A DNA stretch of 64,000 bases, from positions 96,001-160,000 of the forward strand of contig CAWBHS010000062.1 in NCBI GenBank assembly GCA_963788655.1. Reading direction: 5' to 3'. Of the stretch, positions 1-64,000 are shown piece after piece. Every line of letters begins with the position of its first letter. Position 1 is the stretch's first letter. The notes below the pieces were generated by a model, which was not told the origin of the DNA, searched no databases, and saw only the letters and a list, made by a program, of their open reading frames with translations. A program made the position numbers and the translations under genes. The stretch is from an uncultured Verrucomicrobiae bacterium (GTDB taxonomy: Bacteria > Verrucomicrobiota > Verrucomicrobiia > Limisphaerales > JAFGQR01).

Positions 1-603
1 TTCGAGGACGTGGACGAACCGTTGGAAAAGGACTCGGGTCGAGGCCCTGATGACCATTCGGACCTGGCCAAACTGGTCACGGCCGCCAAGGAATCGGATT
101 GGAAGAAACGGTTTGCCCAACTCGACCGCGTACTTGATTTGGACGAGTTCTTCACCTTTATGGCCATGGAAGTAATGGCTTGGCATTGGGACGGTTACCT
201 CATGCACAAGAACAACTATCGACTTTATTTCGATCCCACGCCGCAGCGATTCGTTTTCCTCCCGCACGGCATGGACCAGATGTTTTTCACCACCAACGGC
301 CCGGTGCTGCCTTTCCAGGAAGGCTTGGTCGCCAAGGCTGTCTTGGAGCCGGAAGAAGGAAAACGGCAATATCTGCTTCGATTCGCGCAACTCTACGACA
401 AGTTCTACGACTTTCCATCTCTGGTCCAGCGCATCGATGAACTCAATGCCAAAATTCGTCCGGTTTTTCAGCAACTTGGCGCACGTGAAATTGCGCAATA
501 CGACAAAGCTGTATCCACTTTAAAAGGGAAGATCTCTGACCGTAGTGCGTGCCTTGAGCAGGAACTATCCCGCATCAGGCTCTCCACTGCGGCTGGTCGA
601 TGA
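1..603 (+). CDS. CotH kinase family protein, C-terminal part (5' truncated by window edge)
   Basis: Motif MAWHWDGYLMHKNNYRLYFDP...FVFLPHGMDQMF matches the CotH-like WD.Y....NNYxLY...PxxxD signature; frame is open from base 1. Confidence 0.8.
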   Translation, partial: FEDVDEPLEKDSGRGPDDHSDLAKLVTAAKESDWKKRFAQLDRVLDLDEFFTFMAMEVMAWHWDGYLMHKNNYRLYFDPTPQRFVFLPHGMDQMFFTTNGPVLPFQEGLVAKAVLEPEEGKRQYLLRFAQLYDKFYDFPSLVQRIDELNAKIRPVFQQLGAREIAQYDKAVSTLKGKISDRSACLEQELSRIRLSTAAGR

Positions 604-663
604 CGACCCAGCCGTGATCCGATGAGAAATACAAACTGAGCTGTCCATAACCATTTGTTTTTA

Positions 664-809
664 GGAAGTGCGCCCGCGTCGGGTGCTGCCAACCGGCGCC
701 CTCGTCGGTTGGCCCCGCGACAAAGCCGTCACTGAATTGTGAGTCACTCGGACGCTCGGAAGTGGTTGGCGAGGCGCCAACCACAGCGCCCGGGGCGGGC
801 GCGCTCCCC
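664..809. repeat. REP-like palindromic element
   Basis: Imperfect inverted arms; the ggttggcgaggcgccaacc...gggcgcgctcccc half recurs at ~35770-35816. Confidence 0.6.
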
Positions 810-1063
810 TTTTTAACTGAATCGTCACTGTGAAGCTGTCCATGTAGAGGGTACCTCGGGCAAGCATCACCAAGCATTCACTGGATCGGTTCTTTCCAAC
901 GATTGATCTCAGGATTACCTTATTAAAACATGCATCACCCTTCTTGAAAATATCTTTGCCGAAAACATTGCGGTTTTTTTGCTTGAAGTGTTTTTGATAG
1001 AACTCGTTCACTTTGATCAGCGCTAGTTGTTGAAGTTCAGGCCGAAGAACAACAATCAAGACT

Positions 1064-4000
1064 ATGAAAACAACAGCAGCCAAGGTGGTAGGGAGCCTTC
1101 TCAGCGGATATTTTGTGCGACGACTCTGCTGAGTGCGTCCAGCCTTAACCCGATCCAAATTTCACGTCAACTACGCGATCAGGAGGGGATTTGGCGAGCG
1201 CGAGGAACATCGGGCTCACGAAGTCATCTGGGAGATCATATCGCCTTCTGACCAATGCAATCACCCGTCGGATACGATCCATGACCAGATGCGTTCATGG
1301 AATTGGGAAGCCGGCCTCAACGTGCAGGGGACAGACGGCCGTTACCAACCTGCCAATCCGGAGTTTCGCATTACCGAAGATGGTGCCGAAGCCACCGGCA
1401 CCGCGCACAAACTCATCGTGAGCGGCAACATCGCGGAGGACGCCCCGGTGCCGGTCGTCACTCCCGACGGTGCGGAAATCATTTCCCGACCGCTGGGATT
1501 CGGAAACTTCGACCCGATCACCGGCCATGCGAACAGGTTCTTGCCGATATCATCGACGCACCCTGGTTCGTTGGTTGCTTCCAATGTGATCGTCTTCTCG
1601 AACTGTTTTGGATGGGATCACGGCTTCGCTGTTGCCATTGGCATTACGAAAGCCGGGCATGTCCCAGGACATCCTGTGGTTCCAGGAGCAACCGCCCCCA
1701 CCGGAAGCCTACTCCCTTTCGTCTGAATCAAGGCTGAAGATGATGACCGAGACCCTGCCGGCAACCCGTGAGCCGAACAAGTTGTCGCGCATAATTCACC
1801 GCGAGAAGAACCCAGCCTAACGAGCGCAAATGGTCGAACCCGACCTCGTTGACACTACCCTGGAATTCGGCAGCATGCGTATGGGACCGGGCCGAGCTTT
1901 TGTCCCGGATGCGACTATCCCTATTTCAGTGCCACAGGCAGCCGGTGGCCGTTTTGTCCCTGTGTCAAAATGTTTCGAGAATATAGGTGGACGCAATATT
2001 CTAATTGAAGGCGTTGAATATCAGCAAATTCAGTCTATGCTGTCGAACCTACCGCCGGCAGGGGCGCGGGGAATTATTACCAACGCGAGCGCCCGCTTAC
2101 TTGCCCCAAGCACGGATAAACTACAGCCGCAGCGTAATCTGCCTATTCGACAATTCGTCGGCTTAAAGCCACCCGAGATCAAGATTGCCCAAGCAACCCA
2201 AGGCGCTCAAGGACCTTGGCTGGCAAGCATAGATGCACATCCATCTTTTACCTTGGACTATGACTTAGTTCAGGGCCCCGGCGATTACACTATGCAAGGT
2301 AATACAACCTATCTAGTTAATGGCTTCATATCTGTTAATAACCTCATTATTCAAGGAGGTGCAGTCATTAAGGCTGAGCGTTATTCGTACCTTATGGCCA
2401 GCACCGTTCGGGCTTACGGAGATTCGTATTTGCCGATCATTTTTACCGCCCGAGATGACAACAGTGTGGGGGAGAATGTGAGCACCGGACCGCTATCGGG
2501 ACTTTACCCGCAGGCCGCGCTGATTATCACTGAATACGCACCTACTGTAATTGAGCATTTGCGAATCTCTTATGCTGAAATGGGGATTTTGTATTGGAAT
2601 CCCGGTCAGCTAAATACGCTGCGGCACGTTCAGTTTACCCATTGCCGGTGGCCGGCCTACTGCATTGATAATCCGCTCCACGTCGAGAATGCGCTGTTTG
2701 ATGATACGCAGGCCGCGCCGTTCTATGGGGATGGTGAGAACTTCGAAGTGTTCGCCGCCCACATCACCGCTGATGGCGGCAATTCCCTTAGTTGGGCGGA
2801 CACCTATCATCGCACGATCACGCTGGTCAACAGCCTGATCGTGGGAATTCCTGAAGATTCGGAAAACATTTACATTTACGATCCGCAAAACACGTTTTGG
2901 TCGGAAGAATGCCCGCCGGGCCTCTTCGCCACTGCCGCCCTTGGCGAGCATTACCTTGCTGAGAATACTTACCAGGATCAAGCCGATCCGTCCTCAGTCG
3001 ATCCAGCACTGCTCCAAGAACTACAGGAAATGACCACCAAACCCCCAATTGCACTGCCAACAAGTGGCGAACTGCTGCCACAGGACTTGGGAGACCTTGG
3101 TCAATTGGATCTCGGTTACCATTATCCTATTATCGATTACTACAGGACAGGAGCTGATGTAACCGGCGCGCTGACCATCAAGAATGGCGCTGTCATTGGC
3201 GTCCAGTACACTTCGTTGCCTTATGGACTTAACATCCGCGGCAGCGGCTCACTGCTCAGCGAGGGCACGCCGCTGAAGCCGAACGTGTTCCTTCGGATGA
3301 ACAACGTCCAGGAGCAAAAGGGAGCAACCCCGCCTTCGTGGCACGCGCTGATCACCGACGGTCCTTATGGTTCGCAGTGGACTTCCGCCCGGTTTCGCTT
3401 TACCGAGTTTTGTGGTTTGGCTGGGCCATCCTACCATTTTTATGGAGGCAATTACCTCGGCCATCTGGAGTTCCTGCACAGCCGCGTGCGAAATGGCCGT
3501 GTATTTGCAAGTTACTACGGTCTCGCCGGGCGTTCCGTCGGTCTGACCAACACGCTCTGGGAAAATGTCTCCATTGACCTGACTTGCGGACAACCCCTGT
3601 AAGTTAATATCTACAATAATCTTTTCAAAAATGGCGCTTTCCAATTGTACAACGGTGCTACATCCTGGCAAATCCGGGACAATATCTTTGACAACATTGA
3701 TCGCGAGAGCGTTTCAGACAATGGCAGCCGCGTGGGGAATTCTTACAACGTGTACGCTGGTTTTGGCACTGTTGTTCCGTTTCTTTCGTCAGACTGCTGC
3801 CGGTTCTTTGACACCATACCTTACGAGCACGGCCCATTGGGCGATTATTACCTCCCGCAAGATGAACCGAAACTCAATGATGCCGGTAGCCGCTGGGCTG
3901 ACGAGGCAGGATTGTTCCACTTCACAACCTCAGTGGACCAGCAAAAGGAGGCAGCCAGCGCGGCCGATATTGGCTTTCATTACGTGGCGGTGGATGAGTT

Positions 4001-5724
4001 CGGCCAACCGTTGAACTCGGATGGCGATGCCTACCCGGACTATCTTGACGACGACTCGGACGGCGACGACCTGATCGACGACTGGGAATTGTCGCACTTC
4101 GGCAACCTGAGCCAGACGGCCGAGGGCGACTACGACCAAGATGGGTTGACCAACTTGCAGGAATATCAAGGCGGAACGAATCCCAAAGATTGTCCACGAG
4201 AGGCTTATGAAGGGGTTATCAACCGCCAAAGCCAAGACCTGAAAGGTTGGTTCAAGCTCAATGGCAGCTCTCTGGCAAATGCGGTGATCGGCCATCCAGC
4301 TTTGGTAAACGTCGGCGGTTCGTGGAACTCGGACGTTTTCGCCAACGAGGATAGCGCCTATATCTTCTTGAACGCGAATGAAGGGGATATACTGACACTT
4401 GACGACGAGGACGATCCCATTGGAGGGGGAGGGTCGGGACCGAACAATGATGCGGTCGGCAAAGGATCAATCACGCTGCTGTTTCGCGCGCTCGATGGAT
4501 TGACCGACGGCAAGACTTATCTGCTTTCTCAGAGCGCCAGTACGCCTAACAGCAACGCGCTGGACGTATTCTTTGCCAACAATGGCGGATTGACGCTACG
4601 CGTGGGCAATGCCACGCTTGCGACTCCAATTCTGTCCACCGCCGAGATTACTGCCTATCCCAATGCATGGTATTACCTGGCCCTTACCTGGGATGAGGAT
4701 CGCGATAATCCCGAACTCATTTGGTATCTCGGCCGCGTCGGCGGCCAACTCAATTTCGGCAATTTCAATTTCGCAAACGGCGCTGTCGTCGGAAACGACG
4801 GCACCATCTACCTGGGCAACCACGTGGATCTGGACGGTGGCTTCCGCAATCCGGGTGATGGGGCGCTGGACGAAGTCGCCTTCTGGACCCGCGAGTTGAG
4901 CAGCGACGAAGTCAATATGCAGTTCAACGTCCTTCCCCACGGGCCCTCGCTCAATTTTGATCTCACGCGTTGGAACCTCCTGCTGCCCGTGGATGACTCC
5001 GACGGTTTTGCCAACTCTCCTCGCGAAGTCGATACGAAGCAGTTGAACGCCGGCTTCGAGTATGCCGATCCAACTGACTGCATCAGAAATTTACTTTTAC
5101 AAAGGCACCGGCGACACCATGGTGTTTGCAGCCCCGTATAACGGCGCGTATAGCGGCACAGGGCCGCGTAGCGAGTTGCGAGGGACGAACCCCGACGGGA
5201 GTCAAGATAACTGGGAACCAGTTGGCATACACACTCTCGACGCCACCTGTTTCGTGAACGAGGCTGGCCCCAGCAACGACAGAAAGGTGGTCATTGGGCA
5301 GATCCACGAAAAGGAGCCATACAGCGTCCCCACGATTGTCCTCAGCTACAATTTTCCAGAGCGGGGGAATGTTACGGTCACGGTTAAGTATAAGCCGGAC
5401 GGTACCGACGCGGATCCGAGCACGCCAGGCGATCAAACGGACAAGAATCGCACTTGGGAAGACAACGTGGAAGTTGGCGACGCGATCCACTATACGCTGC
5501 AAGTACAAAAGGTTGGAGCTACTGTCACGCTTTATGCCACGGTCAATGGGGTGCTAAAGGTTGTGAACATGACGACGGATCCGCTGTTTGATGCCACTTG
5601 GGGGACGCTGCCAAACCTCACCTTTTATTTCAAGGCTGGATGTTACTATCCAGATAACGACCTCGAAAACCCGATAACCGGCAACGCGAAAGTAACGTTC
5701 TCCAGCCTGGAAGTCACACCGTAA
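1064..5724 (+). pseudogene. Giant secreted modular protein (Verrucomicrobial N-terminal region, beta-rich region, TSP3-like Ca-binding motifs, LamG/ConA-like domain, C-terminal PL7 alginate lyase), disrupted
   Basis: Pieces 1133-1726, 1608-1820, 1830-3602, 3645-5141 and 5062-5724 join into one protein. In-frame TAA at 3600-3602 is followed by continued coding sequence (VNIYNNLFKNG). DSDGDDLIDDWE and DQDGLTNLQEYQGGTNP motifs; WYYLALTWD...GALDEVAFW (LamG); RSELR, QIH and YFKAGCY (PL7). Confidence 0.75.
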
Positions 5725-5770
5725 CCGTTCTTAAGCGCATGATAAACGGATCGCTAAAGATAAGATTGAT

Positions 5771-6433
5771 ATGAAATTACTCGCGACGTTTTCTCTCGCC
5801 GTGCTCGGGACTTTTGCTGTCCAGGCCCAAGGACTTATTTGGAGCGCAAATCACTGGGAGCAGAGCAGCGGGGCCCCGGGGGCGAGTTGGCAGATTTCCT
5901 TCGACCACGTATCGGACCGATACTTTGCTACTCCGCCAAGCTTGAATCCCGCAACGAGAATTTTCTCGATGACTCTCACTACTACCGACACTGGTCGGAC
6001 CTTTTTCGCCGACGCCATGAATGAACCTGGGTTTGCTGGCTTTGCCGCCGGTCTGACCGATGGGGCGAATGACTATATTCGGTTTCAGGAAGTCCTCTCT
6101 TCATGGACTGTCCATAGCGAGGCCGATTATCTGGGGAGATCCTCCGTCGCGCCTGACTTGGCGGGCTACGATATCACGCAGATCGCTTTCCGCGTGAACA
6201 ACTTTTACGACTGGTACTATGCGCCGGAGGATATCTACTTTAGGAGGTTGGACTATTCCCTGGATTTCTACGGTACGCTCGTGCCTGAACCCAGCACATG
6301 GGCCTTGCTCACGCTGGGCGGCGCCGCCTGGCTGATGCGGAGAAAAGCCCGGAAGCCAAAGACTGAACCTGAAAGGAGCAGTTCAACCACAAAGAACGCA
6401 GAGAACACAAAGAGCGGCCGGCCTTTCCCGTGA
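5771..6433 (+). CDS. PEP-CTERM sorting domain protein
   Basis: Signal peptide MKLLATFSLAVLGTFAVQA; VPEPSTWALLTLGGAAWLMRRK followed by basic residues. Confidence 0.9.
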   Translation: MKLLATFSLAVLGTFAVQAQGLIWSANHWEQSSGAPGASWQISFDHVSDRYFATPPSLNPATRIFSMTLTTTDTGRTFFADAMNEPGFAGFAAGLTDGANDYIRFQEVLSSWTVHSEADYLGRSSVAPDLAGYDITQIAFRVNNFYDWYYAPEDIYFRRLDYSLDFYGTLVPEPSTWALLTLGGAAWLMRRKARKPKTEPERSSSTTKNAENTKSGRPFP

Positions 6434-6518
6434 GAGTTGCAGTCACCCGCCGAGCGAGAGCAGGCTCTGCCCCAAGACCCAAGTTCGAGGCTCTGCGTTC
6501 TTTGCGTTCTTTGCGGTT
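6385..6518. repeat. REP-like inverted repeat
   Basis: aaccacaaagaacgcagagaacacaaaga (6385-6413) pairs imperfectly with tctgcgttctttgcgttctttgcggtt (6492-6518). Confidence 0.7.
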
Positions 6519-6519
6519 A

Positions 6520-6660
6520 ATGAATATGACGACGACTCCGTATGATCCCGATTGGGCCGATCAGACGTTCTATTTCAAGGCTGGATGCTACTACCCGAAT
6601 CCCCCCACTCAGGCCGGATAAAGTGACAGGTTCAAAGTTGTTGACACGATTTAAACCGTT
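6520..6660 (+). pseudogene. Orphan 3' fragment of a second PL7 lyase domain
   Basis: NMTTTPYDPDWADQTFYFKAGCYYPN aligns with NMTTDPLFDATWGTLPNLTFYFKAGCYYPDN at ~5566-5660. Confidence 0.8.
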
Positions 6661-7198
6661 ATGGCAACATCCCGCCATGCGCGAGCTGCGCGTCGCTGCC
6701 GTTACCTGATGAGTTTCCGGGGGCTTTCCGTTTGAAGCTTCGTCGACTGCGTTTCCTTTTGTTGGATTCACACCAAGCCAACGAAGGAAACGGAGGTTTA
6801 CCAGCGGATCGGTTCTCGATCCTCAGGGTTCTCCGGTTCCTGCTGTTCTTTGCCACGAGGCGGCATGGAAGAAGCCGTTCGAGGATCAAAGGTTGCCCTT
6901 GGCGCGGCGTTGGATTGGCGAACGCGCTCAGGAGAAGTCAGGGCTTGACGGAGTCTCGCCCTACCGGGAGGTAATACATTGGGAATTCACGCGAGCCCCC
7001 GAAGAGCGGCGGAAAGGCGTGGCACGAGGGAACGATGGCATTCGATTTCTTTCGTCCCTCCGGGACTCAATGCTTCTTATGGCCCGCATCCCCCCGTTGA
7101 AACGGGGGGCTATTTTCGGGCGTCCCTGCGGGACTGGGAGACGGCGAAGGCGGGGCGGCCGATTTTGACGGAGGCGCGAGAAATTGATGATTGTGCCA

Positions 7199-7793
7199 TT
7201 TTCGTGGTCCGCCCTGAATCTGCCGGGCTATCCAGGGGACAATGACCAATGTCCAATGACCAAATCCCAGAGAATGCTCAAATCCCAAAGTTCAATTCGG
7301 GCTTCGGACGCCGCCGCCTTAGTTGATCGGTCATTGGACGTTGGTCATTCTCTGGTCATTGGGCCATTGGTCATTGGTCATTATTCAGGGGCTGCCGGCG
7401 ATCCCTTGGCCCGGCCTTGAGCTGATGGACACGCTCCGGGGGAAGTCAGGGCTCGACGGAGTCTCGCCCTACCGGGAGCACGCAAGCCACCGTTGAAACG
7501 GGGGGGTTGCTATTTTCGTGGTCCGCCCTGCATCCGCGGGGATACCCCGGGGACAATGACCAATGTCCAATGACCAAATCCCAGAGAATGCCCAAATCCC
7601 AAAGTTCAATTCGGGCTTCGGACGCCGCCGCTTTAGTTGATCGGTCATTGGACGTTGGTCATTCTCTGGTCATTGGGCCATTGGTCATTGGTCATTATTC
7701 AGGGGCTGCCGAACGATCCCTTGGCCCGGCGTTGGGTTGATGGACACGCTCCGGGGGAAGTCAGGGCTCGACGGAGTCTCGCCCTACCGGGAG
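7199..7793. repeat. Tandem duplication (~280 bp unit, ~314 bp period) of a composite REP cluster
   Basis: 7199-7478 and 7513-7793 are near identical. Each has an aatgaccaatg.../...ttggtcattggtcatt inverted repeat and gggctcgacggagtctcgccctacc (also seen near 6940). Confidence 0.9.
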
Positions 7794-7811
7794 TACGGAA
7801 CCCAAGACGAT

Positions 7812-10800
7812 TCACGGCGCTGAGGTTGCAACCAACCGGTAGAAACGCATTTCACCCGAGATGGGCAGCGGATCGGTGATTTGAATTTCGCGGGTGAGCG
7901 GTGAGGCGTTCAGGTTGGTTAACGATTGCCAGTGTCCCGTGGTGAGCGAGTCGCGATACTGGACCGTGTACGATTGGTTCGCCATGGTGACGAAATGCAG
8001 CACCGCGAAACCGCCCAGCGATTGGAGATTCACTTTGACGTTGCTGAGCGGATCGTCCGGATCGGTGCCGTTGAGCCATTCCACGTAATTGCACACGCCA
8101 TCGGCGTCTTCGTCCTCCCAGGGCATGCCGGTGTAGGTCGGATCGATGGGAAAGTCCGCCGCAAAAACAACGGCGTCGGCAATGACGTACAGCGTCGTAT
8201 CGGTGGTGCGAATGACCACGCTGCCGGCGTTGCCCAGATCGAATAAATAGGTGCCGAGCAGATACCAGTTACCGGCATCGATTTGTTCGTTCACTGTCTC
8301 GGTGATCACCCCGGCGGTGCAATGAACGTCCACGGGCACATTGGTGGCGCGGTTGTTGGAAGCCGTCCAGCGCAGGTAAACGCGATACCAGCCACGCAGG
8401 GGCAGGTCCGGTTGGAAGGTAACGCTCTTGGTGCCCTTGCCGGTGTTGCCGTCATGGAGGTAGTCCGCGCGATAGAAACCGGAGTTCGAGGTACTGCTGG
8501 TCCAGTCGCCGACGAGTTGGACGTGGTTGGTATCCGCGTTGTCGAGGACGGTAACCGTTTGGTCTGGTGTCCCAAAATACTCGTTCAAACCAATGAGCCC
8601 CTGCAGTTCGGCAATGTGCGACTGATAAACGCCGCGCGGCGAGGTATTGTATTGCTTGCACAACGCGGCGGCGTTGCCGGTGGCCACGCCCATCTGGCCG
8701 CACGTGTTCATGACGCGCGGGCTGCCCAGGCCAACATGCGTTGCGCTCAAGCAACGTCCGGCCATCATCAGGTTGTCCACATTCGTCGAATAGAGGCAGC
8801 GGAATGGAATCCAGTAAGGACTGATCCCGGTGAATTGGGCGTAGGTCAGAAAGTCGTAATCCCCCGGCCTGGTATAGTGCAGGTCGATCTCGCGGCTTTC
8901 GGTCACCACGGCATCCTCGAAGAAGGGATGATTGCGTACGTCGGATTCGGTGAGCACGTAATCACCGACCAATCGCCGCGACTCGCGTTTGCCACTGATG
9001 TAAGCGACCCAGTCGAGGTCCAGGTTTTCGTTGCCGGCCCGTTGTTTGACGTTCGACCACGTGCCGTAAATGGCCTGCAACAGGTGGTCGCGAATTTCCT
9101 CGGCATCGTAAATCGTGTCGCTCAACAACCCGTATTCCCAATACCAGTCGCCGCGGGTTTGGTAGTAATCCTTGGCCACGCCCATCGCCCAGGGAACGGC
9201 GGGGAACGTAACCGGTTTGCCCGTGTTGCGGGAGTTCCAGGAAAGCGTTGAACCATTACGCATCGAATCGGGCTCGACCGGCGCCAGCGACTCGTTGAAC
9301 GCGGCGCGCGGTTCCCGGCCCGTGCGATACAATGCCCCGGCCCAGTAGCCGATCCAGCCGTCGCCCGTGCTGTCGATGAATACCGGCGCAAAGAACCGGC
9401 GTTCCTCACCGGTGCGGGTGTGTTTGGCATCGATGCTGATGATGCGCGAGCCGTTGGTGTTCGCGGCAAACGCGCGCCATTCGGTGAACAAGTGCAGGTT
9501 CGTCTCCGCCAGGAGCACTTGCAGGCGGGCTTGATCGGTTTGGATAAATTGATCCGAGCCGATCAGGAAGTCGGGCGTGTTGATCTCGGTGACAATGCCG
9601 CCCATCGTGTCGCCGAGCGTGTGAACGCGCACGTCCTGGCTGGCGTTGCCGCCGGGGAAGGGGCGGTCGTGAATCAAAGCCACTTGCAGTCCCTGTCGCG
9701 CCGCTGCGATGGACGCCGCGCATCCCGCAATACCTCCTCCTACCACCACGAGGTCGAAGTTGCCGGCGCTGGGCGGCACGTCGGGTATTCCCAACTGCGC
9801 GCGACGCCAAGTCGTGAGTTCCGGCAGCGAATTGGGCGGCACGAAATTCATGTCCGTGGTGAAGAACAGCGCATCGCAGCGCCCCTCAAAACCGGTGAGA
9901 TCATGCAGGCGAACCTCCGTGGCGACTTGGGCGACAATTACCAATCCGCCGTCCTGCCACAACCAGCTTTGGCCCACGGTGCCAAATGTTGCGCCGGCCT
10001 CGACACCATCCACCGCAACTGTGAACGCACCGGGATGATCGGGCCGCGGCGCGGTCCAGTCTTTGGTGCGTACCCAGAGCCGATAGGCGCCCGGCGCGGG
10101 AAATTGCGCGGTGGTCACGGCGTCCGCAACGGGGTACCCTTTCCCATGGGCCAGGAGGTAAGGTGAGCCCATCCGATCGACGAACTGTTGGTCCACCACC
10201 CAGCCGCCCCGTTCGGCCAAGCTTTCGGCTTCGAGTAGCAAACTGGCGTTGGTGGCCGCCTCGTCATCGATCAACGTGACGATGGCCGAATCCGCCGAAC
10301 CGACCGTGTAACCGTCGCCCGATTCGAGATGGAGCACCACGGTTTCATTGCCTTCCAATTCCGCATCGTCGAGAGGGGTGATGGTAATTGTCTTCGCCGT
10401 GATCCCCGGTTCAAATTGGATCGAGTTGGTGGCGCTGGTCGTGTAATCGACGCCATTGTCAGCCGTGCCGCCAAGCGTGAATTGCACGGCCACGGCTGAA
10501 TTCGTATCGCCCAAAACCCGGTGAATGGTAAACTCGCCTTCCAATCCCAAGCCGCTTTCGTACGTGGACGGCTTGGTGGCCTCGACGGTGAATTCCGGCG
10601 GGTCATTGTCATCGGCGATGCGAACGGTGGCGGTGGTGGGGCCGGCGATGATGTAGGCCGCGTTCGTGTTCAACGTGAGAATCACCGTCTCTTCCGGTTC
10701 CGGCACATTGTCATCCAACGGCACGACCGGAATGGTGACGTTCGTGGCGCCCGCGGCGAATGCCACCGAACCACTCAGCGATTCGTAATCGACGCCATTC

Positions 10801-12332
10801 GAAGCGGTCCCGCTGAGCGTGTAGGTCACCGTCGCCGGCCCACTGGTGTCGCCGTAGCGTTGCAGCGTGAATGCCCCGGGATCATTGCCGGATTCCGTGG
10901 CCGAAGAATCCGTGGCAGTGAGCGTAATGATCTGCACGCCGGAGGGCGGAGGGGTCGGAGCGCCGTAAAACATCACGTCGTCCAACCGCATGAATTCGCC
11001 GGTAGTGTCGGTGTCGTCGAACAGGTACAAGCGGAACTCGACCGGCTGCACCACGCCTACAAATTCGGGATCGTCAAACGTGGCCATCAGCGGCGTGAAC
11101 GAAACAGCGGTGTCATTGCCCGGCACGGAAAGGCTGGCCAGATCGACGGTAAAGTTGTCGAGGCTGGAGCGCACCACGACGTGGGCCGTGTTGAAGGTGG
11201 CGGCCTGGAGCTTGGCTTGAGCCATAATGGCGGAAAAGTTAATCGCGTAGCCGGGATGGGGCGCGAGCGTGAAACTCACGTAACTGTTGCCGGTCACAGC
11301 GCTGGACTCATCCCCGGCGCTGGCGCTCGCTCGCGCATAGAAGCCCGAAGGTGCGGACACATAGGCGCCAGTCCCGTAGCCGTGGCCATTCCCCGTGGAA
11401 CCGCCCGCGCCAAATGTCCCCAATCCACTGCCCGCCGTGGCATTGAGCGCCGTTACCCGCTCGGGATCGGGCAACGTGGCGGCAGCCACCGCGTCGAGGG
11501 TGGCCGCCGTGTTGTCGTTTTCGTTGAAGTAATACGCCGCCAGCAAGCTGAGATCGTTATCCACACCCACGAGCAATTGCGGCCGAAGGTTCACGTCGGG
11601 GGCGCTGTCGTCCTGGAAACGCGAGAAATAGGTGTTGGCGCCTTCGGCTTTGCGTTTCAGCAGCAGGTGGAGCGTTTGGGGGCTGTTCGTCACCGCCGCG
11701 CGCACTGCTTCCACCAGCCCATCCGGACCGGTCCCGCTGTCCGGCCAATACCAGCCGGGACTTCCCCATACGGCTTGGACGGGCGAAGTCCTGGTGCCGA
11801 CGTTGCCGCGCTCGCGCAATTCCGGCCCGACAAATCCTCCGGCGTTGGTGCCGGTGCCGTCCGGATCGTTCCACGTAGCCGTCGCTTCATCGAAAGGCAG
11901 GGTGAGATGAACCGAGTGGGTGGAGCTGCCGCCGGCACCGGCACTGTCGTGAGTAAGGATCAGCGCGGCGCTGTCAATGCGGCTGAGGTCGCCGCCGGCC
12001 AGGTTGGTGAGATAGGAGACATCGAAGGACAGTATCGTCCGGTATGTCGCCGAGTCGTTATTGCCCACCAGCAATGGCGCGCCGTTCTGAGAACTCGAGG
12101 CCTGGTCCGAACGAAGACACGTAGCGTCTATGTTGTAGGCCGCATCCAGGAGCCGGCCGTTGATGCTAATTCCTTCCCAATCGTAAGCGATGCGCAGGTT
12201 GCCTGGTTGAAAACTGACGAACGAGCCGGCGGTAGCCGACCAAGCCACGGCCATCCATAAGGCGATGGTTACGGCAACGACCAAACTCTTGATCCCCCCA
12301 GGGACCGCATAATTCTGAGCGCGCATTTTCAT
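7812..12332 (-). CDS. Secreted modular FAD-dependent oxidoreductase with Calx-beta domains and a Golvesin/xanthan-lyase-type carbohydrate-binding domain
   Basis: Signal peptide; two Calx-beta-like repeats (GTASNGVDY...PLDDNVPEPEETVILTL); DLVVVGGGIAGCAASIAAARQG FAD fold; KRESRRLVGDY; GWYRVYLRW...RATNVP...VIADAV domain; C-terminal RFYRLV domain. Confidence 0.85.
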   Translation of the reverse strand: MKMRAQNYAVPGGIKSLVVAVTIALWMAVAWSATAGSFVSFQPGNLRIAYDWEGISINGRLLDAAYNIDATCLRSDQASSSQNGAPLLVGNNDSATYRTILSFDVSYLTNLAGGDLSRIDSAALILTHDSAGAGGSSTHSVHLTLPFDEATATWNDPDGTGTNAGGFVGPELRERGNVGTRTSPVQAVWGSPGWYWPDSGTGPDGLVEAVRAAVTNSPQTLHLLLKRKAEGANTYFSRFQDDSAPDVNLRPQLLVGVDNDLSLLAAYYFNENDNTAATLDAVAAATLPDPERVTALNATAGSGLGTFGAGGSTGNGHGYGTGAYVSAPSGFYARASASAGDESSAVTGNSYVSFTLAPHPGYAINFSAIMAQAKLQAATFNTAHVVVRSSLDNFTVDLASLSVPGNDTAVSFTPLMATFDDPEFVGVVQPVEFRLYLFDDTDTTGEFMRLDDVMFYGAPTPPPSGVQIITLTATDSSATESGNDPGAFTLQRYGDTSGPATVTYTLSGTASNGVDYESLSGSVAFAAGATNVTIPVVPLDDNVPEPEETVILTLNTNAAYIIAGPTTATVRIADDNDPPEFTVEATKPSTYESGLGLEGEFTIHRVLGDTNSAVAVQFTLGGTADNGVDYTTSATNSIQFEPGITAKTITITPLDDAELEGNETVVLHLESGDGYTVGSADSAIVTLIDDEAATNASLLLEAESLAERGGWVVDQQFVDRMGSPYLLAHGKGYPVADAVTTAQFPAPGAYRLWVRTKDWTAPRPDHPGAFTVAVDGVEAGATFGTVGQSWLWQDGGLVIVAQVATEVRLHDLTGFEGRCDALFFTTDMNFVPPNSLPELTTWRRAQLGIPDVPPSAGNFDLVVVGGGIAGCAASIAAARQGLQVALIHDRPFPGGNASQDVRVHTLGDTMGGIVTEINTPDFLIGSDQFIQTDQARLQVLLAETNLHLFTEWRAFAANTNGSRIISIDAKHTRTGEERRFFAPVFIDSTGDGWIGYWAGALYRTGREPRAAFNESLAPVEPDSMRNGSTLSWNSRNTGKPVTFPAVPWAMGVAKDYYQTRGDWYWEYGLLSDTIYDAEEIRDHLLQAIYGTWSNVKQRAGNENLDLDWVAYISGKRESRRLVGDYVLTESDVRNHPFFEDAVVTESREIDLHYTRPGDYDFLTYAQFTGISPYWIPFRCLYSTNVDNLMMAGRCLSATHVGLGSPRVMNTCGQMGVATGNAAALCKQYNTSPRGVYQSHIAELQGLIGLNEYFGTPDQTVTVLDNADTNHVQLVGDWTSSTSNSGFYRADYLHDGNTGKGTKSVTFQPDLPLRGWYRVYLRWTASNNRATNVPVDVHCTAGVITETVNEQIDAGNWYLLGTYLFDLGNAGSVVIRTTDTTLYVIADAVVFAADFPIDPTYTGMPWEDEDADGVCNYVEWLNGTDPDDPLSNVKVNLQSLGGFAVLHFVTMANQSYTVQYRDSLTTGHWQSLTNLNASPLTREIQITDPLPISGEMRFYRLVATSAP

Positions 12333-13268
12333 GACTACACAAGCTGATTACGGCCCTTCGGATGCCAGCAAAACATTGTATCGTTTCGATTGCATGATGG
12401 AGGGCTTCATCAAATCTTTCATAGCACAAGCGATTCCGATTAGCCATGAGCATTTGCGTTTGAATTCTTCAAGATTGCGGCGCGGCGTGGGTGATTGGGA
12501 TTGAAGAGTTGAAAGGTGGATCGTCCATGGCGCTGCGCCGGTAAAGGTTTGGACCAGCGTACCGCGTGTACCGAGATTCAAAATGGCATTCGACATTATT
12601 AAAAACCATCTGGTGCATATCGAGCGGTTCCTGCCCTTCGGGACAGCCGGGTGGGCTGTGCGACCAGCAGGCAAGCCATCCAAACCATGATTGCTCATGG
12701 CCATCAGAAATTATTTCAGATTTGTTGAAAGAAAGTCGTCGGCACTCCGTATATAAGGGCGTATCCACACTGGTTCCGATGGTGGGACTAAATTTTTTGA
12801 CAGGTGAGTTAAAGAGTCGAGTAGGTAAGGGGAATAGACGGGCAAGTCGGTTTTCCGGTTTGCTCGCGGGCTTGCAGCAACGCCGATTTTAGCGCGTCGA
12901 GCAAGCAGTTACAGTCGGCGGTTACCTTGGCGGTGTTTGGTCAGGGTAACCGCCGAAGCCACGGAATAGTGACAATTGCCGATCGGGGGGAGTCGCTTTC
13001 GCGGATACTTCATGGCCTCCTGGACCGCAATAACGGACATTCATGCGTTGAAGGGATGGAACGGTAAAGAATGCTCGCAGACCAATCACATTTTCCGCCG
13101 TTCTAATGCGCACCCCCTCATACGCCTCAACGCTTCAATCTTTTGCAAACGACTCTGCCCCCCATTGATCAAGCGCAGTTCGGGATTGTGTCTTGGGGCG
13201 CACTTGCTTAAATCGGGCGTTGTATCCATGAATCGAAACCGTCCAGTTCATACTCAACGCGCGTTCTT

Positions 13269-15839
13269 GTGAATCCACGAATTGTTGCTGCTCCTTCCTC
13301 ACGTGTCGCCGATGGCCCTCCAAGACCCTCGCGGTTCAAGCGACTAGCCCGCTGGTTACCGATGGGATTTGTCGTTCGGTTGGCCTCCGCCGCCGGCGCC
13401 GCTGCAGAGCGCCGCAAACTCCCTTGGTCCAAAAGGGCGGCGCGCTGCCGAGACACCGCTACGGTCTGCCTCGCACCGGTTCCGCGTTTCCCCAAATTCG
13501 CGCTGTGGCTCGTCGTGCTTACGGGCTCGCTCGGATTGGTCGTGTCCGCCTGTGCCGCTGGCGGCCTGATTGCAAACGGCGGCTACGAAGCGCGCTTGCA
13601 AGGCTGGAGCCAATTCTGGTCGCGCGAAGCGGGCGCCGGCCAAGCGGAACTGGAAACCAACGAGGTCCACAGCGGGCGCACGGCCTTGCAGGTGGTGCAT
13701 CGCGGGGAACAGGATTGGAGTTACAGCACCGACCAGCGATTGCCGGTGCGCGCCGGTGATATTTACAGTCTGGAAGGATGGGCCAAGGCCCAAGGCCCGG
13801 GGGATGCCACCTTGGGGGTCATCGCCTACGACCGCGAGGGCCGGGCAGTCGATTGGGTATTGGGAGGCCGGAGTGTCCGCGACGCGAAAGACTGGACCGT
13901 GTTGCGTTCGCGGTTTGTCATCCCGTCGAAAGTCACCTCAATTCTACCCCGCTGGATCGGGCACGGCAACGTAACGGCGTGGCTGGATGATGTTTCACTC
14001 CGGCGGACGGGCAGTCTGGCGGAACTGCGCCGGGCCGATCTGCCCGCCGAACTGGCACTGACCAATGCCCTGCTGGCCGTGGAACTCCGCACCGCGGACG
14101 GCACGATTTCCGTCCACGATACGCGTGCTGGAAAAAGTTGGGCGCAGCAATCCATGGCCCAGGATTGGGTGGTGAAAGATGCGCGGGTGGGTGCCCAACT
14201 TGAAATCGATTTCCTGCACATTTCTTCGGGCCAGGAATTCAAGGCGGTGCTCCGCTTGGAACCGAATCTCCCGGAATTGACGATTACCTTGAGCGGCGAC
14301 GGCGAACTGGCGGCGCCGTTGCGTTACCCGCATCCCTTCGTGAGCGAGCCGGGCACCTATCTGGTCGTGCCCATGAACGAAGGCATTTCGTATCCAGTCG
14401 AGGACGATTCCATCTCGCCCATGCGCCTGATCACCTATGGCGGCCACGGAATCTGTATGGGCTTTTGGGGCGTGACCGATGGCGAACGCGGCCAGATGGC
14501 CATCATCGAAACTGCGGACGACGCGGCCATTCGCATTGACCGCGTGGACGGCAAACTTTACGTCGCGCCTGAATGGGATCCGCAAAAAGGGCAGTTCGGT
14601 TACGCGCGCAAACTGCGCTACGTGTTCTTCGACCACGGCGGGTACGTGGCCATGGCCAAGCATTACCGGGCGTATGCGCAGCGCATTGGCCGGTTCAAAA
14701 CGCTGGCGCAAAAACGGCAGGAGAATCCGAATGTCGATCAGCTCATCGGCGCGGTGAATGTCTGGTGTTGGGACCGGGACTCGGTGGACCTCGTGCGGGA
14801 AATGAAAGCGCGGGGCATTAATCACATTCTCTGGAGCAACCGCCAATCGCCTGAAAACCTCCGGGCGCTCAACGCCCTCGGCGTGTTGACCAGTCGGTAC
14901 GACATCTACCAGGACGTGATGAATCCGGACAATTTCAAACACCTGCGCGGCACCCACGGGGACTGGGTGACCGCCGCCTGGCCAAAAGACATTGTCATCG
15001 ATGCCAATGGCAATTGGCTGCGTGGCTGGCGCGTGAAAGGCACCGACGGCCAGTGGTATCCTTGCGGCGTAATCTGCGACAAACAGGCGCCGGTCTATGC
15101 GGCGCAGCGCATTCCGGCGGAGTTGGCGGACCATCCCTACCGCTGCCGGTTTATCGACACCACCACCGCCGCGCCTTGGCACGAGTGTTACGCGCCGGCC
15201 CACCCGATGACCCGCACCGAAAGCCGCCAATGGAAAATGAAGCTGCTCGAATACGTTTCGCACGACATGAAACTCGTCACCGGCTGCGAAACCGGCCACG
15301 ATGCGGCAGTGCCGTATCTCCATTACTTCGAAGGCATGCTAAGCCTGGGCCCGTATCGCGTGCCCGATGCGGGGCGCGACATGATGCGGGTCTGGGACGA
15401 CGTGCCGGAGCGCGTGGCCAAGTTCCAGTTGGGCCACCGGTATCGGCTGCCGCTGTGGGAATTGGTGTATCACGACTGCGTGGTGGCCCAATGGTATTGG
15501 GGCGACTACAACAACAAGCTGCCGGCGCTGTGGGACAAGCGCGATCTGTTCAACGCCCTTTATGGCACGCCGCCGATGTTCATGTTCAACCGCCAGCGTT
15601 GGGAGGCGAACCAGGACCGTTTCGTCCAAAGCTACCAAACCACCTGCCCCATTGCCCGCGCCACCGGCTATTCCGAAATGACGGACCACCGTTTCCTGAC
15701 GCCCAATCGCGACGTGCAACAAACCACCTTTGCCAACGGTGTCACCGTGACCGTGAATTTTGGAGCACGCCCTTATCACCCCGAAACTGGCAACGACCTT
15801 CCACCCCACCGAATGAGCGTGAAGGGGCCTGGTTTTTGA
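13269..15839 (+). CDS. Glycoside hydrolase (GH129/GH101-like barrel) with N-terminal CBM4/9-like domain; true start probably ~13500
   Basis: Hydrophobic signal-like segment, then a LIANGGYE...AWLDDVSL CBM; FIDTTTA...ECY...HPMTR...GCETGHD...YFEGMLS; LPLWELVYHDC. Confidence 0.7.
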   Translation: MNPRIVAAPSSRVADGPPRPSRFKRLARWLPMGFVVRLASAAGAAAERRKLPWSKRAARCRDTATVCLAPVPRFPKFALWLVVLTGSLGLVVSACAAGGLIANGGYEARLQGWSQFWSREAGAGQAELETNEVHSGRTALQVVHRGEQDWSYSTDQRLPVRAGDIYSLEGWAKAQGPGDATLGVIAYDREGRAVDWVLGGRSVRDAKDWTVLRSRFVIPSKVTSILPRWIGHGNVTAWLDDVSLRRTGSLAELRRADLPAELALTNALLAVELRTADGTISVHDTRAGKSWAQQSMAQDWVVKDARVGAQLEIDFLHISSGQEFKAVLRLEPNLPELTITLSGDGELAAPLRYPHPFVSEPGTYLVVPMNEGISYPVEDDSISPMRLITYGGHGICMGFWGVTDGERGQMAIIETADDAAIRIDRVDGKLYVAPEWDPQKGQFGYARKLRYVFFDHGGYVAMAKHYRAYAQRIGRFKTLAQKRQENPNVDQLIGAVNVWCWDRDSVDLVREMKARGINHILWSNRQSPENLRALNALGVLTSRYDIYQDVMNPDNFKHLRGTHGDWVTAAWPKDIVIDANGNWLRGWRVKGTDGQWYPCGVICDKQAPVYAAQRIPAELADHPYRCRFIDTTTAAPWHECYAPAHPMTRTESRQWKMKLLEYVSHDMKLVTGCETGHDAAVPYLHYFEGMLSLGPYRVPDAGRDMMRVWDDVPERVAKFQLGHRYRLPLWELVYHDCVVAQWYWGDYNNKLPALWDKRDLFNALYGTPPMFMFNRQRWEANQDRFVQSYQTTCPIARATGYSEMTDHRFLTPNRDVQQTTFANGVTVTVNFGARPYHPETGNDLPPHRMSVKGPGF

Positions 15840-15907
15840 TGAAGCGCGTCATCCTGCTGAACCGTAGCAGCCGACGTGAGGAGGCTCTGACTTCATTTTT
15901 TGCTTAA

Positions 15908-16057
15908 GCCCTGAAACCCGATTACCGACCGGTGCAAACCATTGACTGGAAACTCGTTCCTGAGAGTTGGGAGATTCTAAAATACCGAGTGCTCGATGTG
16001 GGCCTTTCCGACCATCGCCCGGTGTTTGTGGACGTCAAGCCCTCGGGCAGCCCTTAA
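15908..16057 (+). pseudogene. Orphan C-terminal fragment of an endonuclease/exonuclease/phosphatase (EEP) family gene
   Basis: Manual translation PDYRPVQTIDWKLVPESWEILKYRVLDVGLSDHRPVFVDVKPSGSP*, containing the IDW and SDHRPV motifs; in-frame stop immediately upstream. Confidence 0.65.
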
Positions 16058-16427
16058 AGTGCTGAAACCGACGGGCGCCGCTTCGAACATCAGCAATCCG
16101 TTCGCGGCGTAAGGCGTCACACCCTTTCTGAGCTTGTGCGTGAAATCTTCTGGAGAGAATTCGAGATCGAAATGTGCCAGACCGACCAGGATGGAGGCCG
16201 TGTTTGGATCAGCATTGACGGTCATCGCCAGGTTCAACTCCGCCCGACGGATCGAGGCGGTGCCGAAGGACGCCATGCCAGATGGGGAAGGTTCGGGCAG
16301 AATCGCCATCGATTTGACGGCTTGGTGACATCGCCTCCCCCCTCCAAAGAACCTCTTTACATCCCGCGTGTCCGTCATAATCATGGCCTCACAAAATGAA
16401 TTCCAACTTAGCGATCTTGCTATGGTC

Positions 16428-17726
16428 ATGAAAGAAAACGTTCCTGCCTCACTCAATCGCCGCCAGTTTCTCCAACGCGCCGCTACGGCTCTCGCCGCGC
16501 CGGTGGTGGTGCGCAGCTCGGTATTGGGTTTGAACGGCGCCGTTGCTCCCAACAGCCGCATCACTTTTGGCGGAATCGGCTTCGGCAACCGGGCGCAGCA
16601 TATCATGCCGAATTTCCTCGCGTTCCCCGACGTGCAATGGATTGCGTCCAGCGACTGCCGGGCGGACCGGTTAAAAGGCTGCAAGGCGTTTGTCGATGCC
16701 CACAACAAAAACCAGGACTGCCGCACCTATCCGGATTTTCGCGAGATGCTGGCCCGGCCAGATCTGGACGCCGTTTTTATCGCCACTGGGAACCGCTGGC
16801 ACGGCATGGCTTCCAGTTATGCCGCGCGCGCCGGCAAGGATGTTTATTGTGAGAAGCCGGTGACCCTTACCATTCGCGAGGGACGTTCGTTGGTGAACAC
16901 CTGCCAACGGTTTGGGGCCGTGTACCAGGCCGGCACGCAGCGGCGTTCGACCGAGTCGTATCAGTTCGCGCGCGACATGGTGCTGCAGGGCAAAATCGGC
17001 AAATTGCGGACCGTGGAAATGCAAGTGTGGGCCGGCCCGGCCATCCCGCATCAAAAGGCGACGCCGGTGCCCGCCGGCTGGGACTATGATACGTGGCTGG
17101 GGCAGACACCCTGGCGTCCGTTTGTGCCGGCGCGGGTAGGCGCGTGGCAATATTTTTGGGACACCGCGGAAGGCATCATCACGGACATGGGCATGCACTA
17201 CACCGATCAAATGCAATGGGTGTTGGGCACCGACGACACTGGTCCGCTGGAGTTTGAGGGCGAGGCGGTATTCCCCGATTCCGTCCAGTTCATGAGCGAC
17301 ACGCCGATCACGGCAACTGCCCGTTGCCGTTACGCCAATGGAATCGAAGGCGTGATGTATCAACGGGGCGGATTTGGCGAGCGCTACATTCGTTACATCG
17401 GCGACGAAGGCTGGATCCAGGTGGACGACGAAACCGACATCGTCACTGCCGAACCCAAGTCCATTCTCAAGTTGAAGACCGCAGGCGGTGTCAGTTGGGC
17501 TAACGCGGGCGCGCACATTCGCAATCTGCTCGACAGCATTCGCAGTCGCCGTCCGACGCTGTGCCATCCCGAAGTCGCGCACCGGGCCATCACGATTTGC
17601 CAGGCCATGAACATCGGCTTGCGGTTGGGCCGGAAATTGAAATGGGACCCGGTCAAGGAACAGTTCGACGTTGAGGAAGCCAACCGGATGATGTGGCGCG
17701 AGCCGCGGGCCCCGTGGCGGATTTGA
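16428..17726 (+). CDS. Tat-exported Gfo/Idh/MocA family oxidoreductase
   Basis: NRRQFL twin-arginine motif; GIGFGNRA; GKDVYCEKP; DMGMHYTD. Confidence 0.9.
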   Translation: MKENVPASLNRRQFLQRAATALAAPVVVRSSVLGLNGAVAPNSRITFGGIGFGNRAQHIMPNFLAFPDVQWIASSDCRADRLKGCKAFVDAHNKNQDCRTYPDFREMLARPDLDAVFIATGNRWHGMASSYAARAGKDVYCEKPVTLTIREGRSLVNTCQRFGAVYQAGTQRRSTESYQFARDMVLQGKIGKLRTVEMQVWAGPAIPHQKATPVPAGWDYDTWLGQTPWRPFVPARVGAWQYFWDTAEGIITDMGMHYTDQMQWVLGTDDTGPLEFEGEAVFPDSVQFMSDTPITATARCRYANGIEGVMYQRGGFGERYIRYIGDEGWIQVDDETDIVTAEPKSILKLKTAGGVSWANAGAHIRNLLDSIRSRRPTLCHPEVAHRAITICQAMNIGLRLGRKLKWDPVKEQFDVEEANRMMWREPRAPWRI

Positions 17727-17791
17727 CTTTCAACGCGATGAATTACCTGAAAGCCAGCTTTAAACCACTGAACCTTTTACGATCCTGGAAA

Positions 17792-19783
17792 ATGAATTTG
17801 CGAACTTGTGGAACTTTTTTAGTGCTGAGCGCCTGTTTGATTTCCGCCCTGCCCGCCACCGCGGCCTCGGCGAACATCGATCAGTGGGTGGCCAACGCCG
17901 CCAAACACGAAGTGGGCGCCAGTATGGAATCATTTCGGCAGCTCGAAATCCTGGTCAAACAGTCCACCAAGGACAAGGCGCTGAAAGCGGAGTTGGAACA
18001 AGGACTGATCAAGCTGCTGGCTCCGGACACGACTTACGCCGCCAAACATTTTGCCTGCAAACAACTGGCAGTGATTGGCTCCGAAGCATGCCTGCCCGCG
18101 GTGGGCGAATTGCTGAAAAACAAAGAAACCGTCAGTCTGGCCTGCCTGGCGCTGAGCACCAATCCTTCCGCCAAGATCAACGGTCTGCTGCGCCCGGCGC
18201 TCGCCGACTCATCGGGCTTGGCCAAGGTGCAGATCATCAGCATTCTGGCCAATCGCCGAGTCGGCGAGGTCGTGCCGGATTTGATCCAATTGAGCAAGGA
18301 CGCGGATACCGCGATCGCCGAAGCCGCGCTTGCGGCGTTGGGCCGAATTGCCACGCCTGAAGCCTGCGGTGAATTGGCGCGGTTGCGGAAAGACCTCAAA
18401 TCACCGCACACCCCGGTCGTGCTTGAAGCCTCGTTGCAATCGGCAGGTGAGTTGGTTGCCGCCGATGAGAAGAAGATGGCCACGGTGATTTACCGGCGCC
18501 TGGCTGACCCCGATATGCCCCGCCGGATTCGTTGCGCCGCGTTGGCCGGATTGTTTCGGTGTGACCGGGACGGTGGCGAACAACGCATTTTTGTTGTGCT
18601 GCGCACGCAGGACCCGGTCTTGAAACCGGTGGCCATTGCCGCCATTCCTTCGCTCAAGTCGCCCCGCGCGTCCGCCAAGCTCGCCAGGGAATTGCCGCGT
18701 TGTGAGCCGCATGAACAGGTGCTGCTGATCCAGGCCTTGGCGGCCCGCGGTGATGCTGCCGCCAAGACGGCCATTAACGCGCAAGTCAATGCCAAGGACG
18801 TGGCCGTGCGCCAGGCCGCGATTCGTGCGGTTTCCGATATCGGCGATGCCACGTCGGTGCCTTTGTTGACCAAGGCGTTGGTGTCCGCCGCCCAACCACA
18901 GGAAGCGCAGTTCGTCGAACAAGCCCTGAGCAGCCTGCGCGGCGGAGCGGAAATTAACCGGGCGATCATTGCCGAATTGCCAACGGTCCCCGGTGAAACT
19001 TGCGCCCGGCTCATCAGCGTCCTGTCCCGACGCGGCAGCACCGAGGCCGTTCCGGCGTTGCTGAGTGAAACCGCGGAACCGGCCACGGCCAAAGCCGCGT
19101 TCCAGGCGCTGGGCAAGTTGGCGTCGGCCAAAGAACTGGACACGCTGGTCGAACAATTGGTGAACTTGAAAGTTCCCGCCGCCCGCAATGAGGCCGAGAG
19201 CGCGGTGGCCCAGGTGATGTTGAAGGTGCCGGAGGCGGATCGTCGTTCCGCCGCCGTGTGCAAGGCGCTGGCGCAAACCACCGACCTCGACACCCGCTGC
19301 TCGTTGCTTGGTTTGTTGCCCACCGGTGGCGATGCGACCGCCTTCGCGGCTTTGAAGCCGGTGTTGACGGACAGTGATTCCCGCGTTCGGGACACGGCGA
19401 TTCGCGCGCTGGCGCAATGGCCCAATGCGACGGCGTGGAACGCCTTGCTGGACGTTTACCAAAAACCGGGCAGCGAGGCCCATCGCGTGATTGCTATTCG
19501 CGCGCTGGTGCGGTTGGTCGGTGACGAGAACGCCAAGCCAGGTCCGACCATGGTCGAGCATTACCGGCAGTTGTTGGCCGATGCGAAGAACGACGAAGAC
19601 CGCAAATTGATTTTGGGCGCTTTGGGCGGCGCTCCCTCCGCCGAGGCCCTCCAGCTTGCGCTGCCGCTTCTGGCCAACGCTTCGGTGCGCGCCGAGGCGG
19701 AACTGGCCGTGAAGAAGATTGCCGCAGCCATCAATGACAAGAATCCACAGGCCGCGCAGGAAGCTCTCCAAAAATTGAAATAA
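17792..19783 (+). CDS. Secreted HEAT-repeat protein
   Basis: Signal peptide; repeated AALAALGRI, AAIRAVSDIG and TAIRALAQW helical units. Confidence 0.85.
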   Translation: MNLRTCGTFLVLSACLISALPATAASANIDQWVANAAKHEVGASMESFRQLEILVKQSTKDKALKAELEQGLIKLLAPDTTYAAKHFACKQLAVIGSEACLPAVGELLKNKETVSLACLALSTNPSAKINGLLRPALADSSGLAKVQIISILANRRVGEVVPDLIQLSKDADTAIAEAALAALGRIATPEACGELARLRKDLKSPHTPVVLEASLQSAGELVAADEKKMATVIYRRLADPDMPRRIRCAALAGLFRCDRDGGEQRIFVVLRTQDPVLKPVAIAAIPSLKSPRASAKLARELPRCEPHEQVLLIQALAARGDAAAKTAINAQVNAKDVAVRQAAIRAVSDIGDATSVPLLTKALVSAAQPQEAQFVEQALSSLRGGAEINRAIIAELPTVPGETCARLISVLSRRGSTEAVPALLSETAEPATAKAAFQALGKLASAKELDTLVEQLVNLKVPAARNEAESAVAQVMLKVPEADRRSAAVCKALAQTTDLDTRCSLLGLLPTGGDATAFAALKPVLTDSDSRVRDTAIRALAQWPNATAWNALLDVYQKPGSEAHRVIAIRALVRLVGDENAKPGPTMVEHYRQLLADAKNDEDRKLILGALGGAPSAEALQLALPLLANASVRAEAELAVKKIAAAINDKNPQAAQEALQKLK

Positions 19784-19803
19784 CTCCAATAGTACAAAAC
19801 GAT

Positions 19804-21216
19804 ATGAAAGACATTCCAACCTCCTCAATGAACCGCCGCAAATTTCTCGGCGCGACCGCCGCCTCCGTGGCAGCATTCAGCCTGGTGCCCCGTCACGTGC
19901 TCGGCGGTCCCAAATTCGTGGCCCCGAGCGAAAAAGTAAACATTGCCCTGATCGGTGCCGGCGGCCAGGGCCGCACCAACGTCCAGGCGTTGTTCCGCGA
20001 AGCCGACGCCCAAATTATTGCCATTTGCGACCCGTGCGAAGAGGCCGACTACAGTCCTTTTTACTTCAAAGGAAAGGCGGGCCGGAAGCCGGTCAAAGCC
20101 CAGATTGAACAACATTACTCCGGCAAGAGCCCGAACTTCCGCTGCACGGAATACGAAGACCTCCGGAAGATGCTGGAGCAGGAGAAATCGATCGATGCCA
20201 TATTGTGTGCGACCTCCGACCATGCCCATGCCGTCGCCACGGTGATGGCCATGCGACATGGTAAACACGTGTATTGCGAAAAGCCGCTCACGCACAACGT
20301 GTGGGAAGCGCGCCAAGTCGCGAAGGTCGCCAAGGAAACCGGCGTGGCCACGCAACTGGGCAACCAGGGGCATTCCGGCGAAGGCATTCGAGCCACTTGC
20401 GAATGGATCTGGTCGGGCGCCATTGGGAACGTGCGCGAAGTCCATGCGTGGAGCGACGCGAGCGGTTGGGCGGATGGCCCGGGGCGTCCGAAGGAAACAC
20501 CGCCGGTGCCGAAGACGTTGAATTGGGACCTCTGGCTCGGACCGCGGGCCATGCGTCCCTACAGTCCGGATTACACGCCGTACAATTGGCGAGGGTGGTG
20601 GGCGTTTGGCAATGGGGCCATTGGTGATATGGCCTGCCATAATCTTGACCCGGCCGTGTGGGCGCTGGACTTACGGACGCCCATCAGTGTGGAAGCCTGT
20701 GCGCATCACGTCGATTCGGAAGTCGTCTGCCCGTGCGCGATGTTCACTTACAAATTCGGCGCGCGCGGCAAGCAACCACCGGTAACTGTTACGTGGTACG
20801 ACGGCGGCATGCGCCCGCCGCGTCCTGATGAACTGGAAGACGGCGACGTATTTGGCGGTGGGGGCAATGGCATTCTGTTCGTCGGCGACAAAGGCAAGAT
20901 CATGTGCGCTGGTTGGGGCGGGACACCGGTTCTCCTGCCGCAGTCGCTCATGGACAGTTTGCCGCGGCCGGCGAAGACCATTCCGCGTTCGAAAGGCCAT
21001 CATCGCGATTGGCTGGATGCGTGCAAAGGCGGCCAACCCGCGAGCAGCAATTTCGAATACGGCGCCCGCCTGACCGAAATCGTGCTGCTGGGCAACGTAG
21101 CGTTGCGCACGGGCAAGAAGCTCCACTGGGATGCGCCCAACATGAAAGCCACCAACGCGCCCGAAGCCGACCGGATCCTCAAGGAACGGTATCGCAGTGG
21201 TTGGGAAATAGCGTAA
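19804..21216 (+). CDS. Tat-exported Gfo/Idh/MocA family oxidoreductase
   Basis: NRRKFL; IGAGGQG; GKHVYCEKPL; GDMACHNLD. Confidence 0.92.
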   Translation: MKDIPTSSMNRRKFLGATAASVAAFSLVPRHVLGGPKFVAPSEKVNIALIGAGGQGRTNVQALFREADAQIIAICDPCEEADYSPFYFKGKAGRKPVKAQIEQHYSGKSPNFRCTEYEDLRKMLEQEKSIDAILCATSDHAHAVATVMAMRHGKHVYCEKPLTHNVWEARQVAKVAKETGVATQLGNQGHSGEGIRATCEWIWSGAIGNVREVHAWSDASGWADGPGRPKETPPVPKTLNWDLWLGPRAMRPYSPDYTPYNWRGWWAFGNGAIGDMACHNLDPAVWALDLRTPISVEACAHHVDSEVVCPCAMFTYKFGARGKQPPVTVTWYDGGMRPPRPDELEDGDVFGGGGNGILFVGDKGKIMCAGWGGTPVLLPQSLMDSLPRPAKTIPRSKGHHRDWLDACKGGQPASSNFEYGARLTEIVLLGNVALRTGKKLHWDAPNMKATNAPEADRILKERYRSGWEIA

Positions 21217-21274
21217 TGCTACGGGTCGGGCACGCAGAGGACTGCGCGCCCGCCCCTGCGGCGAAATTGTTCAA

Positions 21275-21328
21275 GACACGAATTGCACGAATGGACACGA
21301 ATTCGTGAACATTCGTGCAATTCGTGTC
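21275..21328. repeat. REP-like palindrome between convergent genes (possible bidirectional terminator)
   Basis: Perfect 19 bp inverted repeat gacacgaattgcacgaatg / cattcgtgcaattcgtgtc. Confidence 0.8.
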
Positions 21329-21350
21329 AACTTTCTGGGCTGAGACCGGG

Positions 21351-22702
21351 TCAGAGCACCCAACCGTTGCGGTAATCGCGGTGCAGCAATTGATCGGCGC
21401 GCTTTGAGTTGCGAATGTGGCAACTGAGCGGATCGAATTCCAACACCTCGCCTGGTACCAGCGTTGCCAGGTTGGCCAGTTGCATCAGTTCGGTAAGCGG
21501 CCCGCCGATTTCGAAACCGGAGAACGTCTTGCCGTTGCCGCGGCACGCTTCGACCCATTCTTTGTGGTGGCCGGGGGAACGAGGCAATGTTTCGGGCGGA
21601 CCTCCTTTGAAGCCGTCGAATTTCTTTTCCGGCAGCAAAATGTATCGCGTGTTCCACGGATCTTCGGAGAGCAACGAGCCCTTCGAACCCACCAACAAGT
21701 CGCCCCAATCGCTCATCGGATAATCCAAGGTCAATTCTTTCGCCGGTTTTTCCTTGGCGTAAATCGTCAACTTCACCGGCGGCAACTCGCCGCGCGCCGG
21801 CAGGTCGAACATGGCGCGCATTGCGCGCGGGTAGCCTTCTTCATTGACTTCCGACGGTTTGGCTTCCACCCGAATGATCGGTGGTTGGGACGGTTTGCCA
21901 TTGGGCGGTTCCCACAATTGTTCCAGCCGCAACGCCCGGAACATGATGTTGCCGGTGTGACAGCCGAAGTCGCCGACAATCCCGCTGCCAAACGCGCGCC
22001 ATCCCCGCCAACTTGCCGGGAGATAACATGGATTGTAAGGCCGCTCGGGCGCCGGCCCCAGCCACAGATCCCAATTCAACGTGGCCGGCACGGGCGGCGT
22101 GTCGGTGGGACGTTTCAGCGGGCCGTTGCCACCATTAAACCAGACATGGGCTTCGCGGATGTCGCCCAGGACACCGCCCCAGGCCAGTTCGACCGCGCGC
22201 CGCAAGCGGCCGGAAGCCGATCCCTGGTTGCCCATCTGCGTGACCACTTTGGTTTGGCGGGCGGTTTCGCGCATGATGCGGGCTTCGCGGACGGTGCGGG
22301 TGAGCGGTTTCTCGCAGAAAACGTGTTTGCCGTGTTTCATGGCCGCCACCGCGGCTACGGCATGCGTGTGATCCGGCGTTGCCACGACGACGGCGTCAAT
22401 GTCCAGGTTCTTGTCTTCCAGCATCCGCCGGTAATCGTGGTACGCTTTGGCTTGCGAAAACTTCTTGAACGTGCCGGCCGCGCGTTGCTGATCCACGTCG
22501 CACAAGGCTACAATGTTCACCTCGCACTTGGAAATGTTGTCCAGGTCGCCCCCCCTTGGCCGCCCACGCCAATGCCGGCGACGTTTAATTTCTCATTGGC
22601 GGCATAGGCAAAGGCGGATCGGGCGTCGCGCAGCAGGAGCAGGCTCGCTCCACCCACCGCGGAATGGCGTAGGAAAGTTCGTCGAGAAATGTTGGTCTTC
22701 AT
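21351..22702 (-). CDS. Tat-exported Gfo/Idh/MocA family oxidoreductase (frameshift near 22545)
   Basis: N-terminal piece SRRTFL...IGVGGQG (22517-22717) joins NIVALCDVD...HVFCEKPL (21351-22520). Confidence 0.88.
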
Positions 22703-22970
22703 GGAATGACGGTTCACGTGTCAGGTTTTTAATTGCTGGCCAGCACGGATCGCACCCGCGAGTCGGCCACTGGGCCAGGAGTATTGAAACAGAATGATTC
22801 GAAGTTTGCTGCAAAAAGTCGAGCGCGAAGCAAAGGCGATAGCAATAGAGCAAAAGCTATCATCTGAAAGGCACATCACACGTTTTCGTGGAGCGCGGAC
22901 ATTCCTGTCCGCCTCCGAGTTTGCCGACCGCTCAAAGCGGACAAGGGTTGCAGTGCGCGGTCACCCGACT

Positions 22971-25900
22971 TCACCGTGAATTGGACTGGGTAACGCGCAG
23001 CGGCACGGCCAGTTCGCCGGTGGCCTTTCCCTCGGTGAGCAACTCGATATGAATACGCGCTTCTCGGGCGGCCGTCGATGCCGGAGCTTGCACGATACAC
23101 TCGATTTGCTGCTCCGTGATTGGCTTCAGCGTCGTCTGCCATAACCGCGGGGCCTTCACTCGGAGCGACGGAGCCGTTACTGCTTCACCGTTCAGAGTAA
23201 ACACTGCGGTCCCGCCTTCGCTGATGGTCGGCGGGGCCGATTCCAACCGCAGCGCCGAGGCTGCCAGCGCCTTCGCCAATCCGTTCTGTGCATCCGCATA
23301 GAGCAGCATCAATGGCTCGGCGGAGACCGTAAGACTGAGGCCGCCGGCCGCGCTTTGCAGCCGGGTGCGGTCGCCGTCCACGTGGACCACCTCGACGGCC
23401 AGGTTTGCCGGCAGCGGCACGCGGATGTCGGTCCTGCCCTCGTCCCGCCACAGCACTTGCAGGCAGCCGCCTCGCACATCGCGAAACAGGTACGCCTGGA
23501 CACCGTTGGGATACTGTTGCTCCTCGACGAACTTCTTGTCGCAGATCCCATTGACCAGATCGTAATACGTGATGGCATCCAGGCGCGGATTGTAGAGGTT
23601 GTATTTGCAGTCGAAGACACAATGCGAATCGCCGAACTGGCCGCGCGCCTTGCCTTGGGGATCGGGATATTGAATCGTAAACCAACTGACCGTCGAGCCT
23701 CCCGCGGCGAAGAACACGGTGAACTTCTTGATCATCTCGAGGGCCACGGCATGCCGGGTTTGCCCTTGGCTGTTCAGACCGAGTTCGGTGGAATGAATCG
23801 GTTTCACGGCGTGATATTTCTCCATCAACGCCCGGTATTCCCGGATGGTTCGGCGCACGTTCGAGTAGTGTTCGTAGATGTGGAAATCGTAGGCGTCGAG
23901 ATAGTTTTGATAGCCAGCCTTGAAATACTCTTCATTCGGTTCGACGGAGGTTCCAATGACGTGGATGGCGGGATCGAACGCTTTGACGGTTTCATAGATG
24001 GCTCGGTAGGCGCGGACGTTATCAAGAACCTTCTGGCCGGTGCCATGCGGTTCGTTGCCCATGGCGATCATGGCCAGCCCCTTGTTGGCGTATTGCTCGA
24101 GAAAGTTCTTCATTCCCTGTCGCAGCGATTCTTCGGTGTATTCCTTGAAACCGTCCCGCTCGATACTGCTGGCGGGCGTGCCGGTGATCCATTTGGCGCC
24201 CAGTTTTTGGCAACGGTCGATGCCCGGGCCCTGGGGTTGGTAAGGTGGTTTGGCGGACCATCCTCCCCAAACGCCGATCTGGCGCAGCCCCAGCCGATCA
24301 GCCAGATCGAAGTAAACGGGAATTCGGCTGTCCCAGTTGCGGATGGTGAAAGGAATCTGCTCTGGCGCGAACTGCTTGCTGATCGCCGGCGGCAGGATGG
24401 CGAAGCCCGAGTATTCCACCTCCGCCGTGTCGCCTTCCTGCGGAATTGCCACGTGCAACTCGTAATACTTGCCCACCCGAAGCCGATTGTTCGGGATCGA
24501 GATTTTCGTGGCATAAACAAATTGCTTCCCGTCACCCTTGGTTCGCTCGAGCTTGGCCTCGCCTGGCTCCAATTGCTCGGCGCCCCAATAATCCCGCACG
24601 AAATACCGCATGACCTGTTGCGCCGTCGGCAGTGGTTTGGCCGCTTCCACCGTCACTTTGAATTGGACGGGACCGCCCGGCAGAAACAGGTTGCCCACTG
24701 CCTCCGTGGCGAGTTTGATGCGCTCGACCCGCTTCTCAATGGGCCCGGTGCTCAACGGAGCCGCCGCAAGGTCGTCCAGCCAGAAGGAACCGTAGGTCTT
24801 GCGGAGTTGAACGCGGAATCTGGCCTGCGCGGCTCCCGTGGGCAGTGTCACCGTTTGCGTTGCCGTTTGCCAATCGTGTTCGCCATACCCGATTCCCACG
24901 GGAATGGTCTCCAACACCGCGCCCGCCCGATTGAAGGCTTCGAGATCAACGCTGCCGTGATACGAGTTATCCGGACTGTGCAGTTTCGCTTTCCACGCAT
25001 ACTGCACCTGCCAGGTTCCCGGACCCACGGTGAAGATCGGGCTGGCGGCCCAGGTCGCGGTCGTCAGCGCGTTCAATGAACGTTGCAAGAGCAGCGCCTG
25101 ACCCTGGCCATTGCGGCCTGGGCCGTCGGGTCGGACTGCGCCGGCGGTTTGCCAGTTGGCCAGGGATGCCGCGGCGTCGAAGGTTTCGGTGTACGCGGCT
25201 GGTTTGATTCTGGCTTCCACCACCACCTCCGCGCGCAGATCAGCGATGAGCAAATCGGGTTGCTTGCCCGCGTGCGATTCAATGTTCAACATCAGTTCCA
25301 TGAGGCGGACGGAATCGTGCCAGACGCCGTCATTGGCGCCGCCCCAATGTTCGCTGCCCGCGATCCCGGTGGGAACAATCTCGACCTCATGCCATTGGCC
25401 ATCAGCCTGAAACGGGATGTTCTTCCGCTGATGGCATTGGTCCGTGCCATCGACCAGCCGCAACGCAAACGAGGAAACGGTTTTCGAGCGCAGCTTCATG
25501 CGGATGACTTTGATGGCCTGAACGTCCAATGCGGCGAATGATTTCCGCACGCCGACATAGGCGCCGCCGCCGGTAAAATCCGCGTGCAGGCGCATGGCGT
25601 TCTGGCCGGGTTCCGGTTGATCGCGAACCAGGTCAAGACTCCCTTTGGCGCCGGCGAATTCCTGGCCCAAGTTGAAGCCCCAGTCCAATTCGCCGGCCTG
25701 GAGCATTTCATCCAGGCGAATCTCTTTGGTGAGCGCCGCCAGCCTGGTGGTGCTGGGGTGCAGCAACACGTCGCTGATCAATACGGTTCCGTTGGTGCCG
25801 AGGTTCCGGCTGAACAGAATGACGAACAACCGACCGGGCTGGTGCCACTTGCCGTCGTTCGCGCCGCTCCATTTTTCGTATTGGGTGGCAATGTCGAGCG

Positions 25901-26363
25901 CCGCCGGCGTGCCCATCGTTTTGAAATATTCCTCGACCGGCAGGACCAACTGTTGCCAGCCGCCCTTTTCGTGAATCTTGAGCCGGATCTGATGGACTTG
26001 TTCGGAACCATCCACCAGCCGGATGGTCAGTTGCTTGGCGCCAGTCGGACAGTTCACCCAAAACGAAAGCGCCTCCACGGGCGTCTCCGGCAGAACGATC
26101 GAGGCCTCGACGTAGTTGCCGCCCTGGGTAAAATCGCCGGAGAGACTCAGGACCGGGTGATCGCGAAAAGGCTCGGCCGCCAGTTCGAGTTTGCCGCGGG
26201 CACCCGGAAACTCGGGGCCATTACCGAATTTCCAACCGCCGGCTGATTGGTGGGCATCGATGAGCGAAACCGGTTGCTGCCCGAGCGCCACGCTCGCCAA
26301 CAGCGGAATGATGCAGCTTGCCAGGCAATACTTCGACCGCGTGCAAAAGGAGGATTGTGTCAT
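22971..26363 (-). CDS. Secreted glycoside hydrolase (clan GH-A, GH39/GH5-like) with three N-terminal carbohydrate-binding-like domains
   Basis: Signal peptide; two homologous WxFxxGxEFxGAxG domains plus a CBM4/9-like domain; GNEP acid/base motif, FHIY, and STELG nucleophile motif. Confidence 0.7.
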   Translation of the reverse strand: MTQSSFCTRSKYCLASCIIPLLASVALGQQPVSLIDAHQSAGGWKFGNGPEFPGARGKLELAAEPFRDHPVLSLSGDFTQGGNYVEASIVLPETPVEALSFWVNCPTGAKQLTIRLVDGSEQVHQIRLKIHEKGGWQQLVLPVEEYFKTMGTPAALDIATQYEKWSGANDGKWHQPGRLFVILFSRNLGTNGTVLISDVLLHPSTTRLAALTKEIRLDEMLQAGELDWGFNLGQEFAGAKGSLDLVRDQPEPGQNAMRLHADFTGGGAYVGVRKSFAALDVQAIKVIRMKLRSKTVSSFALRLVDGTDQCHQRKNIPFQADGQWHEVEIVPTGIAGSEHWGGANDGVWHDSVRLMELMLNIESHAGKQPDLLIADLRAEVVVEARIKPAAYTETFDAAASLANWQTAGAVRPDGPGRNGQGQALLLQRSLNALTTATWAASPIFTVGPGTWQVQYAWKAKLHSPDNSYHGSVDLEAFNRAGAVLETIPVGIGYGEHDWQTATQTVTLPTGAAQARFRVQLRKTYGSFWLDDLAAAPLSTGPIEKRVERIKLATEAVGNLFLPGGPVQFKVTVEAAKPLPTAQQVMRYFVRDYWGAEQLEPGEAKLERTKGDGKQFVYATKISIPNNRLRVGKYYELHVAIPQEGDTAEVEYSGFAILPPAISKQFAPEQIPFTIRNWDSRIPVYFDLADRLGLRQIGVWGGWSAKPPYQPQGPGIDRCQKLGAKWITGTPASSIERDGFKEYTEESLRQGMKNFLEQYANKGLAMIAMGNEPHGTGQKVLDNVRAYRAIYETVKAFDPAIHVIGTSVEPNEEYFKAGYQNYLDAYDFHIYEHYSNVRRTIREYRALMEKYHAVKPIHSTELGLNSQGQTRHAVALEMIKKFTVFFAAGGSTVSWFTIQYPDPQGKARGQFGDSHCVFDCKYNLYNPRLDAITYYDLVNGICDKKFVEEQQYPNGVQAYLFRDVRGGCLQVLWRDEGRTDIRVPLPANLAVEVVHVDGDRTRLQSAAGGLSLTVSAEPLMLLYADAQNGLAKALAASALRLESAPPTISEGGTAVFTLNGEAVTAPSLRVKAPRLWQTTLKPITEQQIECIVQAPASTAAREARIHIELLTEGKATGELAVPLRVTQSNSR

Positions 26364-26417
26364 TTCACCACCGAATTTGAAGGCGGACCGTAATCGAATC
26401 AAGGTTATTGGCTCACC

Positions 26418-26519
26418 TCACGGCACCGTGGTGGCGGTCTCGGCCTGCCGGCGCTTCAGCGCGTCCACCTCCGCTTGCAATGCGGCCAACTCGGCCACAA
26501 TCCGGCGTTGCCGCTTCAT
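26418..26519 (-). pseudogene. hsdS 3'-tail fragment copy 3 (MKRQRRIVAELAALQAEVDALKRRQAETATTVP)
   Basis: Matches the HsdS C-terminal conserved helix EQRRIVAELD.LQ.EVD.LK.LQ; its ATG overlaps the upstream gene's TGA. Confidence 0.75.
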
Positions 26520-27028
26520 GTTTGATTCTCCTTTGAATACTGCCACAAGGCGCGGTCCAGTATCCGCATTGAAGCATTGGCCTGTTGGACGAGACTGCGG
26601 CAGAATTCGGTGTATTTCTGCCAAAACTGAAAGTCGTATTGTTTGGGGACATCGTGGTTCAGAGACCACAAAGCGCGATAATCTACAATGGGATACGGGT
26701 CTGAATGGAAAAAGTGGAGAATCACGGATGCCGTGGGCCAACTGACACCCCTCAATAGCGTCAGCACCTCTATTCGTAGCTGGTCCGAAGGCGTGCTGAG
26801 TGCGCAATGCGTCACATCCCTGATAAAGTCCGCAGAGTTTGTGCGGCAGCGCGGTTGCGTGCGGGGCGACTTCCAATGGCAAATCGCGATGAATTCATCC
26901 TTGATAAGAAAGCCTCTCTGCTTGACTGCTCCAAAGACAGAAAGGGCTGCCTTATCGTCATACTCATAACGCTCTGCCCAGTGCTCAATTTCTCCAACAG
27001 GAAACCTCAATTGGAACGCTGTGCTCAT
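26516..27028 (-). CDS. Uncharacterised 170 aa protein with helix-hairpin-helix DNA-glycosylase-like motif
   Basis: LTLLRGVSWPTASVILHF...YPIVDYRA resembles the HhH motif plus downstream catalytic Asp of HhH-GPD glycosylases; lower GC than flanks. Confidence 0.6.
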   Translation of the reverse strand: MSTAFQLRFPVGEIEHWAERYEYDDKAALSVFGAVKQRGFLIKDEFIAICHWKSPRTQPRCRTNSADFIRDVTHCALSTPSDQLRIEVLTLLRGVSWPTASVILHFFHSDPYPIVDYRALWSLNHDVPKQYDFQFWQKYTEFCRSLVQQANASMRILDRALWQYSKENQT

Positions 27029-27093
27029 AGTTCTCTTTTGAAGGCGCGGTCGAGGATGGCGGAGAGGAATGCGTCCAACTCGGCGCTGATCAT
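27025..27093 (-). pseudogene. hsdS 3'-tail fragment copy 2 (MISAELDAFLSAILDRAFKREL)
   Basis: ILDRAFKxEL* is the typical HsdS C-terminus; near identical to ~27973-28030; stop overlaps ATG of the next gene. Confidence 0.8.
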
Positions 27094-27127
27094 GCGCTGC
27101 GCATAAATTGGAATTTAGGTTTTTTGT

Positions 27128-27969
27128 TCATTTAATCATCTTCCTTCTCGCATTCGATGGTTGCTTGCCCAGCTTTTTCAAAATCAGCTTGGCAAACTCA
27201 ATCGGGGTTTCGTCTTTTAGAGAGATGTGTCCGACTGTATGTGGTATGCCCGGTAATTCTGTTTCGTCGAAATATGCAGGCAAGATATATTCTTTGCTTT
27301 CTTTCAACGCTCTCGCCAGAGCTGAACGGCGTTCATGTCTCGTCCACATTTTCTTGGCGTAGGATTCTGAAACAAAAATAGCGCAATATTGGCCTGATTG
27401 CTGATACACTAAGTCGAAGTGCTCGGCCAGATCTTTTCCCCAAAGGTCTGCTTGTTCGAATCCGTCGTAGAAAACTCTTACGTCATTCGAACGAAGATAT
27501 TTCGCCACGCGCTCTACATATTTGCGGTCCTCTCCCGCGAAAGACAGCACCACGTCATAAGTCCGGTGAAGTCTCGACAGCATCGCTGTCGGAAGGTCGC
27601 CGTCCTTTACGGCCCAATGGGTGCGGTTAAACTCCCAGTTATGAATGCCAAGCCGATCAACAAATTCACGCACGACCGCCCTTGAAAAGCACCCCTCCTC
27701 ACTGAACTTGAAGGTCAATTCTTGGCGGCCGACCTTAATCTGTCGCAAGTAACCGCAACGAACGATGTCGGTGTTCGGACCTTCAGTGGTAGCCTCATAC
27801 ATCAACAAAGCAGGGACGTGCTCCAACTGCTTCAAGGAGGGGAGATTGCTTATTACTACGGACTCCGCCTCAGGGCCATCGCTGAACTCCTTGAACCTCA
27901 CCAGTTCCATCTCATCAGTTGGTCGGTTTCCCACGCCGTTGGATTCGATGTTACAAGTAAGCTAAACAT
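27128..27969 (-). CDS. TIR-domain protein with an N-terminal domain ending RTHWAVKDGDL (frameshift near 27912)
   Basis: YDVVLSFAGEDR...VFYD...LWGKDL...FVSESY...WTRHE TIR domain retaining the Glu at the catalytic position; the start MFSLLVTSNPTAWE at 27969 lies in another frame. Confidence 0.85.
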
Positions 27970-27972
27970 AGG

Positions 27973-28098
27973 TCATAGATTTCCTTTAAAGGCGCGGTCG
28001 AGGATGGCGGGCAGCAACGGATCCAACTCGGTGGCGGTTTCGGCTTGCAGACGCTTGAGCGCGTCCCCCTCCATTTGCAGATCATGTAGTCCTTTCAT
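27973..28098 (-). pseudogene. hsdS 3'-tail fragment copy 1 (MKGLHDLQMEGDALKRLQAETATELDPLLPAILDRAFKGNL)
   Basis: 41 aa mini-ORF matching the HsdS C-terminal coiled coil; shares DNA segments with both other copies. Confidence 0.8.
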
Positions 28099-28206
28099 TT
28101 AGTAAAAGGCCCTCGTGCTATTTGCTTTCCGCACGAGTGAACGCCGAAGGCTGAAGGCTGAAGTTCTCCCGTCTCGTGTCACCAGTCTGTTTTCAGCATT
28201 TAGCAT

Positions 28207-28410
28207 TTATCCTTTAGCCTTGTGTCCGCAGGAAATTGGCGTTGCACGCAGCCCACCGACTTCAGCGGCAGGAATCCAGACTGCTTTCCCGTTGCGCCAT
28301 CCGGCGAGCGGCCTTGACTGCCGCCGGTGTTCTTCCACGACCTTGGCCACGGCGCCACTCAACGCCTGCATGGCCTTCTGAGTCAGAGATGATTTGTTTG
28401 ATTTCTTCAT
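28207..28410 (-). CDS. Small basic protein (67 aa), resembles small partners of zeta-toxin-like ATPases
   Basis: KAMQALSGAVAKVVEEHRRQSRPLAGWRNGKAVWIP pattern; family assignment is from recollection only. Confidence 0.5.
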   Translation of the reverse strand: MKKSNKSSLTQKAMQALSGAVAKVVEEHRRQSRPLAGWRNGKAVWIPAAEVGGLRATPISCGHKAKG

Positions 28411-28663
28411 GGCGCAAACTCACGCCGCAATTGTTCGTTCTTCCTTCGATTGCTGCCCAGATATGCCTGATTCTGTTGGCCATTCAAGCCTATTCGAAAT
28501 TACCAAACCCTGGCGCAGCGAGCCTGTTTGCCTGCCGGGAGTGCAGAGCGCCAGGACAAGTCTCCCCGCGTGGGCAAACGGGCGGCCAGCCAGCAGGATT
28601 TGTGGCGCACCAGGGTTCATCATTGTCAATTAGTTGCCTCGTTCGTAGCTTGAAAAACGAACA

Positions 28664-31600
28664 ATGCATGGGCCGGAACAACAACTGCGTTTGCTTACCG
28701 CCGCCGATTGTGAAGTGCGCTTTGACAATCTCACGCGGCAGCTTTACGCCACCGACGCTTCGATTTACCAGGTCGAACCGCTGGGCGTGGCTTTTCCGCG
28801 AAGTGCCGCGCAGGCGGCCTCGGTGATTCAGGCAGCGGCTGAGGCGGGCGTATCGGTCATTCCCCGGGGCGCCGGCAGCGGATTGGTCGGTGGGGCAATT
28901 GGCCATGGCTTGGTGGTCGAGTTTTCCCGCTACAATCGGCAGATCACCGATCTGAACCTGGAGCAGCGCACGGTGAACGTGGGCGCCGGAGTAGGTACTG
29001 GACCAGTTGAACGCGTTCCTCAAACCGCACGGCTACGGTTTCGGCCCGGACGTGGCCACCAGTTCGCGCGCTACGTTGGGCGGCATGATTGCCAACGATT
29101 CCTCCGGCGCGCGGACGCCGGTTTACGGCACCACCGCCGAGCATGTGCGATCGCTCGAATTGGTGCTGGCGGATGGCCGGGTGGAAACCACCGGCTCACA
29201 CGGCGGCACGTTGGCGCCGCTGCGAGAATTCGCCGACCAATTGATACGCCACCATGCTGCCGCCATCGCCGAACGGATGCCCGCCGGGGTTGTTGAAACG
29301 CTGGCCGGGCTACGGCATCAGCCGGTTGTTGCGGGAACCGGGTAACTTGCACCACGTGCTGGCGGGTAGCGAAGGCACGCTGGCAGCCATCATGTCGGCG
29401 GAACTCCGAATCGTTCCTTTACCCCGTGCAAAAGGGCCTCGGCGTCGTGTTCTTCGCTTCGATTGCCGAAGCCATGCAGGCCACGGTGGAATTGCTCGAA
29501 CTCAAACCCGCGGCCATCGAGCACGTGGATCGGGTGTTGTTCGATCAAACGCGCGGCCAGCTTCAATTCCAGGCCGCGCGCGATCTTCTCGAATTGGAGG
29601 CCAAGCCGTGCGAGGCCTTTTTGATCGTCGAATTCTACGACGAAGCGACCGAACGATTGCAGGCGCTGGCGAAAAAGAAACTGGGTTTGCGCACCCGGCT
29701 CGTAAATACCCCTGCGGAAATGGATCTCGTTTGGGGTTTGCGCAAGGCCGGGCTCACTTTGTTGACCGGTCGTCCCGGGCCCGCCAAGCCGGTGACGGGC
29801 ATTGAGGATGCCGCCATTCCGCCCAAGCATTTGCCCGAATATGTTGCCGGGTTGCAATCCCTGCTTAAACCGTTGGCCGTGACCGCTTGCTTCTACGGTC
29901 ATGCGGCTGCGGGGTTGCTCCACGTGCGGCCCGTGCTCGATTTGCACCAGGCGGAGGACTTGCGGAAGTTCCGTCAAATCGCGGACGAGGTTGCCGCGCT
30001 GGTACGGCAATTCAAAGGTTCCCTCTCCGGAGAACACGGCGTTGGCATGGCGCGCACGGAATACTTGCGCGAACAACTGGGCGCGGAAGTCTTCAGGGTG
30101 ATGCGCGAGATCAAGCGAACATTTGATCCGCGGAACGTCTTTAATCCGGGCAAGGTGGTGGGGACGGATGAGGAAGAGGTCGAGGCGGATGCGGGCTTTG
30201 CGAGCGGTTCCAAGGCTTCTGCCGACGAGACGTCGGCACAAACGACGGACAGAGCGTGTTCCGCTACGGACGGAAGTCGGACGGCGCAGCGCCTGTTCCA
30301 AACTGCCGGCAAGATGCCGGCAGCACGTTGGGCGGACTACCGGATTGATCGGCATCTGCGGATGGGCGCGGGTTACGAGTTGAAGCTGCCATTCGAACCG
30401 GAGTTGGCGTTCGCCGCCAAAGACCACTCGTTCGTTGGCAACCTGGAGCAGTGCAATGGGTGCGGTGGCTGCCGCAAGGAAACGCCCACCATGTGTCCGA
30501 CGTTTGTCGCCACCGGCGAGGAAATCATGTCCACGCGCGGCCGGGCCAACACGATTCGCGCCGTGCTGGAACAACGCGGCCTCACCGGCGTAGATCCGTT
30601 GCAGTCGGCAGAGTTGGAAGCCGCCCTAAGCAATTGTCTCTCGTGCAAAGCCTGCACCAAAGAATGCCCGTCCAATGTAAACCTGGCCTTGCTCAAGGCG
30701 GAATTGCGGTACGCGCGGCACCGACGCGATGGTCTGCCACTGCGGGTGCGGTTGATCAGTGCGGTGGACTTGCTGGGCCGGTGGGGGTGCCGGATGCCCG
30801 CGTTGGCCAATGCCGCCCTGCGTTGGCGGTGGCTGCGCTGGCTGATGGAGAAGACATTGGGATTCTCGGCGCAACGCTCGTTGCCCACCTACGCAGCGGA
30901 ACGGTTTGATGATTGGTTTGCCCGCCGGACCGCCACGCCGCCAGCGCATCGCGGCCCGGTCATTTTGTGGGATGACACGTTTGTGCGTTACCATGAACCG
31001 CACATCGGCCAAGCGGCGGTGGCCGTGCTGGAAGCGGCCGGCTTTGAAGTGATCCTGCCGCGAGGCCGCCAATGTTGCGGTCGGCCCGCGTTCAGCCAGG
31101 GAAACTTGGACGAAGTGAGGCGGCTCGGGCGGCACAATCTGGATTTGCTGAAAGACCCGGCCACTGAAAGCGGCAACGGGACTCGGCGGAAAATGCTTGA
31201 AGGCAGTACCGGCCAAATCGCTGGCATCCTCGGGAAGGCCGACGTGCCCATTGTGTTTCTCGAACCGTCCTGCTGGGCCATGTTCAAGGAAGATTACCGG
31301 GAATTGAAATTGGCCGGGGCAGACCAAGTAAGCCCGCGGTGTTTCCTGTTCGAACAGTTTATCGAGGATCTGCTAAGCCGCGAACCGGAGGCTTTACGGT
31401 TCAATCAAGTGCCGGGAACCATTGCCATCCACGCGCATTGCCACGCGAAATCATTGATGAATCCCGCCTTTATGGCCCAGTTGGCGCGCCGTTTGCCAGC
31501 GCGTAACGTAACGCTGCTGGACACCGGCTGTTGTGGCATGGCGGGCGCCTTCGGCACCCTGGCCGCCAAGTATGAACTCTCCCGGATGGTCGCGCAACCG

Positions 31601-31744
31601 CTGGTGGACCTGCTTCAACAGCAACCCGCGGGCAGCGAAATTGTGGCTTCCGGCACCAGTTGCCGTCACCAAATCAGCGATCTCACCCCGGCGCATCCCA
31701 AGCACTTGGCGGAGGTGCTGGCCGCCGCACTGGCGGCCGATTAG
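28664..31744 (+). CDS. FAD-linked oxidase / (Fe-S)-binding protein (YdiJ/GlcD-GlcF fusion type); frameshifts near 28995, 29285, 29430
   Basis: YATDASIY, PRGAGSGLVG, ATLGGMIAND, GSEGTLA, SGEHGVG, CNGCGGC, CLSCKACTKECP, CCGRP, CCGMAG. Confidence 0.9.
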
Positions 31745-31895
31745 CGCGAGGTACTGTTCCTTTATCCGCGCGAACGTCCGGCTCGAAACGCGAAGGTGGG
31801 CGTCCGTAGTGCCAGGATTCAGAAACCTGGATTCCAGCGACGAAAAATGTTTGCTTGATGTTCAAGCTCATGCGATAACGTCGAGACCGTTGACG

Positions 31896-32465
31896 ATGAA
31901 GAAGCACCGAACTCAAAACCAGAAAGCGACGCTTGTGAAAAATTTGCTCGTTACCCTTGCGGCCGGATGCCTGTTGGCCGGTTGTACTTCCCAGCCAAAG
32001 ACCCCGGTTACGTCGTATTACGACATGGCCGGACTGCGCACGGATTTGCTGTCTGAAAACCAGTTGCCGTCCCCGGTCAATCCCCCCCGGGAAGTGGTGT
32101 GGCTGAATGCCTCGCGCATTTACAAAACCCACAATGATTCGGTCTATTATTTGGAAGTCGAGTACATGGCCAAGGAACAGACCGGCCTGTTGGACATTCC
32201 TTATGGCCAGACGTTGACGCTCATTCTCGACGGCAAGACGATTAAACTGAGCGGGGCGGGCAGTGTCAATTTGCGGCAGGCCACGGACAATGGTTTCGTG
32301 CGGGAGCGGGCGCTGTACGAAGTCACGCGTGACCAGTTGCAGAAAATCGCCGGGGCCAAGAAGGTCGAAGTCCAGATCAAAGGCAACAACGGGTTGCTCG
32401 TCCGTGAATTCGGGCCGGAGAACTACCGGAAGTTCCGGTTGTTCGTGATCACCTACGCCGGTTAG
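31896..32465 (+). CDS. Putative lipoprotein
   Basis: Lipobox LLAGC after a hydrophobic stretch. Confidence 0.75.
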   Translation: MKKHRTQNQKATLVKNLLVTLAAGCLLAGCTSQPKTPVTSYYDMAGLRTDLLSENQLPSPVNPPREVVWLNASRIYKTHNDSVYYLEVEYMAKEQTGLLDIPYGQTLTLILDGKTIKLSGAGSVNLRQATDNGFVRERALYEVTRDQLQKIAGAKKVEVQIKGNNGLLVREFGPENYRKFRLFVITYAG

Positions 32466-32573
32466 GCCGCACCCGACCACTTACGTCGAGCGACCAAACG
32501 ACCCGCATTTGCAACTGAGCCGCGACCGCGAGGGAGCACGGAAGTGGTGCTTTGTCTCCCGTCCGTAACCTCG

Positions 32574-33239
32574 TTAAAGCTCCGAGTCTTTGAACGATTG
32601 GACCCGATAGATGGAGATCTGTGCTGCTGGTGTTCGCCAATCCGAGGCGGCGCATCCGGCCTTCACGGCCAGGCGGTTGAGGAAATCCACTTTGTCCGGC
32701 AACTGCTGCCAGACTTGCGGCAGAAACGTGGCCCGGTATTCCCCGAGGCGCAGCACCACGCCGGTTTCGTGAGGCCGCAGTTGTTCCAGCAGTTCTTCCG
32801 GGGAACGAAACGTCAGCAATTTCGGTTCGGTCAAAATGCTGATTTCAATCTCCAGTTCCGGCAACTCCCCTGCCTCAACCGGCGCAAACCGAGGATCCCG
32901 CCGCGCCGCACCGCGTGTGTTGTGCAGCACGGCTTGGAACAAAGGCTCTTCGGGCATGATCAGCCCGATGCATCCCCGTAACTTCCCGCGCTTGGTCAGC
33001 GTAACAAAACAACCTTTCGGCTCGGCCAGTTTGGGAGGGACATCGCCGGCGGCGACTTGGGGAAGCTGACCCTGCGTCACCACTTCCTGCAACGCCTGTT
33101 TCGCCAAGGCCATCAAAAATTGCTTCTCAGCGGCGGAGTAATCAAATGGCGGGGTTTCCTGGTAACCCTCCGTGGTCGCGTCGCCGGACAACCCCCGGAG
33201 CTGGTCACGCGTTTCCTTTCCATTGCTTCGAAATTCCAT
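32574..33239 (-). CDS. amrA: AMMECR1-domain protein (AmmeMemoRadiSam system protein A); start uncertain
   Basis: GCFVTLTKRGKLRGCIG, AARRDPRF, EISILT, ATFLPQVW. Confidence 0.85.
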   Translation of the reverse strand: MEFRSNGKETRDQLRGLSGDATTEGYQETPPFDYSAAEKQFLMALAKQALQEVVTQGQLPQVAAGDVPPKLAEPKGCFVTLTKRGKLRGCIGLIMPEEPLFQAVLHNTRGAARRDPRFAPVEAGELPELEIEISILTEPKLLTFRSPEELLEQLRPHETGVVLRLGEYRATFLPQVWQQLPDKVDFLNRLAVKAGCAASDWRTPAAQISIYRVQSFKDSEL

Positions 33240-33426
33240 AAATCCACACTTCCAGTCTGCGGACGCCTCATGTTCCGCCCGAAGCGGACCATTGTCCGCG
33301 GCTTGGTGGCGCAAGAATCACTCAAGGCTCCATTTAATAAGCCGCTTTGCGAAAACGGGCATCCGCATTATTGCCTGTGCTTTGCCAGACTAATCAGTGA
33401 ATGGGGCGGGCGCAAACGACGATTTA

Positions 33427-33698
33427 GAGCCTGTTTTAAAATTGGGCGAGGTCCTGCGGCGAAGGATTTTGGACGCGGGCGAGGCGGCGAGGTCCGCGCA
33501 TCCCCGCAGCGGGCTGTAAGGATCGAGCCAACGAAGCCCGCGTTCAAAAGACCCGCCGCCCTTCGGGTTTTCGCGGAAAAGGCCGGCTGGCTTCGTTGCT
33601 CCTCGCTTACAGACCACTGCGGGTATGCGCGTTCGTCGCGCCTCGCCAGCCGGCCTTTTCCGCGAAAACAGGATCACGCCGAATTTTAAAACAGGCTC
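33427..33698. mobile_element. MITE (272 bp) with IS5-family-like termini
   Basis: Terminal inverted repeats GAGCCTGTTTTAAAATT; TTA direct repeat on both sides; no transposase. Confidence 0.85.
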
Positions 33699-33719
33699 TT
33701 AAGGGCGGCACTTTCCGGG

Positions 33720-34160
33720 TCATGGCGGCGAAGCTTTCGATGGAGGGGCGGGAGGCAGATTGGTTTTGTCCAGCCCGCCCCATTTTTCTTGTAGCTCGGC
33801 GGCCAGTTGGCGCGCGCGTTGGATCGAGGATTCCGCGCGCTTTTCCATTTCCCGGCGAACGGTCCAATGATAACGCCAGATCAGGTTATTCGGGAGATTG
33901 GCGCTCGGATCGACGAGCATCACCGTCCGCTGCCAGTCTTCGATCAGGCGCTTGTTGGATAGCTGGTGAAGGTTGAACAACAGGTAATTGTAGAGGACGC
34001 GCGCTTCGTTGGTGTATCCGCCGGTTTGCAGCAGAATGAATGCTTCCCGAATTTCAGTGTGGCGGGATGGTCCCGACCGGGCAATCACCAGCCAAAGACT
34101 GCAGCCGAGCAATAACCCGGCGAGTCCGAACACAAACCAGCGCTGGCGCCACAATCGCAT
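33720..34160 (-). CDS. Hypothetical membrane-anchored protein
   Basis: N-terminal hydrophobic helix followed by a helical soluble region. Confidence 0.6.
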   Translation of the reverse strand: MRLWRQRWFVFGLAGLLLGCSLWLVIARSGPSRHTEIREAFILLQTGGYTNEARVLYNYLLFNLHQLSNKRLIEDWQRTVMLVDPSANLPNNLIWRYHWTVRREMEKRAESSIQRARQLAAELQEKWGGLDKTNLPPAPPSKASPP

Positions 34161-34308
34161 GGGACGGATTTACTCCAAGGTGGGACGTGTTGCAACGATC
34201 AAGACCGTCGCGCGGCGCTCGAAAACTCCAAAAATCGAAATCTGGCATCCCGTCTCCCGCCTTCAACCTCAGCGCCCCCGCTCGATGGCTCCGTTTCGCT
34301 CCCGCCCG

Positions 34309-35619
34309 CTATGGCACCTCGGCGGCCCGGTAAAACCGCTGCGACCGGCCGGTCACCAATGGATCCACCAACTCAATCGGACCCGGTTGCGGCGGATTGG
34401 TGTAAATTGGCAACCAATCAAGCAAGTTGGTCGAGGCGTACAAGATCACGGGCTTCACCGCTGACACGCCGGTCAATTGCAGGTGCATCGCCCCGCCGAC
34501 AAGCTGTGCTTGAGCCGGATCAAACCGCAGCACACCCGAACCGCTGTCCACGGAGACGGTGAGCGAAGCCGAGCTGCTTCCGCCCGGCCCAGTGATGTCC
34601 AGGAAGACAGGGTAAATTCCTGAATTTGTGAACACGTGATAAGGGCTGCGTTCGGTCGAAGGCATTCCGTCCCTAAAATCCCAATTCCAATTGGTAGCGC
34701 CGATGCTCATGTCCGTAAACCAAAGCCCCAACGGCGCCGTGCCAAAACCCGCCGAACTCACATAGGACGCTACGGGCGTGGTGGCAGCTTTCGCCCACAA
34801 TCGATGCGGCTGATCGTAGCCGCGAATTTCCCTGATCGTTTCGCCCGGATGCGCCGCGTTCCATTGGATGGTTTGCCCCGCAATCGTTAGGCTGGAAACG
34901 GTCCAGACATCATTCAACCTTCCTTCGTAATACTGCGAATCATCCATCCAGACCGCGTTCAGCGGATCATAAACTGCATATCCGACGCGTTTGTGTCCGA
35001 GCGAAAACTGCCCCAGGTTATTGACCTGCCACGCCACAAGGCCGTCAGCAGCGATCAAATTGGTCACGCCCCAATAGCTGAGCGCCGTTCCCTCGTATAA
35101 ACGACGGCGCTCCTGCCAGGCGCCCTGAGCCGGATCATAGACAGCGCAGCCCAGCTCGTTGTCCCAGAGCGGCAACGTCCCGCCGCCTTCCGCGCGCCAG
35201 GCCACCACCCCGCCGGCAACCGTCAGAGTCGGAATGGTCCAATAGTTGAGAGAATTGCCTTCGTAACGCCACGTCCGCTCGCGCCAGGACCGGCGATTGG
35301 GATCATACACAGCGCAACCCAACTCCGTGTCATGCGACGCGAATTGTCCGGACGCACTGGCCACCCAAGTGATAATTCCGTCCGTGACCGTCAAACCTGC
35401 GATGACCCAGAACGATGAAACGTTACCTGCGTACTGTCGGGTTGCCGACATCCACGTGTTCAATGCCGTATCATACACTTCATAGCGCACCGTGACCGAG
35501 TAACCATTGGTTACCAGGAACGTCTGAACCGAGGTCAACGGGGCCTGGAATCCCAAGCCGCAATGGACGCCGCCGAACGTCGCCAAGAGCAACGCCACGT
35601 TGGATACAACACGATTCAT
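34309..35619 (-). CDS. Secreted repeat protein with PKD domain and C-terminal FYR-type domain
   Basis: About four ~55 aa repeats (G.AVYDP....W......YEG....YW....LT...G.VAW); PKD motif FTDMS...WNWDF.DG...SPYHVF; QRFYRAAE end. Confidence 0.8.
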   Translation of the reverse strand: MNRVVSNVALLLATFGGVHCGLGFQAPLTSVQTFLVTNGYSVTVRYEVYDTALNTWMSATRQYAGNVSSFWVIAGLTVTDGIITWVASASGQFASHDTELGCAVYDPNRRSWRERTWRYEGNSLNYWTIPTLTVAGGVVAWRAEGGGTLPLWDNELGCAVYDPAQGAWQERRRLYEGTALSYWGVTNLIAADGLVAWQVNNLGQFSLGHKRVGYAVYDPLNAVWMDDSQYYEGRLNDVWTVSSLTIAGQTIQWNAAHPGETIREIRGYDQPHRLWAKAATTPVASYVSSAGFGTAPLGLWFTDMSIGATNWNWDFRDGMPSTERSPYHVFTNSGIYPVFLDITGPGGSSSASLTVSVDSGSGVLRFDPAQAQLVGGAMHLQLTGVSAVKPVILYASTNLLDWLPIYTNPPQPGPIELVDPLVTGRSQRFYRAAEVP

Positions 35620-35893
35620 GCTTGCGCCGAGCTTTCGCAATTTCATCGCCTGACGCAAGATTATCCCTCCGCGGAGCGCCCGCCCCGGGTGGCTCCGCTA
35701 AAGGGAGGCCATCGAACTGCGAATTTGAATTGCAAAAGCAATCGGAATTCAACACCGGAATTCGACACCGGTTGGCGAGGCGCCAACCAATGCGCCCGAA
35801 GCGGGCGCGCTCCCCGACTTGCGTCGTTGAGGTTAACGGCGATGAATTCCGTTCGCCTAATCAGGTCGCGAGGGATTAGCTTGCCGCGGACAA

Positions 35894-36839
35894 ATGACCA
35901 CTGTTACCACTGGCGCATCAGCTTTGCGGGTGTCGCGGCCTTGCCCGGTTTGCGACGCCACGGAGGCGGTGCCGTGGCTGGACAAAGGAGAGCTTCATCT
36001 CGTCAACTGCCGCCAGTGCGCCATGGTGTATGCGGACCCGGTCGATTCTGATTTGGCTTCCGGAGAATTCTACGATCGATTGGCCACCCCGTTTTACTTG
36101 GCGCCCGAAAAGCTGGAAAGCGATTACGCACCGGTTCGGTTTGCGCGTGAGCTACGGTTGTTTCGGCAGCATTGTCGCCAAGGCGCGGTGTTGGACGTGG
36201 GTTGTTCCACCGGAGCGTTCCTGCACCAGTTGCAAGCACGCTGGCCAAGTCAATACAGGGTTGTTGGCACGGATGTGGCAATCGAAGCCTTGAACCATGC
36301 CGAAAGCCGAGGTGTCGCGGTGATTCGCTCCCCCTTTCTGGACCACGATTTTGGCGCCGCCCAGTACCGATGCCATCACCTTCTGGGCGGTAATGGAACA
36401 TCTGATTGCGCCGAAACGTTTCCTGCACCGGGCGGCCATGCTGCTCCGCCCGGGTGGCTGCTGCTTTGTCCTGGTGCCCAACTTGCGCTCGTTGGCGGTC
36501 ATCCTTTTGGGAGCCAATTACCGTTACCTCATGCCCGATCACGTGAATTACTTCAGCGCCTCGACCCTCAGGAAACTTGCGGCCACGGAACCTTCTTTGG
36601 GCCTGGTGGCGCTACACTCAACCCATTTCAATCCGGTGGTCATCTGGCAGGATCAACGGCACCCGGCGACGAGTGTTTCGCCAGCGGAGCGAGCCGATTT
36701 ATTGCAGCGAACCACCCGCTGGAAGCAGAATCCTTGGCTGGCGCCATTGCGATTGGCCTACGCCGCGGTTGAACGGGGGCTGGGCCGTTTGGGATTGGCC
36801 GACAACCTCGTTATCGTGTTGCGCAAAAGATCGCTGTGA
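35894..36839 (+). CDS. Class I SAM-dependent methyltransferase with N-terminal Zn ribbon (frameshift near 36360)
   Basis: CPVC...CRQC; VLDVGCSTGAF; DAITFWAVMEH; PDHVNYF. Confidence 0.85.
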
Positions 36840-36932
36840 CGGTTCTGTAGGACAGGCGTCCCGCCGGTCGCGGACACCCGGAAACCGGGTGCTTATTATT
36901 GCCACTTGCTGCGGCCAACAACCGGCAATACG

Positions 36933-37078
36933 TCGCGGAGCGTTTGGAGCGCGGAACTTGCTCCCGCTTTCGAAAAGCATAAGGCTCCCGAAAGAAATGG
37001 TCGCGCTTGTCAGTTTCGATCCCCTGCTCCCCCGACGAAAGCGCCGGCAAGCCGGACGCACTCCAAACGCTGGCGCGA
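36933..37078. repeat. REP-like element (cgtttggagtgcg / cgcactccaaacgctggcgcg family)
   Basis: Same arms recur at ~40726-40872 and ~43945-44050. Confidence 0.75.
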
Positions 37079-37089
37079 CCAAGCTAACT

Positions 37090-37734
37090 TTATTCTGCCC
37101 GCGTCTTGGAATCCTTTTTGGCCAAATACAAATCGAGGGCGCGGGAGAGGGTTGAAAGGAACGCCACTTGTTTGCGGTTGCGGGCCATGCGCAGCACGTA
37201 CCATACGACCACGAACATCCCGACCAACCAAATGACCCCAGCGAGGCGGTTGGTTATGCCCGCCGGCAAGAGCCCAAGGAACAAGTCGGAAAACAGCTTC
37301 CCCAGATTGTCCCCCGAAACCATCTTGATCAAGCCCCACCAGACCGTGACGGCCCCCATCAGCACCGCCGCCGTGCCGAACACTGACCGGCCCAAGATGG
37401 CCGCGGGGTGCCGATCCCCAGTAAGCCCGCCAAGCTCCAAACCGGTCAGCTTGTGGAACCGGCGCAAGTCTTCCGTTTCCAGCGAACCGAAATAATCCCA
37501 AAGCGCCACCAACGCCGGAGCATCCTCGTAAAACGCGCTTTCAAACTTCTGATACATGGCCGGTTTCCCGCGCTCGTCCCGGTAGTATTCCTCCACGGCG
37601 CCGCGAATCTGCTGAACGTCGGCATGGCGTTCGGATATCCGATTGGCTTGGAGATGCCCGCGCGCCTCATCGAGAAATTGCAGGAAACGCCTGAGTTCGG
37701 CGATCCGGGGATTGCTGGACATAGTTGGAGGCAT
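37090..37734 (-). CDS. Hypothetical membrane protein
   Basis: 214 aa ORF with 2-3 hydrophobic segments. Confidence 0.65.
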   Translation of the reverse strand: MPPTMSSNPRIAELRRFLQFLDEARGHLQANRISERHADVQQIRGAVEEYYRDERGKPAMYQKFESAFYEDAPALVALWDYFGSLETEDLRRFHKLTGLELGGLTGDRHPAAILGRSVFGTAAVLMGAVTVWWGLIKMVSGDNLGKLFSDLFLGLLPAGITNRLAGVIWLVGMFVVVWYVLRMARNRKQVAFLSTLSRALDLYLAKKDSKTRAE

Positions 37735-37972
37735 ACGCTGAGTGTTAGTCCGCTATTAACATCGATTGTTCTAACGTTTATCAACAAACGTAATCCACCG
37801 TCAAGATCCCAATTACGCTGGCAAACGAGGAAATAGCTGGCCGCAAGAACAAGTTAATGTTCATTGATCCCGGCCGCGTGATGCCCCCCCCACGTGCGCG
37901 ACGTCAAACCGGTGGGTTACTGATGAGAGCTTGGGATGGACTATGCATGGTGACATTCAATCGGCTCCTTCT

Positions 37973-38106
37973 CCCTCACCCTAACCCGCTCCCCAAGGAG
38001 AGGGAACCGATGGAGCTGCCGCTACGGAAACCAAGGGACATCGTGTTTTCAGAAGTCCGGTCATCGATTCTCCCTCTCCCTGGGGGAGAGGGCCGGGGTG
38101 AGGGGA
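37973..38106. repeat. REP-like element (ccctcaccc...ggagaggg family)
   Basis: ccctcaccctaacccgctccccaaggagaggg ... ccctctccctgggggagagggccggggtgagggg. Confidence 0.75.
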
Positions 38107-38528
38107 AACAAAACCATCGGTTAATCCAAAGTGTCTTCCATCCAGTCAACTGCACAGTAAGAAGGGTGTTTCCAGTGTTCTGATCCAAGGGTCCACAAAA
38201 CGGTTGAGCGTGCCGCCCCGCGCAGCTAGCAAGTTCAACAACCTGATGAAACAGATGGAAGCCGCATTACTGCCCGTTGCCGCTAATGACGAGCCTCGCC
38301 TTGCACGGCAAGACGATCGCACTGCCGCCCCAGAAATACGCTGGAGCTTGTGGGTGCCACTTGCGATTCTCCGGACGTTAGTGCCGGCAATGCTTGGCGC
38401 GCTTGTTGGCATGCTGGACCTCGGGGCATGCCCATCACGATCCCTGGCCCGAACAACTCCGGTTGGCCCGGGCCGTTCGGGAACATGCCCGGGCGCATCC
38501 CCGCCCCTCGATTCGTCGCGGGCACCCA

Positions 38529-38798
38529 ATGATCGACCGGTTGATCCTCATTCCGTACGGCTTCTTCCTGGTCCTCGAATCTCCCCTGAACCGAAGGCAT
38601 CCCTGGGACTTGTGGTGGATTCGTGATCTGGATCGCTTCGGACAAAATGAAGCCTCCCAACGTTACCGCCGCCTGATGCGCGCCGCTTTTGAACAAATCG
38701 ATGAAGCCTTTGACCGGGGTGAATCGTTCGACATCGCGGTGGATGATGATACTCCCCCGGTCGGTTATCGCTCCGTGATCCGCGTTTCCGATGAGTGA
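38529..38798 (+). CDS. Small hypothetical protein (89 aa)
   Basis: ATG overlaps the TGA of an upstream short frame; protein-like composition. Confidence 0.35.
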   Translation: MIDRLILIPYGFFLVLESPLNRRHPWDLWWIRDLDRFGQNEASQRYRRLMRAAFEQIDEAFDRGESFDIAVDDDTPPVGYRSVIRVSDE

Positions 38799-39080
38799 AG
38801 GACTTGCCGCGGCGAAGCTCCGACAAGGCCGTAGGGGGGCCGAAGCCGTTGCCAATCCGCAAGGCCCAGTATGGTGACCGCTTCGTTCGTGCTACCCGTG
38901 CCATCAGTGCGAGGACTGGCGACGGGATGATTTGGCGAAACAAATTTCCAGCTCCAGCGCTTGCTTCCTTCGGAACGGGTAAAACAGGAACAGTGGCGCG
39001 GCACTTTTGTTGAAATCTGCGATTGACTGGCTCCCTTGCTCTGAGGATGCTCAGCGCCACAAGCGTTTTCACGTCACGTT

Positions 39081-40646
39081 ATGGCAAAAATTCAACGCGC
39101 ATTATTGTCGGTTTTTGATAAGACCGGTCTGTTACCCTTTGCCCAGATTCTCGCCCGGGCGGGGATCGAGCTGATTTCCACTGGCGGCACCGCCCGCACC
39201 CTGCGGGAAGGCGGCTTGACCGTCACGGATCTGAGCGCTTACACCGGCTTTCCGGAAATGCTCGATGGCCGTGTGAAGACGCTGCACCCGAAAGTCCACG
39301 GCGGTTTGCTCTACATCCGCGGCAAGGCCGAACACGAGGAAGCCATCAAAACACACGGCATCGGCCCGATCGACCTGGTGGTGGTCAACCTGTATCCCTT
39401 CGAGCAAACCATCGCCCGCCCGGACGTGACCATCGCCGAGGCCATCGAGAACATCGACATCGGCGGACCGTCCATGTTGCGCAGTGCGGCCAAGAACCAC
39501 GATAGCGTGACGGTGGTCGTTGATCCCATGGATTACGCCGAAGTGGCCGATCAGGTTCAGGCAAATGGCGAAACTAATTTGGACCTGCGCCGCAAACTGG
39601 CGGTCAAAGTGTTTTGCCGAACGTCCGCTTATGACGGCGCCATTTCGGGCCATCTCTGCCAAGTGTTTGGCATGCGTCCCCCCCGCGACCCGGAGATTAC
39701 CCTGCCGCCGCAGTTGCACATCGAAGCGCCCCTGGCCCAATCGTTGCGCTACGGCGAGAATCCGCACCAGAAGGCCGCGCTCTACGGTTGTTTCCCAAAG
39801 TTTTACCAGCAGCTCCACGGCAAGGAGCTTTCCTACAACAACATCCTCGATTTGACCGCGGCGGCGCATTTGATCGCCGAGTTCAAGGACGATCCCCCGA
39901 CCCTGGCCATCCTCAAGCACACCAATCCGTGCGGGGTCGGGCAAGGTGCCAATTTGCGGGAGGCGTGGGACAAGGCCTTTGCCACGGACAAACAGGCGCC
40001 GTTCGGCGGCATCATCACCGTCAACCGCCCGCTGGACCTGCCCTGCGCTGAAGCGATTGCCGAGATTTTCAGCGAAGTCATCGTGGCGCCTGAGTTCACT
40101 CCGGAAGCAGCCGCGTTACTGCAAAAGAAAAAGAACCTGCGGCTGATCAAAGTGCTTCAAAGTCCGTCCAAGGCCTCGAGCTTCGATCTGCGCAGTGTGG
40201 GCGCTGAATCGTTCCTGTTGCAGGAGCGCGACGCCCAACCCAGCAAGCGCGCCGATTGGAAAGTCGTGACGCGCCGCCAACCCACCGAGGCCGAAATGCA
40301 GGCCATGTGTTTCGGCTGGCGCGTGGTCAAGCACATCAAGTCCAACGCCATCGTCTATGTGGGGCCGGATCGCACCCTGGGCCTGGGCGCGGGCCAGATG
40401 AGCCGTGTCGATGCCAGCCGGATTGCGGTATGGAAAGCGGGCGAAGCGGGACTGCCGCTGACCGGTAGTGTCGTTTGCAGTGATGCGTTTTTCCCGTTTC
40501 CCGACGGACTGGTGGCCGCGGCCCAGGCCGGTGCCACCGCCGCCATCCAACCGGGCGGATCGGTGCGCGACACGGAAGTCATTGCCGCCGCCGACCAGCA
40601 TAACGTGGCCATGGTGTTCACCGGCCGGCGACACTTCCGGCACTGA
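39081..40646 (+). CDS. purH: Bifunctional AICAR transformylase / IMP cyclohydrolase
   Basis: [47 protein letters not shown]. Confidence 0.98.
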
Positions 40647-40946
40647 ACGCGCGGCCGGACTGCTTTCCAAACCGAAGGCTCGACCAGTCGCTGATCAAGG
40701 TTACTTTGGTACGGCTGCCGATAGGTCGCGCCAGCGTTTGGAGTGCGTCCGGCTTGCCGGCGCTATCGCAAGGAGAAGTAACTTCCTAAACGTTTTGTAG
40801 GCTGTGAGGTCTGTGCGCCCCCGACAACGAAGAAAGCGGGAGCAAGCTCCGCACACTCCAAACGCTGGCGCGACATTTGAAGGTGGATTTAGCGCTGGCG
40901 GCCCTCCGAACGGTACAGGACAATTAGAACCCACATTCCGAATCCC

Positions 40947-41082
40947 GTAGGACAGCCGTCCCGGCTGTCCCGAAACACTAGCGGCCGTCATTCGTACCAT
41001 GCCGTTCCGAAATATTCGAACGTCCTTGGATCCTTCGAGACAGGCGGGACGCCTGTCCTACCAGGTTCGGTGAGCGGAGGCG
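40947..41082. repeat. REP-like element (gtaggacaggcgtc / gacgcctgtcctac family)
   Basis: Inverted arms; related arms at ~36848 and ~46623. Confidence 0.7.
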
Positions 41083-41350
41083 CCGGGAACAGTCCGGCAG
41101 GGTTTCATCCCAACGGACGGTGACATTGCTTGAACCGACCAGAAGCCGCGATCTAACAATACTCGAAGCTGCTGAAACACCTCCCACTTCGTCAATCGGC
41201 GGCCGGAGATGGAGGCGTATTGGCCGGGCTGGATTCGCACTTGGAACGTTATCCCTTCCTTCCAGTCCACGATTACGACGAGCCGCTCGGAGTTTTCCGT
41301 GATCATGCGGCAAACCGTATCACCCCTCCCTGACGCCCTGATGACGTTGA

Positions 41351-41368
41351 AATGACAAAGTTGTCATT
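41351..41368. promoter_or_regulatory. CusR/CopR-box-like operator
   Basis: Palindrome AATGACAA-AG-TTGTCATT about 170 bp upstream of a CusR-like response regulator. Confidence 0.7.
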
Positions 41369-41535
41369 CGCCGTTCATGCGCGGTTCATTTCATTCCGGT
41401 TTAAATACCGGGACAAACAATGATGATGAAATCATTTCAAGGCTGGCCTGGCGCCGAGCGCCTCGAATCGGTTTGTTTATGACCGCGCGATTTGACAATA
41501 CCTCGCCGTTAGGAGATAAGAGCGACGAGACAGTT

Positions 41536-42210
41536 ATGCGTATCCTCGTCGTGGAAGACGAAAAGAAGACCGCTTCCTTCATCCGTAAGGCGCTGCAGTC
41601 CGAAGGTTTTGCCGTGGACGTGCTCTACAATGGAATGGAGGCGCTCAATGCCCTGCCGCAGACTCCATTCGACGTGGTGGTGCTCGACATCATGATGCCC
41701 GGCATGGATGGCCTGAGTGTCGTGCGACATTGGCGTCAGCGCGGCATCCACACCCCCATCCTCCTGCTCACGGCGCGGGGCGAGATCAGTGAACGCGTCG
41801 AGGGGCTCAACGCCGGCGCCGACGATTACCTTCCCAAGCCTTTCGCCCTCGATGAACTCATCGCCCGCGTGCGTGCGTTGGGCCGGCGCCAACCTGAGGC
41901 GCAACCGGTCGTCTTGCGCGCCGGTGATCTGACGCTCAACACCGTCACCCGGGAGGTTCGGCGCGCCGATATGGCCATCGAACTGGCACCTCGCGAATAC
42001 CGGTTGCTCGAATTCCTCATGCGTTCGCCGGGTCGGATCTGCGGGCGGATGGCGATTGTCGAGAAGGTATGGGATTACGATTTCGATCCGGGCACCAACC
42101 TGGTGGACGTTTACATCAAGCGGCTCCGCGAAAAAATTGACGCCGATTTCGAGCCCAAGTTGTTGCACACGGTGCGCGGCGTCGGTTACACCCTGAAAGC
42201 CGCGCCATGA
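41536..42210 (+). CDS. OmpR-family response regulator (CusR/CzcR-like)
   Basis: MRILVVEDE, LDIMMP, GADDYLPKPF, VWDYDFDPGTNLVDVYI, TVRGVGY. Confidence 0.95.
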   Translation: MRILVVEDEKKTASFIRKALQSEGFAVDVLYNGMEALNALPQTPFDVVVLDIMMPGMDGLSVVRHWRQRGIHTPILLLTARGEISERVEGLNAGADDYLPKPFALDELIARVRALGRRQPEAQPVVLRAGDLTLNTVTREVRRADMAIELAPREYRLLEFLMRSPGRICGRMAIVEKVWDYDFDPGTNLVDVYIKRLREKIDADFEPKLLHTVRGVGYTLKAAP

Positions 42211-43265
42211 ATCTCCGCGCCCGCATCACCCTGTGGCACAGCGCGATCCTGCTGATTTCGCTGATGGTGATGGCGGGGGTGTTTCATTACGAATTGCAGG
42301 AAAACCGGCAGGCCTTGCGCGCAGGAGAACCTCTGGAACCTTCGTGGGAGGAAACCGGTGAGTTCGTGTTGTATTTCGGCTTGCCCACCGCGCTGTTGCT
42401 GCTGGCCGGTGGCGCCTGGTTTATTCGCCGCTCGCTGCAACCGGTGGCCCGCTTGACCGAAGCCGCCGAGCGCATTCAACTCCACCACTTGCAGGAACGC
42501 CTGCCACCCACCGGCACCGGCGACGAACTGGATCGGCTGACCCAGGTCTTCAACGCCATGACCGTCCGCTTGCGCGAATCCTTCGACCGGGTTCGCGAAT
42601 TCACCCTGCACGCGTCGCACGAAATTAAAACGCCCCTAACCATCATGCGCGGCGAACTAGAGAGCGCCTTGCGCGAGGAGGACGATCCGCCGTCCCAGCG
42701 TGACCTCCTCGCCAACCTGCTCGACGAAGTCAATCGCCTCGCCAAAGTTGTCGATGGGCTCAGTCTCCTGGCCAAGGCGGATGCCGGCCAGTTGGTGCTG
42801 CACCGGGAGCAGGTGCAACTTGCCGAACTGGTACAAGACAGCTTTGCGGACGCCCAGGTGCTCGCGCAGCATTCCGGTATCGCGGTGAAACTGAGCCGGT
42901 GTGATCCCGCGCTCGTGCAGGCGGACCGCCACCGTCTGCGCCAATTGCTGCTGAACCTCACCGATAACGCCATCAAGTACAACCAGCCACACGGCCGCGT
43001 GGAGATGGCGCTGACGCGCAACGGCGAGTCGGTTGAGCTCACGTTTACCAACACCGGGCCGGGCATCCCGCCGCACACCCTCCCGCGCGTGTTCGACCGA
43101 TTCTTCCGTGGCGACCTCGCCCATGGCAGTGAGGTCGAAGGCTGCGGATTGGGCCTCACAATCGTCCAATGGATTGTCAAGGCCCATGGCGGCACGATCC
43201 ACCTGGCCTCGGAACCAAATCGCTTGACGACGATCACCGTGCGGTTGCCCATGGGCTCGCAGTGA
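42207..43265 (+). CDS. HAMP sensor histidine kinase
   Basis: Two TM segments, ASHEIKTPL H-box, NLTDNAIKYN, GCGLGL; ATGA overlap with the regulator. Confidence 0.95.
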   Translation: MNLRARITLWHSAILLISLMVMAGVFHYELQENRQALRAGEPLEPSWEETGEFVLYFGLPTALLLLAGGAWFIRRSLQPVARLTEAAERIQLHHLQERLPPTGTGDELDRLTQVFNAMTVRLRESFDRVREFTLHASHEIKTPLTIMRGELESALREEDDPPSQRDLLANLLDEVNRLAKVVDGLSLLAKADAGQLVLHREQVQLAELVQDSFADAQVLAQHSGIAVKLSRCDPALVQADRHRLRQLLLNLTDNAIKYNQPHGRVEMALTRNGESVELTFTNTGPGIPPHTLPRVFDRFFRGDLAHGSEVEGCGLGLTIVQWIVKAHGGTIHLASEPNRLTTITVRLPMGSQ

Positions 43266-43390
43266 GGTTCATGCGGAAGTGACGACAAACGCTCTCCAGG
43301 ATGTGATTGCAACCGCAGCTTTTGCGAAGCACTTTCATCAAATGGAAGGCACGGATTCGCGGTGCCACTTGCGAGGGAATAGGGTTGGCT

Positions 43391-43413
43391 AAGCCGGTCT
43401 GAACCGGCTTTTT
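43391..43413 (+). terminator. Probable intrinsic terminator
   Basis: aagccgg-tctgaa-ccggctt hairpin followed by a T run. Confidence 0.5.
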
Positions 43414-43508
43414 CATTTCGTTGACACGGGTCAAATATCATTGCCTTGACTGGGTTAGATTGAAGACAGTCATTTGAATAAAAACCGGAACTCACGACCA
43501 AATTGTTT

Positions 43509-43853
43509 ATGGAATATGATGCCATTCCCAGCCCCAACCCGCTACTGGCCCGCGCCGGTCAACCGGGCGACCTCGCGCAATACCAGACCGGGGCGGTGGT
43601 CAGCCGCGAAATTTTGAAGAAGCCAACCGGTTCGGTGACCGTCTTTGCTTTTGACGCTGACCAGGGATTGAGCGAACACACCGCTCCGTTTGACGCGCTG
43701 GTCAGCGTGTTGGAAGGCGAGGTCGAGATCACCATCGCCGGCAACGCCCACCGCGTTAAAGCAGGCGAAATGATCATCATGCCCGCCGGCCAACCGCACG
43801 CCCTCCAGGCCATGACGCGCTTCAAGATGGTCCTGACGATGATTCGGTCGTAA
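43509..43853 (+). CDS. Cupin domain protein
   Basis: FAFDADQGLSEHTAPFDA...GEMIIMPAGQPHAL. Confidence 0.9.
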   Translation: MEYDAIPSPNPLLARAGQPGDLAQYQTGAVVSREILKKPTGSVTVFAFDADQGLSEHTAPFDALVSVLEGEVEITIAGNAHRVKAGEMIIMPAGQPHALQAMTRFKMVLTMIRS

Positions 43854-44500
43854 CGCAGATTTTCAATCTGCGGTATCGTGGACTTGAAGTCCGCCGGGTA
43901 TGGACAGCGTGTGGCCCTGCCGAAATTCTGCACGACTGACCTCCAACGAAAGCGAGAACAAGCTCCACGCACCAAACGCTTCGCGACCTTCAATCGTCCA
44001 ATGGGATGTCGCGTCAGCGTTTGGAGTGCGTCCGGCTTGCCGACGCTTTCGTCCGCAGGTTGGCGTGGCAAGTTGGACGGACCGACCAAAAAAACCTCCC
44101 GCTTTTGTTTTTTGGCGGCTGCCGATCGTGACGGCTCACTTGGCGAATCACCTTCGACTTTGTCGCTTTCTCATCGGCCTTCACCAGACGAACGCTTTGT
44201 TGCGGGAGCCCCGACAGGGACGGCACGATACTAGCCCAGGGCGGCGCTCGTGCCTCGCTTGCCCTGGGTTAGTATCGCATCGTCCCTTCGGCACTTCAGT
44301 TTCGCTCGCAGAGTTCACCTATTCCGGTCGAACAAAAGATTCGCCCCAGCCGCGCTCAAAGTTACCGCGGAAAAAATTCCCTCCCCCAAAACGCAAGTTT
44401 CCCATGCCACTTGCGCGGCATGGGAAACAGGCGTCAGGGAACCGGGGGTGAATTCGCGAGTAGGGGGAGGCGACCAGCGATTCAGGCCCCGGTCACTTGC

Positions 44501-46327
44501 TCACCAGTAGTGGCCGTTGGTGCCAAACCAGGTGCTCGACGCGTTCTGCCACTGCGGACTGCTGCCACCCCAACCCATATTGCACTTGAAATACTGCGAG
44601 GTGTTGAGCGTGATTCCGAGGAATTTGTACTTCCGCTCGGCGTACCCGTAAGCGAAGGGGTAGTGCCAGTAGAAGCCCAGTCCCACAATCGCCGGCCGGC
44701 CGGATTTGATCGAGCCAATGGCGCGGTTCCGCGAGCCCGGGCTCAAGTACGGCACTCCCCAACTCCAGGAGATGTAATAGCCGGCGCCGCGATGGGCCGC
44801 CCAGTAATGGCCGTTCTTCATGTTCCACGGCATCGTGGCCGCCTGACCGTTGACGCAGAAGGGACCCACGTCACTGAAGACGTACCGGGCGCAATCCCGC
44901 ACGCTGTTGTCGTTGTAAAGTGGCGCATCCGCCCAGGAGGTGTTCTTCAGCAGGCGCGGCGAGCCTTTGCGGTCCCACCACCCATACAACATCGTCCAGG
45001 CCGTCGGACCGCAACCGCTCCAGCCGCCACTACACATCTGCGAATCGTGCCAGAACTGATTGTATCGGCGTTGGTCACCCCAGTTCCCGGCGTACCAATA
45101 GTGCCAGGAGGTCCATCCGGAAGTCGCCAGGTTGAGCGATGCTCCTTTGGCCCCGGCGGGGGTCACCAGCAGGATCAATGTTTCTTTGCTGCCATCGGCA
45201 TACACGACCCGGAGAAGGGTGCCGCCTTCCTGGACGCCCGTGATCCACAGGCCCGGCTTGCCCGGCTCCAGCACCAGCGTCGCCAGACTGGGGTCATCCA
45301 GCGTCGCTGTCTCTACGAGTTGCTTCGCCAGCACTTCTTGGCGTTTCCCCACCGGCACCTGGAGCGAAGGGGGCTCGTTGCCCGTCATCAAGTCCCATTC
45401 GGTCTTGGCCAGCTCAGCGCGACGGTTTCGCAGCTCTTGATAGAGCGGATTCTGGACGATGTCCGTCTTCATTTCGCGGTAGGACTTGTACGGCGACGCG
45501 GGAAACGTCGGCGAGTCGCCGCCCTGTTCATTGCCCTGTTCATCGACCAGGCCTTCGAATTCTTTGCCCGCCAGGGACAAGACTTGGGGATCAATGAAGA
45601 ACGGCTCATTGCCCAGGGTGCCGACGACCTCACCGTTGGCGTCTTCGGCCACCAGGAAACCATTGTCAAAGCGCAATGGCTTGATGGGCCCGTTGCCGCG
45701 AGCTTTGCGCAACAACATTTCCACCGCCGTCGGTCCGCTCTCGGAGAATTCGGCCACCGGGAAATCGCCCGGGGTCACCGACACGAGGATGCGGCCAAAA
45801 TCGCACCGGTTGTCGAAGTTCAGCGGCGGATCGATCGGCAGCGGCTCATCCGGCGGCGGATCGGGAATGGGAATGTGTTTCTTAATCACTTTGAACTCGA
45901 TATAGGTGAGCGTCTTGCCGAGATCGACCGCGGGATCGTACATGGGATAACAGACTGGGCCCAACTCAACGTCCTGCCAGCCACCTTCCTGATCGCCGCC
46001 GTCGCTTTCCGCATCTTCCAACAAGGTGTCGCGCAGGAATTGTTGGGCGATATCGACCGCCAGGGGCGGGGCGTCGGACAGAAGCATCGCCGCGGTGAAA
46101 CCGGCGTTCTGTTCGCCATTGATCTTGATCCGATAAAACGCCTTGGGATCATTCGTGTTTTGCAGAATACCACCCGAGGTGGTCAGGAGCGTTTCGTCCA
46201 CGGGAACCGCGTTCCAGGTTTTCATATCGGTGGACCGTTGCAATTCGAGGACGGCCATACCCGCCCGAACATTCGGAGCCAACAGCAGACTCACGCCGAT
46301 AAAGAGGGAGTACCATATTTTTTTCAT
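44501..46327 (-). CDS. Secreted papain-fold cysteine peptidase (C10/C39-like C-terminal domain)
   Basis: Signal peptide; SGCGPTAW (Cys), WHYPFAYGY (His), CNMGWGG (Asn). Confidence 0.7.
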   Translation of the reverse strand: MKKIWYSLFIGVSLLLAPNVRAGMAVLELQRSTDMKTWNAVPVDETLLTTSGGILQNTNDPKAFYRIKINGEQNAGFTAAMLLSDAPPLAVDIAQQFLRDTLLEDAESDGGDQEGGWQDVELGPVCYPMYDPAVDLGKTLTYIEFKVIKKHIPIPDPPPDEPLPIDPPLNFDNRCDFGRILVSVTPGDFPVAEFSESGPTAVEMLLRKARGNGPIKPLRFDNGFLVAEDANGEVVGTLGNEPFFIDPQVLSLAGKEFEGLVDEQGNEQGGDSPTFPASPYKSYREMKTDIVQNPLYQELRNRRAELAKTEWDLMTGNEPPSLQVPVGKRQEVLAKQLVETATLDDPSLATLVLEPGKPGLWITGVQEGGTLLRVVYADGSKETLILLVTPAGAKGASLNLATSGWTSWHYWYAGNWGDQRRYNQFWHDSQMCSGGWSGCGPTAWTMLYGWWDRKGSPRLLKNTSWADAPLYNDNSVRDCARYVFSDVGPFCVNGQAATMPWNMKNGHYWAAHRGAGYYISWSWGVPYLSPGSRNRAIGSIKSGRPAIVGLGFYWHYPFAYGYAERKYKFLGITLNTSQYFKCNMGWGGSSPQWQNASSTWFGTNGHYW

Positions 46328-46797
46328 ACGTCATTCGTTTTCGTTTGTTTTCTAAACAGAGGTTGCACGCCACCCCGCCGTCCACGGGCCGTTCCGCACT
46401 CGCGGATCCGCCGGCCATTCGGGCAGTGCATCTGGAACTGCCGGCTGAGCGGATTGGCCCCGGTGACGGAGCGGTAAGCCAACTTCGGCTTACACGGGTT
46501 ACAGAAGTTTTTGCGAAGAGGTATTACAGGGCAGGTGATGAAAAGTTTTCGCGCTTAGATTGCACTTCCGGCAGCCGACGTTACCATTCTCCACCAAGCT
46601 GCCGGTGAACGCTTTCGTAGCCGTAGGACAGGCGTCTCGCCGGTCTCGAACTTCCAAGTGGCGCTCATTCTTTCAACGAGCGACAACCAACCAGTGGACG
46701 CCTTTGGGACTTTCGCGACCGTCGGTACGGCTCTCCTATGTTGGTTGTTGAATCGCCGCCTGAATGGTTCGCACCGCTCGCGACCCGAACGGTTCGA

Positions 46798-48123
46798 TTA
46801 CTTCCTCCGTTTCGTCCACACGTAGCGGAACATGATCACCCGCAGCGCCGCCGTCAGCGGAATGGCGAGGATGCCACCCAGGATGCCGCCCAGCAACGTG
46901 GTGCCCACCATCAGGGCGATGATGATCGTCACCGGGTGCAGGCCCACTTTGTCGCCCATGATCTTGGGCGAGATGACCACGCTCTCGAGCGTTTGCACCA
47001 CCGTGAACACGGCGCACACCATCAACGGATGCTGCCAGTCCCCGTGCTGCACCACCGCCAGCAGCATCGCCAGTACGAAGGTGATGATGGCGCCGAGGAA
47101 CGGGATGATGGTCAAAAGCGTGGCCAGCGCCCCCAACAGCACCGCGTAGGGCAGACCGATAATGATGAAGCCAATCGTGTACAGCACGCCGTCGCAGATC
47201 GCCACCAGCACCTGACCACGGAAGAACGCGATCAAGTAGTCATTGATCGATCCGAGCACGAACACCAGTTCATCTTTGAACTCGGATTTGGCGACCGGCA
47301 AATAGTCGGTCCACTTGTCGTGAATGCCCTTCTTCTCCCAGAGGAAATAGAAGGAGTAGATCGGGATCAGTGCCAATCCGGCCAGCGTGCCCAATAGCGC
47401 CGCGACTTTGCTTGCCTGGCCAAAGAGCCAGGAGCCGACTGTCGGCAGAATTCGCGCCAGCCAATTGCCGACCGTTTGCAGGGTCTGCTTGTCCAGGGCG
47501 CGGCTCAAAAAGGACTCTTTTCCCGCGGGGCTCGAGGCCGCCGCCGCATTGGTGCCGTTGTTGACGACGGTGGATGGCGCATTGCTCAAGACCAGGATGT
47601 TGGAGGCGGCGCTCGCAGCATTGCTCCCAGCAAAGCTGTTAGTGATGATGCCTACGACATTCGTATCGATCGGAGCGTTGGTGCCCGAGGCTTCTGTTCC
47701 TTCGGTACCCAACAATTTGCGGATCAGAGCCGGTGGATTGTTGACCCACGTCTCGATCCGCTTTTGCAACTTTTCAGTGTAAGTCGGAATGCCGCGGACG
47801 AGATCCCCCGTCTCCACGATGATCTGCGGAACCACGCTTCCGAAATATCCCAGCACCACTACCAGCGCCATCGCGAAGACAAAGATGACAGCGCGGTGCC
47901 GCGGAACCTTCTTTCGCTCCAGCCAATCCACCACCGGATCGAGCAAGTAAGCCACCACGCCCGCCACCGCAATCGGCAAAATCACCGGCGCCAGGATGCG
48001 GATTACCTGCCCCAGTCCCCATCCCAACGCCACGACCAACGCCACCAACACCGCGATGGCCAGGCCGGTCAACGCCGCCCAGATGATGCGCGCTTGCTTT
48101 TGCGTGGGTGGCGGAAAGTCCAT
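46798..48123 (-). CDS. AI-2E family transporter
   Basis: AYLLDPVVDWLE, FFRGQ, IPFLG, PKIMGDKVGLHP. Confidence 0.92.
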   Translation of the reverse strand: MDFPPPTQKQARIIWAALTGLAIAVLVALVVALGWGLGQVIRILAPVILPIAVAGVVAYLLDPVVDWLERKKVPRHRAVIFVFAMALVVVLGYFGSVVPQIIVETGDLVRGIPTYTEKLQKRIETWVNNPPALIRKLLGTEGTEASGTNAPIDTNVVGIITNSFAGSNAASAASNILVLSNAPSTVVNNGTNAAAASSPAGKESFLSRALDKQTLQTVGNWLARILPTVGSWLFGQASKVAALLGTLAGLALIPIYSFYFLWEKKGIHDKWTDYLPVAKSEFKDELVFVLGSINDYLIAFFRGQVLVAICDGVLYTIGFIIIGLPYAVLLGALATLLTIIPFLGAIITFVLAMLLAVVQHGDWQHPLMVCAVFTVVQTLESVVISPKIMGDKVGLHPVTIIIALMVGTTLLGGILGGILAIPLTAALRVIMFRYVWTKRRK

Positions 48124-48165
48124 TCGTTGGGAAAGTTCGTCGCTGGTTTCAGATTTACGGAAAAT

Positions 48166-48981
48166 TTAGGCGCTGCCCAATCGCTTCGATTTTTCGGTCG
48201 CGGCCCGAACGGCATTGATGAGCGCCCCCCGCACACCCGCCTTCTCCAGCTCGTGCAACCCTTCAATGGTCGTGCCGCCGGGGCTGGTGACCATGTCTTT
48301 GAGGGCGCCGGGATGTTGCCCGGTTTCCAACACCATCTTGGCGCTACCCAACAGTGTTTGCGCTGCCAGTTGCGTGGCGATCTCCCGGGGCAGCCCGGCC
48401 GCCACCCCGCCGTCACTGAGCGCCTCGATGAGCAAAAACGCATACGCCGGCCCGCTTCCGCTCAAGCCGGTGACAGCATCCAGGAGCGGTTCTTTGACCG
48501 CAAACGCCACGCCCACGGCTGCCAAAAGCTGCTGCACCAATTGGGCGTCCGCCGGCGTGGCCGCAGTGCCGAGCGCATAAGCGCACGCGGCGGCGCCCAC
48601 CAAGGCCGGGGTGTTGGGCATCACGCGAACGACCCGGGCCGAATCGCCCAGGCCATCTTCGAGGCGCGCAATGGGCACTCCAGCGGCAATGGAGACGAGC
48701 AAGTGCGTCGGGGTGAATTGGCTGCGTATGTCCGCCAACACTTCGGCAACCTGCGCGGGCTTGACCGCGAGCACAAGGACGTTGGCAAATTGGACGACCT
48801 CGGAATTGGACCGGCTGGCTCGCGCGCCCAAAGCTTGATTGAACGCAGCGACGGCGTCGTCGGCGCAATCGCTGGCCATCAGTTGGTCCGCTTGGACCAA
48901 ACCTGCGTGGACAAATCCTTTGGCGAGGGCGGTGGCCATTTTGCCGGCGCCCACAAAGCCGATCTTCAAACCGGAAATCAT
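48166..48981 (-). CDS. proC: Pyrroline-5-carboxylate reductase
   Basis: GFVGAGKMA, LAVKP, RVMPNTP, SGSGPAY, VTSPGGTT. Confidence 0.97.
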   Translation of the reverse strand: MISGLKIGFVGAGKMATALAKGFVHAGLVQADQLMASDCADDAVAAFNQALGARASRSNSEVVQFANVLVLAVKPAQVAEVLADIRSQFTPTHLLVSIAAGVPIARLEDGLGDSARVVRVMPNTPALVGAAACAYALGTAATPADAQLVQQLLAAVGVAFAVKEPLLDAVTGLSGSGPAYAFLLIEALSDGGVAAGLPREIATQLAAQTLLGSAKMVLETGQHPGALKDMVTSPGGTTIEGLHELEKAGVRGALINAVRAATEKSKRLGSA

Positions 48982-49119
48982 GCGCGGCGTTGTAACACCT
49001 CGTCGCCCGAAGCAAAAGGCAAAAGCGCAGGCAGGAACCGGGTCCAGGATATCGGGAAGTTATTGGCGGCGATGGCGGAGCCGATTTTGACGGCGAGTTT
49101 ATCGAAGCCTTTGAGGTCT

Positions 49120-49190
49120 GTAGCCGCCGACGTGAGGAGGCGGAGCACGGGAAGAGGTATCAGGTCCGCCTCGTTACGTCGGCGGCTACA
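49120..49190. repeat. REP-like element (gtagccgccgacgtgaggaggc family)
   Basis: Inverted arms tgtagccgccgacgt / acgtcggcggctaca; also near 15864 and inside the MITE at ~55229-55313. Confidence 0.8.
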
Positions 49191-49307
49191 ACGAGTGTGG
49201 AATGCTGGGGCTAGACCCAACCAACAAATCGCCGGCGGAACGCCGCCTGCTTCCGCACTCGAGCTTGGGGCTTGGACATTCTCTGAGCCTTGGTCATTGG
49301 CTATTGG

Positions 49308-50603
49308 TCATTCCTCATGTGCTCGGTCGCGGGGCGAGCGCAGTCGCACGGGCGGCGCATTGGTATCTTTCTCCTTCTTCGTCTTAAAGGCGGACCGGAA
49401 GAGCCAGTGATGCTTCAGGCCTTGCACAAAGGAATCCAAATCCACAATGGCGTGGTCGAGTGAGGTGACGAGGTTGCTGTTGGCTTGGACCTGGGCGTTG
49501 AGGTTGCTGGTGAGATTGGCCAAGTTTTCGAGACTGGTGTTGAGATTGGTGGCCAGTGTGCCCAGGTGGGCGTCCGTGTTGGTGGTGAATTGCCGGGCGG
49601 CGACTAGAGTGGTGTCGGCCGCGGCGAGTGTTTGGGTCAAGTGATTGTTCAAATTCGTCGGAAACAACCAATTGCCCAGCCCGCCCTGCGGATCGCGGAT
49701 TTGCGTCGAGATGAGCGCCAGGTTGGTGACCAGCGGCTGAGCGGTGGCCAGCACGTCATTGGCGCGGGTGGCGGCTTGCGCAGCATTCGTCAGGACGGCA
49801 GCCAATTGATTGGTGAGCCGCAGGACGTTTGGCAGGTTGGTTTGCACCAGATTAACCATGGTTTCCAGACGCTCGGTCAGGGCGGGGGATTCCCTCGGTT
49901 CCAGGAAATAACCTTTGGTTTTCTGGTCATAAGGTATGTAACGGCGCAGCGAGGTGGACCACATTCCGGTGGGCTCTTGAGTGTCTTCCTGGGTGTGAAT
50001 GATCCAAATGGTATTGGTGCCCAGCGCCTCGATCTCGCGCAGCAAGTCCAGGGTCAACGGCCGGCTGGCCCGAATCATCAATCCGTTCGTATCATACAAA
50101 TCCTGCCCGATGGCGATACCGCCTTGCGGGAGCAGCATCGTCACCTGCTTGACCGGGACTTTCTGGTAGGGATGGAACAAATAAGTCGGAACGCCGTCGG
50201 TGCCCTTGGTGACTTCAATGCTGCGATTGCCCAGCAAACCTTCCGGGACAACGCGGGCTTGCGAGTCGTCCCAAAGATACCCGTAGTATGGCTCCCAAAT
50301 CTGAAACCGCACATACACGTCGTAGTACTCACCGGGAGGCATGGGAGTGATCTCGAGGATTTCACCGGCGGCGAAGCCCATCAATTTGACTTTGTCGCCC
50401 ACGTTCAAGCCCTCGGCATTTCTCACAAAGGTAAAATAGGGTAGTTTGAGTAGAAACCACCCTTTGCGGGCGGCCCGTTGATACATGTAATATCCGAGAC
50501 CCGCCAGCATGAGTGCCAGGGCCACCGTCACAAACAACCCGACCAAAAACTCGAGCCGGCTCAGGCGGGTGCGGAGTTGGGGCGTCAAATCTTGTAAAGG
50601 CAT
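49308..50603 (-). CDS. MlaD/MCE family protein
   Basis: TM anchor, then AEGLNVGDKVKLMGF...GLLGNRSIE MCE domain and a long helical tail. Confidence 0.88.
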   Translation of the reverse strand: MPLQDLTPQLRTRLSRLEFLVGLFVTVALALMLAGLGYYMYQRAARKGWFLLKLPYFTFVRNAEGLNVGDKVKLMGFAAGEILEITPMPPGEYYDVYVRFQIWEPYYGYLWDDSQARVVPEGLLGNRSIEVTKGTDGVPTYLFHPYQKVPVKQVTMLLPQGGIAIGQDLYDTNGLMIRASRPLTLDLLREIEALGTNTIWIIHTQEDTQEPTGMWSTSLRRYIPYDQKTKGYFLEPRESPALTERLETMVNLVQTNLPNVLRLTNQLAAVLTNAAQAATRANDVLATAQPLVTNLALISTQIRDPQGGLGNWLFPTNLNNHLTQTLAAADTTLVAARQFTTNTDAHLGTLATNLNTSLENLANLTSNLNAQVQANSNLVTSLDHAIVDLDSFVQGLKHHWLFRSAFKTKKEKDTNAPPVRLRSPRDRAHEE

Positions 50604-50607
50604 GGCA

Positions 50608-51411
50608 TCAGCTATTCTTCGTCAGTGGTTGGTCGTCGGCTGAGGGGACAAAGCGACCTGCTTCGAGCATCGCAAATTGTTTGGCATGAGGACGCCAGGG
50701 CCGCAGATCGTCGCCGGTCACCACGACCGCCATGGGGCGGCCATCGGCAATCGGATGCCCGGCGGCCAGACGGGTGACCAGGTTGACCCACCAAGCCGCG
50801 TCCGGCGGATCGAGGCTGCTGAGGGGACTGTCCAATAACAACACTTCCGGTCCCAGCGCCAGGGCCCGAGCCAAGCCGGCGCGTTGCCGGCGAGTGTGGC
50901 TCATGGTGCCCGGGTATTGACTGGCGCAACCCGTCAGCCCGGTCAATTCCAACAGCGCCTCGACGCGGGCGGCGCATGGTTCAAATCGGCAATTGCCATG
51001 GTAGCGAATGGGCAGGGAAATGTTTTCCGCCACGGTCAAGTGGTGCAAAAGCTGGCCGCCGTCGAACACCAGACCAAGGCGCAGCCGGGTGTCCACGCGT
51101 TCCTGTTCGAAGCCGGTGATCGGCTCGATCCCAAAGGCGCGATACGTTCCGTGTGCGGGTGGCAGAATCCCGGCGGCCACCGCCATAAAGTCGCTTTTGC
51201 CGGAAGCGTGCAATCCACCAATCGCCCAGAAATCGCCCGATTGGACCGACCAGTTGACTTCGACCAACACAATCCGCCGAGGATCTGTCAGCGCGGGCAC
51301 GGCCACGTCCACCATTTCCAACAGTGGCCCGCCGGCTTGCGTGGCGCGGGCAGTCGTAAGCTCGTTAACGACCGGTGCGGGCGGGGAGGACAAGGGCGGG
51401 GTGGGGTCCAT
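50608..51411 (-). CDS. MlaF-like ABC ATP-binding protein (degenerate motifs)
   Basis: Walker A GLHASGKS; LTVAENISLP; LARALAL; located between mlaE-like and mlaD-like genes. Confidence 0.85.
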   Translation of the reverse strand: MDPTPPLSSPPAPVVNELTTARATQAGGPLLEMVDVAVPALTDPRRIVLVEVNWSVQSGDFWAIGGLHASGKSDFMAVAAGILPPAHGTYRAFGIEPITGFEQERVDTRLRLGLVFDGGQLLHHLTVAENISLPIRYHGNCRFEPCAARVEALLELTGLTGCASQYPGTMSHTRRQRAGLARALALGPEVLLLDSPLSSLDPPDAAWWVNLVTRLAAGHPIADGRPMAVVVTGDDLRPWRPHAKQFAMLEAGRFVPSADDQPLTKNS

Positions 51412-52250
51412 CAGCTCAATTGGTATAGGAAGATCAACAACGCATCGAACAGCACGCAACCGACTACGCTTTGGGCGGTGGCTTGGGTGGCGATCCGCGG
51501 CACTTCCTGGAGCCGCAAGGGTTGGGCCAGCCCGTGGTAACAACTCACCACGGCGATGATAAATCCAAACGTGGCGGTCTTGAGGGCCAGCAATATGAAG
51601 TCCAGACCGCTGAGCGCCGATGCCAGTTGCCGTACATAATCGCCGGGCGTTAGCGGCACATCCTGGATGAACGCCCACAAGTAACCGCCACTTAGCGAAA
51701 CCAGGATGAAGTACACCGCCAGGGCAAAGACGCCGAGGGCCATACCAATGAGACGCGGCACAACCAGATAATGGATCGGATCAATGCCCATGACTTCGAG
51801 CGCTTCGATTTCGCCGATCGCGCGGGCGGTGGCCAGTTCGATCACGTTGCCCATGCCGGTACGGGACAGCACCAGAAGTGCCGCCAGCAAGGGTCCCAAT
51901 TCGCGGACAACCACACTGACCATCACGGTGCCCAGATAGGCATTGGCCCCGACGCGGGTCATCAAGGCCACGGTTTGCCCAATGACGACCAAGCCCAGCA
52001 CCATGGCCAGGAAAAACACCATGGGCAGCAGCCGCACTCCCGAACGCGACAATTGAGTGATGACTAGAGGATGGATGACCGCGCGGGCCACGCGGTACTT
52101 CTTGGCCAGCACGCCGAGGCTGATAAACGCAAACGCAATCAAACCGTGAAGCGTGTGCAGCAACGCCAGGAGTTTGCGTCCGATGCGGCGTACCACCGTG
52201 GCGGGTACGCGCGCGGACCGGGTAACGATGGGACCCGGTTTGTCAGCCAC
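51411..52250 (-). CDS. MlaE family ABC permease
   Basis: VVRELGPLL, GEIEALEVMGIDPIHYLVVPR. Confidence 0.9.
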   Translation of the reverse strand: MADKPGPIVTRSARVPATVVRRIGRKLLALLHTLHGLIAFAFISLGVLAKKYRVARAVIHPLVITQLSRSGVRLLPMVFFLAMVLGLVVIGQTVALMTRVGANAYLGTVMVSVVVRELGPLLAALLVLSRTGMGNVIELATARAIGEIEALEVMGIDPIHYLVVPRLIGMALGVFALAVYFILVSLSGGYLWAFIQDVPLTPGDYVRQLASALSGLDFILLALKTATFGFIIAVVSCYHGLAQPLRLQEVPRIATQATAQSVVGCVLFDALLIFLYQLS

Positions 52251-52451
52251 GCTCGCAGTTCCTTTGATCACGGCGCTGAACTTAGGACGCCGCCCAAAGC
52301 CGGTCAAAGCGGAATTTGGGGCGGCGGAATGTGCGGATTCCAATCCGTAAACCCGAATACCGAAGGCCGAGATTCCAAGGCGACTCAGCCAGGTAAAACT
52401 CCCGTGGACCGCATCTCTTTGATATTTCAAAGCTGCGTTGCCAATCCCGGT

Positions 52452-53489
52452 TCACTGGTTTAAGGCTGGCGTGATCCCGACCAATTCCTCAATCACCAAC
52501 TTCATGCCTGCCACGACACGTGCAGTCCGTTCGTAATCCAATTTTTCCGGCATGTCTTCGACGGTGTGATAATACGGATACCGGAAGGGCGCCGTGTCGG
52601 TGACCATCAAACCGGGGTAGCCGACCTGCCAAAACGCCCAATGGTCCGACCAGCCAATGCCCGGCAGCGCGGCGGGCAGCGCACCACCTTCGCAGGGAAA
52701 TTTCACCTGCCGCCGGAAGCAGGCCACGCATTGGCGGACAAGCTTCGCCGATTTGGTATTCCCCACTAAGCCGATGAAATTTCCCGTGGACGGATAGAAG
52801 AGTCCGATGGGAAACGGATATTTCTGGCTACCTTTTTGGTCCCGATAATACCCGATGGTTTCCAGGCTGATCATCGCCACGATATTGTCGTTACTGGCAC
52901 GGCAATGCCGGGCATACACCAAGCTGCCCATTTGTTCGGTTTGGAAAAAGGGAGGTTCCTCGTTCGCAAAGGCAACGAACCGCAGGGTCCGTTCTGGTTG
53001 GCTGTGGGCGAATGCCTGGGCCAGGACCAACAAGGCCGCCACCGCGCTGCCGTTGTCGTTGGCTCCGGGACAGCCGCTTACGGAGTCGTAATGCGCGCCG
53101 ACGACCACGATTTCCTGGGCACGTTGGTGACCAGGCACCACGGCCTCAAGATTCTCGCACCGTTCCTGCATGACTTCGAACGCCTGGCGGTTGACGCGGT
53201 AACCTGCTTGCGCCAGCGAGTGGTCCACAAAATCCGCGGCGGCGTGGTATTCTTTCGGGCGAAACACATTCCGTTCGCCGATGGTGCCGGCCAGCATTTC
53301 GACATTCCGCTTCAGCGCGTCGCGCCAGGCCGTCTCCTCGGGATTCAACGGCACCCTTGGCCCGGCGTAGCTTTTGAGCGGCATTCGCATCATCATAAAC
53401 CAAGCGCAGAAAACCAAGATGCCCAGCACCGCCAGCAGAATGCTAACCCGCACCAAAGCAGCTTTGGTCACCAACTTGAATTTCGGCAT
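52452..53489 (-). CDS. M28 family metallopeptidase
   Basis: GAHYDS, GANDNGS, NEEPP, SDHWAF, YYHT. Confidence 0.9.
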   Translation of the reverse strand: MPKFKLVTKAALVRVSILLAVLGILVFCAWFMMMRMPLKSYAGPRVPLNPEETAWRDALKRNVEMLAGTIGERNVFRPKEYHAAADFVDHSLAQAGYRVNRQAFEVMQERCENLEAVVPGHQRAQEIVVVGAHYDSVSGCPGANDNGSAVAALLVLAQAFAHSQPERTLRFVAFANEEPPFFQTEQMGSLVYARHCRASNDNIVAMISLETIGYYRDQKGSQKYPFPIGLFYPSTGNFIGLVGNTKSAKLVRQCVACFRRQVKFPCEGGALPAALPGIGWSDHWAFWQVGYPGLMVTDTAPFRYPYYHTVEDMPEKLDYERTARVVAGMKLVIEELVGITPALNQ

Positions 53490-53646
53490 GGCGCATGATG
53501 GCCTTGCCTTCACTACGGACGCAATCGGATTCTGCGATTGTACCGAGGAGTTGCTCCGCGCTGCTTCCCTCCCATTTGCTCAAGCCTCGGTATGGTTGTT
53601 TTCCTAGTTGTGCGAATGGCCATTTCGTCGGCAAACTGATCCCCTG

Positions 53647-54608
53647 ATGAACAACCAACTTGATCGACGCCGGTTTCTCCAATACGTCACCCTCAGCAGT
53701 GCCGCCCTGGGCCTGCGCGGCGCGGGGCAATTCCCGTAGCGGCGGCCGATTCCCGCCGCCGATGGACCCTTTGTCTGGCGCCGGGTTCCATCGGCGTGAG
53801 AGCCGATCAGCAGCAAACCATCGCCCTGGCGAGCCAACACGGCTTCGAATCGATCGAGGCGTTTCCCCAGTTTATTGCCACGCTGTCGGCGGGCCAATTG
53901 GCTGACTTGAAAGCAGAGCTGAAGGCGAAGGCGCTGACGTTCGGCATGGCGGGTTTACCGGTGGATTTCCGCGGAACCGACGAGCGGTTGGCCGAGGGCT
54001 TGAAAGAACTGCCCCGGTTGGCAGGGGCCTTGCAACAGGCCGGGATCGAGCGGGTCACCACTTGGTTGTCGCCTGCCCATCGGAGCCTGGCGTACGCCGA
54101 GAATTTCGAATTGCACCGGCGCCGCTTGCGCGCGATCGCCCAAGTGTTGAAAGATCACGGCTTGCGCTTCGGCCTGGAATACGTGGGCACGCCCAACTCG
54201 CGCCGCGGACGAATTGATTTCATTCATAATATGGCCCAGACGAAGGAACTCATCGCCGCCATCGGCACGGGCAATATCGGGTTTGTGCTCGACAGTTGGC
54301 ATTGGTGGACCGCCGGCGACAGCGAAGCCGACTTGCGTACCCTCAAAGCCAAGGACGTGGTGTCCGTGGACCTCAATGACGCGCCGGCTGGCCGGACGCT
54401 CGAACAACAGCTCGACAATCAACGCGAACTGCCCGGCGCGACGGGCGTCATTCCGGTGGCCAAGTTCCTAACGGCTCTCAAGGACATGGGCTACGACGGG
54501 CCGGTCCGCGCCGAGCCGTTTAACAAGGTGTTAAACGACCTGCCCAATGACGAAGCCTGCGCTCGGACCATCCAAGCGCTGCGCAAAACAATGAAGCTGG
54601 TGGCGTGA
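53647..54608 (+). CDS. Tat-exported sugar phosphate isomerase/epimerase (xylose-isomerase-like TIM barrel), 5' frameshift
   Basis: MNNQLDRRRFLQ Tat signal at 53647 is out of frame with GLEYVG...LDSWHWW...DLND...RELPG...AEPF. Confidence 0.82.
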
Positions 54609-54641
54609 CCGTTGAACCGTTAGCGATGGCGTGAAGCGTCG

Positions 54642-54887
54642 CTAGGGCAGGGGCTGCACCGCCCGGTAGTAGCGTTGGGGACCGCCCGTGGTCGGGAGGT
54701 TCGTCCTGATCATGCCAAGCGGCGAGTCGGCGCTGCGCAGGTTGGTGATGGTGGTGTCGGTCCACAGGGGCAGGTTCAGGTTGGAGGACTGTTGCCACGT
54801 GTAGCGCGCGTAGGGTTCTCCATAGAGTTCCACGTCAATCCCATTGGTCGCGCGGCCGATGGCCAGGGCGGAGGGGCTGATTACATC
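54642..54887 (-). pseudogene. Orphan C-terminal FYR-type domain of a lost secreted-protein gene
   Basis: ALAIGRATNGIDVELYGEPYARYTWQQSSNL..PLW...PQRYYRAVQPLP*; no upstream gene body or signal peptide. Confidence 0.65.
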
Positions 54888-55200
54888 CTTGCAACGCTTC
54901 TCCGATTGTCACGAATGCCCACGATCCGGAAAGCAGGGGGGACACCCGTTCTACCGGATAATTCTTGGGAAAACACAAAGGCAGGCGGAGGTAAGTGCGC
55001 ATGCACGGTGTGGGGGACCGGAAACATCGTTTCCCGCTTCGACCAACGACCAACGATCAACTTAGCTCAGTTCACGCCGAACACGGCTCGCAAAATCTCC
55101 TGGAAGCAGACGGAATGGAGATGGGGTGGAATAATTGTGTCAATAACTATTTCGTATCAAACAAAGCGAGTATGTCCATCGGTTGCCGGGATGGGATTTA

Positions 55201-55332
55201 GAGCCTGTTTTAAAACTCCATCCGATCTGTAGCAGCCGACGTAAGGAGGCTCATTCTATTTCGGAAAACCGTGCTGCGTTCGCCAAGACTGAGCCTCCTT
55301 ACGTCGGCTGCTACCATTTTTCAAACAGGCTC
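55201..55332. mobile_element. MITE-like element (132 bp) with the same termini as 33427-33698, enclosing a REP hairpin
   Basis: GAGCCTGTTTTAAAA ... TTTTCAAACAGGCTC flanked by TTA on both sides. Confidence 0.8.
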
Positions 55333-55492
55333 TTAGCGCTGTCATCTCGCAACCGGGCAAAGTTGCAACCAAAGTTGTCGTCTTCGTCCCTCGTCCTTGA
55401 AATCGAACTACCGCGGACGACGACGACGAAGCTTCGTGATCTGCCGGGAGATCGCCACCCAGGAATCCGAGGCGGCTTAGACTTTGGGGATT

Positions 55493-56470
55493 CTACTGGT
55501 TGCGCCGCTGGGCCAGCACGGCGCCGCCAGTAATCCCGGCATCATCCCCCAGACTGCTGGCGCGGATTTCGATGCCTTTGGCGGTGCCACCCAGGGCGTG
55601 TTCGACTGCGGATTTGGAAATGATCGGCATCATTTCATCTTCGAGCGCTTCGATGATGCCGCCGCCCAGAACGACGATTTCAGGATTGAACAGATTGAGC
55701 AAGTTGCCCACGGCCACCCCCGCGTAGGACGCAGCTTCGGCCACGACTTTTTCGACGAACTTGTCGCCGCGGCGGATCGCTTTGCGCAAGTCGCCGCTGC
55801 GCATGTCCTCCAGTTCCTTGCCCAATCGGTCGGTGAGAATGGTCTTCTGGCCTTCTTTCACGGCCGCCTTGATGCGCTTGAACATCGCCGTCCGACTGGC
55901 GAGCGCCTCGAAACAGCCATTGTTGCCGCAGCCGCATTTCGGGCCATGCACGTCGAGCACCATGTGGCCCACTTCCCCCGCCGCCCGATTGAAGCCGGCG
56001 TACGGTGCGCCATTGATGACAATGCCGCCACCGATGCCGGTGCCAATAAAGATGCCGATGGCCTGTTTGGGTTTGGCTTTGAGTTCAACTTCGTAAACTC
56101 CCATCATGCTGAGGTTGCAGTCGTTCTCCGCAAACACCGGCACTGCCAGTTCTTTCTCCAGGTTCTTCTTGAGCGGAATGTCCTTCCATTGGGGTAGATT
56201 GGGGGCGAAGATCACCTTGCCGGATTCGGAATCCACCGCCCCCGGGGCCCCGATGCCCACACTGCGAATGGACTTCAAGTTGAGGTCGCATTCATCCACC
56301 GCGTCCTTGATGCAACGCGCAATGCGCTGGATGACCGCGTCCGGACCGCGCTGGGCTTTGGTACTGATGCGCGCGGTGCCGATGCACTCCATGGACGAGT
56401 CGAACACGCCGGCATAGATTTTGGTGCCGCCGACATCGACTCCGACATAATAGGTGGGGGATTCAGCCAT
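55493..56470 (-). CDS. ROK family sugar kinase (glucokinase-like)
   Basis: GVDVGGTK, ENDCN, GTGIGGG, GEVGH...CGCGNNGCFE. Confidence 0.93.
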   Translation of the reverse strand: MAESPTYYVGVDVGGTKIYAGVFDSSMECIGTARISTKAQRGPDAVIQRIARCIKDAVDECDLNLKSIRSVGIGAPGAVDSESGKVIFAPNLPQWKDIPLKKNLEKELAVPVFAENDCNLSMMGVYEVELKAKPKQAIGIFIGTGIGGGIVINGAPYAGFNRAAGEVGHMVLDVHGPKCGCGNNGCFEALASRTAMFKRIKAAVKEGQKTILTDRLGKELEDMRSGDLRKAIRRGDKFVEKVVAEAASYAGVAVGNLLNLFNPEIVVLGGGIIEALEDEMMPIISKSAVEHALGGTAKGIEIRASSLGDDAGITGGAVLAQRRNQ

Positions 56471-56483
56471 GAGCGGGGATGCG

Positions 56484-57218
56484 TTACTTGTCTTTGGCCA
56501 ACACGGATTCAATCTTCCGTTTCAATTGCGCCGAGGTAGCCTCCACGGACCGGCTGCCATCCACGATGGTAAACCGGTAGGTCGTTTGCATGTGTTTGAA
56601 TTCCTCGGTCAGCAGCGTCTGGTACTTGAGAAAGCTGTCGAACATGTCGCGGGAAAATCCCAAATCCATACCGCTTTCCCAGTAGTCCAACGCCGCGTTT
56701 TTGGCAAAATTGCGCTGCACCAGTTCCTCCGCCGGCACGTGCAGGTAAAATACCGCATCGGGCACCAGCGCGACCCCATAAAGGTTCTTCAGCCAGTTCT
56801 CATCCATGCCGCGGACAATGTCGCGCGCCATCAGGGTGTAGATGTAGCGGTCGGACAGCACCATGGCCCCGGCTTTAAGCGCCGGCAAAATAATGTTCTC
56901 CAACTGGTCCGCAAAATCCGTCGCATAGAACAAGCTCAGGGTGGTGTGGCTGAGGGTATTGCCGGTTTGCGCCAGCGCCAGTTCTTCACTGACCAGCGAG
57001 GAGCGCTTCAACCCGACCTGCACCGTGGCATGACCGCTGGCTTCCAACCATTCAACGAGCCGGGCGATCTGCGTCGAACGCCCACTGCCATCGGCCCCCT
57101 CCACCACAAACAGCCGACCAGCCAGCAGTTCGAGGTTCACCCCGGGGATCCCGTGTCCGTACCAGCGGCGGTGGGTGCGCCGGGGCAATACCACGCGCGT
57201 ATCGAATTGGCGTTTCAT
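56484..57218 (-). CDS. tmk: Thymidylate kinase-like protein 2
   Basis: VVEGADGSGRSTQ, DRYIYT. Confidence 0.8.
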   Translation of the reverse strand: MKRQFDTRVVLPRRTHRRWYGHGIPGVNLELLAGRLFVVEGADGSGRSTQIARLVEWLEASGHATVQVGLKRSSLVSEELALAQTGNTLSHTTLSLFYATDFADQLENIILPALKAGAMVLSDRYIYTLMARDIVRGMDENWLKNLYGVALVPDAVFYLHVPAEELVQRNFAKNAALDYWESGMDLGFSRDMFDSFLKYQTLLTEEFKHMQTTYRFTIVDGSRSVEATSAQLKRKIESVLAKDK

Positions 57219-57977
57219 TCTCCGGGCAACTCCGGTTCCTGGTTTTCCATCCGGCCCAAGGGCCGCTCCCAGCGCGGTTGCGGGACGGGCAAGTCGTGTT
57301 TGCGTTGGAACTTGGCCAGATTAATCCTCTTGGAAATCAGATTTCGCACCGTGGCCTGTTGCACTTCAATCGGCTGGTTGGCGTCAATTACCAGAAAATT
57401 GAACTCCGGTACTCATGGCGAGATATTGCTCCAAAATGCGGCCCTGGAAAATGCGAAAGCTCTCGTACGGATCAGACGACAGGCGCAAATCCATGCCGGC
57501 TTCGAAATACTTCAGCTTGGGCCGGCCATCGAGAATGCGATTCAGCGAAACCTCCAGTTCGGTCTTGAAGAAGAACGTCAGATCCGGCAAAGCCGCGAAC
57601 CCATAAATGCCGCGAACCCATTCCGTCCGGCATCCGCGAACCGTGTCCCGGGCGAACGCCGTAAAAATATATCGGTCACACAACACGACATAACCGGCAC
57701 GTAAGAGCGGCATCAGGTGCCGGTCGTAGCGGTCGGCAAAATCCGTCGCGTGGATCAAGCTGAAGGTCGTTGGAGTCAACAGTTCCCGCTTCTTGCCCTT
57801 GCTGGTGGCGGACTTGACGATTTCCGAAGAGTTCCATTCGCTGAAATAGACTTTGACCCCCTGCAATTCCAGCCAGCGCTTCAACAAAAACACCTGTGTG
57901 GACTTGCCGGAACCATCCAATCCCTCGACCGCAACGAGGCGCCCTGGAAAATTCAATTCAGCAAATGTCTTGAGCAT
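57215..57977 (-). CDS. tmk: Thymidylate kinase-like protein 1 (frameshift near 57410)
   Basis: AVEGLDGSGKSTQ, DRYIFT; the corrected frame ends ...PELPGE* overlapping the next ATG. Confidence 0.8.
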
Positions 57978-58424
57978 TCTGGCCGGTAAACTAAGCAATG
58001 ACGCCCAGATGACAATCTTTTTCGGTGACCGCCTGCTAACACTACAGCGACACTTTCGGAAGAACGCGCCAGGAGCGCGGCGTTTACGTCACTTCACCGT
58101 CCTATCCAACTTAGCGCTGATTAGCTTTTGGCGCTTGAAGCGGCCTGAAGGCCGCGCGCCATTTTTTGGAATTGTCGCTGTCGTGCTAACTTGGATGTTT
58201 CACCCGCGTGGTAGCCGCCCACGCGAGGAGGTGGACTTGAAGCAGCCTCCCATGTTGAAACAAGAGTCCGTCAGCATAATGGCCACCCAGGAGCGATGAC
58301 ATTGCTGCAAGCTCGAACGTGGTTACGCCTTTCAAGCCGACAAAACATCGAGCCTCCTGCTGCGGCAACTTCGCGAGTCACGACGCTGGGGATTACGAAT
58401 CCGAGGGCTCAACGCTCATTCCAT

Positions 58425-58455
58425 AAACAAAAAGGGCAGGCCAATCCGGCCTGCC
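58425..58455 (-). terminator. Intrinsic terminator after rplI
   Basis: ggcaggcc-aatcc-ggcctgcc hairpin with a T-rich tail on the minus strand. Confidence 0.7.
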
Positions 58456-58476
58456 AATTCTGATAAAGATTCGAAA

Positions 58477-59149
58477 TTACTCTTTCGTTGCTTTGGGAGC
58501 CTTGGTCGATTTGGCGGGCTTGGAAGCTTTTTCGGACTTGGACGATGTTTCGGAATGGGACGCCGCCTCGGTTTTGTCAGCTTGTTCATTGCGCGGGCTT
58601 CGCGGAGTGCGTTCGGTTCGGCCGCGCCCACCGCGGCGAGCGGCGGATCCTTTCCCTTCCTCGACGGTGGAAGGTTCAGGCGGTGGCAGCGGGTTGAGAC
58701 TCTCGACGCGGACTTTGAGCGTGCAAGGTAACTTGCTGGTGCAACCGCATCTCGATATCAAATTCGCCCAACGTCCGAATCGGGTGTTCGAGGTGGATTT
58801 TGCGCTTGTCGAGAGTGATGTCGAACTGGTGCTTCAATTCATCCGCAATGGTCCCGGCGGTCACCGACCCAAACAGCTTGGCGTCATCGCCGGTCTTCAC
58901 CTTCACGATGCAAACCAGTTTGCCGAGGCTCTTGCCCAAATCGCTCATGGCGTTGTACTCGTGAGCTTCGCGTTCGGCCCGGCGTTTTTGCAGCGCTTCA
59001 AGCCGTTTCTTATTGGCCGCCGTAAGCGGAATCGCCAGCCCCTGCGGAAACAGATAATTGCGGGCATGACCGGCCGCCACTTTGACATGATCGGATTCGG
59101 CCCCAAGGCCCACGATGTTTGCGATGAGAATAACTTCAGTTTTTGCCAT
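58477..59149 (-). CDS. rplI: 50S ribosomal protein L9 with C-terminal extension (frameshift near 58725)
   Basis: VKVAAGHARNYLFPQG, KLFGSVT, PIRTLG. Confidence 0.93.
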
Positions 59150-59205
59150 AGTAAAATCGTTGAGTTTGCAGCAGAAATTGTCTTGGTCGGAACTTCGGGT
59201 TCCCT

Positions 59206-59670
59206 TCAAAACGGAACGTCATCATCCATTGGTGGACCGTCCGGTTCGGGCATCGATTCGGGCGCGGAAGCCGGGGCGGGATTGGCCGCCGGTCGGGGAC
59301 GTGCGGCCGGCGCGGCGCCGGGTTCGGCTGTCCGCTGGCCGCCATCGAGGAACTGGAAGGCTTCCAGCACCACGCCCAAGCGGCTGCGTTTCTGATTCGT
59401 TTGCTTGTCTTCCCAGGTGTCGTAGCGCAGCCGCCCTTCGATCAGGATTGGCCGGCCTTTCTTCAGATACTGGCCAATGACCTCGGCCTGGCGCCCCCAC
59501 GCGTCCACGTCCACAAAGGTCGTCTCTTCCTTGGTTTCGCCCGTTTCGCTTTTCCACGAACGATTGACGGCCAGCCCCAGCCGCGCCATCGCGGTGCCTT
59601 TGGGCGTGTAGCGCAATTCCGGATCGCGCGTCAGATTGCCCACCAGAATGACTTTGTTGAAATTGGCCAT
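59206..59670 (-). CDS. ssb: Single-stranded DNA-binding protein
   Basis: NKVILVGNLTRDPELRYTP...DDDVPF. Confidence 0.97.
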   Translation of the reverse strand: MANFNKVILVGNLTRDPELRYTPKGTAMARLGLAVNRSWKSETGETKEETTFVDVDAWGRQAEVIGQYLKKGRPILIEGRLRYDTWEDKQTNQKRSRLGVVLEAFQFLDGGQRTAEPGAAPAARPRPAANPAPASAPESMPEPDGPPMDDDVPF

Positions 59671-59696
59671 GGGACGGGTAAGGGATGGCTATGGTA

Positions 59697-60004
59697 TTAC
59701 TTGGCGGCGGTTGCGCCCAAGTTCGCCTGCGTCAGCATGACGCGAAAGACATCGTCCTTCTTGGCGAACTGGTTGCGCAGTCCCGGCACCGCCGACGCCG
59801 GGGCCTCGAAAATGACATTCACGTAAAAACCTGAGGTGCTTTTCTTGTCGGCCACCCGGGCGAATGGACGCTTGTCCATCTTCTGCGTGGTTTCCACTTT
59901 GCCTCCCGCCGCCGCGATGTCCGCGGTGACATTATCCAGAATTTCCTTCACTCGGTCATCCTGAACGGGGCCTCGAGTATGAACAAACCTTCGTATCGTT
60001 TCAC
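59697..60004 (-). CDS. rpsF: 30S ribosomal protein S6 (frameshift near 59970)
   Basis: GTG start MKRYEGLFIL; SGFYVNVIF; position upstream of ssb. Confidence 0.88.
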
Positions 60005-60038
60005 TCTGTTACCTTAATGTTAAGTCGTAATCACACCG

Positions 60039-60606
60039 TTAAATTGATTCATCGCCTGCGCCACACCCCGCGCAGCCAGCAATCCATCTGGTCGCACGCG
60101 CGGTCCAGCACCTGTTCCAACAACCCGGTTTCCGCCGCGTTGAACCGGGAAAGCACATAATCCGTGATTTCCCGCCGGCCCGGCTCAGCTCGGCCAATGC
60201 CCAACCGCTGCCGGGCGAACTGCCGCGTGCCGAGCCGTTGTTCAATCGATTCCAAGCCATGATGCCCACCACTGCTGCCGCGGCTGCGCAGCCGAATTTC
60301 CCCCAGCGGCAAATCCGCATCATCCACCGTGACCAGCATCCGGTCGCTGGCCAACTTGTAAAAATCCGCCACGGCCCCCACTGCGTCACCACTGGCGTTC
60401 ATGAACGTCTCGGGCCGGCACACCAGCACCCGGTGTTCGTGGCATTCCCCCCAGCCAATCCGGGCGTTGAACTTCTTTTCAAACATCCAATTGACCCGCC
60501 GGCGTTCGGCCCAGCGTTCCACCGCTCGGAATCCGGCGTTGTGGCGAGTAAGCTCATACTTCCGGCCAGGATTGCCCAATCCCACAATGAGATACAAGTT
60601 CTCCAC
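60039..60606 (-). CDS. pth: Peptidyl-tRNA hydrolase (indel near 3' end)
   Basis: IVGLGNPG, TRHNAGF, FMNASG, SGGHHGL, RLGIGR, DYVL. Confidence 0.95.
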
Positions 60607-60639
60607 GCCGGATCATCCCACCACGGCGCCCGCCGGCCG

Positions 60640-61365
60640 TCACTTCTTTTCGGGCGGTTTCTTTTCCGGCGCTTTTTCGCCACCTTTGGCCCCGGCCTTG
60701 CCTTCGGAAGCAGTCTCGCCTTCCTTCTTCTCTTTGGTCATCTCCACTTCCACCGGTGCCGCCCCGGCTTCGGCTTCGGCATCGGCCGCCTGTTCTTCCG
60801 TTAGTGGCGCCGCAACGGTGATGACGGGAGCCACTTTTTCCCCCAGAATTTCCACCCCGGGCACGGGCGGGATTTCGCCAATATGGATCGATTCGCCCAC
60901 GTTTAAATTGGTCACGTCCAGTTCCAGCACTTCGGGCAGATCGCGCGGCAAGGCGCGCACTTTCAGCTTGAACAGCACGTGTTCGAGAATGCCGCCGCCG
61001 GTCTTGACCCCCACCGCTTCGCCCTTGGTTTCCACGGGCACGGTGACCGTGACGTGCTGGTCCTCGGAGATTTCCTGCAAATCCACGTGCAGAATGCTCC
61101 GGCTCATTGGGTGGTGCTGAATCTCTTTGACCAGCGCGAGGCGCTGCGGGCGCTCGGCGTCGGCAATGGACAAGTCCACCAGCAAGGTTTCCGAAGCCGC
61201 ATGCTGGATGAGATCCTGGAGCTCCTTGTTGTGGATCTCCAATTGGGTCGGTTCAGTGGCGCGACCGTAAACAATCGCCGGCACGCGACCGTGGGCGCGG
61301 AGTTGCTTTACTGGTCCCCGCCGGGTCGCGGTGCGCGGATAGGCGTTCAATGGTACAGTTTTCAT
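60640..61365 (-). CDS. rplY: 50S ribosomal protein L25/Ctc
   Basis: GRVPAIVYG, HVDLQ, GVKTGGG. Confidence 0.95.
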   Translation of the reverse strand: MKTVPLNAYPRTATRRGPVKQLRAHGRVPAIVYGRATEPTQLEIHNKELQDLIQHAASETLLVDLSIADAERPQRLALVKEIQHHPMSRSILHVDLQEISEDQHVTVTVPVETKGEAVGVKTGGGILEHVLFKLKVRALPRDLPEVLELDVTNLNVGESIHIGEIPPVPGVEILGEKVAPVITVAAPLTEEQAADAEAEAGAAPVEVEMTKEKKEGETASEGKAGAKGGEKAPEKKPPEKK

Positions 61366-61395
61366 GTCAAAAAAAATGCGGCAGCGCGGCCAGTT

Positions 61396-62340
61396 TCAAC
61401 TGGTGCGCCCACCATTAAATTCAAACAGCGAAGTCACGGATGAATTCTTATGGATCCGCTTGATGGCTTCGCCCAACAGTTCCGCCACCGACAGGGTCGT
61501 AATGCGCACCCCTTCAATCGCAGGGCGGAGGACAGTATCAGTCGTAATCAGTTCGTCAATCTTTGATTTTCGAAGTCGCTCGATTCCCATGTCGTTTAGC
61601 AGAGTGTGCGACACGCAGGCGAGGATATTCTTTGCCCCGCGGCGTTTGAGCAAATCAGCCGCTTGAGTCAGCGTGCCTGCTGTCTCGGTCAGATCGTCCA
61701 CCATGAGCACGTTTTTGCCCCGGATTTCGCCGATAATCGCCATCGATTCGACTTCGGTGGCGTTTTTACGGCGTTTGGCCACGATGGCCAATCCGGCTTC
61801 CAGCACTTGGGAGTAGGCATGGGCCATTTTCAATCCCCCCACGTCCGGGCTGACCACCACCAGGTCGCGCAAGCCCTTTTCTTTCAAATACTCATACATG
61901 ACCGGCGCGGCATACAGATGGTCCACCGGAATATCAAAAAAGCCTTGAATCTGCTGGGCATGAAGATCCATGGTCAGGGCCCGGTTGGCCCCGGCGGCCA
62001 CCAGCAAATTGGCCACCAACTTGGCAGTAATCGGCACGCGGGGCTGATCCTTGCGGTCCTGGCGCGCATAACCGTAAAACGGCAGCACCGCGGTGATGCG
62101 GGAAGCGCTGGCCCGGCGCAACGCGTCCATCATGATGAACAATTCCATCAAGTTGTGGTTCGTGGGCGGGCTGGTGGACTGCAGGATAAACACGTCTTCG
62201 CCGCGCACGTTTTCCTCGATCTTGACGAAGGTTTCGCCGTCGGGAAACGCGCTGACCGTGCATTTGCCCAGCGGAATGCCAATCGACGCCGCGATGGCCT
62301 TGGCCAAAGGCAGATTCGAATTGCCGCTAAAGACTTTCAC
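61396..62340 (-). CDS. prs: Ribose-phosphate pyrophosphokinase
   Basis: FPDGE, YARQDRK, DLHAQQIQGFF, VSPDVGG, VDDLTETAGT. Confidence 0.97.
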   Translation of the reverse strand: MKVFSGNSNLPLAKAIAASIGIPLGKCTVSAFPDGETFVKIEENVRGEDVFILQSTSPPTNHNLMELFIMMDALRRASASRITAVLPFYGYARQDRKDQPRVPITAKLVANLLVAAGANRALTMDLHAQQIQGFFDIPVDHLYAAPVMYEYLKEKGLRDLVVVSPDVGGLKMAHAYSQVLEAGLAIVAKRRKNATEVESMAIIGEIRGKNVLMVDDLTETAGTLTQAADLLKRRGAKNILACVSHTLLNDMGIERLRKSKIDELITTDTVLRPAIEGVRITTLSVAELLGEAIKRIHKNSSVTSLFEFNGGRTS

Positions 62341-62706
62341 GCAAATTGTTTGGTTGCCGGATTCAAGACAAAAGCCACCTCAATGGTGGAGGAAACAAGG
62401 GCGTGAATGTAGCAACGAAGCTTGCCGACGCAAGCGGAATTTTAGATTCGTGCTGAATGAATATTGCGAGGCATAGCCGGAGCCCAGCCCCGCATAAACC
62501 TGCAGCGCCTTGCCTTTCACGAGTCGCTGATGGTTGGAACCGGAGACATGAAGGCCGAGGGGTTTGGATACTGCGACTGCGCTTCGGTCTTGCTGGGTGG
62601 GTTGAAATCGCCAACGTGCGCCGGACTTTCTGGGCTGGTCAAAGTTCCTCAACCGGCCTTAAATTTGCTTCCATCGTTTGAGTTATCCGGCAATACGCGG
62701 TCACTA

Positions 62707-64000
62707 ATGCAGCTTTCAGATCGAGTGCGAAATGTTTTGGGCTACGCCATGATCATCAATCTGGCGGTGGCCTTGGTGTTTGCGGTCGTGGCCTTTGGCG
62801 CCACCACCATTGACTTGGTGGCGGTGGTGTATGCGCTGGCCATGCTCCTGGCATTGCTGTGGGCCACGAAATTGGTGCTGGCCCGGAGTGTCTCGTGGAA
62901 ACGGTCGCCCATGCACTGGCCGGTGGTGGCGTTCACCCTCTACGCGCTGATTCGCTACTTCACATCCACGTTCGAGTACCCCGCTCGCCTCGAATTGTTC
63001 CAAGTGATGCTGTGCGCGTTTATCTATTTCGCCGCCGCCAACAACTTTTATCACAAACGCGACCGGATGATTTTGCTCAACGTGCTGGTCATCCTGGCGA
63101 TCCTCGAATCCGGCTACGCGCTTTGGCAATTCTATACCCATGCCGAAAAGGTCTTGCACATTGTGCGTCCGGAAATCTATCAAAACCGGGGCAGCGGAAC
63201 GTTCATTTGTCCCAATCATCTGGCCGGATTCCTGGGGATCGTGCTGGGTTTGGTGCTGGCTTATATCGCCATTCGCCGAGGCCGGGGCCGTTCGGTGGAA
63301 CGGTCCACTTTGTTGAAAGTGTATCTCATTTACGCGGCGGTGGTCTTTATGGGCGGCATGTTGGCGACGCTGTCCCGGGCGGGTTGGATTTCCACCATGA
63401 TTGGCGTGATGGTGGTGCTCCTGTGGGGCGACTGGCGGCAACGGGCCATGTGGCCGCGCATCGCCGTGGCGGTGGTGGCCGTCGTCACGTTGATCGTCGT
63501 GGCCGCGCGGGTCGAGAAGGTGCGCGAGTACATTACCTACACCTTCAGTCCCCAACGGGCCCAGCCACACTCGTCATTGCGGGATACCAGTTTGGGCGGC
63601 CGCACGCTGCTTTGGAAAGCGACCGCGTCGGTGATCGGAGATCATCCGGTGGTCGGGACCGGTCCGGGTTCCTGGCAATGGTATAATCTCAAATATCGAG
63701 ATCCGAGCTTGCAACGCCGGCCGGTGTACGCCCACAACGAATTCCTCAATCTTACCTCGGACTACGGCCTGATCGGGTTGCTGCTCGGGCTGGGGGTGAT
63801 TGGCTGCTTCTATTGGCAAGCCGGGCTGCTGACCAAGGCGCAAACCCCGTCGGACCAGCGAGCCTTTGCCGTGGGCAGTTTGATTGCCACCACCGTGATC
63901 CTGTTCCACTGCTGGTTTGATTTCGATCTGCACATTCTGGCTAACGCGCTGTTGCTCGCTACGCTCATGGGTTGCACCGCCGCCATGGACGATCCCAAAA
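62707..64000 (+). CDS. O-antigen ligase (Wzy_C) family membrane protein, 3' truncated
   Basis: Open frame from MQLSDRVRNVLG; multiple TM segments; RGSGTFICPNHLAG, TLSRAGW, GTGPGSW, YAHNEFL. Confidence 0.85.
   Translation, partial: MQLSDRVRNVLGYAMIINLAVALVFAVVAFGATTIDLVAVVYALAMLLALLWATKLVLARSVSWKRSPMHWPVVAFTLYALIRYFTSTFEYPARLELFQVMLCAFIYFAAANNFYHKRDRMILLNVLVILAILESGYALWQFYTHAEKVLHIVRPEIYQNRGSGTFICPNHLAGFLGIVLGLVLAYIAIRRGRGRSVERSTLLKVYLIYAAVVFMGGMLATLSRAGWISTMIGVMVVLLWGDWRQRAMWPRIAVAVVAVVTLIVVAARVEKVREYITYTFSPQRAQPHSSLRDTSLGGRTLLWKATASVIGDHPVVGTGPGSWQWYNLKYRDPSLQRRPVYAHNEFLNLTSDYGLIGLLLGLGVIGCFYWQAGLLTKAQTPSDQRAFAVGSLIATTVILFHCWFDFDLHILANALLLATLMGCTAAMDDPK

Follow-up and report, generated by a model that had tools for sequence, protein, structure and literature searches.

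Copies of the 3' end of Type I hsdS genes, here called tails, appear to be recombination scars that have been kept as relay mini-ORFs for termination-reinitiation, much like ORF-11 of integrons, a reading to which we give an even chance on the sequence evidence assembled here. The window, that is, the whole stretch of 64,000 nucleotides that was analyzed from an uncultured Verrucomicrobiae bacterium, contains a chain of touching start and stop codons that is best explained as a local, partly decayed copy of a recurrent architecture.

In this architecture, small genes, mostly of defence type, follow a Type I hsdS gene as a stack of cassettes and are separated by direct-repeat copies of its last 20-50 codons. 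Each tail copy would be a recombination scar and would also be maintained as a mini-ORF, with its ATG on or beside the stop of the upstream cargo gene, mostly as ATGA, and its native stop on or beside the start of the next one. Depending on the last codon, xTA + TGA gives ATGA and TTG + TGA gives GTGA or TGATG. The final tail codons (K-G-E-L) contain an SD-like AAGGAG or AAGGGAG that lies shortly ahead of the cargo start. The function would most likely be exerted in cis: a ribosome ending one ORF would restart on the next (termination-reinitiation), and promoter-less cargo, often without an SD of its own, could thereby be translated along one mRNA. In the window the cassettes are the TIR gene, which is frameshifted, and the glycosylase-like gene, which is intact, hsdS itself having been lost.

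A chain of touching start and stop codons

Every junction of the chain lies on the minus strand in the window sequence. The features involved, from upstream to downstream, are as follows.

28207..28410, minus strand: 67-aa ORF upstream of the array; its TAA (28209-28207) abuts the ATG (28206) of the 35-aa ORF
28099..28206, minus strand: 35-aa ORF, as read from the sequence; its TAA (28101-28099) abuts the ATG of tail A
27973..28098, minus strand: tail A, a 41-aa mini-ORF corresponding to the last 41 residues of an HsdS
27898..27969, minus strand: TIR 5' fragment, ATG 27969 plus 23 codons
27128..27910, minus strand: TIR main frame, 260 aa from ATG 27910; its stop TGA (27130-27128) lies within ATGA
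27090..27131, minus strand: bridging ORF of 13 codons, with its ATG on the TIR stop and its TGA on the tail B ATG
27025..27093, minus strand: tail B, a 22-aa mini-ORF that has lost an internal segment in frame (HMM positions 29-52)
26516..27028, minus strand: 170-aa cargo gene, intact, of a large conserved family with no Pfam model
26418..26519, minus strand: tail C, a 33-aa mini-ORF that covers the proximal half of a tail (HMM positions 4-34)
26364..26417, minus strand: decayed distal half of tail C, in frame with ATG 26363 of the 1143-aa gene and reaching this ATG
22971..26363, minus strand: 1143-aa gene, secreted, CBM6/GH5-like, with weak Pfam matches

The original prediction had described four consecutive ATGA junctions, and all four are present in the window sequence.

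Junction 1, minus strand: TIR stop TGA 27130-27128 and ATG 27131-27129 of the 13-codon ORF, ATGA overlap
Junction 2, minus strand: TGA 27092-27090 of the 13-codon ORF and tail B ATG 27093-27091, ATGA overlap
Junction 3, minus strand: tail B TGA 27027-27025 and ATG 27028-27026 of the 170-aa gene, ATGA overlap
Junction 4, minus strand: TGA 26518-26516 of the 170-aa gene and tail C ATG 26519-26517, ATGA overlap

Equally confirmed was the description of tail A as having its own ATG (28098) and a stop 3 nt ahead of the TIR start (TGA 27975-27973, ATG 27969). The chain continues upstream through two further zero-gap junctions in which a stop is followed directly by an ATG, leading from the 67-aa ORF to the 35-aa ORF and on to tail A. 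The 67-aa ORF matched no family, and a region 60% identical to it occurs in one other genome of the order, away from tails.

A single ATGA junction is ordinary in this genome. ATGA ends were found in 13.9% of the 8,014 frames of at least 250 aa; in 10.6% of the same frames the ATGA opened an ORF of at least 13 aa, and in 4.3% one of at least 100 aa. The product of the four base rates is approximately 3e-5, a rough figure calculated post hoc with the chain already known.

Tails A, B and C as hsdS 3' ends

Tail A matched positions 353-391 of 391 in the PADLOC model of the Type I specificity subunit (Specificity_I, E 2.8e-4) and scored 75.6 bits over positions 12-52 of a tail HMM made from other loci. 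It has the conserved C-terminal helix of HsdS ending in a motif of the A-F-K-G-E-L type, and its 3' end carries an SD-like motif, AAAGGAAA, as well as CTATGA. Segments of tail A recur as direct repeats in tail B (repeat D1, 59 nt, 83%) and tail C (repeat D2, 50 nt, 84%). The last codon and stop of tail B (CTA TGA) provide the ATG of the 170-aa gene. The ATG of tail C sits on the stop of the same gene, a junction found in identical form at locus L017, and a premature TGA ends this tail at 26420-26418; its distal half has weak similarity that is still alignable, with a tblastn match continuing past the premature stop.

No match to the Pfam HsdS family (PF01420) was obtained for any of the three tails, in which only the last 22-41 residues of an HsdS are present. 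Judged by their sequences, tails A, B and C are HsdS fragments and not HsdS members, as the two target-recognition domains of a member are absent. No related hsdS was found in the window's genome, the assembly of which is incomplete; locus L029, also from an incomplete assembly, likewise has orphan tails and no related full hsdS.

Cargo genes and flanks

Two homologues at loci L166 and L167, with 54-55% identity and the same N-terminal motif, place the true start of the TIR gene at ATG 27969. An apparent 1-nt deletion near 27912-27910 causes the frame to be lost after about 20 codons, where L166 and L167 read through; because of this frameshift, ATG 27969 opens only 23 codons and the frame of the TIR domain resumes at ATG 27910. 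The domain was identified as PF13676 (TIR_2) with an E value of 7e-16 and 59 bits, against a curated cut-off of 28, and the frame matched PDC-S66 (5e-17) and ThsB (7e-7) in PADLOC. The two full-length homologues lack tails and differ from the window's gene at the 3' end. A search for RNA runs covering the region gave no match. From four runs of soil DNA, the assembled contigs yielded only 151-nt pieces, with no joints and nothing at the TIR frameshift, and were uninformative.

The 170-aa gene belongs to a family with 1,386 relatives. The AF2 model of its product (pLDDT 94.8) gave Ogg 3knt_A as the best PDB match (E 1.6e-3, TM 0.53, 15% identity), which suggests a fold like that of HhH-GPD glycosylases; the similarity is one of fold only, with no Pfam match.

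The 1143-aa gene begins at the position expected for the next cargo and is either context or the last cargo; at a threshold of E 1e-20, a search of 150 other genomes from the order gave no relative of its first 400 aa. A DNA search of 41 genomes (40 relatives and the window's own) revealed no empty site for the array, the matches being limited to the FAD-oxidase flank and scattered tails. No minus-strand promoter or terminator was found in the window by a scan that, for promoters, covered the sigma-70 type. Given the frameshift in the TIR gene, the early end of tail C and the failure to find either hsdS or a promoter, the relay in the window may be vestigial.

Orphan tails in other loci

The wider occurrence of orphan tails was assessed in a genome sample and in a metagenome sample of 78 loci chosen by tail similarity alone. 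Tails were detected by HMM; a strict motif search overlooks proximal-only tails. Orphan hsdS tails were present in 39 of the 78 metagenome loci, for a total of 86, all co-directional, and no opposite-strand tail matches were found in these loci. Among the full hsdS genes having at least 1 kb downstream, 15 of 28 were followed by orphan tails. Up to 10 tail copies were stacked in one array, and the cargo was rich in TIR proteins, with 36 of 52 sampled cargo ORFs lacking a Pfam family.

An in-frame ATG was found in 73 of the 86 metagenome orphans and was missing from 13, compared with 38 and 19 for the other two frames of the same spans and with a simple expectation from trinucleotide frequency of 30.9. 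The genome sample gave a similar picture (31 of 43 tails, 15.6 expected). Both the ATG and the canonical tail end were retained in 61 of 86 orphans, and the base following the tail ATG was A in 53 of 73. Offsets of the tail ATG from the end of the upstream ORF peaked at -4 (16 cases) and -1 (11 cases); 39 of 86 fell within -4 to +7, with a full spread of -14 to +19. These counts overstate the number of independent events, because orphans within and between arrays are related.

The junction of cargo stop, ATGA and tail start recurred with differing cargos, namely the 170-aa gene (window and L017), a 350-aa cargo (L159) and a 394-aa pentapeptide gene (L152), and the residues after the tail Met differed among these junctions. 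Gene callers also predict tail-only proteins of 28-90 aa, which form 1,131 clusters. In a set of 36 such proteins picked by length and coverage, the second residue was K, N, I, M or T (codons starting with A) in 27.

The 5' ends of the tails were cut variously (HMM position 2 to 31) and many tails were truncated or frameshifted. Full-length orphans scored 87-103 bits, comparable to hsdS-attached tails. Compensated frameshifts at 761-904 of L152 and 3604-3804 of L069 kept the frame and altered the peptide; together with the in-frame deletion in tail B of the window, they show that broken tails preserve frame, not peptide.

A check had been set beforehand, namely whether an open frame, an ATG and an ATGA overlap are retained in orphan tails at more than the chance rate. 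The outcome was positive, given the 73 of 86 orphans with an in-frame ATG and the peak at -4, and it supports the tails as translated leaders or relays. The original prediction that tails may be translated leaders delivering ribosomes to cargo genes is thereby supported in part, with the ATG excess, the A after the ATG and the -4 and -1 offsets in its favor. What the sequences establish is how the junctions are built, that they recur and that they exceed the controls; that the mini-ORFs are translated and that cargo expression would rise as a result is what we infer. The accompanying suggestion that tails are retained rather than being inert scars agrees with the retention of frame and ATG, but its "rather than" is too strong because the tails are recombination scars as well.

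Tail ends and the next cargo

Tail homology terminated precisely at the hsdS stop codon, and the cargo start lay on this stop or 0-20 nt beyond it. For 37 tails in genome loci, a 4-nt overlap with the next cargo was seen in 19 (8 ATGA, 11 GTGA), a 1-nt overlap in 1 and a gap of at most 20 nt in 12; for 70 metagenome orphans, 22 overlapped the next cargo and 26 had a gap of at most 20 nt. The distance from tail stop to next start was thus within -4 to +20 nt in 32 of 37 and 48 of 70 cases, respectively, and 14 of the 70 orphans lacked any ORF of 40 aa or more in the 60 nt that follow. Native hsdS genes had a next gene within the same range in 17 of 32 cases.

SD-like motifs were located 4-16 nt upstream of 22 of 31 overlapping starts, against a background of 13% of windows, and cargo starts at least 10 nt from the tail had their own SD-like motif in 17 of 26 cases. 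The last codon and stop read xTA TGA in 18 of 70 orphans as compared to 3 of 32 full hsdS genes. An intact 3' end was present in 51 of 57 classified orphans. Decay of end-of-array tails, hinted at by the small genome sample, was not borne out in the larger one (37 of 40 internal and 14 of 17 terminal tails intact, p = 0.35), and these counts do not demonstrate selection tied to the downstream cargo.

Neither an unusual RNA fold nor an attC-like hairpin was detected in five tail regions (z -0.9 to +2.0 relative to shuffles), the calculation applying to a single strand with RNA parameters. RNA folding gave no sign of a hidden cargo start and therefore does not demonstrate a need for the relay. 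Additionally, tails that are nearly identical occur in arrays from different samples, which makes the junctions non-independent.

Alternative explanations

The junctions could be a by-product. The tails would then be nothing more than scars left at the conserved 3' end of hsdS by cassette insertion or homologous recombination, tight operon packing and shared descent of a few cassette types would account for the touching starts and stops, and translation of the tails would have no selected role. We consider this unlikely. In its favor, a good share of long frames in this genome end in ATGA, native hsdS genes are likewise closely trailed by the next gene, many tails are truncated or frameshifted, the junctions are non-independent across samples, and insertion with long target duplication has been documented for R-M genes (PMC2853133). 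A by-product sits poorly, however, with an ATG excess restricted to the tail frame, with the recurrence of the junctions beside unrelated cargos and with varying residues behind the Met, with the greater frequency of the rare Leu codons CTA and TTA before TGA in orphans than in full hsdS genes, and with the number of classified orphans having an intact 3' end.

Distinctly improbable is the possibility that the mini-ORFs encode working peptides, a free HsdS C-terminal coiled-coil helix that would bind HsdS, HsdM or a cargo protein in trans and act as regulator, adaptor or decoy. The HsdS-mimicking peptides of the original prediction found no direct support, since the 5' ends vary, compensated frameshifts alter the peptide and the window's genome, like L029, has orphans and no related full hsdS (incomplete assemblies). 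The scores of full-length orphans, similar to those of hsdS-attached tails, would fit a peptide function, as would the existence of over 1,100 clusters of small proteins made up of a tail alone, a good number of them exactly 48-51 aa long, and a ratio of 16 synonymous to 5 non-synonymous changes in one tail class (expected synonymous share 0.24). This excess, however, could reflect either selection on the peptide or inheritance from an earlier life inside a working hsdS, and the other tail class gave 13:21. It is very improbable that ATGA is itself the recombination joint, a short core containing a start and a stop by coincidence, like GTTRRRY of integron cassettes, in which case the overlaps would record mechanism and not translation. 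Such a core would agree with tail homology ending exactly at the stop codon and with ATGA at both ends of several cargo ORFs, but the junctions are variable, as 26 of 70 tails are separated from the cargo by as many as 20 nt, frequently with a separate SD for that cargo, and with the broad range of cargo-to-tail offsets given above. Moreover, the one array examined in a complete chromosome has no recombinase gene beside it, an IS3-type transposase on the opposite strand being the sole candidate, and the tails have no hairpin signal.

Comparison with known systems

The reading of the tails as relay mini-ORFs finds its closest parallel in integrons, where the cassettes are translated by termination-reinitiation from ORF-11, ORF-17 and ORF-18 (attI1) and from short ORFs located within attC (PMC8876359). 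The tails resemble the leader ORFs described there in being short ORFs inside a recombination site, in having a stop on or near the start of a promoter-less cassette often without an SD, in that the start region of the mini-ORF would matter and not the peptide sequence, and in belonging to cassettes stacked in one direction (PMC8876359). A mini-ORF stop that overlaps the next start or lies a few bases from it, as in ORF-11-type coupling, was observed in the window and in both samples, and the mini-ORF's own start is placed for initiation or reinitiation (73 of 86, peaks at -4 and -1). In contrast to integrons, the repeat is the coding hsdS 3' end and not a folded attC, and the putative relay would be present at every cassette and not chiefly at the first position. 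Pfam scans of selected ORFs revealed no intI-type integrase or attI in the window or around the complete-chromosome array L145, whose neighbours are hsdR, hsdM, hsdS and cargo, with one IS3-type rve transposase encoded on the opposite strand.

Insertion of R-M genes with long target duplication was reportedly described by Nobusato in 2000. Direct repeats of tens to hundreds of bases flanking inserts in or near R-M loci are described by Furuta, Abe and Kobayashi in 2010 (PMC2853133). The arrays are similar in having direct repeats around inserted genes near R-M, with no transposase or integrase; in the cases given in the main text of that paper, which does not contain the terms "hsdS" and "specificity subunit", whole R-M systems are the insert and the events are single, whereas in the present arrays it is invariably the hsdS tail that is repeated, small genes of other kinds are inserted and the copies are stacked. 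The direct repeats of the window measure 50-59 nt (83-84%), and only the FAD-oxidase flank is conserved, no empty-site relative having been found in the 41-genome search.

In phase-variable loci, the hsdS copies include target-recognition domains and are as a rule arranged as inverted repeats on which a recombinase acts. Unlike such a shufflon, all 86 orphans are direct repeats without recognition domains that alternate with unrelated genes. The likeness lies in several partial hsdS per locus and in recombination in conserved regions, and extra truncated hsdS copies are described for phase-variable Type I loci such as SpnD39III (PMC4190663 and PMC7394358).

Arrays of hsdS tails and cargo were not found described in a literature search that covered few subscription journals; the topics found instead were phase-variable hsdS loci, defence islands and long target duplication. 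Type I R-M operons have accessory defence genes, PrrC and others, beside hsdS. As with the cargo here, a PrrC-type accessory defence gene rides in the hsd operon next to hsdS, and we know of no repeated hsdS tails or relay mini-ORFs described for such genes.

Implications for Type I R-M loci

More tentatively, and with considerable doubt on our part, the hsdS 3' end may be the repeat unit of an undescribed gene-capture platform, in which the tail would serve as recombination handle and as translated relay keeping the stack expressed from the hsd operon, a functional analogue of the integron without an integron integrase. A cassette would then consist of one cargo gene and one hsdS tail, and such cassettes would accumulate behind Type I hsdS genes, as seen for 15 of the 28 with enough flank. 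Should the tails indeed act as relay mini-ORFs, small genes landing behind hsdS would find a built-in means of expression in Type I R-M operons, which would explain how promoter-less, SD-less defence genes stay active in arrays. The succession of tail, ATGA, cargo, ATGA and tail would then provide a signature for mining new defence genes, and the tails would represent a recombination scar reused for gene expression outside integrons.

The hsdS-tail array of the window

The array in the window contains three tails (A, B and C), that is, leftover copies of the 3' end of hsdS, the specificity-subunit gene of Type I restriction-modification (R-M) systems, and all of its features lie on the minus strand.

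Features, in order
28207-28410, minus strand: 67-aa ORF, first in order, ahead of the array
Minus strand: 35-aa ORF, between the 67-aa ORF and tail A
28098-27973, minus strand: tail A, HsdS C-terminal fragment
27898-27969 and from ATG 27910, minus strand: TIR gene (fragments), between tail A and the 13-codon ORF
27131-27090, minus strand: 13-codon ORF, between the TIR gene and tail B
27093-27025, minus strand: tail B, direct repeat of the tail A distal half
27028-26516, minus strand: 170-aa gene, cargo between tails B and C
26519-26418, minus strand: tail C, direct repeat of the tail A proximal half

Window composition showed a G+C dip from ~26400 to ~28200 (0.46-0.55 vs about 0.60). The four ATGA overlaps claimed in the original prediction were all located exactly where it had placed them, and the 67-aa ORF, the 35-aa ORF and tail A are joined as TAA then ATG with zero gap. 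The 67-aa ORF, for which a search for a family match found none, is matched at the DNA level in two further genomes of the order (G717, 80%; G709, 72%), and the G717 copy is ~60% identical in translation and distant from any tail. A ~48-nt repeat in the region of an FAD-oxidase-like gene (30286-30334) has copies of 90-98% identity on contigs C4, C65, C72 and others of the same genome, in tandem arrays spaced by ~121 nt (C4) and 229 nt (C65).

Judged by similarity, each window tail is a piece of the C-terminal end of an HsdS. Tail A matched positions 353-391, the very C-terminal end, of the 391-position PADLOC model for Type I specificity subunits (E 2.8e-4), tail B repeats its distal half (59 nt, 83%) and tail C its proximal half (50 nt, 84%). 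Alignment to a full hsdS tail of the same order revealed that tail B is a tail with an in-frame internal deletion, and that tail C spans a whole tail, decayed in its distal half. Tail C carries a premature TGA (26420-26418), beyond which weak similarity extends in the same frame up to ATG 26363 of a 1143-aa gene. The ATG of this CBM6/GH5-like gene occupies the expected cargo-start position, the tail C frame running into the gene across one TGA, and its first 400 aa had no match among 150 other genomes of the order. No other close copies of the window tails were found in the window's own genome, a MAG (8.96 Mb, 115 contigs, 86% complete), and its hsdS-like matches were distant ones; the window array therefore stands without its hsdS.

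The start originally predicted for the TIR gene was supported by two homologues (54-55% identity), which did not support an intact gene, as it is split by a frameshift. Both homologues carry the N-terminal motif opened by window ATG 27969 and continue straight into the TIR domain frame, whereas the window frame ends after 23 codons and the TIR frame (PF13676, E 7e-16; also PADLOC PDC-S66) resumes at ATG 27910, which implies a 1-nt deletion near 27912-27910 through mutation or assembly error. Relative to the homologues, the break falls after about 20 codons. The stop of the 23-codon fragment lies 10 nt past in-frame ATG 27910, so the two TIR pieces overlap too.

No Pfam model covers the family of the 170-aa protein, which is large and well conserved (1,386 of 1,425 candidates proved to be relatives). 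The protein's predicted fold (pLDDT 94.8) weakly resembles Ogg-type HhH-GPD glycosylases (3knt_A, E 1.6e-3, TM 0.53). At loci L050 and L055 the start of the family gene coincides with the TGA of a 518-aa ORF, and at other loci it comes after ORFs of ~400-1,170 aa.

Tail arrays in other genomes

Amongst the best 80 genome loci in which the 170-aa gene has a relative, tails of this family were found beside it in five (L017, L018, L029, L069 and L079), a decayed tail was recognized by eye in L066, and none was found in the remainder. L017 repeats the window unit, with a tail that overlaps the start of the 170-aa gene and, after that gene, an ATGA and a decayed tail; L069 presents the full context from the hsdM end through hsdS to cargo and tails, and L079/L152 holds ten tails within 4.5 kb, alternating with cargo. 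L145, from a complete chromosome, runs from hsdR through a 229-aa gene, hsdM and hsdS to four cargo-and-tail units, and an IS3-type transposase gene with rve domains lies in the opposite orientation at 9989-10870 (+), between hsdS and the first cargo.

Tail matches were present in 8/301 genomes of the phylum (a sample that includes the window's own genome), mostly within full hsdS genes, and orphan tails, those outside a full hsdS gene, were also present in other genomes of the window's order. One of these loci, L159, has a proximal-only tail with its ATGA start on the stop of a 350-aa gene. In Chloroflexota, 14/401 genomes gave 30 matches, one of them from the unpublished genome G532: 7 lay in frames of at least 290 aa, 22 in frames of at most 100 aa, and the remaining one in a frame of 226 aa at the start of a contig. 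Among 78 metagenome loci selected by tail similarity alone, 39 had at least one orphan and 22 at least two; all 86 orphans were on the strand of the match, and of the 28 full hsdS genes whose downstream flank reached 1 kb or more, 15 had orphans behind them.

Two classes of tail differ almost only synonymously in their last 12 codons. Both classes adjoin within the same array in L152 and L145, and the L069 tails end in a closely similar way; several arrays have a full tail of one class, ~50-100 nt, a 5'-truncated tail of the other and then cargo. An in-frame insert of ~six residues (H-K-G-M-I-S type) recurs at one spot in the proximal tail in unrelated samples, including L146, L145 and several tail-only small proteins.

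Putative defence cargo

A survey of 52 ORFs directly behind metagenome tails identified TIR_2 domains (7), pentapeptide repeats (4), GNAT proteins (2) and one each of GmrSD_N, SLATT/DUF4231, PTE and DUF6941, with no Pfam family in 36. Genome arrays added HEPN, a HAD-TIR fusion, DUF559, a dCTP-deaminase-like protein, DUF3800 and PIN. Altogether, the cargo looks like putative defence cargo.

Junctions between tails and cargo

Tail similarity ends precisely with the hsdS stop codon; the sequence beyond is cargo-specific.

Start of the cargo ORF relative to the tail stop
Genome loci, 37 tails: 4-nt overlap 19 (8 ATGA, 11 GTGA); 1-nt overlap 1; gap up to 20 nt 12; longer gap 3; no ORF of at least 40 aa 2
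Metagenome orphans, 70 tails: 4-nt overlap 22; 1-nt overlap 0; gap up to 20 nt 26; longer gap 8; no ORF of at least 40 aa 14

A purine run resembling a Shine-Dalgarno (SD) motif, from the last tail codons, lies 4-16 nt before 22/31 overlapping starts (background 13%), and 17/26 cargo ORFs starting at least 10 nt away have an SD-like motif of their own. The ending xTA TGA, in which the last codon and stop create an ATG, occurred in 18/70 orphans vs 3/32 full hsdS genes.

At the other junction, the check proposed with the original prediction, whether orphan tails keep an ATG more often than chance, bore it out: in 73/86 metagenome orphans an in-frame ATG lies after the last in-frame stop and before homology begins, with 30.9 expected from trinucleotide frequency, and the genome sample agreed (31/43 vs 15.6 expected). 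The two other frames of the same spans gave 38 and 19 of 86. ATG and canonical end occurred together in 61/86 orphans, and the base after the ATG was A in 53/73. Measured from where an upstream ORF (50 aa or longer) ends, the ATG offset was most often -4 (16 orphans) or -1 (11), and it falls within -4 to +7 in 39/86.

Predicted proteins of 28-90 aa included 1,131 clusters resembling one 51-aa tail ORF. In 36 of these, picked by length and coverage, a Met with variable residues after it stands a few positions (up to ~20) ahead of a conserved Q-R-R-I-V motif; position two was K, N, I, M or T in 27 proteins, S or R in 5 and some other residue in 4.

Frame, peptide and a possible relay role

The original prediction had offered two roles for the tails, translated leaders and HsdS-mimicking peptides. 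The 5' cut varies (HMM start 2 to 31), and several broken tails (L152 761-904, L069 3604-3804 and window tail B with its in-frame deletion) keep the frame to the canonical stop with an altered peptide. Against class consensus, the first tail class had 13 synonymous and 21 non-synonymous changes (expected synonymous share 0.25) and the second 16 and 5 (0.24); the synonymous excess in the second could reflect selection on the peptide, or a history inside working hsdS genes.

On the sequence evidence, we give roughly even chances to the tails being scars left where cassettes were gained at the conserved end of hsdS, kept as relay mini-ORFs that pass ribosomes to the next gene. Homologous crossover with a circular unit of cargo plus tail is one way in which cassettes might be gained; insertion with long target duplication would also fit, and PMC2853133 provides a precedent for it with R-M genes. 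As relays, the tails may be comparable to the integron ORF-11, ORF-17 and ORF-18 and the short ORFs within attC, which PMC8876359 describes as relay mini-ORFs. Against a relay role, RNA folding of five tail regions found no fold that would make one necessary, the junctions are not mutually independent, and the copy in the window is partly broken. The literature searched gave no account of hsdS-tail arrays or their mini-ORFs. The scale of the arrays, the rules of their junctions and the evidence for tails being retained as coupled ORFs appear to be new.

Follow-up and report, generated by a model that had tools for sequence, protein, structure and literature searches.

Stacked hsdS 3' ends and putative defence genes in a Verrucomicrobiae contig: probable remains of an eroded type I restriction-modification operon

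The minus strand of our window (the whole stretch of 64,000 nucleotides analysed here) carries an island in which shortened 3' ends of hsdS alternate with single genes. Stacking of such tail-and-cargo units is real and recurrent. We give a probability of about 0.6 to the reading that the island is the eroded 3' end of an hsdR-hsdM-hsdS type I restriction-modification (R-M) operon, whose accessory genes were kept while the stubs of hsdS were displaced and trimmed. This reading is preferred because of the stubs themselves, the missing hsd core, and the position of homologues of one island gene, p67, between hsdR and hsdM. The order along the minus strand is p67, stub 1 with a TIR gene, stub 2 with a glycosylase-like gene, stub 3 and a native hydrolase-like gene.

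A DNA profile was built from 59 full hsdS 3' ends and searched against the 64-kb window. It gave exactly three matches, all on the minus strand, and tblastn of the tails against the whole window found nothing further better than E=0.034. The preliminary description had recognised three co-oriented remnants of hsdS here and had taken them for the C-terminal helices of HsdS; both statements hold. Tail 1 (27973..28098) is an ORF of 41 aa whose last 113 nt, stop codon included, correspond to the 3' end of hsdS (28085-27973, profile positions 65-177, E=6e-27). Its product aligns with residues 361-398 of 398, the last 38, of the solved HsdS chain 5ybb_D (E=1.2e-4) and with positions 353-391 of 391 of the PADLOC family Specificity_I (E=2.8e-4). 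Tail 2 (27025..27099, 22 aa) keeps the start and the end of the helix, the middle being lost between two AELDA(L/F) repeats, and the same type of internal loss is found in the related locus L081 (9440-9521). Its profile match covers 27088-27025 (positions 114-177, E=1e-11); it had been placed correctly except that the homology begins at 27099, not at 27093. Tail 2 has no match in Pfam, NCBIfam or PADLOC because 22 aa are too short, and its stop overlaps the start of the next gene (ATGA). Tail 3 (26418..26519, 33 aa) holds the first half of the conserved helix up to a premature TGA. It matches the profile at 26511-26430 (positions 39-120, E=3e-18) and Specificity_I at 468-496 of 512 (E=1.6e-3), and its ATG overlaps the stop of the preceding gene. 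Methylase_S did not match any of the three tail ORFs, and target-recognition domains are absent from them.

The tails are diverged direct repeats, as had been noticed before: tails 1 and 2 share 59 nt at 83% identity, tails 1 and 3 share 50 nt at 84%, and the 5' parts of tails 2 and 3 share 33 nt at 76%. Tails taken from different genomes commonly diverge to this extent (percentiles 0.22 and 0.56), and by hand count 8 of 16 codon differences are synonymous. Judged from these sequence comparisons, divergence and synonymous share would fit an origin from separate functional hsdS alleles.

Tail 3 may continue, in decayed form, into the minus-strand segment 26364..26417, which reaches the hydrolase ATG at 26363. 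The tblastn alignment of tail 1 crosses this segment (26480-26376, E=5.6e-5 overall). The assignment is tentative because the DNA profile does not detect the segment; MAFFT also did not align it to the tail end. Read by eye, CCTTCAAA and GGTGAAATGA remain in it and resemble a tail end.

The island is lower in GC than its surroundings, as had been described, with 0.42-0.55 over about 26350-28450 and about 0.60-0.65 in the flanks. Its right-hand boundary is the native, secreted hydrolase-like gene (22971..26363, minus strand), where GC is back to about 0.60 and weak matches to CBM_6 and GH5 were obtained. A signal-peptide-like N-terminus can be read by eye after its ATG. One gene neighbouring the island is split across several frames; together with the frameshift of the TIR gene and the shortened tail 3 it makes decay in the window general. 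The nearest homologues of p67 and of the cargo are Verrucomicrobiota records. Comparison of the island with related loci by tblastx gave mostly compositional noise and was used only for the tails and p67.

It had been stated that the window holds no hsdR, hsdM, complete hsdS, integrase or transposase, and our searches agree. There are 71 ORFs of at least 200 aa in the window; 45 were scanned, the other 26 overlapping longer ORFs, and among these 45 no R-M, integrase or transposase family was found, N6_Mtase, ResIII and HSDR_N included. Full HsdR and HsdM queries gave no tblastn match below E=0.29 in the 64-kb window. The spacer 28099..28206 on the minus strand, between p67 and tail 1, would be the former place of hsdM and of the hsdS body; it holds no detectable remnant, and relaxed tblastn with HsdR and HsdM ends around p67 and this spacer gave chance-level matches only. 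No tRNA was found in 15-40 kb of the window, and 25.5-29.5 kb contains no Rfam family. Promoter-like sites were not found, and the two terminator-like sites found are fewer than the shuffle mean.

What links the island to an R-M operon beyond its stubs is p67, a 67-aa ORF (28207..28410, minus strand). Its homologues, 58-61% identical, lie between hsdR and hsdM in four of 80 related loci (L020, L030, L009 and L047), and in L020 and L047 hsdM follows directly. It is an accessory gene of type I R-M operons, for which Pfam, NCBIfam and PADLOC gave no match with a meaningful E-value.

The first cargo gene (27128..27969, minus strand) encodes a TIR-domain protein, with matches to Pfam TIR_2 (E=7.8e-16), the PADLOC candidate model PDC-S66 (E=5e-17) and ThsB (E=7e-7). 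In correction of the preliminary description, its ATG is at 27969, 3 nt past the tail 1 stop codon, and its frame is shifted by 1 nt near 27910. It has 1979 homologues, mostly of 268-284 aa, and the N-terminus common to six aligned ones is encoded in another frame in the window. No ThsA-like partner (SIR2/SLOG or Macro), as in a Thoeris pair, was found in the neighbouring ORFs, and PDC-S66 outscores the ThsB model as the best PADLOC match.

The second cargo gene (26516..27028, minus strand) is intact and encodes 170 aa. No Pfam, NCBIfam or PADLOC family matches the product, and its 1386 homologues are all without a name or called 'hypothetical'; representatives of the family number 1828. Its AlphaFold2 model (pLDDT 96.5) finds 8-oxoguanine glycosylases best in the PDB (3knt_A, E=1.1e-3, TM 0.53); the top fold matches are of Ogg2 type, with TM from 0.45 to 0.53, and the family profile weakly matches 9o02_A and MutY. 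Residue D116 is nearly invariant among 74 sequences, and it may correspond to the catalytic Asp after the hairpin of HhH-GPD glycosylases. An HhH-GPD (Ogg2-like) DNA-glycosylase fold is a prediction of the model, at a best E-value of 1.1e-3. In plasmids this protein gave two partial matches, the Deinococcus one without an hsd tail nearby, and in phages none. Neither the TIR protein nor the 170-aa protein has a homologue in the 80 related loci.

These 80 loci are the best tail matches, 80 of 218, and so are not a random sample. They contain hsdM in 58 cases and hsdR in 51, and all six long tail-bearing ORFs tested carry Methylase_S. Orphan tails, which had been expected outside this genome, are common there: the protein collection has 27 more small ORFs with such tails, the DNA profile detects 32 stubs in 21 of the 80 loci, and tblastn adds more in L080, L074, L079 and L068. 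Sixteen loci with an intact hsdS have 21 extra stubs, every one downstream and co-oriented. At least two stubs without a detected hsdS body are present in L027, L043, L049, L081 and L007, and one in L069. The tails of hsdR and hsdM leave stubs as hsdS does. In plasmids, tails were found in five records, at one place each, inside annotated hsdS or in unannotated DNA. Database ORFs P0013, P0028 and P0010 look by eye like HsdR-like or HsdM-like N-termini joined to a tail.

PADLOC matches were obtained for 18 of 74 genes directly behind tails and for 7 of 101 genes 5-10 kb further on (Fisher p=0.0018), as predicted by the preliminary description, a test that is partly circular because many PADLOC candidate models came from R-M-embedded genes.

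If these stubs are remains of displaced genes, then we can ask: How would such a stack arise? Accessory genes would have accumulated behind hsdS ahead of the loss of the R-M core. Recombination of a new hsdS end or gene into the operon would have shifted the older 3' end with its cargo downstream, and deletions would have cut each displaced hsdS to a stub with a whole 3' end and a variable 5' cut, typically lying between the stop of the gene in front and the start of the gene behind. We infer that the replacement was anchored by homology on one side and closed by a non-homologous second joint. The last hsdS codons (K-G-E-L-stop) would act as a ribosome-binding site, often with a start overlapping the stop, and we propose that the hsdS 3' end survives because the gene behind needs this site or start for its translation. 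A later deletion would have taken the R-M core (hsdR, hsdM and the hsdS body).

Several of these steps have left traces in other genomes. In L028 a full hsdS tail and a 75-aa gene occupy 10089-10847. Their counterpart in L056 (10195-10954, 763 nt aligned at 83.7% identity) has this tail as a shortened orphan, lying 20 nt past another, complete hsdS, and L056 has also kept the stub that comes next in the L028 array. Two other cargo families lie behind a full tail in some loci and behind an orphan tail in others. In five cases a full hsd gene is followed after 20-60 nt by an orphan tail without cargo (hsdS in L056; hsdR in L005, L017, L035 and L056), an arrangement that resembles the replacement of a gene, closed on the right by a non-homologous joint, and not the capture of a cassette. 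Deletion scars are present too: L027 keeps hsdR residues 1-22 about 120 nt ahead of a stub, a 154-aa ORF of L068 is an hsdR N-terminus fused to an S tail, and L043 and L069 have scraps of hsdR or hsdM left.

The shape of the stubs points in the same direction. Their 5' ends spread over profile positions 23-142, and 21 of 32 begin between -29 and +27 nt from the stop of a preceding ORF of at least 60 aa (profile positions 23 to 130), some of these ORFs being possibly spurious in GC-rich DNA. Variable 5' ends and starts at preceding stops are what would be expected if deletions trimmed the DNA between two genes under selection. No trend of stub shortening with distance from hsdS was seen by eye. 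Of 66 full tails, 56 have an SD-like motif within their final 17 nt and 40 have a start codon overlapping the stop; for 39 orphan tails the numbers are 31 and 22, as a translational role of the stubs would predict. Against the erosion reading, the order of events here rests on other loci, no relative of this locus having been seen. Since the window has no remnant of hsdR, hsdM or the hsdS body, the island could also have arrived already stripped.

The preliminary description had gone further and regarded the hsdS tail as an active homology handle by which cassettes are captured and stacked without a dedicated recombinase. A tail-cargo-tail unit would be copied into a resident hsdS tail by RecA-dependent double crossover, or a circle would loop out and re-enter by single crossover, with hsdR and hsdM tails acting alike. 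We consider this possible and keep it as the second reading. In three arrays an insert lies between direct repeats that are almost the same: 131 nt at 96% in L080, where the insert is AT-rich, 1.6 kb long and has its genes on the opposite strand, 59 nt at 98% in L063, and 71 nt at 97% in L005. Such repeats agree better with an insert that entered through a crossover between homologous tail sequences than with displacement by a foreign allele. Nine of the 32 stubs (two each in L005 and L081, one each in L007, L028, L043, L049 and L056) have their start between profile positions 29 and 48, roughly at the onset of conservation, and so do tail 3 of the window (position 39) and, by eye, tail 2. Stacking is itself upheld; no integrase or transposase family was found among 74 tail-adjacent ORFs, and the cargo is very diverse (83 ORFs in 74 families, 69 of them singletons).

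The role of the tail as an active handle is not upheld in the same way. The five cargo-less cases need a non-homologous joint, and the scatter of stub starts, with the signs of trimming, speaks against the handle. Most pairs of tails within one array differ at least as much as tails taken from unrelated genomes do. At synonymous sites the S tail is not conserved above the level of the hsdM tail (0.51 vs 0.52), and the hsdS tail is nothing special, because hsdR and hsdM tails leave equal stubs. No cargo was common to two genomes with both breakpoints inside tails, a comparison that this sample, with its 69 singleton families, could hardly make positive. A model of displacement with later trimming by deletions does at least as well as the handle.

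A single operon with tandem hsdS genes or half-genes, having single genes between them and decaying in place, would need no serial acquisition. The window comes close to this case, which had been named in advance as one that would speak against stacking, and the general decay described above agrees with it; elsewhere, however, stacks stand behind an intact hsdS. Of the 16 loci that combine stubs with a full hsdS, 15 have the stubs in short ORFs without a target-recognition domain, the exception being L051 with a second hsdS-like ORF 3 kb downstream. In the L028 and L056 pair the whole array was displaced behind a different hsdS, and equal stubs are formed by hsdR, a gene not known to be repeated in tandem. 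Some type I loci do have several hsdS genes, among them phase-variable ones (PMC7672463, in the part available), and we nevertheless consider decay in place improbable. Chance similarity or an assembly artefact is hardly credible: the record is a single 201-kb contig and one neighbouring gene is split over several frames, but the three profile E-values have no equal elsewhere in 64 kb, at least 21 independent records show this architecture, and long ORFs elsewhere in the window are intact.

The preferred reading, an eroded operon with accessory genes, can be compared with several known systems. The available part of Payne et al. (10.1101/2024.01.29.577857) describes how operons for type I R-M, BREX, DISARM and Hma have defence genes embedded in them, and TgvAB of Vibrio cholerae VPI-2 is embedded in an R-M operon according to the accessible part of PMC11411939. 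Such genes, as these portions present them, stand inside type I operons or close them, read in the same direction as the operon, and are very diverse, including TIR, GmrSD-like, HipA-like, Fic and PIN. In the window the TIR protein matches PDC-S66, and p67 has embedded homologues in the four loci named above; the hsd core is absent. There, embedding served to find new defence genes, and the portions available describe no duplicated hsd 3' stubs and no stacks that outlive the core; the main text of the preprint does not contain 'recombination', 'truncat' or 'remnant'. Stub arrays are not described in the literature found.

The hsdS gene is itself a recombining locus. Its target-recognition domains are swapped through conserved regions in the centre and at the C-terminus, and some hsdS loci are phase-variable (PMC7672463, PMC6265443, in the parts available), so the same conserved helices are known recombination substrates. 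In phase-variable loci there are inverted repeats and usually a recombinase, whereas here direct copies without a recognition domain flank unrelated genes and no recombinase was found. In the accessible part of Tsuru and Kobayashi 2008 (PMC2568036) the recombining units run from the 3' part of an ORF across the spacer into the 5' part of the following one. This is similar in that the conserved unit is a gene end with its junction and not a whole ORF; those units, however, belong to tandem paralogous lipoprotein genes of one species and not to R-M stubs around foreign cargo.

Two further systems resemble the island in architecture. Downstream of cdiA and rhs genes, orphan toxin-immunity modules consist of displaced co-oriented 3' fragments, each with a partner gene; the proposed origin of these arrays is that the 3' end is replaced, and they would permit recombination later on. 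A full gene followed by co-oriented stubs, each a short conserved stretch with a downstream partner gene, was seen in 16 of our related loci, a likeness of architecture and not of homology. There the variable 3' end of the same protein stands behind the stub, whereas here hsdS ends with the stub itself and what varies is a separate gene; the full-length gene is, moreover, absent from the window. Integron arrays also consist of promoterless single-gene units of one orientation on a conserved platform with very diverse cargo. In contrast to them, no integrase was found among the scanned window ORFs or the tail-adjacent ones, and the repeats are direct coding stubs of varying length, not attC sites. 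Inverted repeats in 26300-28300 are short and 72-92% complementary, without a pattern at cassette ends, so that attC-like imperfect inverted repeats bounding the cassettes were not found there.

Embedded defence genes already serve to discover immune systems, and the literature consulted does not explain how these genes arrive. Stubs of hsdS, hsdR and hsdM ends are a sequence signature of each insertion or replacement, and they flag accessory defence genes even after the loss of the R-M system, as in our window. They open a direct route to ask whether plain homologous recombination does the work of an integrase. By its context, the family of the 170-aa glycosylase-fold protein (more than 1300 clusters, no Pfam entry, no name) is a defence candidate. 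As a more speculative view, the 3' ends of all three hsd genes might be portable adaptors, giving the next gene a ribosome-binding site and a start context and offering homology for RecA insertion, deletion and swaps between type I R-M operons of distant bacteria. If this is true, type I R-M operons would serve defence genes as a platform of the integron kind that works without an integrase, and stub arrays would be a readable fossil record of acquisitions that outlasts the R-M system.

The island is flanked by a large secreted glycoside-hydrolase-like gene (minus, ATG at 26363) and a FAD-oxidase gene transcribed away from it (plus, from 28664). On the minus strand it holds, in reading order, a 67-aa ORF, here p67 (28410-28207), a spacer of 108 nt, the hsdS 3'-end remnant tail 1 (41-aa ORF, 28098-27973), a TIR-domain gene (27969-27128), tail 2 (short ORF, 27099/27093-27025), a 170-aa gene (27028-26516) and tail 3 (33-aa ORF, 26519-26418). 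The ATGA at the end of tail 2 contains both its stop and the first codon of the 170-aa gene, whose own stop overlaps the ATG of tail 3. The low GC noted in the preliminary description was found again (0.42-0.55 in the island versus 0.60-0.65 outside). The reported lack of restriction-modification (R-M), integrase and transposase genes also holds: none of these families appeared in the 45 of 71 window ORFs of at least 200 aa that were scanned, and full HsdR and HsdM queries had no match in the window. The neighbouring FAD-linked oxidase/Fe-S gene (28664-31744, plus) is broken into ORFs 28664-29296, 29007-29345, 29254-29805 and 29426-31744, in three or more frames, and FAD_binding_4 is truncated at 89 of 139 positions. 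Either the gene is a pseudogene or the assembly is poor at this place; elsewhere in the window, long ORFs are intact.

The tails are indeed HsdS ends. Tail 1 aligns to the C-terminal 38 residues of two HsdS chains of known structure (E ~1e-4) and to the last 39 positions of a PADLOC Specificity_I model; the match of tail 3 in such models falls slightly earlier. A DNA profile of 177 nt, made from 59 full-length hsdS 3' ends of related loci and run against 80 such loci and the whole window, gave three matches in the window and no others, all on the minus strand: tail 1 at 28085-27973 (profile 65-177, E=6e-27), tail 2 at 27088-27025 (profile 114-177, E=1e-11) and tail 3 at 26511-26430 (profile 39-120, E=3e-18). 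The repeats described earlier among the tails are present (59 nt at 83% and 50 nt at 84%). In tail 2 the opening few codons of the conserved region survive (33 nt, 76% to tail 3) and the middle is gone, lost between two AELDA(L/F)-coding repeats, as also in the related locus L081. By eye, the stretch from the premature stop of tail 3 to the hydrolase ATG looks like a decayed tail end, which the DNA profile does not confirm. Several orphan tails, that is, hsd 3' ends without the gene body, have in-frame insertions, 6-11 codons long, at two shared places in the helix (L005 12002-12208, L027 1711-1884, L049 9302-9427, L028 10822-10962).

The TIR gene has a TIR_2 domain (Pfam, E=7.8e-16), its best PADLOC match is PDC-S66, and its family is large (1979 matches, mostly 268-284 aa). 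Six aligned homologues have a common N-terminus, which the window encodes from ATG 27969 in another frame; we therefore infer a 1-nt frameshift near 27910 (27905-27915, minus), after codon 20. The shift may be genuine or stem from the assembly; if it were corrected, the N-terminus would agree with the homologues. The 170-aa gene is full length relative to its family of 1386 clusters or 1828 representatives, all unnamed and none with a Pfam family. Its protein model (pLDDT 96.5) comes closest to Ogg2-type 8-oxoguanine glycosylases and then to OGG1, MagIII, EndoIII, AlkA and MutY, with weak backing from the family profile and the Atlas; the earlier label "HhH-glycosylase-like" therefore seems fair at the level of predicted fold. 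Some relatives are fused to DUF429, DUF6884 or DUF7662 (P0151, P0194, P0262, P0258). Several unfused ones (P0040, P0060, P0061, P0062) have in-frame upstream extensions with an F-Q-[RK]-[RG]-[IA]-V motif.

Scanning species-representative genomes with the tail alignment yielded 276 candidate stretches, of which 218 were confirmed and the best 80 analysed, most of them from Verrucomicrobiota, Planctomycetota, Proteobacteria, Acidobacteriota and Cyanobacteria. In 50 of the 80, tblastn found a single tail ending an ORF of ~400 aa and no other; Methylase_S was present in 6/6 such tail-bearing ORFs tested. The gene order is hsdR-hsdM-hsdS, with hsdM in 58/80 and hsdR in 51/80 loci. Among the 80 loci, the DNA profile detected 21 further tails in 16 that have a full hsdS (three in L005, two each in L020, L030 and L056, one in each of 12 others). 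All lie downstream of hsdS on the same strand (sign test over 16 loci, by hand, ~1.5e-5), and upstream the profile found none, apart from the gene's own central conserved region, to which the similarity is weak. Six more loci have stubs and no detected hsdS body (at least two each in L027, L043, L049, L081 and L007, one in L069), L074, L079 and L068 have single stubs inside ORFs of 72-154 aa, and 27 other small ORFs in the protein collection carry the tail behind unrelated N-termini. Orphan tails thus occur, as had been supposed, outside the window too.

The stubs have a complete 3' end and are cut on the 5' side at profile positions 23 to 142; 21/32 start -29 to +27 nt from the stop of a preceding same-strand ORF of at least 60 aa. 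The typical end, AAAGGAGAATTATGA, combines an SD-like motif (56/66 full tails, 31/39 orphan tails) with a start codon overlapping the stop (40/66 and 22/39), signals that follow partly from the K-G-E-L codons alone. The cargo behind the tails, 83 ORFs of at least 70 aa, falls into 74 families, 69 of them singletons. Pfam identified HipA-like kinases, PIN, Zeta-toxin-like, SMODS, Schlafen AlbA_2, GmrSD, DUF1016-SNase, AbiEi-like and other domains in these tail-adjacent ORFs, and no integrase or transposase. Enrichment in defence functions is indicated by PADLOC matches (E<=1e-5) in 18/74 tail-adjacent ORFs versus 7/101 control ORFs lying 5-10 kb further downstream (Fisher p=0.0018), with two caveats: the controls are longer, and many of the PADLOC candidate models derive from R-M-embedded genes. 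The last stub of an array often precedes an ordinary gene (peroxiredoxin in L020, amidohydrolase in L027, the hydrolase in the window).

How do such stacks arise? It had been proposed that the hsdS tail is a homology handle on which units of tail plus cargo stack without a dedicated recombinase. Stacks of this kind do recur, but the data do not show a special handle. The ends of hsdR and hsdM form orphan stubs downstream of the full gene too, preceded or followed by accessory genes such as Fic, SIR2-like, DUF3800 and p67 (L020 4709-7408, L005 3271-3371, L017 3021-3217, L035 7663-7763, L056 4715-4885, L009 7070-8355), so the phenomenon is not specific to hsdS. In L020, hsdR is followed by two small ORFs, an R-stub, a Fic gene, a second R-stub, a 190-aa ORF, p67 and hsdM; in L005, L017, L035 and L056 full hsdR is followed after 30-60 nt by an R-stub and then cargo (SIR2-like, Fic and others); in L009, hsdM is followed by a DUF3800 gene, an M-stub and hsdS. 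Excess synonymous conservation of the S tail was not found (0.51, versus 0.52 for the hsdM and 0.44 for the hsdR tail). Where an orphan copy of a gene's end comes directly after the full gene, one joint must be out of register, as would result from replacement with a homology anchor on one side and an illegitimate joint on the other, or from a deletion; the stubs would be trimmed afterwards. Evidence for displacement comes from a pair of loci. In L028 a full hsdS is followed by a 75-aa gene and a stub; L056 shares this tail, gene and following stub (83.7%, 763 nt), with the tail truncated and 20 nt behind a different full hsdS; two further cargo families stand behind full tails in some loci and orphan tails in others. 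Crossover within the tail would give the 59-131-nt repeats of 96-98% identity that flank an insert in L080, L063 and L005, whereas most other within-array tail pairs, the window's included, are no more similar than tails of unrelated genomes. Both processes probably operate; the original observation is confirmed and its interpretation is supported in part. The 1.6-kb insert of L080 (7339-8933) is AT-rich, lies between 131-nt direct hsdS-tail repeats (96%) and carries two genes, a DUF1653 gene and one of 293 aa without family, both on the opposite strand.

Where is the R-M core in the window? The p67 family is conserved, about 60-67 aa long and without known domain, and homologues of the window's p67 (58-61% identity; L020 7208-7408, L030 3076-3273, L009 3179-3358, L047 7198-7362) always sit between hsdR and hsdM. 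One would accordingly expect hsdM and the hsdS body in the spacer that separates p67 from tail 1. Related loci preserve several stages of such a loss: L081 keeps hsdR and hsdM with no hsdS body detected, in L027 hsdR codons 1-22 survive ~120 nt ahead of a stub, a 154-aa ORF in L068 consists of the hsdR N-terminus and the S tail, and scraps remain in L043 and L069. Short ORFs joining the first HsdR residues or an HsdM-like N-terminus to an hsdS tail (L068 9436-10177, L027 664-1001, proteins P0010, P0013 and P0028) are deletion scars: the whole core was lost, and the 5' end of the operon and the tail stayed. Given the p67 context and these stages of loss, the island is best read as an R-M operon minus its core, with passengers retained and itself decaying.

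Accessory genes embedded in type I R-M operons are already known (PMC11411939; bioRxiv 10.1101/2024.01.29.577857); "recombination", "truncat" and "remnant" are absent from the main text of the latter. No description of orphan hsd tails was found in the searchable full-text literature, which leaves aside subscription journals and supplements; this does not prove that none exists. The window holds a decayed defence island, an unremarkable product of a process that stacks accessory genes behind duplicated hsd gene ends and that appears to have no prior description.
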